A stretch of 64,000 bases of DNA, taken from the NCBI GenBank assembly GCA_964057225.1, contig OZ059895.1, forward strand, positions 7,130,001 through 7,194,000, written 5' to 3'. Below the pieces are notes generated by a model. The model was given only the letters and a program-made list of their open reading frames with translations. It had not been told where the DNA came from and made no database searches. The DNA is from Auanema rhodensis (lineage: Eukaryota > Animalia > Nematoda). A program made the translations under genes and the position numbers. Shown here piece by piece: positions 1 to 64,000 of the stretch; position 1 is the first letter of the stretch; the number at the start of each line of letters is the position of its first letter.

Positions 1-760
1 TATCAACACGTCACCAGGACCCGGAATTTGTAAGACGACAATGAGGAACATCATTTTCATGATTTCGCTACCACTCTAATAAAATGGAAGGTTTAAATAA
101 GAACTCAAAATACTGTAAATTCAAGAAGCTGACACACTAGCGCAAGAAAAAGTAAGTAGACAACAGCAAATGAGGTTCCTTATTAATTCATATTTGGCAT
201 ACCTGAACAAGAACTTCTAACTCTGACGTCGAAAGGGTACTTAGACTAGTCTTCCCTGACATTAAACCTCGACGAAGCTTAATATACGTTTTGATATCAT
301 TTAAACACCATTTGGATCCTTTGAAAGAGAACGTTTATCTTTTTAAGAAAATACACATACATACCTTCAAAAACCAATTTGTTCAAAGCAGCTACTTTTG
401 GCCATTTCTCTAAAAAGTTTTCCCATTTAAATCGAAGAGAGGTTGGGTCTGGAGGAGCAACCGGTGGAGGACCAGCAGAAGTAAATCTGGAAACAATTAA
501 ATAAATAAAAAACAAAAACTTTGTAAAGAATGCAACTGCATTCGCATATATCAATCTAGGAATGAGAAGCATAACGATTAGTTGGAAAGCAATTGGATTT
601 AGGATTCCAGTTCAGTTATGGGTGAACTAACAATTCAAAAACTCGTTCAATTTGCTATTTGCTATGGAAATAGGAAATAATACCTTATAGATGTTCTAAA
701 TGAAGTCAGAGTAGGCAGGCGTAAAACCACAGTGGGATTCAAGGCTCTTCTTAACGACAT
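1..760 (-). CDS. LETMD1-like (LETM1 domain-containing) mitochondrial protein, 5' part; runs off the window start
   Basis: Spliced translation: MSLRRALNPTVVLRLPTLTSFRTSIR (Arg/Ser/Leu-rich, presequence-like) | FTSAGPPPVAPPDPTSLRFKWENFLEKWPKVAALNKLVFEG | SKWCLNDIKTYIKLRRGL...SELEVLVQ | SGSEIMKMMFLIVVLQIPGPG. This resembles the LETMD1 region 'KYENYL...KGLQMLWAD...DVTKCLFLGIISIPPF'. TTGCAG acceptor just before the ATG at 760. Confidence 0.65.
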
Positions 761-1049
761 CCTGCAAGCAAAATCGTATTATTGTAAATATAAGAAAAAG
801 TATAAATGAGAGCAAATACTGAACAGGTTATAAACCCCACGAACATACCATAACCAAGAAAAAGCGTTTGAGTACAATTTATTATTATTAATGATACAGG
901 TAATCAGTTAATGAAAGAACAGAACAATTGAGAACAGTTACTATTATGGAGACTAGTAAGAATTAATGAAAAAATAATAAATATCAGGCAAGAAGTTAAT
1001 TATTATGGCAACAATTCTACACCAAGAAATTTAAGTACCCATTTTGCAC

Positions 1050-1088
1050 ATATAAATATACATATATACATATATGTATATATATATA
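1050..1088. repeat. Imperfect (TA)n microsatellite
   Basis: atataaatatacatatatacatatatgtatatatatata, between gras-1 and the LETMD1-like gene. Confidence 0.6.
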
Positions 1089-1279
1089 TTTTTTATTATT
1101 ATGAAAGATGACAGAAGTGCATACACGCTATATTCTTAAACGCCTAATACGTGCTGAAAAAACAAACAAACGGAAATTATGATACAGTCTTTTGTACAAA
1201 ATCAGAACTCTGGAAAATAAATATTCTCTTTTTATATTCGTGTTATTTCTTTTTCTTTCTGTGAACAAGGATGTAAAAA

Positions 1280-2491
1280 TCACAAACGTGTTATTTCGGC
1301 GGCTAACGAATTACCACTATCAGCTCTCTTCAAAGAACAGGCCTTATCAACACAGTATGAATCCGATAGGTCACCGAGAGTAGGTGATGGGTCGTCAGGA
1401 TGGTCAGGCTCTATTCCCTGTGAAATCATTGAATCCCCACCAGGACACAAGCCCGGCAACGAAGAGCCCGAAGTGTTAGCAGAGTCGCTAGTTAAAGCTA
1501 GTTGCTTGGGGGCAAATTCTGTAAACAAGCGGCAATAGGAGTTATATTCAAAAAATAACGATATTACCATATTTATCAACAATTTTCTTTTCTTCTCGTT
1601 CCAAAGCTTCTAGCATTTTTTGTTTTTCTCTCAATATATATTGCAGTTGAAGTGAACGAGCCGACAACTGAATAATTCGAGCAATATTCTGAACCAAAAA
1701 TATAGTTTAAGTTTGAAACTTGGAAGGCCTACTTGGAACAACACTACTAATCTCATTTGTAGCTGAGATGATATTATGCTTACTAGTGATGAATGTGATT
1801 CACCAATAACTGAGACACCATTAACGGCTATTACTACATCGCCTATAATCAATTATCTAGTTTTAAAATTGACAAGGAGTTTTAACCTCTCCTTATACCA
1901 GCTTTCGAAGCTGGGGCTCCATCTTGAACATAATCTACATAAGTAATACGTTCCACGGAATTTGTCCCACGTTTGAAAACGTATGACTGAACAAGATTAT
2001 GTGAACGGAATAGGTATCTAATAGCTTACTTGCAAGGCAAACCCAAAAGATTCATTCAGAGAACTTCTGATTACAACTACTGTTCTTCTTTTGTTGTTAA
2101 ACTCTGGAAACGGAAGTATTGACTGGTCTACATCAAATTTTCCATTATCCTCAAAAATATAATTTCAATATGACATTCTACTTAAAGATCTTACACTGTT
2201 CAATGTTAAATTTAATGAAACATCATCTCTTAAACTTCCAGAAGCCGACGATGGGCTACCACCGGATTCAGAAGAACGAAATCGTGCTAGTGGACCACTA
2301 CTACGAGAACGAGAGGAAATTGTGCTTCTGGAAATAATATTATACAAGAAACTATTACACACATAAATAACAAGTGTATGTAGGTCACCCGACGCCATAG
2401 CGCAGATAGCATACGAAATTGAAACAAGAATGATATGAAAAGCAAAAGACTTTAATGTTAAAAGATAAAAAAAAGTACCTAGTCCTAGCAT
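1280..2491 (-). CDS. gras-1: GRASP/tamalin/CYTIP-family PDZ + coiled-coil scaffold protein
   Basis: Exons give [20 protein letters not shown]|[34 protein letters not shown]|[23 protein letters not shown] (PDZ), then [23 protein letters not shown] (tamalin-like coiled coil). Stop at 1280 after EITRL. The first exon/start codon is unresolved; 2491 is tentative because its splice phase did not fit cleanly. Confidence 0.8.
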
Positions 2492-2794
2492 CTGAAAAAG
2501 GAGACCAGCTCATCATTTGAACAGCGTTGAACAAGCTTACAGAAGCATTAGAAGTAGCTAAACAACAAACAAGTATATAGCAAAACATGAAAACAAAAGA
2601 ATTAAAGTAGAATGTAGACAAAACTACTGAATGAAATCAATGTCATTTTCAATCTTTCTTTCGAAGAAATTTAATAACATTTGAATTCTTTCCCCCCAAT
2701 TAGGGAAGCACACGTATGAAAATATATAGAATAAAAATAAATAAAATTAGACAGAGATCAAATCAGTCGATATTCTTGGTTGGATAAAGGCACT

Positions 2795-3510
2795 TCAAAC
2801 CCGTCCCATTGGATACACAAACGTCAGGAAATCACTCCAAGGCAGGCCCAAAGATCGATAACTCTGAATTAGCTGGATGAAAGATGATTATAAGAGAATT
2901 CTTTAAGTCATTCCAAGTATAGCATATTAGTTAATTAGTTTTCCGTCAAATTCAACTCAGAACAAACGAACCTAATCTTAAAGTCGTATAATTACAACTT
3001 CTCATTACTAATTTTACTTTCCGGCAAAATGATTGAGTAAAGGCGGTAAGACATAGAATATGTCATTAAATTTATAGACTAGTTAAATACCGCTCGATCT
3101 AATTCGATCATCAAAGTAAAAAAACCAATATTAGAGAAAGTAATAAAAACAAAATAAAACTTCAAAAAAATGATAAGAAACCTGGAAATACAACTCCCAT
3201 GCCACAATTGCAAAGGTCCAAAAGATAACACCTGCACAGCTCAAATACAGATATCTAAAATTGAAACGAAGGATTATAAATTAAATATAAAAATATAAAA
3301 CCTTTTCATTTCTTTACGCTCTGGTGTTAGTGGATTGCAGAAAGCTTCAGTAAAGAACCAGAAAATGTTAGTTAGCCAGACCAAAGGTAAACAACATAGT
3401 CCGATGTAGAAATATCTTAAAAACAAAACAAAATAACTCTAAAAAATATGCTAAACTTACTTTCTACATATATTAAGCTTTTCATTCGATGGCAACTTAG
3501 AAATATCCAT
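2795..3510 (-). CDS. pen-2: Gamma-secretase subunit PEN-2
   Basis: Four exons: MDISKLPSNEKLNICRK|YFYIGLCCLPLVWLTNIFWFFTEAF...|...AWELYFQ|SYRSLGLPWSDFLTFVYPMGRV*. Matches PEN-2 motifs 'EKLNLCRKYY..LPFLWLVNIFWFF' and the C-terminal 'DYLSFTIPLG'. Confidence 0.95.
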
Positions 3511-3768
3511 ATTTGTCAAAAATAGATGAAAATTGATTAGTAGCCTGCAGTGCAGAAAACACTGGTTGCGTACTTACGCACAACGTACACATCCGATATT
3601 TTTAAGTATTAAGTCAGTGAACCTTTTATATATTTACATATCTTTGTTTAAAATTAATTCACAAGCTTCATTCAACTAAATAGTAATATTGAGTTCATGG
3701 TACAGATTAAAAAACGTTTCTATATAAAAATAACTGTTCAAAAGATAAAAATTGATTTACAATGGTCT

Positions 3769-4959
3769 TTAAAATCTTCTCAGAATCGAGTCCTGTTGAT
3801 ATTTGCTTAAAGGCTCAATATCTTTCTTATCCTGAAAACAATATTTATTATAAGATTACATCTAAATTCATAATATACATCATATTGTGAAAAAGAAGCT
3901 GGTTCAATAGTATCTACGGCCTAAAATAATATATTATGATCTCAAAAAAAAAACATGAGTTACATGTTCCATTCTATTTAGTAATCGTCGAAATGCGGCA
4001 CATTTGGACAATTCAGTAATGAAATGTTTTAATTCCAATGTAGACATCTCGGAAATATCAATCTGCTCATCTGTTTGAGATCCTACATCCTAAAAATAAT
4101 AGTTCAGGTAAACTACACTTCTATATTTCTGTGTTTAAAGCCTACAGAAGTGGATTTTATGGTAGTATTAGCAGACATGGGTGTGTTCCTATAGTTGTTT
4201 CCATAATAGGCTTGCTAAAAATTAAACTATATAAGTTTTGATAAGAACACTTCGAACATTTCCATAAGGAGGTGTTGGCGATGGATTGTACACAGGAGAA
4301 GGATTATATAAAGGTGAATTGATATATCCTGGAGAAGATTGAGATTCTGAGCCCGAACCAAACATCTGTCAAATTTCAAAAATATATGAATTAGAATCGA
4401 ATACTTACATCATAGCTATCACTGTACTTGTATATTTCTTGCGATGGGGAAGGAGAATGATTTGACACATTTGATACTTCTGAGCTTCCTCTTGATTTAC
4501 TCTAGATTTATAACAATTAGCTTAAATCAGTATAGCATTCCTTACCGTATGCTCTTGAACATGTGTGAATTGAGAAATAACTGCAGATATTTCACGTGTA
4601 TCATTCATATTTTGGGTTCTGAACCTAAAGCGTATATCACTTTCCCTGATCTTGAGTGATACATAGAATGATAGATCCCGAAACCTGAAAAATAAATTAA
4701 TAACAGCACCAAAGCAAAAAAAAAACCTAATTACAGGAAATGGTTCGCGAAGTGGAACTTGGTGAAGAGTACGATTACCATGTGAAAGAACCAGAAGTTT
4801 AGCTGATTTTTGTATGATCAGGTACAAATCATGTTCCTACATATAATAATGTGAAAACAGACATAGTAATGTACTCACCAGTACAACGGGATTGTTACTA
4901 GGAAATCGTAAATCAGTATATTTTGAAAGTTTCCAGCTTTGTTCTCGAGTCCACGACAT
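3769..4959 (-). CDS. REC114 / DSB-1-like meiotic double-strand-break factor
   Basis: N-terminal PH-like region: WKLSKY...LLVLSHGNRTLHQVPL...RFRFR...ISQFTHVQ (compare REC114 WPLQRY...FQGQTLLEGFSL...RLFRVQF...LAQYITVQ). Ser/Pro-rich linker with SQ sites. C-terminal helix LKHFITELSKCAAFRRLLNRMEHAV (compare REC114 L..FLRLCLMD.NFPAFVEEVE). All splice phases are consistent. Confidence 0.7.
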
Positions 4960-5220
4960 TTTGGTTAAAATATAAGATATTTAATACTTATTTATCAAGC
5001 TTGGCTTTATTTAAATCTGGCGCTTAACATGCCAGCCAGGACCATTTTTTAACACCCTTTAACAATTAACACTAAATCATTAACATTTTTTTCATAGACT
5101 TTATTAATTAAATCATGCAAACATTAATACAACAAATAATTGGTACTGTATAAAAAAACAAAAATTCTAACAAACTATTGAAGATGCTATAATTACATAA
5201 AACAAGGACTAAAATACCTA

Positions 5221-6220
5221 TTAAGCTTTTTTCTTTTTCGGCAAACGCACCTGTGGATGAATTCTTCTCAATGTGTTTATATAAATATATCTGAAAGATA
5301 CGAGATAACCTTCTTTCAAAAAAAAAAAACGTTTTCGAATTATTTATAGAATAGTATTCAAAAGGTGATTGAGTAGTAACTCTATTCACTTTCAACTCAC
5401 CGAGAAAAAAGCATGAACAAAATTCGAAACCAAACTAGCTGTGACCTATGAGACGCCATAGCATTCCAACAAGCAATAATATCACGACCCCAGGCAAAAT
5501 AACGGTAGGGGGAACGAAGAACAGAAATTGGGGAATCAAATAAACCAATATATCTGAAAAATAAAAATAAAAACGGAAACAGATTAAAGTAAGACTTTCT
5601 CCATAGAGGGACAGACTCTAAGACAAAAATCTGAACATCTTGTGGAATAACGCCATTTGTATAGGCGTCTTGCAAGGCCTCAAAGCAAGATATGTGATTA
5701 TGATGACCAGAGACTCCATAACCATCAAATGAAATGACACAATCAACATCTAATATCTATAATAATTTAATGAGTTTACAACACTGCTAAAACTAAAAAA
5801 CCTCCATATGCCTCAAAATGATATTACTCATGGATACTTTCTCCCATTCTTGTCCATCTTGAAACATATCATAATCTAGAATAGTGACATCTCCTGGTAG
5901 TACACCAAGATACTGAACAGCCTTTTGCAACTCTCTGCTACGAAGAGAACCCTTAAGAAAACATTGGCATATATAATATACGCTAAACTGACCTGTCCAT
6001 AAAAATTTCCATTAGAAACACAAAGCATAAAAACACGATGACCAGAAAGTCGTAAGGCACGTAATATAGGAGAAAAAAACATAGTTTCATCATCAGGATG
6101 AGCAATAACAAGCAATATACGAGAAGTTGATGAAAGAGGTAAGGGTCGTCCACCACGAAAAGAGAATAAAAGCAGAATTATTAGCAAGAGAAGAATCAAC
6201 AGAACAATTATAGGAATCAT
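5221..6220 (-). CDS. pigl-1: GlcNAc-PI de-N-acetylase PIG-L (GPI biosynthesis)
   Basis: N-terminal TM segment; catalytic motifs LLVIAHPDDETMFFSP and SFDGYGVSGHHNH; HRSQLVWFR..FSRYIYINTL. Five exons, ending KKKKA*. Confidence 0.95.
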
Positions 6221-6222
6221 TA

Positions 6223-6789
6223 TTACTGCTTTTCTGCTGGAGCAGAGATAGTAGATTCGTCTTTTTTCTCTATACTATTGATCAAATCCTCAAAACTTTG
6301 AGAGTTTTTGCTTTGAGGTAATCTTAAGGAATCTCCGAAGGATCTTTTCATCGCTGAGCCAAACTGGCGAGGAGTGTTTACGTCGAGTATCCAAGATACA
6401 CCTACCACAAACAAGGAAAAGCCAGAAACTGCAAAGAGCACACATTTGAGGTCACTTAGTTTAACTGACCAGTAATAAGAGTAGAAATAGCTAAAGCTTT
6501 GGAAGCGAATCCTACACCTGATACTAACTGAGCTCTTGCCAAATCAGCTGCTTCCTTATGTCTTGTATGCTTATATGCACTTCTTATCCCAAATACCAAT
6601 GAGGTGAATGAAGCAACACCAAGTACTGAAACATATTTTATCTAGCGTTATAAGGATTATAAGCGCACCTCCTTTCACAATAGTTGAAGAGATTTTAGAG
6701 TCAACACTATCAGCAGCACGCGCAACGGAACGGAGGGTGGATTGGGTAACAGATCCCCCTAATTCCTCCTTTACAGAAGCATTCTCCAT
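6223..6789 (-). CDS. TMEM242 (DUF1358) mitochondrial membrane protein
   Basis: Three exons: ...LGAASFTSLVFGIRSAYK...SGVGFASKALAISTLITG|SGFSLFVVGVSWILDVNTPRQFGSAMKRSF. Resembles TMEM242 'SGSSLALRALGWGSL...[28 protein letters not shown]'. Confidence 0.75.
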
Positions 6790-7050
6790 ACACTAACTGA
6801 CAAAGGAACCCTCAAAAACATGGTATATGCACAGATACACTTGCAATTTTAAGTAAGAATGGATAAACCAAACTTAGACAAATCTTGAAAGACTGAACAA
6901 AGACTTTATTACATTTTCATATAACAAAATAAGCTTTGTAGCATATCATAACAAGGACTAAGAGACCAAATTACTTAGGGATTTCAGGAATTCAAAATAC
7001 ATGTGATATTAGTTTAGCTTCTGTGATGTGCACGAGATCAAAAAAACAAA

Positions 7051-8470
7051 TTAATCAGAATCAGTACTGGAACTAGGTGTGGGGCTACGTTTTCGTTCCT
7101 TCTTCTTTTTTTCCTAAGAAAACAAAAGCATTTCTTCTTAAAATAATAATTGAAACATACCTTCTTATGTTTCTTTTTTTCCTTCTTGTCTTTTTCTCTC
7201 CTATCATCTTCACCACTAGAAGCTTCTCGTTTTCTCTCTCTTCTTTTCTCTTTTTTACTTTCCCCTTCTGACTCAGAAACGCTAGAATCTCTTCTTTTTC
7301 TGTAAAAATAAGTTATATTAATTATGAACAGATAAAACTAACTTTTTACGATCAATACTATCTTCAGTAAATCGTCGCCGAGCTGGAGAACGTGAACGAG
7401 TTCTACTACGACGACGACGATGTTCCTGTCTGCGATTATCACGTTCCTCCTCGCGTTTTCTGTCCCTCTCTCTCTCCGCAGCTCTTCTTTTCAACCTTTC
7501 TTCTTCACGTCTTTTACTTTCTATCTCTCTTTCCTTACTAGTCTGACGTTCCTTTCTATTTTCTTCCCAGCGATCACCTCTTCTACCAGACTTAGATCTT
7601 CGATTGGCAAAGGGGGATCTTCTATCTCTAGATTGTCCTTGACGTGGACTCCTATCACGAGCTTGACGCGGACTTTTCTTCCTATCTGGGCTCCTCATGT
7701 TACGAGGAACAATACGGTCGTCACGAACTTCCTTTTCTTTTGTGGTTCCAGAAAAACGACCCAACGACAGATTTTGGTACCTAGGGAACACATGCTGGAA
7801 ACAATTTCAATCATCTAATGAATTTTTTTTGTTTTAATCAAAGAAAAGCTCCTGATGCAATTCAGCCAAAATTTTTAATGATTTTTTCACAAATCGAAAA
7901 GACATGCCAACCTGTTAGCCCAATCATTTTGTGCTAATGTTTTAATAGCAGGAGTAGTGGTTCCATTTGCTTCATTTTCTTTCTTCATCTCGTTGGCTTT
8001 TTTCTGTACAAGACTCGGTGGGATGCCATCACTAGATTCATATGCTTCAATAAGAAGAGCCCAAAGTTCACCCATAAATAATCGAGCAAACCGAGCATTT
8101 AAAAAACCTGTTATATTTATCTATAAAACAATATCAGTATATCAGTGAATATAACAAATTATATTACCTGCATAACTTTAGGATTAGGTTCGGAAGTTTC
8201 TAGTTGACTTATAATATATTCAATTAACACGTCGTCTTCGACTCCCAAAATTTCATTAATTTTAACTGTAATCCATGGCTTAATCACATCGAGATTTACT
8301 TTACCCATATTTATCTTAAAATAAGAAGTTAAGAAAAAAATCACGTACAATCTCACTTTTTTCTCCAAAGCAGCTTCAAATTTCATTTGCTTCAAGAGCT
8401 TTTTTTCTTTGTCCGAAAAGCGACCATCTTGGTCTGAGCTTGTTCCTCGAAAAAATCCCGCATCTGCCAT
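7051..8470 (-). CDS. rsr-1: SRm160/SRRM1 splicing coactivator (PWI domain + RS/RE-rich tail)
   Basis: MADAGFFRGTSSDQDGRFSDKEKKLLKQMKF...VNLDVIKPWIT...EDDV...NPKVMQINITGFLN...FMGELWALL is the diagnostic PWI domain. It is followed by RSP/RS repeats and a Lys-rich tail ending SSTDSD*. Confidence 0.95.
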
Positions 8471-9449
8471 CCTTTAAGGTTAAAAATTAAAAATATATCT
8501 TGAAAAGTAAATTAAAAAGCTACTAAATCAAGGCAATGTTCGAAACACCAGACGCTTTATGAACAATGTTGAGACAAACGTATACTTACGTACAATCGTA
8601 CACAGTATCGAACCAGGCGTTCACACAATATGTATGAATAAGTCGCTAAGTTTATTTCGCCACTATGTTAAAGGTATATATTTTGAATATAAATGGTACA
8701 ATTTTAAATATTAATAAGATATCTTCTATAATGAGAAAAGTACTCAAGTGCAGAGTTAGAATTAAATATAAATTGTTTTTATTACTTATATACAGGTTCG
8801 ATAAAATATATAAAGCAATATAGACTCATATAATTTATCGTTAATGATTATTAATTTGGAAATTATTAATGCTTAGCGTTAGTAACAAAAGTGTTGAATT
8901 AACACATGTTTATAACAATGTTGTAAAAAAAATCCAGGGACCTTCACAACCAACGTGTGAGCAAAAATACTTTTCAACTCCTGATTGTAAGCATGCTATA
9001 TGAAATTGATAAAAACAGTAACTATATGAAAGTAATTGGTATTGAATTTTCATTATCGTAGTAATAATAAAAATTTAATTCTTTGAAAACCCATATTAAC
9101 ACGAAGCTCAAATTCGAAGCATTCGTTTTGAGCATAATCATGGTTAAAATGACAACACAATAAATGGGTCTGAATGAAAGAAAATGGCAATCGAACAAGA
9201 AAAAATACATTATATTTGAAACCATTGATTAAGTGATCTGAAAAACACGGGTGATATGAACACTATGACTTAGTTGAAGAAAATAATAAAAATAATTAAC
9301 ATATTATACATACATATAAAAATAGCTTTCTCTTTTCTACATAAAAATTGTTTATAACTTATGAGTAAACTTTTTCGCAGATTCATATGAATCACTGGCT
9401 GAGATGATCTTGAAAACAATAAGTTAGGTGTGAATCCGATATTACCAGC

Positions 9450-15634
<6,185 letters not shown>

Positions 15635-16434
15635 ATTAGTATCCAATCATAGGAAGCATTTACCGCATTTCCCACCGGAACCTTAGATAATTAGCATAAG
15701 TAAAAATATCACAAAAAAAGATATATATTTAGAAAAAATATCAAAATTTGGGGTTTTTTCGGCTATGAACAGTACGCAAACCGCGAAGATAGTGGAGGGG
15801 TGGAGAGAAAATTCACTAGCCCCGAAAAAGCTACTGAGGTGTTAGCATACAACCGATGAGGGCCTTCTTAGCTTCGTCGTCGAGCAGGATGGTGGGCGTG
15901 GTTCAGAAGGTTTTCGAGGTCACCCTCTTCTCCTCCTCCATCTCTTCTGGTCATCTTTCAACTACTGACTAGTCAGCTAGACCATAAGACTAGCATCAAC
16001 CGCAAGCAAACATTGCTGCTAGCTGACCGCAGCAGAGCACTTCTACAAATAGATTTTCTGAGCTATGACATCCTGTGCTTCAGGCCTTCTGGGGTTTCTT
16101 TCAACTTTCGCATAACCTGCTTGCGATTCATGGCCTACGCTGATCCAAACCATATGTTTTTTTTTAGATTTTATCAAATAAAATATCAGAAATCCACAGC
16201 AAGACTTTTAAACGCATTCTTTGTCACTCTGTTTAATTTCCGTCTCTTATACTCTAACATTAAAAAACACCACCGTTCAAGTAAGATAGAAAAAAAAGTA
16301 ACCAGCATTTATGCTGTAAAGATCATAACAACAATTTGTGAAAATGGGAAGTAACAATAAACATGTAAAGGAATCGAAAAACGATAACAGAAACAACAGC
16401 AACCAAACAATATATTTCAAATATAATACATATC

Positions 16435-17110
<676 letters not shown>

Positions 17111-17538
17111 TTATTTTAAAAAATAAAAAATTTTAATGAAATTTCACGATAATACATTTTCGAACAACTCTTGAAATAACTAAACAACAGATTTTTTTAA
17201 ACTACGATTATACCTATTGTTTAGTTTTGTAGAAAACGAATTTACTACAATTCCTTATTGTGAAAAATTCCTAAGAAGCTTTCAACCAGAAATATATAAA
17301 TTACAAAGTATTCCGTAAATATTCATAAAGCTTATTATTAAAAAAGTGAAATAGTATTTTCTTTGTCCAGTAACCTTAACGGTCAGACTTGTAAACAACG
17401 TGCACACAAATCGTCCCTGAATTCATTGTTGGAAAAAATTTATAAGCGTTTGTGTATTCAGGTTGTACCTCTTTCCGTTTTTATAAAATCAATTAGCATA
17501 TTCTGGATTTTGTTTTCTGTGATGGGTTAGTGATTGTA

Positions 17539-20500
17539 ATGGAAATTGACACAAATACTGAAGTAGAGGTTTTACCTCCTGATATCGAAAAACTCCGTAG
17601 ATCTATTGTTCAGTATGTTGTATGTTTTTTTATGATAATTGAGATAGTACGCGAATTTTGTTTATAATCAGGATCACAATGACTTGAGAATACGATTTTG
17701 GGATTGGCACAATCCTTACCAAGATGTGGACGAGTTGCTTTGTATCCATGCTGTGGTTTTATTTTCAAAAATGCAAGATGTGAGTTAGTAACACAAAATG
17801 ATCAAAAGTTTGGAAATGTTTCAGGTTGAGCAGAAATGTTTGGTTAATCAGCTAATATTCTTAGTACAACAGTCTAGATCTGAGCCACATCCTACTAATA
17901 TCACATATGAACGGGTTATTGACCATATTCTTCTTTTTGCAATGAATGAACAGGTCTTACCTTCAAGGTTTGCCATTAGAGTATATAATCTGAATTCTCA
18001 AAAATCTACAGCACCGCTATTGGGGGAATTATTTTGACTGCTGATTTCACGTTAAAAACTGGTATGTCTAGCGAAAAATGGAACATGGTTATGGAATGTG
18101 TTGAAAAAATGGATCTCAAAGGAATGCGTCATATTTTCAAGTAATAATAATAAAATCTAATTTGTAATAGATTCTTTGTTAAGAACCTTGATAGAAAGCC
18201 AGTTGGTTATGCTTCCGTCAAATATATCATTTGAGCAGAGGAAACAGCTCATTCCTGTTGAAAATGTAACGATATTATATTTTTAAATATTTTAATTAGA
18301 TTACATTTAGCTTCTTCTTTATATTTTGAATAAAGTTCCGCCAATTTTTACAATGACTGAAATTTCTAGATGTGATGTACCTCTTTATATGTTTCCAGTA
18401 AGTTCAAGTTTATTTAATGAAAAAACTGAAAATTTTCTTTTTAGCGCATTGTAAAGAAGCTTTCTGAAATTAAAGCCTACTTTCGGCCTCTTGCTGATTT
18501 ATGCTTTGCGATTGGAAAGTGTTTTATGTATCCTATCTTACTCCATCCCCATTTCAATCCTTTATCTGCTTCCTGGAGAGTTCATAAAAACTCAACAGCT
18601 TTATGGTTCGATGATCCATATACTATTTTGTGAAATCTTGATTTAGCGCACGATATACCTATTTACCTAATAGAAAAGAGGTATGCGATCCTCAAAATTA
18701 CCTATTTTACATGGTAATTAAACAGCCTAGAGGGAAAGAAGTGTTAGGCGTAAGTTTAGATCCTTATTAGATTGCAAGTAATCTGAGATTGTAGGCCATG
18801 CTAAAAACCCTGGATGAAGATGCTCAGTATCAGATATTTGATGGACTTTTATCATTTTTAATTAGTGATACCATGGCTGCAGTAAGCACTTTAAGAATAG
18901 TATTAGCATTAAAAAAAATTTTAGGTTGAAGAATTACCTTTAAATGCCGAAATTCCAAGATACCAATGGGATAACTTGCTTGCTATAATCATCTACGCCA
19001 TGAATAACAAGCAAACGTTATAAGTCTACGATTTTTCGTTATTCTTATATAATATTTTCAGAAATGCCAGTAGTGTTGTTGCAATTTTGCATCAAATTCT
19101 GGAAAAACGACAATATAGGAAAGCTCGTGATGAAGTGATGTGGTTGATGCTTCAAGTTGTCGGATCCTTCAATGCAGCACTAACAAAAGAGCATATTGAA
19201 AAACTTGCTGCTCTGCATAAGGTTATCATATTTACATGCAACATGTTATTATCCATTCAATTTTTAGTTATTGTATAACGAAGATTCTAATTCCACATAT
19301 ACTTCTGATCATCCATCGCAGCTGGTTAGATTTATGTCAACAGCTTGTATGTATATATTATTAGAAGGAAAGGTATATAACGTTGCTTTCCATATCTAAT
19401 TAGCTGTTTCTTAATTTTAGGAAGGGCTCCCGGAGCCGAATGAAAGTTTAGCTGTTCAGATAAAATTTATCCAGAATACAGCATCAAACGAAACAGATGA
19501 TCATGCAATGATGGCACTACTCACCAATGCTTGTAACTATATTATTCAGAATTTATTTACTTGAAATATTTTTGTTAGATCGCTCTGATAATCCGATTGT
19601 TAGAAAAGTTTTAAGAAATTTTTCTACCTGGCTAGAAGGTCAAAGTCAAGAAGAACCGTATATGTTACCATACAACAAGCCTGCCAACAATCGTCTTATT
19701 CCTTTCGATATACAGGTATTGTATTGGTGTTTAATTTATCTTACCAAATGCTTGAAGCTTATTGATTCTTTTGCTTTGCGAGCTAAACTGCATTTACTTC
19801 AAGTTTGTGCTGCACCATTTCGAAATTCTATGAGTCGTTTCCCCAGTCCAGCAATTATTGGTTTGTTATTAATTCAATTCTTTTAAATCCTATATTGCTG
19901 TAGATACATATGCCAAGCTGCTATATACCGTAGATTTTGATTTTGGATTCAAGCATCTTGTTCAAGCTTATTCCAAAACTCTTTCAAACCAAGTGAGCCT
20001 TACATTGTTTTAAGTTATTTTATATTCTTCGTGTTTAGAATTCTACCGATTTAAAAGAACATCTATATATTATGACAGATCTTTTTTGTAATAGGTATAT
20101 TTGATCTTATTTGTTAGGCTCACATTTGTTTTTATCAGATTAATCAACATGCCATTGCCTCCATCAGGTCGGGAAACTCTTCTACTTACTATAATAGCTG
20201 TAATGCATACATCGGTACTAAAATCCTATATATATATATGAAAATATTGCTAGAATATTTTCAGAGTAAGCCTGCTAATGTCGAATTATATTTCCTTGGA
20301 GAACAAGCCTTGATGAGACAGTTTTCTTGGTGTCCCTTTTCGGAAGCATTATCGTTATCAACAGCGTTTTTGAGTTAGTGATACAGTTTGTTATTTTATA
20401 AAAGTTTTTAAATTTCAGCTGATGATCGCAGTGTTTCTTCCCGTTTATGTTATCCTAAAAAGTTTGAAACTCGAGATTTTCACATCTGCCCTGAAGTTGT

Positions 20501-23296
20501 TCGAATGCTGATTATAGCCTTTATGCGCGCAGTGAAAATAATGGGTATTTCTGATATAATTTGAGTAAACTTGAAATATTAAATTTAGGTGTTGCAGAAA
20601 ATCATATCACTGAGGATCCTAACTTCTTTCGTATTACAGCTGATAGGTATACATGGGCTCCTAGTCAGGTAGATTGATATTCAATATCCAGTATTTACAA
20701 TGTTTTTTAAGTTGCAATCGTTTCCTGCAATTTGTCGGACTTATCCTGATATGGTGGATAAAACAACCGAAGCTACAATGTCTGAAGAAAATAGGGTTGT
20801 TTCTTACATACATTAGTTTTATAAGATGTATTTAAATGTAGAATGTTATCCATTCGGATTTCGTACAGATGCAAGGATTAGAAGAAAATTTTGTTGGTTA
20901 TATGACGGATGGAGGCGAAATACGCCCAACTATTCTATGTGTTATATTCAGAGCTCTAATGGAAAGTATTGATGTTAATAGAAATCTTCAGTATTTCTAT
21001 CAGTTCGTTGTTTTATTTTTTGTATATTTCTGATAGTAATGTTTTAGAATTCTTGAACGACATGATGGACGTGAATTAATAGTTGCTACAAATAGGTTAA
21101 CGGATTATGTTATCCAGCAATGCAGCGAAGCGAACCAAGATGTATTCCAAGCTGTAATTATACCTTTTTATTTTCATTTTTATTTACAACTTTTAGTCTG
21201 TTCGAGTTCTTGTAAGTATGATGTTCCAATTGCACATCATTAGATTTGATAGATTACTACTCTCACTTATACTTCATCCAAATAATGATCAAAAGTCTCA
21301 AATAGCTCTTCTAATCTGCCAGGTTTGCTATAATTTATATAGTTTTATATATCTTTGATTTGCAGTATCTAGTTGAAGCCCAAGAAGTCAAAGATCGTAT
21401 AACATTCTATACTACTACAGTACCCAAGAAGGAAATAAAAACCATGGAGTTTTTTACTCGGCTTGGTGAATATCACAAAGTTCGTTTTTCAAAATTACAT
21501 TTTAACATAATTTTTTTTTTAGAAATATCCAGAATATGCTTTTTCCGAACTTAGCCAAATGTCAGCTGGGCAACGTGAGCCTGCCATCAACAGTGCTGTA
21601 CACTTTCCAATTTATTACGGAAGCATGATGGAAAGGCTTATTCCTGTAAACGATTCCAAAATTTTTCAATATTTGATTTTGTTCTTTTCAGATTACCGAC
21701 TATGCCCTTTCGAGAGCGCTAGAATTGCCTAATGTTGACTCAGTATTTTCCTCATTGTTGAGAACATTAGGTCCATTATATAAGTATCACCGTAAGCATA
21801 TTATATAATTTTAAAGCTAACTTTTTTCTTTTTAGCTTCTCCAATCTCTTTTGTCTATTCCGTGCTTCATAGTATGTATGAATTGCTTGGTCAACAGCCA
21901 AGAGCACGGCAACTTGTTTTGAATATCTTTAATCAACGTTTGTCATATTTACATTTTTGAATCTTGTATCTTTGTTGAGTTCAGGTGATGACATACAGCT
22001 AACAGAGACATTCCTCTCATACAATCATCAGAAACATAGTTTGGAAGATATTCTTACTGAGCTTATACAACGAATCATAGAATGTAGTGATTTCATTTTG
22101 AAGTAAGAACCTGTTATAACTTCTTATCTTTATTATTTTTTTTAGACCTCCAAGTTATGTTTCCCAAGACTGGAGATTCTCTGAGTTAACTCCATCAGCT
22201 CAAGCTTTATATCTATCTTGTATTGAATTGTTAGCTAGTCCTCATGGACCAACAGTCAGTTTTGCTGTCATTTTATTTTTTTAAACAATACTTTTATAGC
22301 ATATTGTTCCTGCAATGATCTCTCTTCTCACCTATTCTCCCCAAGTTCAATTACGACCTTACACCACTTTGAATGCTGTAGCCCTTATCCTTACTGCTTT
22401 ACCAGATATGTATGGAGAAGTTTTACAGCAGCAGTTCATTGATGTTTTGGAAAATAACGAAGTTAACGGTAAAACTCCACTATAGGCAAAATCAATTTTT
22501 TTCTGATATCTTTAGATTTGAAGTTCGAAGAGATTGTTCATGACAATTTTGAGGAGCGGATTCATTTGCATATGACAAATAGAGCTTTAACAGTTAATAC
22601 TCTTATGCAGGCATATTGGACACATGGCAACAACGTAGTTCTTTAACATTTCTGACGAGTTTCTTATATTCTTATACTTTCAGCTTGGAGTAGGAAAGTT
22701 CACCACGTTTTTCCTAGACGTGTGTTACGAACGAATCAAAACCGAAAATGATTTATGGTATTTCATTCGTCTTATGCTGCCTCTTCAACAGTGGGTTTTC
22801 GAAAAGGATAAATTGAAACATTCGTTCAATGAGGTAATTTTTGAACAATCTTGTTGTTTAAGTGTATATGATTCTTAAGTGTTTACGTCAAGTATCTGGA
22901 TTGATCAAAAAAATAGGGGAGCTTTCTGAAAAAGGTGTTGAATTTGAACATGGAGTAAGTAGTTTTGAAACATATTCACGATACTTTTATAATTGCAGAG
23001 AATCCTTTGTGACATTTTATATCATTTGAAATATTTATTTTCTGGTGACGCTATGATCCATGATGCTGAGCAAGTTTTTCCTAAGTATGTCCACATCTGT
23101 TTTACTCAAACTATTTACCCCATTCAGGTTTCCGCAATATATGCAAGATCATTTAAAATACTATATAACACCTGCTCATCAAAGAGCTGATGAAGAACAC
23201 CATAAAACTGTGGTTGCTAGTCATGATACTTCTCACATATCTAAATTCAATGTATCTGTTATGCAAGTGGACTCTTCAACAACTGAGAAAAGCTAA
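17539..23296 (+). CDS. sur-2: Mediator subunit MED23
   Basis: About 30 short exons with MED23 motifs RKARDEVMWLMLQ, FPIYYGS, DWRFSEL.PSAQALYLSCIELLA and LCDILYHLKYLFSGD. Start codon tentative. Confidence 0.9.
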
Positions 23297-23574
23297 TTCC
23301 GATAATATAACCTGTTTCATATTATTTATTTTTTCACATTTACTTTTATTAACATTTCGTCTACGATCTCTTTTTCATCAGTGTTTATATTCTAAATACG
23401 GTAAATTACTGGTATACTCATGATCTTAGATCAATATAAATTCTGTGTGATGCTGCCCAATGAATTAACACGTAGTCATTTTTGTATATTTTATTATATC
23501 AGATCAGGTTTTTCCTGAAATTATATCTTAAAAAATTGATTATTTTCTTAATGTTTGTTCGTAGATTTTACTTC

Positions 23575-24298
23575 ATGCAACATGGTCTGGATCACTCAAT
23601 AGAACAGTGTCAATCCTGGGGCGAACGTCTTGCGAGGCTGAGGACGTGCACCTGGTTCAATACTAATACTATTTTTCAATAATGAATACTATTTTCTAGG
23701 TACTGGGGAGATTTAACATGGAAAAATGCAGAACGTCTATTACATCCTTGTGAGGACGGAACTTTTTTAATTAGGGATAGTCGTAATGAAAAGTATCTCA
23801 TCGCAGTGTCATATAAACATAATAGTAAGATATTTAGTTTGAAATCAACATAATGAGTTCATTTTCTAGATAAAGTTTTTCATGCTCGTATAGAGACTTT
23901 TTTCTTAAGGTTTGGGCCATTGTCTTTCACTTCAGTTGTGAATGATATTGCCGTAATTACACAGGTTTCTATTTGATTTTTAAAATTTTATAATATCTTA
24001 TTTACAGCTAATCCGCGATGGTAGTATGCATATGCTAATGCATCGTCGTGGTGAAGAAGCAAATGCTACTGAAATGAATCTGATTTATCCACTCTCACGA
24101 TTATCAGTGCTCCCACGTCTTCAATACTTATGTCGACTTCAGATACATTCGATGGTTAAGCCTGATAAAATTCCCTGCCTTCCTGTGCCCCCACCAATAC
24201 TGCGGTATCTGACTGAAAACAAATTTTTTTCTCCTGATGTAAATGAAGCCGTAGCAATATTAAAACAAAGAAATCAAGAGTTGTTACCTCATGTATAA
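23575..24298 (+). CDS. SH2 domain + SOCS box protein (SOCS family)
   Basis: WYWGDLTWKNAERLL...DGTFLIRDS (SH2) and PRLQYLCRLQI...IPCLPVPPPILRYL (SOCS box); four exons. Confidence 0.9.
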
Positions 24299-24472
24299 AT
24301 GTAATTTATTTTTCTGTGATTGGATGTATTTTAATTTATTGTCATAATTGCTCCTATTTTTATGAAACTTTAATAAATGCTTTAAACTTAAATTACAGTT
24401 ACCTACAGAAGATTTCATTTCGAGGCTTCTTATTTTTAAAAAATAGATTATTGTTCTATTACTTTCTCAAAG

Positions 24473-26366
24473 ATGGCAACTATTTTCGCTTTGAGCTCCG
24501 GTGCACTGCCCGCTGCTATAGCTGTATTTCGATTGTCAGGTACATCACCAAGTTCTTGTGATTTTAACCTGTATACATTGTTAAGGAAGTAGAAGTCTAC
24601 CAGCCTTACAAGAAATTTCACACCGGCAAAAATGGGAACCACGTGAACTACGGTACACTAAATTATATTTAAAAAACAACGAAGTGCTGGATACCGCAAT
24701 GGCTGTTCATTTGCCAGGTGTGTGTCTGTATTACTTCAAAAACGTTAGAAAATCAAGTTAATTTACTAATGATTCAAGCTTTCAAAATTGTTTTTGCTCA
24801 CAAGCATATAAGTAAGATTTTTTTATTTAGGACCATCAACTTTTACGGGGGAAGATTCTTCTGAAATATATGTGCATGGAAGTCCAGCGGTAGCAAATGC
24901 ATTAGCGGATCGTTTAATTGGAATAGAAGGTGTGCGTCAAGCCAAACGAGGAGAATTTTCAAAACGGTTCTCAAAATTAAGTTTTTCAAAACAATATGTG
25001 TTTAGCGCATTTTTCAATGGAAAAATGGATGTTTCTGAAGTTCATGGGCTAAAAATGCTCATACAATCTGAAACAGACCGACAGAGAAGAGTTTCTTATA
25101 GACAAATGAGGGGAGGTGATGCTGTACGGCAAATAAGGTAGATTTATTTATATATAATACATATATATATAACCACATAGAGAAAACTTGACAAACATAG
25201 CAATGCGTGTTTATGTTCTAATGGATTTCGGAGAACATGTGGACACCTCAGTAGCTGAGATACAGTTAACTAAAATATTCAGGCTATCAAATGAAATGTT
25301 CTCTTTTTTAGTAAAATGATTAAAGATATAATACCAGAAGTTGCATCTTTAGTATCTCGGTCACGTAGTGCATTTCGTGTACAGCGAGGTTTAAACTTTG
25401 TTCTAATTGGAAGACCTAATACGGGTAAAAGCAGCATAATGAATGCATTAGGTAAAAGAAATTTCCGAATAGTTGAATAAACTTCATATTTCACCAGCTG
25501 AAGAAGATATTGCTATTGTTTCTCCGTTGGCTGGTACAACCCGTGATAGTTTGCAGGTAGTTATTACAATGTTAAAAAGAGTTATATAATTAAATTAGAC
25601 ACGTATACAAATAAAGGGAATCCCAGTCTCTTTAACTGATACGGCTGGTTTAAGAGAAACAGGAGATCCTTTAGAAATGGAAGGTATTCATCGAGCCAGA
25701 GCAAAGTTATATTTTTTATGGTTGAGATTTTTACTCTAATTACTTGAAGACTTAAAGACGCTGACTTAATTATGCTGGTAGTCGTATCTGAAAACGCGGC
25801 GCAAGAAGCATCTGAGATATTAAATGAAATAAAGGTATTTGAAAAACAAATAAAATTTTTTATTCTATTCTTTAATATTTTTTAGGAATATCAAAGCCAT
25901 GAATCTATACCTGTGATTATCGTACGAAATAAAAGTGATTTGAAACATGAGAAAAAGGCAATTTCTTTACCAAACATAACAAAAGTTGTGGATACATGTG
26001 CCTTATCCAGAAACGGTTATATATAATCATATTTCTTCATTGTTGTTTTACGGATTCTTTTAGGACTTATGCCATTGATTGAAGCTCTTGAGTCTGAAAT
26101 CACTCGAATGTGTCCTGATGAAAATGGGCCTGCGTTAACTGATCACAATCTTATAGAGTATTTTAAGAAATTAATCCTATGACGTTTATGAAACTATTTT
26201 CAGAGAAGTTTTGGAAATTTTAATTGAAGCCCAGAATTGCCACGACGCTGCGCTACTGTGCGTTCGTTTAGAAGAATGCTTATCTCATATAGGACAATTG
26301 ACAGGGGATACAGTAAATGAGGAAATTCTAGAGAAATTATTTGAAACATTCTGTATTGGAAAGTAA
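24473..26366 (+). CDS. mtcu-1: tRNA modification GTPase GTPBP3/MnmE (TrmE)
   Basis: TIFALSSG; FTGED..EIYVHGSPAV; G1 GRPNTGKSS; G2 GTTRD; G3 DTAG; G4 NKSD; C-terminal FCIGK*. Confidence 0.96.
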
Positions 26367-26548
26367 TAATTTTACAATTGTAATCCTTTAATTGTAATGA
26401 ATTGATCTAAACAAGTTTATTATGCTATACAGACTTGAATTCAAATTTTTTTTGCAAAGGAGGCACAACAAATCTTTATGTTATAATCTTAGTAGAGCTT
26501 ATTATTTTGCTCGACAGGGGTAGTAGCTGGATCAGGAAGAGATACGGG

Positions 26549-26645
26549 GAAGCCCCGCCCAATGCCAGACGGGTAATCAGTCACCAGCTTTTCCTCCATT
26601 GATACGGTAGTCAAATTGATCGTGAGAGCGACAAATAAAGGCTTC
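26549..26645. promoter_or_regulatory. Two ASE-motif (CHE-1 binding) matches upstream of che-1
   Basis: GAAGCCCCGCCC at 26549-26560 (+) and GAAGCCTTTATT at 26634-26645 (-) both fit GAADCMNHNNNH and lie within 220 bp of the ATG. Confidence 0.55.
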
Positions 26646-26766
26646 TATTTCCGTTTCGCATATTTCTATTCTATCAAATCTTCATTACAAACCAAAATTT
26701 TTGAACTGTAGTAAGAATTACGGTCTTTTTACTATATAGAGTTCACCTGCTTAGTAGTATATAATA

Positions 26767-28510
<1,744 letters not shown>

Positions 28511-28750
28511 ATACAACATTTCAAATGATATTGATTGAATCCTTATAAAATAATTGTTTTAATATAAAGAATAAGGTAATGTCATTACACGTTTAATCGA
28601 TGATAAGCATTATACTAAGTATACTACCCTGTTAATGCATTAACGTTGACTGAGATACAACATTGATATGAGTAAAATTGAAAGAATAAGACAGATCAAG
28701 AAATAGAAAATTAAGGGAAATGCAGCAAATTTCGCAGACAGATCAATGAT

Positions 28751-29564
28751 TCAAATCATTCTCCCTTGAACAACAAATGGCGATACTCTAAGCCATCTGA
28801 AAGGGCTGGAATCATCTAATTGGCACGTTTTTGTATAAGTGCATCCATTGTGTCCGTACCTAACTAATACAGTTTTCTTCTCGTCTAAGCAAATTTCACT
28901 GAAATCAAATTTCTTTAATAAAAGTGAATGATATTTATTAACCTTTCTTCAAGATTTTCGCTAACTAAAGCATCTGTACCTCGAATATATACAAAAAGTC
29001 TCAAACTGTTTTTACCATGATCCTCCGGTGGAAACGTCTTCAATATATACAAATAAATTTTGAAAATATGTATAGTTTTACCCGGAAAAGATGAAGATTA
29101 ACTTTTCTAATTTCAGTATTGCTCATTTCCATACACGGAGAACCACAATCTCCATGATTAGAATTATGACCTTCACATAAAGAAATAGGAAGACCTAGAA
29201 CAAAAACTACAGGAAATTAATTTTTACTTAAGTTACTGTATGTGTGAAGTGGACGAAATGGAGATTGCCCAACAACTAGCATGACCTCACGAACATGATA
29301 ACGATTGCGGGAACGGAAAATTTTTTGAAGCTCATCCCGGATCTAAATGAATGAATAAGTAAATGCTCATATATTTTTTGAAATTACCGATTGAATTCCT
29401 GCCAAAGTTCTTAACATACCGTGAGGTGGCGGATGTGGTATTGTTGATATTGGTGTAGGTAATATGCTATGATGGAGGCAGATGGATGCTATGGTTAAGT
29501 CCACAAGTTGAAGAGAGGAATGAATACATAAGCATCGAGATATACAAACTGCGTCAGAAGTCAT
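28751..29564 (-). CDS. cmt-1: p31comet/MAD2L1BP HORMA-like protein
   Basis: ICLHHSILPTPI...LAGIQSIRDELQKIF...VREVMLVVGQSPFRPLHTYSLPI and the C-terminal FRWLRVSPFVVQG align with p31comet (IMYQRQQLPLPY...VLILLGGNALSPKEFYELDL...YIWFQAPVTFKG). Confidence 0.8.
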
Positions 29565-29731
29565 GTACCTGCAGTCAACGGCATAAAGTAAAATTACTAT
29601 AGAATCGCTGAGTTATAATTTCGAAAATACGAATTTCAAACAAAATCACATTCACTATATTAATAACTTCATAATTTCAATGTATATAACATACTCAAGC
29701 AATAACAATGAACAAAAAATTCCTAAGATCA

Positions 29732-31307
29732 TTATTTCCCGTTCTTCAATGACGCTATAAAAGCTTCCATTTCTTCTAATTTTTTACGATCTTTTGCCTT
29801 TTGTAATCGTTCGGCTTCCAGCTCAGCTGCAGTTTTTGGTTTCAATTTAACTGGATCACTTATTCTCCTTTTCTTAATTGAATCTAAAGGAGTATATAAT
29901 AAGATCAATTTAGTACTTGAATAAAATACCTTTGGCTTCTTTATTCTTTTCAAGCATATCGAGACCAGCCCTTGCTCGTTTATCTTCTTTAATACTCAAA
30001 GCCTTTTCATAATTCACACGTGCTTTATCAAGTTCTTCTTTAGAGACATTTCTAGACACTTCGCTGAATCTTGTTATAATTTATTAACCCTACGATTCTG
30101 CGTGCTTTATCAAAGTTTCCACCATATACAGTTTTGCATTTGCATGATCGGGATTTATTTCTAAAGCTGTTCTCAACTCCTTTTCTGCCCCTTCAAAAAA
30201 TTGTTGGTTAGATAACCTAGAAAATAAACAAATAGCATAAGGATAAATTCAAAAGAAAACTTACGCTGCGCCTTTGGCTACATATGCATCGGTACATTTT
30301 GGATTGATCTGAATAGCGCGATTAAACTCGAAGACTGCTGCGTTATATGCTTGTTTTTTCAAATTATCAACTCCACGAACAACATGTTCAGAAGATAATT
30401 CTTCATCTTGTAACCGTCGCATCATTGCTGCTGTCTCAGTACAGTCCTAAAAAACTGAATATACGGATAAATAAAACAAAGATGACTACCTCTTCAAAAT
30501 TCTCAAGTGGGAGAAAAGTAATTTTTGATCTCGTTGGAAAACCCAGATTGTTTGGCAGGTACGGATTCGAATATTCTTCTCGAGTTGGGCAAAATTTCCA
30601 AAATGTGGTTTTACTAGACATTTCACTACCAAGCCTTAATAAGAATTCTCAATTTTGTGTTTAAATTCGAACAATAATACCTGAAGTATTTTGGTAGGTC
30701 ACTGAATTTCAAAGGGGGTACCTCAATTAATCGAATTCTACTAGATATCAGGAAATAGAGATAATAAAACAGTAAAACTACATATCATATCGGAATATCA
30801 TACCTCAGTTAATTCAATACGTATAGGGGATACACAAGTGATAGTTGCAATTCTATATTCTCCAATAGATAGACGCTGACTTAAGGCATGTAAAGGAGCT
30901 AAGAGCTAAATAAAAATAGGAAATATGTTATAATATGTTGCAATAAATGCCTGAAAATCCAATATCTCTAAATCTCTTTTAATTCTTGTATAGTAGCAAA
31001 TGGCTTTGACATAAGCACCAGCAGCATCAAATTTCTTAATTTTAACGACTAGTTGATCTCCAACACGAGCACAATTTTTAAAATGTTGTATAACACTGAA
31101 ATGTTACACCCGAAACTAAGAACATAAATGAGTTAGTTACCTAGATTGAGATATCTGAGAAGCAAAGGATTCAAAAGCTGGAAATGATGATGCTGTAACA
31201 GGATCAACAGGTAAACCATCTTCTAGGATCCCTTGTAAAGTTAGATCATAATTATTTCCATTGGTTGAACTTCGAAGTCCATCCTTATTACTTACAGAGC
31301 TACTCAT
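29732..31307 (-). CDS. TTC14-like S1-domain + TPR protein
   Basis: S1-like region (RVGDQLVVKI..F...GAYVKAIC) followed by TPRs VVRGVDNLKKQAYNAAVFEFNRAIQINPKCTDAYVAKGAA...ALEINPDHANAKLYM, matching TTC14. Confidence 0.85.
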
Positions 31308-31672
31308 ACTAAATGAATAAAAAATTGGTAATATATATATATGCATAGATAGATAAATTACTTGCAAAACTTTTCAGGAAAAATAGGAAAAAACGAATGG
31401 AATGAATATATTACAATATATTATATAAATCAGAGAAAAGTTAACATGATAAGTGAGATACATATTTGAATAAGATACCTGTATATTAATATGAAAGATC
31501 GTATTATACAATGCGAAATTAAAGCATTTGAAATGCGTTCAGCTAAAAAGACTAGAATACATACTATAAATACTAACAAACATTTGTAAAAAGAATACTT
31601 ATAAATTACTAACAATTCAGAAGTAAATAAAAAGCCTAAAATCACTACTTTCACAAGCTACTTGTTAATGAT

Positions 31673-33847
31673 CTATCGCTTTCTTGTGGTAATATTGGGA
31701 TGACTGGAATCAGGAAGAGAATCGGGATATACATATCGCGGACCCATCGTCTTCAGGATTTCATAAGCTTGTTTCAACAAGTAAACTCCTAAGTCAGCTT
31801 TTGTTGTATTATCCCATGTACGAGAACGGCCTTTCCATTCTCCACCTTTGATGTTAGTAAGATTTTGTAATCTTATGGCTTCGAAGAAAGCAGCTTCACG
31901 AACAAACGCCTCATCATCAGATATAGTATGACTGATCTCTAACAAGCCCACACCACGGCCCGATTTCCAAATAGCATTGATTTTTTGTAATTTAGCATTA
32001 GTTTCCTAAATTTTAATGTTAACTTGAGATAAGCTTAAGAAAATAACGTACAAGCTTCGGTGAGCTAATTTCCCGCATTTTCTTAGCGTCAATTAAATGA
32101 GCAAGAGGTCTAGCCTAAATGGTGAATAGGTCATATTATGTCATATAATACAACATTACTGACCTTAGTACCTTTCCCAATATAAAAAATTGCCTCGACA
32201 ACTTTACGAAGAGTTAGTTTCTCTACTTGTTCTAATATTCTTGGGTCTAGGAGCAAGTACACAAAAGCAGTAACTCCAAGGTGTTGAAATTCTCTACGGA
32301 TCTGAAAGATTTTCAAAGTTAAATTTTTATCAAGAAACTGTTTACCGAATCATCCAGCTGTTTTCCTTTCTTTTCGTCCATCTTTCCTTTGAATGCTAAT
32401 TCCAGCGGTCTTGAATAGGAGACACCTTGCACCTTTTCAACTTGATCAGCAACCATCAGAAGTTTTTTCTCATACAGATGACGAGTGCTGATAAATAGAC
32501 AAAGTAAGTAATGTTTACAAAGAAAATTTTACCTCGAACACACTGGTCCGGCATAGACGCCATGCTTCCTAAGTTCTGCACGCAATTCAGAATCCTTTAA
32601 CTTTTTAACTCGGAGCTTTTTTTCCTCGTCCAAATGTGTTGGTGTAATTGGTTCTGCGATTTTCAACTGAAAAATGTACCTATGAAAAGATTTAAGAAAT
32701 GAAGATACTTGAATTAATCTTTCTTCAAGTTCCAACAAATGGAAACTTTCGTCAGCTGTAAGATATGCTGAATTGTCCTCATTTGGAATATTTTTATCTG
32801 AACATAAATAAAGCAATGAAAAAAATGATTTTTAAATTGTTAAAACCTCTTGAAGTGCTTCGAGTTCTAGGTTTTGTTGTAGGAGTTAACGGCGGAGCAG
32901 AAGGTTTAGCTCTTAGATGCTTAGTAAATCGAGGGGTTACAGCATTAGTACAAGATGACTTTGAAGCTGAAGAGCTCGTCAATTCTTGAAACCTGGGAGA
33001 TTTACCCTTTGGTCTCCCCCTCTTGTCAGTGGATCTCGATTTCGGTTCCACAGCCGAAACCGCATCTACTGGCGTATGTTTACTTGTAGACCTGACAAGT
33101 TTATTCAACCGATTAACATCAGGATCGAATTCGGGCGTCTTAGAACGTTTCGAACGATAATGCTTTGGATTTGTTGGTGTCTCTAATATCTCTGGAGTTT
33201 TTGTACGCCGCCGTGGAGTCTTAATGGCAGGTGCATTCTTAGTTGTGTTGCCTATAGGTGATAGCTCAATTTTTTGACTTGATCTCTAAAATTATACAAT
33301 GAACGAAAGCATGTCAAATCTATAAACCTGACTATTCCTTCTACGTACAATCATACCAATAGACTGACGAACACGAGATTTAATATCAGCTAGAAAAGAT
33401 TTTCGTCGTCTTTGTTGATATTGTCCCTTATGACAAAAAAATAATTTTCGTAAAATACCACGTCTAGACCGCGGATCTTTTTCTATGTACCGTTGAAGAA
33501 ATCTAAAACAAAAGATAAGACCTCAAATTTATAATTTTTTTAACATTTTTGTTGTACCAGTAGCCAAATCAACGGCTGTTCTACCAAAATCATCTTTACA
33601 TAATGGATCTGCTCCATAATGAAGCAACAATTGGCAAACAGCAAGATTGTCATATGCAGCAGCAACATGTATCAAAGTTAACCCTTCATCACCACTACTT
33701 CGTGGATTTTCTCCTTTACCTGAAAGTTCAACTTTTATAAAAATAAAAATGAAAAAGCTTACCTAATCTAGACCGCACAGCTTCAAGAGCTGCAGCGGTT
33801 CTACTACAACACAGCAAGTGAAGATCAGGTTTTTTCACTTCTGTCAT
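31673..33847 (-). CDS. lem-3: ANKLE1 ankyrin-LEM-GIY-YIG nuclease
   Basis: Ankyrin GLTLIHVAAAYDNLAVCQLLLHYGADP; LEM domain LKDSELRAELRKHGVYAGPV; nuclease AFVYLLLDPR...IFYIGKG...EAFVREAA...LTN. Confidence 0.95.
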
Positions 33848-34097
33848 ACTTTCTTAACATAATTAATATATTAAAAAATACAATTGTAACAAATATTTTG
33901 ATATTGGCTAAAAACCTAATGAAGCTCTCGAACATAATATTAAAAAAAAAGATTTTCTTTGAGCATTTTGAAAATAAAAAAGCATCACAGGCAACAAATG
34001 CAGAATGGAAAACGATGGAATAGAAATTTGATGTTATGCTGTGGAGACCCAGTTCTTGACCACGTATGTGAAATAAATAAATTAAAGACTAGAAACA

Positions 34098-36696
34098 TTA
34101 AACACAAAGCTTGCAAATTGAAAATTGTTCAGGCAAATAGTCCCTGCAGGGGCACACACGGCTTATTGTGTTCATATGTTCAGATTTACTAGAGCAACTA
34201 AAGAGTTGTGCATTAGATTGAAGAGTACAGTTATATGGTGCATATACGCTGGAAACGGTGGCAGCCACTTCATCACAATTATTTTTACTAGAAACTTATA
34301 GTTCAGTTGACTAATTATAAATATCTGCAAACCTCTTTAAAACTTCAGCTTTATTGATCAAAGGGAAAAAAGCAGGTTCACAAATTAATTTTTCGGAATA
34401 GCATACATTCTCACATGACTCTCCTTGTCCACCTTTTCTTATCTGAAAACAAACCAACAAAATTACTTCAAGATTTCTGCTGAAGACCTCAAGAGCGTCA
34501 ATAGGAGGGTATGTACTTGTTGTTAAACACAGGTCTTCCTTATCTAAGAGAAGATTAATTCTTAAGAGCATCCCTTCTGTCGTGAATTCCATAGGAATAA
34601 AAGGCTCAGGCTAAAACATTTCCACATCTAAACTTGAATTCACGAGTTACCTCATTTCTTATAGCTTTCATGATGGCGTCTTTCAATTCATTGGTGTTCT
34701 GAATGTCCACTGTATAAGCATAAGGAGGACCAATTAATTCAAGATACGGACATTGACTTGTCCACTTAATAAGAAATTAATCAAAGTCAATAAAACAACA
34801 AACCTCGCGAGAGGTTGGTTTATCTGCAAAAAATTTAGTATTCCTTCGAGATTTTGGTGGGTTAAATCTCGGATTGATGAAAACAGCTCCATTGGCTATT
34901 GCTTCAAGCGGTGCAGGTCCTTGAATTATATAAACTTCAGATATATCTAACATATTTGCGTACCCTCGTAAGGAAAACCAATACCGACAAATATTTTCAC
35001 AGATTTCAATAGCGCATGTAAATCATCAGCAGATAGAAATCCGTGATTTACTACATCTCCAAAAGTATTAGTTTCATTGGGAAGTAAATGATCTAAGTCA
35101 GCAACTGTGGCATGAATCTTAATAAGACGATAGAAGTTAAATATAAAAAAGTGTCTTACTTCAGTTAAATCTTTCAGTGATTGGAGTGTGTTATCTATTC
35201 CAGTCCACATATATTTTTCCTTGCCATAAATGAGAACGGCATCTTTGTTTTTTCTGTCGAACAATGGCTTAACATCCCGAGTTTCAACAATAAACCTTTA
35301 AAAAGATATTTTTAAATATGCAAAACAAAAACTATTTTAAAATACCCAAGAAAGGAATTATCAGGTGTATGAGGGAAAAATGTCCAATACTGTTTTAGCT
35401 TAAATCCATGACCACCCCATGGATTCATTCCCCCTGAAAACCAACATGTACCCTTTTCAAAATAACCTAACTATGCAACCTCCTAATTCTTTACGATGTT
35501 GTGAGAAATAACTTTTGGTGTTGAATTCTACATGAGTGCCAAAACTATCTATCAATCTGATTTTGCATCTGAACATAAAGGAAAGCTGAATAATTTAGAT
35601 GTGAAACTTACGAATTTTCCCGTATAAATGGTTTATATTTATTAGGAATCGATCTGAGACCCATAATATCAGTGAAAATCAAATCAATTTTTCCATCAGA
35701 TGTTGCACATGGGGGCTGAGATATGAAACTGTCCAAATTTCTAAAGTATAGGCACCAAAATAAATTTAAATTTACCATACTTACTTAATAAGCTGGGTCT
35801 TTTCCGTAGAAACAAAAAGTCGGTGACCCAGCTTGTATAATGAAGCAATTAAATCTGACCACTGGACCAGTTCTCCTAGAGGACCTCCCTTTCGTGACTT
35901 TTCTCCGAAGTGCAGTTTTTTATCAGTCATAAGAAACCCAAGATGAAGAATAATCTGCGATCTGCGTAATTTAAGAATAGAGTTTAAAAACTCACATTTT
36001 TTCTTTTCCTGGAATTAAAGAGTCGAGGATATTTGGATGAAGTTTGTTTGAATCCTTCTTGCCATAAAGGCCATAAACGACTTACTCTCTCCTTTATAAA
36101 GTCATAATTAACAAGATTATCAGTGAGATTACCAAAGAGCATGTCTAACTTTTCCATTGGCTAAAATATATATTTGAGCTACAGTAATCATTGATGAGAT
36201 ACTTTTGCATATATAACAGAACTTGGTTTAGAGGCTGACAACGGAGGACAAAAGTCTTCAACAGTAGAAAGATAAGATCGAATCGAACATGCTGAGCCAT
36301 CAACACCGTAATCACTGTAGCAACTGTGAGATTGCCAATGTTGCGACATCCAGGTAAATTTCGATCGGCAACTAGGATAATTGATATAAACATCTTCAGG
36401 GAAAGTTTCGCATTGGTTATCATCATAAGTGAAATTAGGAACTACTGAATCATAAAGAATATTTCATAAATTGGACAGGTTGAGAGCCTACCTTTCCCTT
36501 TGCTGTTATGTGACAGTTTCGCCTTGTTCTGCGACTGATATAGATCCTAAAGAATTAATATGATGTCCGTTATTTAGACACATGATAAGTTAGAACACAC
36601 CACATCATTACTTAATCTGTTATACAATATAAGAATAGGAATGATAGTTATTATAACAACACCAATTAGTAGGTGAAGTGCTTTAATAGATCCCAT
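34098..36696 (-). CDS. gly-2: Alpha-1,6-mannosylglycoprotein 6-beta-N-acetylglucosaminyltransferase (MGAT5/GnT-V)
   Basis: Type II signal anchor MGSIKALHLLIGVVIITIIPILIL; GGPLGELVQWSDL; FFPHTPDNSFLGF; GFPYEGPAPLEAIA; C-terminal RVCPCRDY...CKLCV*. Confidence 0.95.
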
Positions 36697-37314
36697 TCTA
36701 ACATTATGACTCCAAACTGAAAGAAAGCAGCAATAACTAAAATGTAGTTTTTAGTGATAATTAAAATATTAGTGCTAAAGCGAAATAACAAGAGAATAAA
36801 AATTGAAATAGGCTTATGTTTAGTAAAATGAAGCATTAATAGAATAGTAACTAAAGCCAAGCATAGTTTTTCAAGCTTGTTCGTATGCTCAATACTTACA
36901 CATTTAAATTGTTTCATATATCTTGTCTGTCATATCTACACTCTTTGATTATTTAGTTTTAACAGAAATACTTGAATCTTGCTAAGCTTTGTGTTTGCGT
37001 TATTTGTAAATTCAAACATTTGAATATTTTCAAGGTTAACATAGATCGTGTCAGGACTATTTCCTCTATTTGACTATCTTGGCACATGGCCAATAATCAA
37101 TGGGACAGATATTCAGCAATCATTTACATATTCTAATTAGCTGTGCATGGTCTTTGCATCTGCTCACCCAGCAACAAGCTTAATCTTTAGCGTTATTATT
37201 TGTTATGTATTTTTTTTGGAACATTGTCGTATCAATCTTTCTAATTTTTATTTGCAGAATTATGTATATAAGTTCTTAGAAACTGGAAAAAGGTTTCTTA
37301 TAATAATTCGCATA

Positions 37315-39722
<2,408 letters not shown>

Positions 39723-40131
39723 TCATTTCGCAAGTTTTTAAGGTTTATAATGTGTTATTTGTAAATATTTGATATCATATTTAATACCTCATCCATGTCT
39801 TAAGATAATATTTTGCGCATCATTTAACTCCAAAGCTTTCCAGTTTGCACTTTAATGGTATTAATATCAGTTTTATATTACATGTATCTAGAAAACTCTT
39901 CAGTTTCCTCATGCTAAGTAGTCTGTTTGAATGAAATTCTGTATAATGTTGTTTTAGATTTCGCTCAATGCCACATATTCACGTTGTGCCCTTTTGTTGG
40001 TGGTCCTACAATAATAAAATATTTTCATTATTTGTATGTATGTCTAGGATTTTTATTCCAGTTTGTTCTGGATTCATATTGTTCCATGTTTTGGATTCAT
40101 TTGTTCAGCTGAGTTTCTTGTCAGATTATCA

Positions 40132-42727
40132 ATGGGTGACATAGAGGATGGATTCGATGTATCAAACATCGGTACAGCCCAAAATGGTGAAGTTCAAATC
40201 AAGATTAGGTACAAATATCTATCTTGTAGTAAAATTTTGTTAAAAACGCGTATTAAGAATGAGGAAAGATAGAAAAGATAAAGGACAACTTGATTCGTTT
40301 GTTCCTGGAACCACTCCAATTTTTGTTAAAACATGGGGCTGTTCTCACAATTCAAGTGATAGTGAATATATGGCTGGCATATTAGCTAAAGTGTGTATAG
40401 TTAAGTCTCAGCTGGGCGATTTTTATTATTTGTAGGCGGGATATCCAATTGTGACTGATCAAGAAGAAGCCAGTTTGTGGGTTCTAAATAGTTGTACTGT
40501 TAAGACACCGTCAGAGACTCAAGTATTGTCAATCTTATAAACTGGTGATGTTTCTTTTTTTCTCAGGCTAGTAATTTTGTTCAAGCTGCTCAAGACAAGG
40601 GTAAATATATTGTTATGGCCGGTTGTGTATCACAAGCTGCACCTTCTGAGCCTTGGCTGAAAGGAGTATCTATTATTGGTGTTAAACAAATTGATCGAGT
40701 TGTTGAAGTAGTAGAGGAAACACTTAAGGGAAATTGTGGTAAGTTTGCTCGGCTTTACTTCTATTTTCATTAAAATGTTCACAGTTCGTCTATTGTCTAG
40801 AAAAAGACCTGATGCGGGCTTATCTTTACCGAAAATGAGGAAAAATGATCTTGTTGAGGTATATTATTGTTTTGATTCATTTGTAACCAGTTTTTCGAAA
40901 TTAGGTCTTGGCTATAAATACAGGTTGTCTCAACAATTGTACATACTGTAAGACTAAGCTAGCAAGGGGTGATTTAAAAAGTTACTCTCTTGAGGATCTT
41001 GTAGATCAGGTAAGATATATTTTTCGTGATTTTTTACAATTATATTGAGTTTCATAGGCAAAAACTGCCTTTGAACGTGATGGGGTGAAGGAATTGTGGT
41101 TGACGTCAGAAGATCTTGGAGCATGGGGTCGCGATTTTGACATGGTATTAGTTTTTTCGCTATTTTGTAATATATGTTGTTTAGGTGTTACCTGATCTTC
41201 TTAGTGAGTTAGTGAAGGTTATCCCAGAAGATTGCATGATGAGGCTGGGAATGACGAATCCGCCATATATTCTCGACTATCTTGAGGTAAATTTAAGAAA
41301 AAAATTTTTTTGAGATAAGGTTATAAAATTGTTTGTTGCAACAGGTTTTCAGTCTAATTTTTTCCTTATTTTAAACGTTGCTGAATAAACAAAACTGTTA
41401 TTCACTCAATTTATCAAATCTCCGGTTCATTATTTATACTCTCAAACAGACGTCATGATCTCGAAGATGCTTTTGTGCCGAAGTTGCCTCTCCTCTGTTC
41501 TCTATTTTTCTTCCTTTTCCACCTTGTATCCTTGTCGGAGAATTCCCTTCATAAGTTTCAGTGCGCGAGAAAGAGGGAGAGGGCGAGAGGAGGTTTGTAT
41601 GTTTGAGTATATCAGAAAACGTTAAAACCAGTAGCGTCTTTGCAAAATCATTAGATAACGTGATGTTTATTGCAGGAAATCGCGGAAATCCTCAATCACC
41701 CTCGTGTTTATTCTTTTTTACATATACCTGTTCAAGCTGCTAGCGACGCAGTTTTGAGAGACATGAAAAGAGAATATACTTGTGACGAATTCTGTAGAAT
41801 AATGGATTTTATGCTTCAAAAGTAAGTTAAATTTGAGCTCTCCTGCTGCAATATGTATCTTCCTGCCATGCGGGTGTTGAAAATGTTTTCGTACCTTCAA
41901 CAACTTGATACATGTGTGCGTGCAGATCAGCTGTTCATTTTTTAGACTTGCTTTACTTGAATACTACTAGAAAATCAACAGAAAAATATAAAATGTTCTA
42001 GGGTACCAGACATATATATAGCCACTGACTTCATATGTGCTTTTCCCACGGAATCTGTTGAAGATTTTGAAGAAAGCATGGATCTTGTACGAAAATATCG
42101 ATTCCCATCTTTATTTATTAATCAATACTACCCTCGACAAGGTACCCCGGCTGCTCGCTTGAAAAAAGTCAGTTTCATGAATCTTATTTTAAATAAATCA
42201 AAATTATGTTATTTTTCATTTAGATCGACTCCATAGAGGCCAAGAGGCGAACAAATGCTATGTCAGCTTTATTCAAGGAGTATTCTCGTTATGGACCTGA
42301 GAGAATAGGGGAGATACACGATGTTTTATGTTGTGAAGTAGCTTCAGGTTCTTTACGCTTGGGATTTTAATCCAATATTTTTTATTTTTCAGATGGTCAG
42401 CATGCTGTGGGACACAACAAGAGCTATGAGCACATGTTGGTGCCAAAGAGTGAAGGAATATTAGGTTCTTGGGTTCGAGTCCGCGTGACAGATGTCAGCA
42501 AGTTCCATATGAAAACAGAAATTGTAGAGACAGGCATACGTAAATCTACTGAGAGTGTTAAAAAATTGCATGAGACTACAAACACACATAATAAGGACAA
42601 AATTACGAATAGCTCTCAATCCACTGCTTTTTCATTATCTGAGCACTCGTATACTCTAGCTTTGCTAACTTTTCTGTTGGGCGTGTTAACGTTGCTCTCT
42701 TACAGAGTGTTTGAATTATTATTTTAA
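40132..42727 (+). CDS. CDKAL1: CDKAL1 tRNA methylthiotransferase
   Basis: [24 protein letters not shown], radical-SAM [15 protein letters not shown] domain and a C-terminal TM anchor. Confidence 0.96.
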
Positions 42728-44563
42728 CTGTTTTCATTTCTCGTTATGTATCTGACAAGCAAATGTAAGAAAGATGGGGTAAAGCCAACAAAGCTATATT
42801 TCTATCTGTGTGCGCAGAATCGCCTGAAACTTCGTCTTGATGCACTCTTTGTTATGTTACTTGTTGAATTTTCTTGTTTTGATCACCATTCTGTTAGTTT
42901 GTATGGATAAAAATCTATAAAGAGTTCATTTATGTGATTTATTTTCTATCGGTCCAAGCCAAGATTTTCGAAAATCTTACCATTTTTTTTGTAGTTGAAA
43001 AGAAGTAAATGATTTTATAACTAACCTTTTTTTCATGTTTATGCTTTTTGACAATGTTTTTCGTTCCAGTTTAACCTTTTTTAAAACTTTAAGTTTAAGT
43101 TAAATTATAAGGAAATTCTGATATTTTCGCCCTCATTTTTCTTTTATTTTGCACTTCTACTTTTCTGATCTACACAAGCAAAGCCTCTTTCTCAAAAATA
43201 TTTCAATATTTCCTCCTCATATTGTGTATTCTGATCATTTTTCAAATGAAAAATATTTCATATCCTTACCATTTGTCCAGCATGCGAATATCTCGCTAAG
43301 CATTTTTCTGCCATAACTGACTTTTTCAGAGCCTTTACTAGCAAATGCTAGCCACTTTCAGCTGTCGATATTTAGAAGCCTTTATCTTTCTCTCTTTCAC
43401 TATATAGCGTTCTGTGCTCTGTCCTCACTTCTACTGCTTTCTCGTCCCATATAGCCGCGGGGTACTTTAAGCGTTGCGCTCTGGTGGTGGTGGCCGTTGT
43501 GTGTGTGGAAGAGATGGCTGAGGAGGAAGACGAGTGAGACAAGGAGGTGTGTCTGCAGAGTGCGACAACGTCGACATTAAGAAGAGGGACAGAAAAACGA
43601 AAAGAAAGTGAAGAAACGAAGAGATATTGAGAGTGAAAGAGAAAGAGAGGCTGGGCGGCCGTTGTCTGGCGCTCACCAGGCCTACTAGACCTAGAGATGC
43701 AGAGTCCCCGCCAGCCAGCCAGCCCAACCCCATCACCATCAGCACCCTTTCTGTCCGTTGTCCGGTCGTGAAGCTATTTTCTAAGAATCCTTACAGGTTC
43801 AGTTATATTTTCTGCATCTTTTTACAATAGTGTTCTGTTTTCTTATTTATTTAAACACAAAACGGTCTTCAATAACTACTAACTCAAACCTGTTGAGTTA
43901 TAATTCACTATCTTTTTTCCTTCTCTTATCTTTTGAGCGCCAAACCACTTCTCAGTCCCTCAAGTAGAAACGAATCACTGTTAACCCGCTATCGACACTA
44001 CCTTACTTCTCGTTCATATTCTTTTGCAGTTTCATGTATATCTTCATTTATGTGATGTTTTAAAAATCACGTTAGCTATTTCTTATTTTCCTCTATAACT
44101 CAATCCTATATAAATCTGACTATATCTCTTTATTTCTCCGTTTCGCGCACCCTGTGCTGACGAACCGTATACATTATAATAAATGAAGCAGGTTTTTCAA
44201 GTTTTCATGTGTTCCAATTGAGCGTGTTGTGTTGCAACCTATTCCCCTAAGCCATCAGCTATCAGCACCATATTTTATGCCTTCTCTTTTTCTTCTGTTG
44301 TATGTTATTCGTTTTGATTTGTGTATCTGATCTCTTTCTATCTGAAAACACGTTTATTTCACTTACCCGACCGTACGAAAGTGCAATGCAATTGTTTTCA
44401 GTGCGACGGTATCAGTACTATTGTCTACTTTATTCTCCAATAATCACCAACGGTAAGCTTTGTATTATGAACGTTGTCCGAGCGCTTTATGGCGACCAAC
44501 TTTCTCTTCAGACGTTTTCTCATTCATATTATTTTTATTCAACAATTCTAGGTCTTTGGCCGA

Positions 44564-47500
44564 ATGGTGAGCGTAGCTCCATGGAAGGCACATACGGGTG
44601 TCGTTCCACGTCAACGTGACGCTGACGGATATCGCATACGCGCTGCAGGCGTTTGCATCAAAGGTAAGACACTTGATAAATTAGCTTTCTCCTTTTCACT
44701 TATTCATCTTTATTAGTATGGCTGATTTTTTAATTTTTAACTCACTATTTCCCAATAGCTAGATAATCTCTATTCCTTCCATTCTACCTGTTAATTGGCT
44801 ATCGCGATTTCGCCAGTGGTAGATATAGGTTTTAGGACTGACGTCATTATTTTCAATTTGCCTAATCAAAGTGCGATGTTCATTTCTGATGATTCTATGT
44901 TGCGAAAAAATTAAATTAGTTTAAATTTTCATTTTGGTTCCTAAAGCCACTCAATACTTTGAACAGAAATGAGATTATGATGTTTTGTGATCTATAACGG
45001 AATAAGAAGCATCGGGTTATCTTTTTATCAGAAATTGATCAATTCTTCAAATGAACTGTTTTGATACACTCTAGTGAATGTTATTGTGAAGATTATCAAC
45101 TTTCAATTTTAAATGTAGAATTTTCAAACTGTGAAACATATAATAATGATTTATGTTGTTTTGCGCGACTCATTCAACGTGCTAGGAAATATTTATTAAT
45201 TTCTAATTGATCTCCTTGCCATGGGTTTATAAATAAATATTTGAAAGCGTTTTCGCATGAAGCTATTGCTCTGAACCCAATAACTTTTGCACTGTTGCTA
45301 TTGTACTTTGTCAACTTGCCCAATCATATTTCTGGGACAGTAATATATTTTGCTTATTTATTTAGTAATTTTACTTTCAATTGTTCTTAGACTAATTTAT
45401 TAAATCAGCTGACATGTCCTGGAATTGGCCTAGTGCCAACAAGAGCATCATCTTTACTCGTATGTCTCTTTCTTTTCGTGTAGTCTTCGTGCTCTCTATC
45501 TTTTCTCGTCATTTGCTCTGTCTTTTCTCGTCTCATCTTTTTTATTGTCGTATTTTTGTCAAAGGGCGTAAATAGACTGCTGCTGTCTTGTGGAGGTTTG
45601 TTTGTTTGACTGGATGGGCAAGAATCATTCGTTCCATTCAACTTCATATAAGGATAAGTAAATTGCTACTGCCCTTGCTTTAGTCCTGTTTGAGGATTAA
45701 TGTTGTCCTAAATGTTATATTTTCTTCTCATAATGTTCAAAGTGTACGAATTGGTAGTTTATTGTGATCAATGTTTTCTTGAAGATTTCGTTTTCTTTCT
45801 CCACGATATGTATCTCATTATCTAATTCTTATTTCTCTATACTAACGAGAGAGAATAAAAGATGTGTATATGTGATGATAGAAATGAAGCCGAACATGAG
45901 AAGCTTTCAAGACTGGTTTGCCATGCTGCAAGTGGCAAAGATAGCAGTTGTTCTCTTGTCAGAAATAAGAAATGTCGCTTTCTCTCAAGCTAATTTCTTT
46001 TCATCACGTGGTCTTAGTCTCGGCCTTACGGACATCATAGAAGGAAACATTTTGTCTATATGTTGATCAAATAAGTTTTCTTTTCACATTTATATAAGAT
46101 TAGCAGCGCTTTCATAGCAAAGTAATCGATATCAATAAGCAATATTCGTAGATATTCAATCTTTATGCTTTTTATGTTCAAATATGGTTTTAGCCTGCAA
46201 GATGCATCAAATATACTAGTTTGAGATGCATGTTTGACTTTACATGTATTATCAAATTAAAAAAGCGGAATTGCTACTCGCCTGTGTTTTCTGCCTTCAA
46301 ACTTTTTGTCGTTTGAGCAGCTAACCATTGTTGACCAACGTCTTCCAATATAGCTTTGGAGCATTCCATCTTTAGTCTTTTCACAATTTTTTTTCATGCA
46401 GCTTGAAGCATAAAATAATTGAAATGATCTTGGAAGTGATCTAAAACGGAAACAGTTAAAATCCGTCGTGTTACATTTTCTAGCTCTTATTGCGATCATT
46501 TTACACGATTCGGGCTATATGAATTATATTCTAGCCTTTGCCAGTTCAAATAATCATTCTTTAGTCGTTTAAAGGTCATGGTTGCAACGCACGGACGTGT
46601 CTCTTTCTAAAAAGTTCTGTAAAATGAAGTCGGAAGTTTTTTTTCCAGACTTTCCTAATTGTTTTTCTTGCAAGATCGAACCTAATTCGTTTTTCTGATT
46701 TCTTGAACTATGACACTCCTCGTCCATGATCGCTCTGCCAAACTATATCTTCTCACGTAAAATTGCTGTGAGTTTTTCCTAGATCTGTTCAAAATTTTGA
46801 GAGAGGTTGAGAAATGAAAAGTTGAAGATTGCCGTTTTCTGCACCTGGCTTGTTCCTGTCGCAGACAAATTCGCAAGTGTCGTTGACGTAAAGATGATAA
46901 AATTGACAATAGATAGCTAATGATGTCGTCAAAAACGAAAATATTCAGGGCGAAGGGTTTGAACAGAACATCGTTATTATGAAAACAATCTGTTCGATAG
47001 CTATATAGGTATTTCTTTAAGCACAATGTGCTAGAATTAATTTTAAAAATATCTCTTTTCAAAAAAATTTCAACAAAATTGAAAAAAATCAAGATTTTTT
47101 TTTTGTTTCTAGTTTTTAATGTTCAGGCTAATCACAATTGTTTTGGTGTTATTGCTTTAAAAAGATAATAAAAGGAACACAATGTGTTTCACCCGCTTTT
47201 TATAGTTAGACTCGTGATATATGTTGTGAAAATCTATGAAGTGAAGAACAAAAGTTTCTATTTTAAGAAGAAGTCATATCTTTACTTCTCTGTCCTTTTG
47301 TTATCTGTATCTGTTTCATTATTTCTTATACTCTTTCGTTCTTTTCATCCTTCATTCTCAATTTCTCTTTTTCTCTCGTGAACAAATTATCTTGTCTTGG
47401 TCTCTTATAAATACTAGTGACGTATATACATAATCTTTTTTTACCGCAATCTCTGTCAGATTATTGGTTTTATACATCACATGCTCTCTGAATCTTTATA

Positions 47501-48854
47501 TTGAGAACTTTTAGCTCGAATGATTATACTGATGAGCGACTTATTTTTTCTTTATTATAACATTTTTCTTCAGTCTTTGCATAAAACCAAAGTTTTCGTC
47601 AGCTCTTTAGCTATCCACGAAAAAGGAAACGATTTCCTGTTTATTGGGGAAACCAAAAGATATCATGCCAACAGGACTATTTGAAATTAAACTAAAAGAA
47701 TGATGATCCTTTTGGATAAATAGGTGTAATCTTTATATATAATATAAAGCTAAATGAGGAGAGCCAAATTAAGTTTGGAAGTTTGTATATTTTATCCGAT
47801 AAGCTGCTTTTCCAAGTTTTATGCTATGTATTTGATATTTATTCATTTCTTCTGTATCCTCGTGCAATTGCTCAATTCAGAATTGTCTCAAATGGTTATC
47901 TAAACATTGAAATACCGCTGGAATATTCAGTTTTGAATATTTATTGAAAGTGTTTGAAAATATTAGATGTTACGGGTTGGGATCTATATTTTTTATATGC
48001 ACGAAGCTTTATATTTTTAATGAAAAACTAAATATTATAAATACATTAGTGTTATAATTGTTTTCACATCCTGATAGTTGTTGCTTTTCCTGTTTTGCTA
48101 GGCGTATATTCCCTAAATATTGATAGAGAAATAAGCTTTTCAATGTTTATACTATTATCGCATAACAAGGGAAACTTAGACGTTTCCGGATTATGTCCAA
48201 TCTTTATTTTTTATTTTTTCTATTGCAATGAAATAAGTAGGGTCGTACATTTTTACATTTTTTTTTAGGGATCGGACCGGATGCTGTAGTGCTTCTTGTA
48301 AGTGCTGGAAAAAACCATGAGAAATGGGTGATACCCGGTGTGTTTTTCTAGTTTTCCAATATTTAACTATTTAATGTTTTTTAAGGCGGTGGTGTGGAAA
48401 CTAATGAAAATCATGAACAAGCTGCCATACGGGAACTAGAAGAGGAAGCTGGTGTTCGAGCAGATGCTATAGAAAAAGTGGGAGTATTCCAGGTATTCAC
48501 ATTCTCATTGTTTTTTCATCCAATATTCTCTATTCAGGATGATGATAAACATCATCGCACCACTGTTTTTCTAATGAGAGTACGCGAAGAATTGGAGCAT
48601 TGGATGGAGGTAAGTCTTGCTCATTTGGACATATTTTCTGAAATTATTCTAAAACTTTGGGCTTTGCCGTAATAAAGAAAAGTCTATGCTTGAATTATGA
48701 ATTACTAACTTCATTTTTTTTAATTCATAGAAATGTTAATATATGATTTTAGGGAGAATGTGGTCGACGACGAATATGGGTTCCAGTCATGGACGGTGTG
48801 GAACATCTGAAAACCTCACATCGAGACATTTTAAATGCTGTATTGTCACGGTAG
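44564..48854 (+). CDS. Nudix hydrolase, DIPP/NUDT3-4-like
   Basis: RDADGYRIRAAGVCIK|...VLLVS...WVIP|GGGVETNENHEQAAIRELEEEAGV (Nudix box)|...HRT.VF...W.E|GECGRRRIW. The 3.6-kb intron spans 44664-48268. Confidence 0.88.
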
Positions 48855-51442
48855 CAATTACAGAACAAGCCGGACATAATCTGGCACGCAAAATAATGTA
48901 ACCTCTACAATACATACAGCTATTTATCTTCATACCGGCTCTTCTCTTTTTCTTGTTTTACTGGTTATCATCTTTATTTTTCTTACAATGTCTTAAGAAT
49001 AACGATGGGCTGCAACCACAAAACTCTTTTCCTGTACTTGTTGGAGTTAACTACTTGAATTGTGCGGCATACGTCTACATAACTGATGTTCACCCTATAC
49101 TTATATGCCTCTATTCGAACTTCATATATTTATTTATATATATATATATGAATACGACAATGGTCTCACGAGATCAGAGATCATTTGAATATAATTATCT
49201 GGGTGATGTTCATGTGATGTCTGTTAAACTATTTGTTTTTTTATAATAATTGCTTGTCAATTTTTTTATTATGACTTGAATTCTAAGATATGATATTTGT
49301 CTAACCTATAACAGTGTTTTTTCTTTCTTCACCTTATCTTCATATCCCGTCCCGTGCGCCTTTCCTTTCTTAGACAAATAACTATTATTTTGATTTACGT
49401 ATTGTTGTATAATGTCTCAATTACTCTTAATAGCTTTTTTCTGAGCTCCTCTTCTTCGATTTCCAAATTTATCAACCTAACTTGTACGAGTGGAGCATAT
49501 TGACCACTACTTGCTCTGGTTGACAATATTGTCATCACCGAGTGTCCGTTACCACATCGGGTTAGAAAAGCTCAATGAATCAATTTTTTTGAATGTGTAC
49601 ATTAAACATCTATATCATATAACAACAACACACAACAAAGAAAAGACATAATCAAAAGCAGAAATATATTTCACAGCTCTTCCTAAAAAGCGAAAAAAGA
49701 GCACAAGCATGTTAGAAAGTTAAACAAAATTGAACGGAAGAATTTTGATCTACGTAGAAACGTATATACTATACACTATATGGTACAATAGAGCAGGATT
49801 TCAACATTGTCATAGATTATTGTGAGGAATGATCTTCAACTAGCATTATGAAGTATGAAATTTAGAGTTTGATTTGAAAGTCGAGTGGGTTTAAGAAGAA
49901 TAACTTTTAAGCATCTTATCATTAGTTTTAAAAACATAGAAATGCAGAAAATATTTAGGATTTTTAACCCTAAAGATTTTTTGAGGTTTCTGATTTGAAA
50001 ATTGATGTCAAATGTGAAAACAATTTAATGAACGTTATTTGCAATGTACTGCAATTTATTGGAAACAATTTATATATAAAGGTTAAGGTTTTAAGACAAG
50101 TAACTTAATACATTGATTAATAAATATCATAATATTAAACAAAAGCTCATTATAATGTTAAAAAATTAGAAAATAAAAAATTAAATATCTACGCGTCCGA
50201 ATAAAAAAATTCAAATCAAATGAACCGATAGAAGAAAAGTGAACCAATGCGAATTTGTAGTCGACCTTTAAATTTTAAGATTGAAATTCACCGATTCCAG
50301 TGTGGCCTCATGGAAAAAGTTCTGCTAAGTCTCGATTGCTCAATATTGTTTAAAAAAGTATAGTTGCATCATTCTAATAAATTCAACATCTTTCAACATA
50401 TGTACTATATATCTATTATAATTCCTTTATAAACTACAAAATCAGGAAAAGCCTCGGTCAATGTATTGCGTCTTTCGAGTGTGAGGCTAAAATCTTTGGT
50501 ATCTCTGGAACGTTTAGTTATTTTTATCATTTTTTGTAGTTTAAATCTTAAAATTAGGCCTTTTCCTCTTTGGCCTAATGCCAATTGCGCACTTACTTCA
50601 CGTTCCCACACCGGCCTGCGTCTCTGATCTACTCGCGCTTCTCTCGTCTCTGTCCCGCTCATTTTTTCTTCCACTTTTTTTCCTTTACTCTCGCAGTTGT
50701 CGACCCCGGCGGTCTATACTCAGTTCCATGTTAGTGACAGTTGACATGTTTCTTATAGTTAGTATAAGTTCTAGTATCCGTTTTCGATTGCATACTGTAT
50801 GTGTGGTTTTTTTCCCACGCTTCTACGTTATCAGGTTTTGCTTCCGGTTTCTTCTGTCGTTATCCAAAATTGAGTCAGCTCATAGTGTTGCGCTAAGGAT
50901 AACCTTTCCAATCTTCCGCTGTTTTTCCAAAATATTTTTTTCGTTTTGGGGCTGGATATTGTTCAGATAAAATGTTAACTTGTTCTAATTACTGATGTTC
51001 AAAATCTTTCTGTTGAAATAAACACCTGGAATTTATTTGAATATTTTTGGTTGTTTGTATTGTATATTGTCGTTCGATTGATAAGATGTAATGATGCTTC
51101 TAAATTTTCATCATAGCACACTCTGATAATGTCTTCATAAAATACTCTTTCAACGATAAGCCAGTTTTCTTGTCTTTTTCGATACTCAGTATGTACTAAA
51201 ATTTCTAATTTTTAATATTTGTTCTGAAATAAGACTTGTATTAGTGGAGTAGTAAATTTTAAAGTTTAGACCGTCGCGGTCAACGGGTTCTGCTGCGTAT
51301 CCGACGCTGGCAGTGTACAGACGTACGGGATTGGCGGAGGGACATGCTATGAGCATCTCGACTGAAAGTCTGGTTTGTGACTTATTAGTGCCTAAATAAA
51401 GTTAAGTTTCAGTACGAATAAAATTAAGATTTAATTCAAATT

Positions 51443-55145
<3,703 letters not shown>

Positions 55146-55641
55146 ATGACGAAACGACTAAGTACAGATAGCTAACGTAATCAGCGCGGCTTTGAGCCCC
55201 AAGCTTGCTTGTCTCGTACAGTATCACTAGGTGAACATTCAGTCGTGCTCTGAGCGCCACCCATACTTTCCTTTTTACTATATATTCTTTCTGCATACAC
55301 CGCCTTTCGTTTAAGTTACGTTTTAAAGATTCTCTACTTGCAACACTCCCGATTTGCGATTCGGTTTTCTTGTTGTGTTTTCTGAAGTTTATCTACGTTT
55401 TAGCCATTTTCATATTTTCCCGGTCACCTTACCAGTGATGTATTCTCGGTGATATCTTAGAGGCTAATTTTTTCTAGGCCTCCGTTTTATGTAAAATAGT
55501 GCTCTAGTTTGCTCTAATCATATATTTTTAGCTACTATGGTCTAGTTGAGCACTCCTGCCTTTTTTGTTTGTTGTTGTTCATTTGACCAGGGAACCTTGT
55601 CTGTTGTGCTTCCCCGCCTACATCACCTCATACATCTCAGT

Positions 55642-55694
55642 CTATGCAACCATTCGTACCTCAACCACTTCATTTTAAAATCCTTCTTACCTCA
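55642..55694 (+). promoter_or_regulatory. let-7 complementary sites in the lin-41 3' UTR
   Basis: CTATGCAACC-ATTCG-TACCTCA (55642-55663) pairs with both the seed and the 3' end of let-7 (UGAGGUAGUAGGUUGUAUAGUU). A second TACCTCA seed match lies at 55688-55694. Confidence 0.88.
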
Positions 55695-57107
55695 CCAGTG
55701 CGAGTTTTTTGTGACGCATCTGGCTTCTTGTGTGCTTTTGTTTCTGCCTTGACCTCTTTTCATAGGAGTTTAACCAATAGGAATTTAGATTTATTCTAAT
55801 ATGATATCCGGTTTTATTTCTGTAGGTGGTCTTCTTGTATCGATGTAGAGTAGCTAGTTGCACACAAGTGCTTGTCAAGTTTGTAATTATAGTGATCGCT
55901 CACAGAAGACTGCTGCGTACTTCTTTTCTCGGCTTTTGGCTTCATTTCGTCATCATAAGTTTCCCACAACTCTAATATCTCTCTACGAGCTTTAGCCCCG
56001 GGAACTAGAAAGTACGATCAGTTTGTTGAATTTCGACTATGAGCATTTGTTTTACCATTTGTACTTGTGGTGGCGCACCACTAGGCTAGGCCCCGCCAAT
56101 CTAAGAAGTCTAACTCTGGCCCTAATGCCCATAACTGTCTTGTATCTATCCACGTACATTACACCAAATGCAGAATTTTGGGTTATGGCTTGTCGTTGAG
56201 CTTGTGTCAAGCTAGCTGTTTTTTTCTTTAACTGCAGACGACAGCTCACGATCCGTCTACAGTAATTCGGCCCTTTTTCTATCTTCTGTCAATTTCGGTT
56301 TATAGTAGGTTTTACCGTCTAGATAGCACTTAATAATCATAATAAGTTTGTATGTGTCGTAGTATATCCCAGCACCAAGCCCATTGTTAAGAAGCATGCT
56401 TTTCATCCAAGTACAACCCAAGCCATCTCCATATCTCTCCCTCTCGTTGAGCTTGGTCTCGTTTTATTTATTGAAACGAGAGTTGGCTTCCCTGAGGATG
56501 ATTGGCAAGAACTCTTTGAGCAGTTCTTTGAATCCCAGAATCTGTTTCGTCGTTCTGTAGCCTGTTTGATCAGTTTTATTTTATCAGATAGAATTCACTG
56601 GCTACCGAATCGAGTTCGTTTTCAACGAACGTTAACTTTGTTCAGATTACTGTTAGTAGATGCGATTTTCGTATATAGTTCATGGTACCCTCTTTGAATA
56701 TTTTATTAGATTTACTATATACTATCTTCTGTTCTTATCGATTCTCCTACCATCCCTCATACATGATGATAAATTCTAATGTTTTAATAAGTTGGGAAAT
56801 TCTGGTGATAGACACTTTAGATTTTAATTTTTACTTTTTCATTTTTCATCGTACATGTTAATATATATATTTTTAATTTTCGCTTTTCATAATAAAGTTT
56901 TTTGTTTTTCTTTTGTGGTTTTCGAGAACAATATGGAAGTAAACCAAGAAAAGAAAATATTAGATCGCTATAGACGATTTTGCATAGGTAATACGCTAGA
57001 ATGCGAAATATTACAGTTTCATTTTTCTCTGTTATTTGAGAAAAAGCGGTTGTATCCGCGTGTATCTGCGGTCTTGCTCATTGCGTGAATTGAAGAAATT
57101 TCAAACA

Positions 57108-59226
57108 ATGGAATCTTCAATACCAAATCAGAAATTTGACTTAAAAAATATCTTAGCTTTTGGAACCTACATTTTGGAAAATGTGGAACCACCTGCTGTT
57201 GATGGGGATTTTCCAGTAAGTTGAAAACACAAATTTTTCTGTTGTGTTTCATCCAACTTATATTTTATTTCGTAAGGGCATAGGAACCTTCTCCAAAAGG
57301 GCTAATGTAGCTATAGCACCTATAAGTATTTTACGAGGATGGGCATTACTTGTATTAGCAGCTAGTGATAAAACAAAAACAACTTTAGAAAATGGACTAA
57401 AAAAAGGTCAGAATTTTGATAAAAACTAGCTTTTACCGAACTCAGTCGTAGTTTTGGGAACATCTGATGATGTCCATGATATTCTATATTCGATCGCTGA
57501 TCTGCATGGTGACGTTATTAGGTTATATGGTGATTTTCCTCGAGATTCTATTCCTGTGAAGCATATAATTCAAAAAATGACTCAGTACTATGGTGAAAAA
57601 GTTAGCATTCAGTATTCCGCAGTGTTTAAACTATAATTACAATAATCTACATTGATTTCAGCCAGGATTAAACCCACTTCGTCGTATGTGCTTTAGTTGT
57701 GATCATGACGGTTTAAGATCAATTTATGAAATTAATCATGATTTCGCTGTTAGCTATCTTAGATTTGCACGTTGTAATAACACCATTTCAGATTTCCACT
57801 AATAATAAGATACGGTACGTTATCCGAGAAGAAGATGCTCCATGCCGGTATTTGTACCTGAGTAAATTAGTTACTGAACCAATTTCTAGACGTGCAATAA
57901 CTGTCCTAGTATCAGCTGTGGACTATACATTTTATTGGAAACATCAGGGTAACCCCCTTGAGCCTAGACTACATTATTTTTATAACTGCTCTGAGAAAAA
58001 AACTAAGGGTAGAACTGTGGTATGTGCCCGGTTTCAAATCGTATATCGTTGTTACTAGGTACATGCTTGGACGATCCGTGACGAATTTCGTTGTATAGAG
58101 GTTGGCAATTTATCTGTCGTTCAATTGGAATCTTTTTCCCCCAAAAAAATTCTTTATCTAATAAAGTAAAAAATTTTTTGAGCATTTTATTTCGCGATTG
58201 ATGATAAGAAAAAGTTTAGATGCGGCACTCAGGCACCAACTGCAGATGAACTGAATCATATTATAAAAAACACTCCCAAAGAACCAAAAACAAACAAATC
58301 CGTACGTTTACTAAATTGTTAACAAAGAAGTTCTCAAATTCTGGCTCTTCCATGATGGACAGAGTAAATATATTTTTTAAAGATCATAACGATTCTCTCT
58401 AATTCTGAACTTTAGATATGTTTTCCTCGCTTCACCGTAGCTACTCCAATCCAATTACGTGAATGCTTCCGAAAAAAAGGTGGATATGGATTTAATCGAG
58501 TCTTTGATAGAGAAAAGGTTCTATTTTTCATTTTACATATAGTTTTTATTTTTTTTAGTCAGTTTTAACAGGCTTTTTAACACATTTTCATCCGTTTTAT
58601 CCCAATTTAACTACACTATGGGATTTTTATCATAAATCCTTAATAACCGTAGGTGTACTAATCAAATATTACAAATTTTCTTTATTTACAGATTGCTGAT
58701 GAACAAGAATGCGGATCAACTTCTACTCCTCCATGTAACTTCTGCTAATATGAAAACATAAAAATAACTAAACAGTTAATGCCTTTTTTAGTACGTCTTC
58801 AAGTTGGTTTCGAATCACGTTTACGATATGAGCTTTCACCTTGGAATTTCAACAATGGTATTTTCTGTTTATTTTCTAATTATCTTATTACCAAAGTTCT
58901 TTTACAGATTATGGAGCACAGTGTAAAAAGTATCATGAGGAACGCTTACCGGGATATATAGACAGTTCTTGTCCAGCTGAAGGTATCCGAAATTCATGCA
59001 GATGTTGTGTCATGGTTGTTGTTTAGAAATGGTAGCTAATATTGTGTTTGATCATCCGTTCTATTTTGCACTTGTTCAACATGACTCAATTTCTCCAGTT
59101 ATACTTTGCATGGGCTTTTTTGTAAGAAATATTACTTGTATTGGTTTTCTTAACTTCTTCATATGCTCCATTTTACAGAATAATATGGATGTAGTACCCG
59201 ATTCCTCTGATGTTGGAGTAGTATAA
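57108..59226 (+). CDS. Highly divergent serpin-fold protein, probably non-inhibitory
   Basis: Serpin landmarks in order: NVAIAPISI (shutter), LVSAVDYTFYW (s3A), CFPRFTV (PKF), FDHPFYFALVQH...ILCMGFF (s4B/s5B). No signal peptide. The central exons are less certain. Confidence 0.7.
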
Positions 59227-60248
59227 CAGATTCAAATTTATATATAGCTAAACTTTTTACTTTTACTCTCATTTGCATTAGTCAATTCGATTTTTTCTTC
59301 ATTATATTTGTTTTATCCAAAATGAACTCAAACTTGAACATTAATGAACGACGAATGTGCAATGGAATGATTACTGGCATTTGTACTTTATGCTGTCCTC
59401 AAAGGGCATTCTTTATATTACTAGTGAGAGTGAAATCTTTTTCTGCTTCGTCATACTGTTCTACATGTGCCCCTACTTTTTGTAGCTTTGATTTTTTTCT
59501 ATCTTTTACTCATAGGTAATCAAGTTTATAAAAAAATATTTTTGGAATGACTCCAGTGTTTATTGATATATTCAGACATTTTTTTTAAATGCTTTATTGG
59601 TTATAATATGTTCTTGATAATTTCGAATCCATTTAACAGCTTTTCAATTAGAACTATTTTCTATACTCGAAATTGAAAGTATTCCAATGGCGGGAGAGAA
59701 TGCGCCAACGTTTTGGCATGGCGCATAACGCGTTTATCTTCAGTCTGCCTTGTTAATCTCTTAAGGAACTCTTTATTTTTATTTTACACGTATTCACTAG
59801 AAATGTATATCATTATCTGTTAAAAGTGCATACTATTATTTGAGTTTGAATACGCATGCCTCTGGTTTTTGGACTTCCGCGAATAGTCCTACAAATCGTA
59901 GACCCTAAAAGCTGATGAACCCAGCATTTTGCGGTTTGAAAATTTTGAATTTGAGAAAAATAAACTCCATGATTTTCATAGTTTAAATAGTAATCTTGAT
60001 TTACGTTTCAACTTTTATGATGAATATGAGTTTCTCAATGCTATAGTTTTTCCATTTTTTTCTTTTGGATATATTTTGATGATTGCTAATATATTCAAAG
60101 ATTGTAACCAATTTAATAGTCAATAGTTTTTCTGTGAAAAAAAGTTCAATTTTAGTTTAATCTTGGCATTCACGTAGATTTGCACGTAACGTCACGTGAA
60201 CAGAATGTTGATGATTCATATCTTAATTCTGTAATGCGGTGAAGTCTT

Positions 60249-63170
60249 ATGAATATCACTAATATTCGACAACTTTTCTTATTTTTGACCGTATCATACG
60301 TAGTCACTATCTATTTAATTTGGAATAAGTAAGTAGGAAAAAACAGTAGCTTAAATATTTTATTGTATCGGTGCTGGTGCTTGCTTTTTTTTTGTTTTCT
60401 TTTCTGGAATTCGTTATGTCATTTTTATCTTTTCAGGGTCCTTAAATTTGCTAAAAGAAATAGTAGGACGAGTATTACTACAACAGCGCCTTCTACTTCA
60501 GGCGATTTACTTGCTAAAACTTTAACTGACGTTTTGTATTCTTCCATTTCTTCCAAATTCAGTTTTAGAAAGAATATATCATTTTCAAACATTTCAAAAA
60601 TGTTCAATGGTAAAACTTTGGATTTTTTCTTCATTGTTAATTTTAATTTTTTAGTAGGAAAGCATGACTTTTTAACAGTAGCTCGCCTGGCTTCCCTCGA
60701 AGACGACACTTTGTTGTGTATGTTTTTTTTGGTTTCAATTTGCCTTAAATAATTTTTTTCAGGTATGCAATCTACTCCGCCTGAATGGGTAACTGGACCT
60801 CGTGATTTATCTTCACTTCCAACTATTCTAGAAGCTACCACAGCTCTTGAAAAGAACATAGCGTATTTTTCTTATCTAAATATCAAGATCAAAGTTATTT
60901 ATTTTTAGAGAATATGCTTTTGCGGAAATGCTTAAAATTATTGAGCGTTGCGAACCTACAACAGAAGAACATTTTTCTGTGTTAGAATCAGCATATGGAA
61001 ATATATTTTTTTGGTTTGATAGCTTAGGTATGCGATTTTAGTGTTATCGGTACTATAAAATTTGAATCCAGATTCTGAAGATGCTCAACCTGGGTTGGTA
61101 CTGGACGCAGTGCCTTTCCTCATTGAAAATTCGGCTAAGTACGAACGATTGCATTACGCAGTGGAAAATCTGAAAGGATTTCTAAAACAGTGTCTACAAC
61201 GCGCAGATGCGGTACGTGTCTTTAACTTCCTAAAAATATTTTATTGGTGGATATAATTTTGCCACTTTTTGAAAATATTCATTCTAATACTATATGACAA
61301 TGTCTGGAGAGACATATTTGTTCTATATCTTATATCGAACTTATCCACCTGTTTTTATCAATCTTAATATTTTCTATCTACCGGATCTTTTTCTTGTCAT
61401 CCTGTATTAGTTCCTTCATAACCCAGCGACTTCATTACTGTTTTCTCTGAGCATACATTCATGTATATGATGTCACTTCATATGGTCATTATAAATAAAG
61501 CCCTCGTGCATTTGCGATAAGACCTCAAACCCTTTTGCTCTTCCAAAACTATTCACATTTAGTATACTTGTAATGTAGTGAGATGGCTCAGCTTATTGCC
61601 ATGACATTACATGGTTTTTGCCCACTATTTGTTTCAATTTATTAAGTTAGGATGGCAATTAGGATATCGGGAATGTAAATGTTACACTATATTAACTTTT
61701 CAAGACTAACGCATTCCTGAGCAGCATGAAGTGTTTCATTTGAAAAAAGTGACGCTATTTCTTATTTAACTGTAATCTTTATTCCCCATTATTTTTCTTC
61801 ACCAAGTCTCATTATGAAGACTTTTCTTTGAGCATTTCCTTTGTCGATATATTTTCTGGAATTGATATTAATCTAATTCTATTTTATTAATATTTCGCAC
61901 CCAATTTCCTTATATGTAGAAAACTCCAAAAAAAAAGCAGCAGGCTGACTCAGTCATAAAAGATAAAAACATATGCCGAATGTTTTCATGGGAATGGTTG
62001 AATTGAAAAAGCGATAAATACTTCTCTTTTCACTTTTTCTTCTGAATTGGATATTCCCCCTTTTCGGTTCTATATAGCAAATAATTTTTCTATAAGACTC
62101 ATGAATGAAAATTATGATGGACTTCGAAAACTTCTATATGAAAATCAGTCACATGCTCAGAGCGATAGGAATCGCTATAGTTTTTTCATTGTCCTAATTT
62201 TTGAACTGAATACTTTTCTGTGGATGTATCACCAGCTTTTTTCGTTTATCTCTTAGCCTGACTGTCAACCTCACCAGCTGCGTTTTTAATTGGTCTTCAT
62301 AACGTTTACAGCTGTGTTATAGAGACATTTAAACTGAATAGTATGAGCGTTTACTTTAGTTCATGTAATTCAAAAAAATTGTAGTTGGAACAAAAGAATG
62401 TTCTACTGCTTTTGGTCGCGTTCAATATGTTGTGTGTTAGTTTAAATGCCTTTCATATTAGAAATAAAAATGTTCGGAGCTTGCTGAACAAATAAGCATA
62501 AACTTCAAGCTTATATTTCTATTGTTCAAAAAAAGGATTTTAATTATAAACATCTGAAAAATTTAGTTATCTTTGTACTTTGGTGATTTTTTTTGAATTG
62601 CCAGGGTTGATTCCCCAACTGTTGGCTTAGGTGGCATAGAATAAATCTTTCGTCTTTCATAAGGATCCTTTGATTTTTGGAGCACGTGAAGTGAAAAAAT
62701 TTTTTTTCTCTCATAGGTCTTCCCAATTGTACAGAACGAATAAGTTTTGCATTGATCCTGTGATAAACATTAAAAAAGAAACAATAGCGATGAGCAAATT
62801 AGCTATTGGGTATTAATCACTTTTATAAACTTATGACTAATAATAATATTAAATAAAGTCATATGCGTTACGGATTTCTATTAGGATGCACACACATCAA
62901 TTGCTTTTAAATTGTGAATATCTCACTTTTTGTCTCTTTTGATTTATTGAAATGTTCTTGATGAATATTGAAATTTATTAATAGTGTTCGATGACATTAA
63001 AATGATTTCTTTAGAAGCATATGCATCTAAACAAGCTGTAGCATATCTCTGTGGTATTAGTAATTTCATTAGGCTTTTGAATTACGAAACTCTTACACGT
63101 AATATGCGTTAAGCTCAACATCAGGAAAATGCCTTCTATTTGGTGTCCCTAAAGAAAGCGATTGAACAAG
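60249..63170 (+). CDS. Unidentified protein with an N-terminal single TM segment; 3' end unresolved
   Basis: Phase-consistent exons: MNITNIRQLFLFLTVSYVVTIYLIWNK|VLKFAKR...|VGKHDF...|CMQSTPPEW...|EYAFAEML...|DSEDAQP...LQRADA (to ~61211). Further plausible exons near 63015-63170 could not be joined to them. Confidence 0.5.
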
Positions 63171-63745
63171 GTCGTATTTTTCTGATTCGAAAGCCAACTT
63201 TACAATGCCCTTGAACGTTGCTTTTAGTTATGTAATAGTTGAGTGAAAGGGAAGAGAGATAATGCTTTATAGTGAGAATTGTTTATCAGTTGAAACATAC
63301 TCACACATTTTTGCTTTATGAAAGTATTTGTAATGAAACCAATTCTTCCATATCTGAATCTATACTTTTCTTATGATGGAGCCTGTTTGAGTATTTTTTG
63401 ACGCGTGTCATTTGATTTCATCTCCTTATCGCTCTGCTGATAGTAATGGCATTCCTCAAATGATCTTATTGTAACAGGATTGCATGAATGTTTATTTCAT
63501 TGAAAGTTTTGATTAGGTAATATGAAGTTTATTTTCATTTGAGCAATGCTAATATTTCTCTAGAAAAAAAATATAAGAAAGGTTCTATTCAAACTATTGA
63601 TTGTTTTGTTTCTTGGATTTACTCTTCCTATTGTAGATTTTTTTATTAATTATGATTTCTAGTCCTTTAAGTCGTTCGGAAGGGTGGTGTTTATCATTGA
63701 ATAGTTTTTAACTTCGAACAGTATGATAATTGAATGGCTGTTTTT

Positions 63746-64000
63746 TTATAAATTGGTTTCTATTACTAAGAGTTCGAGAAAAAAAGAACCTTGCCATATA
63801 CTGCGGATTTGAAAACGTTTTAAGATCTCAAGGTCATGCGTTAAAAAAAAACGAAAGTTAGTATAATTCTCCTCATGTTTTGCGTACTTCTTACCCCGAT
63901 GTAAGGTCAGGATCTCCTTGGCGAGAGTTATTGTGGATGGGCGAGATTTTCTGCGTTGATGCCGAAAAAACGTTGGTAAAGTAGCGTCTGGTAACAGCAT
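63746..64000 (-). other. Possible exon(s) of a minus-strand gene entering from beyond the window end
   Basis: Relatively GC-rich open frame LLPDATLPTFFRHQRRKSRPSTITLAKEILTLHR followed by a GTAAGA donor near 63895. Identity unknown. Confidence 0.3.

What the first reader, a model, noticed from the sequence alone, without database searches (positions are those of the whole stretch)
6200..6260. TMEM242 and PIG-L are joined stop-to-start (CAG-TAA-TA-ATG): candidate true dicistronic mRNA inside a nematode operon
Seen: on the minus strand the TMEM242 stop (6225-6223) is 2 nt from the PIG-L ATG (6220), and a second in-frame TAA overlaps that ATG (TAATG). The next in-frame Met lies right after the catalytic HPDDE motif, so this ATG must be the real start. 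There is no room for a 3' UTR, poly(A) signal or the ~100-nt intercistronic region, while the neighbouring junctions of this cluster have ~260-nt gaps. Known: nematode operons are normally cut into monocistronic mRNAs; UAAUG is a viral termination-reinitiation junction; a mitochondrial ORF plus a GPI-pathway ORF on one mRNA has a precedent in human PYURF-PIGY. Inference: either (a) PIG-L is made by reinitiation on an NMD-resistant dicistronic mRNA, or (b) an acceptor hidden in the TMEM242 CDS (tatctctgctccAG, AG at 6238-6237) is trans-spliced, making the two products mutually exclusive per transcript.
Basis: partly seen in the sequence, partly recalled or inferred. Interest (0 to 1): 0.85.

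Follow-up and report, generated by a model that had tools for sequence, protein, structure and literature searches.

The report
Conserved nematode TMEM242–PIG-L dicistronic mRNA
In this Auanema-like nematode, a mitochondrial membrane protein (TMEM242) and the GPI-anchor enzyme PIG-L are encoded 2 bases apart on what looks like a single spliced mRNA. The arrangement is kept in C. elegans and Brugia, and the first reading frame is almost free of AUGs, as expected if ribosomes scan through it to reach PIG-L.

Summary
On the minus strand the TMEM242 stop (6225-6223) lies 2 nt before the PIG-L ATG (6220), inside one exon.

In four RNA runs, one contig per run covers both ORFs with all six introns removed. 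Contigs break at the two ordinary ~80-110 nt operon junctions on either side.

The pairing is old. Auanema JU1783 has TAATG, another rhabditid RNA contig has TGATG, and Pristionchus has ATGA. Brugia has a 24-nt spacer, with RNA contigs across it. In C. elegans, F28D9.4 has a splice donor directly after its stop, cis-spliced over 6.25 kb to an acceptor 35 nt before the PIG-L ATG. One such contig starts with an SL2-family leader remnant.

Where the genes are linked, the TMEM242 ORF holds 1-3 internal ATGs (6-9 expected; PIG-L has 16-22). In three clade-IV-like lineages where they are unlinked, it holds 7-14.

Best reading: a real, conserved dicistronic mRNA nested in an SL2 operon. PIG-L is probably reached by leaky scanning, possibly helped by reinitiation.

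Not shown: single-molecule continuity, translation of PIG-L from this mRNA, or absence of trans-splicing at a cryptic acceptor (AG 6238-6237).

No paper on this pair was found. The scan noted another candidate dicistron elsewhere in this genome.

The parts
6811..6816 (-). Likely SL trans-splice acceptor and 5' end of the dicistronic RNA (tttttgAG|G; AG at 6812-6811)
   Evidence: The dicistronic contigs end at 6816 (X1, X2) or 6812 (X3, X4) in four runs. TTTGAG is shared with the SL1 3' end (from memory). The upstream gene's contig ends at 6941/6893, after AATAAA at 6910.
6223..6789 (-). TMEM242/AIM11-family ORF (160 aa). Exons 6789-6669, 6625-6470, 6428-6223. AUG context GUGUAUGG
   Evidence: Splice joints; translation. 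Orthologues are named TMEM242 / F28D9.4. Atlas score 0.95. Only 2 internal ATGs against 9.1 expected.
6780..6782 (-). Out-of-frame AUG at +8, opening a 3-codon mini-ORF
   Evidence: The same ATGGAGAATGC start occurs in Auanema JU1783 and Brugia.
6349..6351 (-). The only internal in-frame AUG (Met119, G at -3). It opens a 42-codon ORF that ends at the TMEM242 stop
   Evidence: It is the single internal Met in all 14 clade V/III orthologues listed.
6218..6225 (-). Stop-start junction TAA TA ATG (TAATAATG), followed by TGA, giving three in-frame stops for ORF1
6237..6238 (-). Candidate cryptic trans-splice acceptor (tatctctgctccAG|CAG), 17 nt before the PIG-L ATG. Untested
   Evidence: 9 of 11 upstream bases are pyrimidines, the best AG in the last 200 nt of ORF1. 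There is no loose end there, but contigs clip such tips.
5221..6220 (-). PIG-L (GlcNAc-PI de-N-acetylase) ORF, 253 aa. Exons 6220-5993, 5951-5802, 5756-5596, 5553-5401, 5290-5221. AUG context AAUAAUGA
   Evidence: Pfam PF02585. Orthologues at 60-85% identity. Splice joints.
5100..5105 (-). Shared poly(A) signal AATAAA for the dicistronic RNA
   Evidence: Contig 3' ends lie at 5146-5099. Depth is 0 in 4973-5063, before the next gene.
5992..6428 (-). Shared exon carrying the end of TMEM242 and the start of PIG-L
   Evidence: One continuous piece, 5992-6428, in all four runs with 0 mismatches and 0 gaps.

Best explanation
TMEM242 and PIG-L are expressed from one mature mRNA. That mRNA is itself the second unit of an SL2-type operon: PWI/rsr-1-like gene, then TMEM242+PIG-L, then the next gene. 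Its 5' end is made by SL trans-splicing at about 6811. All six introns are removed, and it is polyadenylated after PIG-L (AATAAA 5105).

TMEM242 is translated from the first AUG, which sits in a non-A context. A fraction of 40S subunits passes that AUG and scans an ORF that selection has kept almost free of AUGs, so reaching the PIG-L AUG (A at -3). This is leaky scanning.

Ribosomes that start at the tiny +8 mini-ORF, or at the single internal Met119 (a 42-codon ORF), stop next to the PIG-L AUG and may add to its translation by reinitiation.

Shown: the sequence, the spliced RNA path, the conservation and the AUG scarcity. Inferred: that single molecules span both ORFs, and that PIG-L is translated from them.
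For: (1): in each of 4 RNA runs, one contig of 1349-1396 nt spans 6816/6812 to 5146-5099. All introns of both genes are removed and 5992-6428 is continuous. The same runs give depth 0 and contig ends at the ordinary intercistronic regions on either side, which serves as an internal control. Word depth is 173 against 132 for the upstream gene.

(2): there is no AATAAA between the TMEM242 stop and 5105, so TMEM242 mRNA has to run through PIG-L.

(3) Conservation. Auanema JU1783 has TAATG. RNA contig L020 has TGATG. Pristionchus has ATGA. Brugia has a 24-nt spacer, with at least 7 RNA contigs across it and a promoter region of its own. In C. elegans the donor follows the F28D9.4 stop directly and is cis-spliced over 6.25 kb to an acceptor 35 nt before the PIG-L ATG, seen in 4 RNA contigs. 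One of these, L006, starts with TTAACCAAG, an SL3-type leader remnant, 4 nt before the F28D9.4 AUG.

(4) AUG desert. Internal ATGs in ORF1 number 2, 3, 1, 2 and 2 in linked lineages, against 6.4-9.1 expected. PIG-L has 16-22. Only 1.3% of 482-nt genome windows have 2 or fewer. In unlinked lineages (B. xylophilus, L022, L023) the counts are 7, 14 and 13. The rates are 0.42 against 2.61 per 100 nt.

(5) There is exactly one internal Met in 14 clade V/III orthologues, against 2-4 in clade IV. The median is 3.5 in distant family members.

(6) AUG scarcity in ORF1 is the published signature of leaky-scanning bicistrons in green algae and in Drosophila stoned/Snapin (PMC11892635).
Against: Contigs are k-mer paths, not molecules. 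Logan contigs clip SL and poly(A) tips, so a trans-spliced PIG-L mRNA would be invisible. Two C. elegans contigs also run across an ordinary rsr-1/F28D9.4 intercistronic region.

Fully cis-spliced dicistronic processing intermediates are known from an ordinary Brugia operon (PMC1657053).

The AUG depletion sits at the amino-acid level. Codon shuffles expect only 2.2-3.7 ATGs. Linked versus unlinked also coincides with clade, so there are few independent events.

A pyrimidine at -3 of the first AUG also occurs in two of the three unlinked controls, so start context does not discriminate.

Met119 has a good context (G at -3) and would capture many scanning ribosomes.

There are no translation data.
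Confidence: 0.55

Rival explanations
1. PIG-L protein comes from a separate monocistronic mRNA. An SL is trans-spliced at a cryptic acceptor in the last codons of TMEM242 (AG 6238-6237 in the window; the intron acceptor at -35 in C. elegans and at -66 in Brugia). Each pre-mRNA then yields either TMEM242 or PIG-L, and the dicistronic RNA serves only TMEM242.
For:: tatctctgctccAG is the most acceptor-like AG near the junction. Similar pyrimidine-rich CAG motifs lie 8-21 nt before the stop in JU1783, L020 and C. elegans. C. elegans, Brugia and Haemonchus each have a genuine 3' splice site just upstream of the PIG-L ATG that could also accept an SL. Nematodes routinely resolve co-transcribed genes this way. 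SL tips would be clipped from Logan contigs, so their absence means little.
Against: It does not explain why ORF1 is kept AUG-poor only where the genes are linked. Pristionchus has no acceptor-like AG within about 30 nt of its ATGA overlap. The 35-nt C. elegans spacer has no G at all. Every RNA contig seen (4 window, 4 C. elegans, 7 Brugia, 1 L020) passes through the junction, although SL remnants can survive at contig ends (L006). Internal acceptors with an upstream cis donor are normally cis-spliced.
Confidence: 0.25
2. Pure termination-reinitiation. Ribosomes translate all 160 codons of TMEM242, terminate at UAA, and the 40S restarts at the adjacent AUG, as at viral UAAUG/AUGA junctions.
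For: Stop and start overlap or nearly touch in the window (+2), JU1783 (TAATG), L020 (TGATG) and Pristionchus (ATGA).
Against: Spacers are 24 nt (Brugia), 35 nt (C. elegans) and 202 nt (Toxocara). No UGGGA lies in the last 200 nt of ORF1. No structure is seen at the junction (z = 0.23). Whole-ORF AUG depletion is not needed under this model. Reinitiation after a 160-codon ORF is normally very inefficient (established knowledge).
Confidence: 0.12
3. The dicistronic RNA is only a processing intermediate or the TMEM242 mRNA. PIG-L is made from transcripts that start at an internal promoter, or the close spacing is an assembly or annotation artefact.
For: C. elegans has a 6.25-kb intron that could hold a promoter. 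Contig L007 ends exactly at the F28D9.4 stop, so other isoforms exist. Spliced dicistronic intermediates are documented.
Against: The window leaves no room for a promoter. The junction is confirmed by RNA in four runs with no mismatch and is conserved in several genomes. The depth of the dicistronic contig is at least that of the neighbouring mRNA, while true intercistronic regions have depth 0.
Confidence: 0.06

Closest known systems
Cellular dicistronic mRNAs translated by leaky scanning (Drosophila stoned and Snapin; green-algal bicistronic loci)
   Same: Two unrelated conserved proteins lie on one transcript. ORF1 is short, its start context is non-optimal, and there is a marked lack of AUGs before ORF2 (PMC11892635; here).
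   Different: Here the dicistron sits inside a trans-splicing operon, in an animal that could resolve it with an SL. In C. elegans it is assembled by a 6.25-kb cis-splice that starts right after the ORF1 stop. Translation has not been tested.
Human PYURF-PIGY bicistronic mRNA (from memory: Murakami et al. 2005; co-mentioned with 'bicistronic' in PMC13303939)
   Same: The upstream ORF is a small mitochondrial protein and the downstream ORF acts at an early GPI-anchor step, both on one mRNA.
   Different: The genes are different (preY/PIG-Y versus TMEM242/PIG-L) and the origin is independent. There is no evidence of a functional link between the two products.
Nematode SL2-type operons
   Same: The cluster around the pair behaves like one. 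Genes are on the same strand, gaps between poly(A) site and acceptor are about 80-110 nt, and RNA contigs break there. The C. elegans orthologue carries an SL2-family leader remnant.
   Different: The TMEM242/PIG-L junction has no intercistronic region, no 3' UTR and no poly(A) signal, and RNA does not break there.
SL1-type operons of C. elegans (from memory: Williams et al. 1999) and Ciona operons without intercistronic regions
   Same: There is no spacer between the two genes, so the products could be mutually exclusive per transcript.
   Different: Those have a 3' UTR with AAUAAA before the trans-splice site. Here the stop codon is 2 nt from the ATG, and the only candidate acceptor lies inside the upstream CDS.
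Viral termination-reinitiation junctions (UAAUG/AUGA with TURBS)
   Same: UAAUG, UGAUG and AUGA overlaps occur in Auanema JU1783, L020 and Pristionchus.
   Different: There is no UGGGA motif or structure upstream. The spacing is not conserved (24-202 nt in other nematodes).

Membership tests
PIG-L (GlcNAc-PI de-N-acetylase, PF02585) | Pfam PIG-L domain above the gathering score, with the HPDDE motif | tested here: met
   38.1 bits against a cut-off of 28.2 on exon 1. AHPDDE is in the translation. Orthologues are named PIG-L at E down to 1e-122.
TMEM242 / AIM11 (PF07096 DUF1358, PF28272) | Match to the family profile | tested here: inconclusive
   The window protein has no Pfam hit. The C. elegans orthologue hits DUF1358 at E = 0.015, below the cut-off. 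UniRef names the orthologues TMEM242. The Atlas feature score is 0.95 to the TMEM242 and AIM11 clusters.
Cellular dicistronic mRNA (leaky-scanning type) | One mature transcript carries both complete ORFs | tested here: met
   Met at contig level only: window; C. elegans, including the cis-splice joint; Brugia; L020. Single-molecule proof is lacking.
Cellular dicistronic mRNA (leaky-scanning type) | Scarcity of AUG codons between the ORF1 AUG and the ORF2 AUG | tested here: met
   1-3 ATGs against 6.4-9.1 expected. Unlinked orthologues have 7-14. The depletion is at the amino-acid level, not the synonymous level.
Cellular dicistronic mRNA (leaky-scanning type) | Weak start context at ORF1, stronger at ORF2 | tested here: inconclusive
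   ORF1 has (G/U)UG(U/C)AUG with no A at -4..-1 in the window, C. elegans, Brugia, L020 and Toxocara. PIG-L has a purine at -3. But two of three unlinked controls also have U at -3.
Cellular dicistronic mRNA (leaky-scanning type) | ORF2 protein is made from the dicistronic mRNA | not testable with these tools
   This needs ribosome profiling, reporters or proteomics.
Nematode SL2-type operon junction | Intercistronic region of about 100 nt with upstream poly(A) signal and downstream SL acceptor | tested here: not met
   The spacer at TMEM242/PIG-L is 2 nt, with no AATAAA. The feature is met at both flanking junctions.
SL1-type operon | Upstream 3' UTR with a poly(A) signal that ends at the downstream gene's trans-splice site | tested here: not met
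   There is no 3' UTR. Only a variant AATAAT overlaps the junction (6224). The candidate acceptor lies inside the CDS. SL use itself could not be tested.
Termination-reinitiation with TURBS | UGGGA-type 18S-complementary motif within about 100 nt upstream of a stop-start overlap | tested here: not met
   On the minus strand between 7100 and 4900, TGGGA occurs only at 6591 and 5846. There is no stable structure.

The most novel reading that the evidence does not exclude
Across clade III and V nematodes, PIG-L, an essential GPI-anchor enzyme, is made mainly or only by ribosomes that first pass through the TMEM242 reading frame on a naturally unresolved dicistronic mRNA. This would be a case of conserved, translated dicistrony in animals that otherwise resolve every operon by trans-splicing. 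It would tie the output of an ER enzyme to the translation of a mitochondrial assembly factor.
Probability: 0.4. Interest if true: 0.75.

Novelty: new member of a known kind. Interest (0 to 1): 0.62.

Why it matters
Nematode operons are the textbook case of polycistronic precursors that are always cut into monocistronic mRNAs. A dicistron kept for the whole divergence of clades III and V would be a natural exception. In C. elegans it is even rebuilt by a dedicated 6.25-kb cis-splice.

It would give a genetically tractable system (F28D9.4 / PIG-L gene in C. elegans) to study leaky scanning, reinitiation and NMD evasion in vivo.

There is also a practical side. Many nematode annotations are wrong at this locus. 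Examples are fused TMEM242-PIG-L models in Haemonchus, Necator, Nippostrongylus, C. auriculariae, Anisakis and Dracunculus, and a truncated PIG-L model in Auanema JU1783.

The pairing of a small mitochondrial membrane protein with an early GPI or glycosylation enzyme recurs in human PYURF-PIGY. This may be chance or may hint at a shared logic.

Tried and rejected
- Pfam on the window's ORF1 gave no hit. Its identity had to come from orthologue names and the Atlas.
- Start context as a discriminator: my first reading of the B. xylophilus context was wrong. Its -3 base is U too, so the -3 base does not separate linked from unlinked lineages.
- Synonymous-site selection against ATG: codon shuffles expect about what is seen. 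The depletion is therefore in the protein sequence.
- RNA structure at the junction: none (z = 0.23).
- TURBS-like UGGGA: absent.
- SL remnants in the Brugia contigs: none found.
- Gene-level SL tables: the supplements of two long-read trans-splicing papers hold neither gene name.
- Literature: 'F28D9.4' gave 0 papers. 'Y52B11C.1' gave 1 paper, found by name only and not read; its title concerns the Brugia GPI-anchored proteome. The TMEM242/elegans and dicistronic/nematode searches gave nothing on this pair.
- Steinernema locus look-up failed, so it is unknown whether this clade IV genus, which has a single internal Met, keeps the linkage.
- Readthrough or frameshift fusion was rejected: three in-frame stops (TAA TAA TGA) follow ORF1.
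Full report
**Observation.** On the minus strand the sequence reads CAG TAA TA ATG.
- The stop of a 160-aa ORF is at 6225-6223 and the ATG of PIG-L at 6220-6218.
- A second TAA overlaps the ATG and a TGA follows, so ORF1 is closed by three in-frame stops.
- I built both gene models by eye. Every intron was then confirmed by RNA joints.
- PIG-L is secure: PF02585 above threshold on exon 1, an AHPDDE motif, and orthologues at 60-85% identity that start at the same Met with the same membrane anchor.
- ORF1 has no Pfam hit of its own. Its orthologues are named TMEM242, or F28D9.4 in C. elegans. The C. elegans protein touches DUF1358 weakly. The ESM Atlas places it with the TMEM242 and yeast AIM11 clusters at 0.95.
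- The closest database relative is Auanema sp. JU1783 (89% and 85% amino-acid identity), with the same gene order. The window is therefore from an Auanema-like rhabditid.

**RNA in the window's own species.** Four RNA runs of one study hold the locus.
- In each run a single Logan contig of 1349-1396 nt runs from 6816 or 6812 to 5146-5099. All six introns of both genes are removed. The exon 6428-5992, which carries the junction, is continuous, with no mismatch or gap.
- The same runs give separate contigs for the upstream PWI/rsr-1-like gene, ending at 6941/6893 after AATAAA 6910.
- They also give separate contigs for the downstream gene. Depth is zero in the two ordinary intercistronic stretches.
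- So the precursor is visibly processed at the normal operon junctions but not between TMEM242 and PIG-L.
- The contig 5' ends fit an SL acceptor tttttgAG|G at 6812-6811.
- There is no AATAAA between the TMEM242 stop and 5105. TMEM242 mRNA therefore has nowhere canonical to end before PIG-L.
- Caveats: contigs are k-mer paths, their depth is a flat mean, and short SL or poly(A) tips are clipped. This shows a continuous spliced RNA path, not single molecules, and it cannot exclude an SL-PIG-L isoform.

**Conservation.** Several annotated proteins are TMEM242-PIG-L fusions: Haemonchus, Necator, Nippostrongylus, C. auriculariae, Anisakis and Dracunculus. That suggested tight linkage elsewhere, so I read the loci.

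| Lineage | Junction |
|---|---|
| Auanema JU1783 | caaTAATGtta |
| Logan RNA contig L020 (another rhabditid) | cagTGATGctg |
| Pristionchus fissidentatus | caATGAag |
| Brugia malayi (clade III) | 24-nt spacer |
| Toxocara | 202-nt spacer with no ATG in it |

- In Brugia at least seven RNA contigs from different runs cross the junction. The pair also has a divergent upstream neighbour, so it is a transcription unit of its own.
- C. elegans is the most telling case. F28D9.4 lies just downstream of rsr-1, as in the window, but PIG-L is 6.25 kb further on.
- The F28D9.4 stop is followed directly by a consensus donor (CAATAG|gtaaaa). A consensus acceptor (tttctttccag|) lies 35 nt before the PIG-L ATG.
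- Four RNA contigs from four runs join these two sites exactly. The spacer they create has no G at all.
- One contig (L006) begins TTAACCAAG|GTGTATG. From memory, that is the 3' end of an SL3-type (SL2-family) leader, joined at the genomic acceptor gttgcag| 4 nt before the F28D9.4 AUG. It runs on through the cis-splice into PIG-L exons 1-2.
- A splice junction cannot be produced by overlapping separate mRNAs, so C. elegans does make a spliced RNA that carries the end of F28D9.4 followed by PIG-L.
- Another contig (L007) stops exactly at the stop/donor, so alternative isoforms exist.
- In Bursaphelenchus xylophilus and in two JGI contigs with clade-IV-like TMEM242 (L022, L023), the next gene is on the other strand and PIG-L is not there.

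**How PIG-L could be translated.** I counted ATG triplets between the ORF1 AUG and the PIG-L AUG.

| Group | Lineages | ATG count | Expected from base composition |
|---|---|---|---|
| Linked, ORF1 | window, JU1783, C. elegans, Brugia, L020 | 2, 3, 1, 2, 2 | 6.4-9.1 |
| Linked, ORF1 plus spacer | Toxocara (694 nt) | 5 | 12.5 |
| PIG-L CDS, same RNAs | window, C. elegans, Brugia | 16-22 | 11.5-14.1 |
| Unlinked, TMEM242 CDS | B. xylophilus, L022, L023 | 7, 14, 13 | 8.2-9.6 |

- Only 1.3% of 482-nt windows of this genome have 2 or fewer ATGs.
- The rates are 0.42 against 2.61 per 100 nt. A binomial test gives P about 1e-8 ignoring phylogeny, and a Mann-Whitney test gives P = 0.016.
- All 14 clade V/III proteins have exactly one internal Met, at the same FGxxM position. 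Bursaphelenchus, Panagrellus, Panagrolaimus, L022 and L023 have 2-4.
- Distant family members found with a profile have a median of 3.5.
- The few ATGs that remain in linked lineages are a +8 out-of-frame ATG opening a 3-5 codon mini-ORF, and Met119, whose 42-codon ORF ends at the ORF1 stop.
- This is the signature reported for leaky-scanning bicistrons in green algae and in Drosophila stoned/Snapin (PMC11892635).

Limits of the ATG argument:
- Codon shuffles that keep the protein expect only 2.2-3.7 ATGs. The depletion lies in amino-acid choice (Met replaced by Leu or Val), not in synonymous sites.
- Linked versus unlinked coincides with clade, so independent events are few.
- The ORF1 start context, (G/U)UG(U/C)AUG with no A at -4..-1, is conserved from Brugia to C. 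elegans. But two of three unlinked controls also have U at -3. I do not count context as evidence.

**Alternatives.**
- Pure termination-reinitiation fits the overlaps. It does not fit the 24-202 nt spacers. No UGGGA motif or structure is present, and it does not require an AUG-poor ORF1.
- Trans-splicing at a cryptic acceptor remains open. AG 6238-6237 is the best candidate. Related species have pyrimidine-rich CAG motifs or true acceptors just upstream of the PIG-L ATG. This model does not explain the AUG desert, and Pristionchus lacks any such acceptor near its ATGA.
- Fully spliced dicistronic intermediates are known from an ordinary Brugia operon (PMC1657053). That argues for caution. In the window's runs, however, the ordinary junctions are not covered at all.
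- A fusion protein is excluded by the three in-frame stops.

**Comparison and novelty.**
- The locus works like known cellular dicistrons of the leaky-scanning type.
- By gene content (mitochondrial small membrane protein upstream, early GPI enzyme downstream) it is reminiscent of human PYURF-PIGY.
- It is not an SL2-type or SL1-type operon junction, because the defining spacer or 3' UTR features are not met.
- I found no paper on this pair. I could not consult WormBase curation.
- I file it as a new member of a known kind. It has two unusual traits: it is nested in a trans-splicing operon, and in C. elegans it is assembled by a long cis-splice placed right after the ORF1 stop.
- Another candidate dicistron elsewhere in this genome was noted by the scan. 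I did not test it.

**Verdict.**
- Observation confirmed.
- A conserved dicistronic RNA is very likely (about 0.85).
- PIG-L translated from it, mainly by leaky scanning: about 0.55.
- PIG-L made from a cryptic trans-spliced mRNA: about 0.25.
- Interest 0.62.

Noticed in passing
L004:12693-12700 and L004:18940-18990 (C. elegans chr I): The F28D9.4 stop TAG is immediately followed by a GT donor. A 6.25-kb intron ends 35 nt before the PIG-L ATG, and the resulting spacer contains no G. Contig L007 ends exactly at the stop, which suggests an alternative unspliced or polyadenylated isoform.
   Followed up: partly
L017:6180-6520 (Haemonchus contortus): The TMEM242 stop TGA lies inside a consensus donor (CC|GTGAGT), and the PIG-L ATG lies 2 nt after an acceptor (tttatttcag|AC ATG). 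Splicing there would remove the stop and make the two ORFs overlap. The annotated 443-aa fusion (P0006) uses extra small exons and is unverified.
   Followed up: partly
P0006, P0008, P0014, P0023, P0034, P0041, P0003: Public annotations at this locus are often wrong. There are fused TMEM242-PIG-L proteins in six nematodes. In Auanema JU1783 the PIG-L model is truncated to the Met after HPDDE.
   Followed up: partly
window 6779-6789 (-); L008:6001-6011; L011:342-352: The first 11 nt of the ORF (ATGGAGAATGC) are identical in the window, Auanema JU1783 and Brugia. They create a second, out-of-frame AUG 7 nt after the first, with a 3-5 codon mini-ORF. This may be protein-level conservation (MENA) or part of the start-site choice.
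   Followed up: no
P0149 (Steinernema hermaphroditum TMEM242): This is a clade IV protein with only one internal Met, like the linked lineages. Its locus could not be fetched, so it is unknown whether the linkage to PIG-L is kept there.
   Followed up: no
window 6893-6812 and 5099-4972 (-): The ordinary operon junctions flanking the pair have gaps of about 80-110 nt between poly(A) site and acceptor. AATAAA sits at 6910 and 5105, and RNA contig depth is zero between genes.
   Followed up: yes
same genome, about 11.96 Mb beyond the window (scan note s1-397591): Another first-stage note describes a candidate dicistronic unit with an ATGA stop/start overlap in a shared exon. If real, tight dicistrons may not be unique to this locus in this genome.
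   Followed up: no
L009 and L018 (Brugia, Pristionchus): In both, an AP-3 beta (apb-3-like) gene lies downstream of PIG-L on the opposite strand. The upstream neighbour differs from the rsr-1-like gene seen in Auanema, C. elegans and Haemonchus. The pair moves as a unit.
   Followed up: partly
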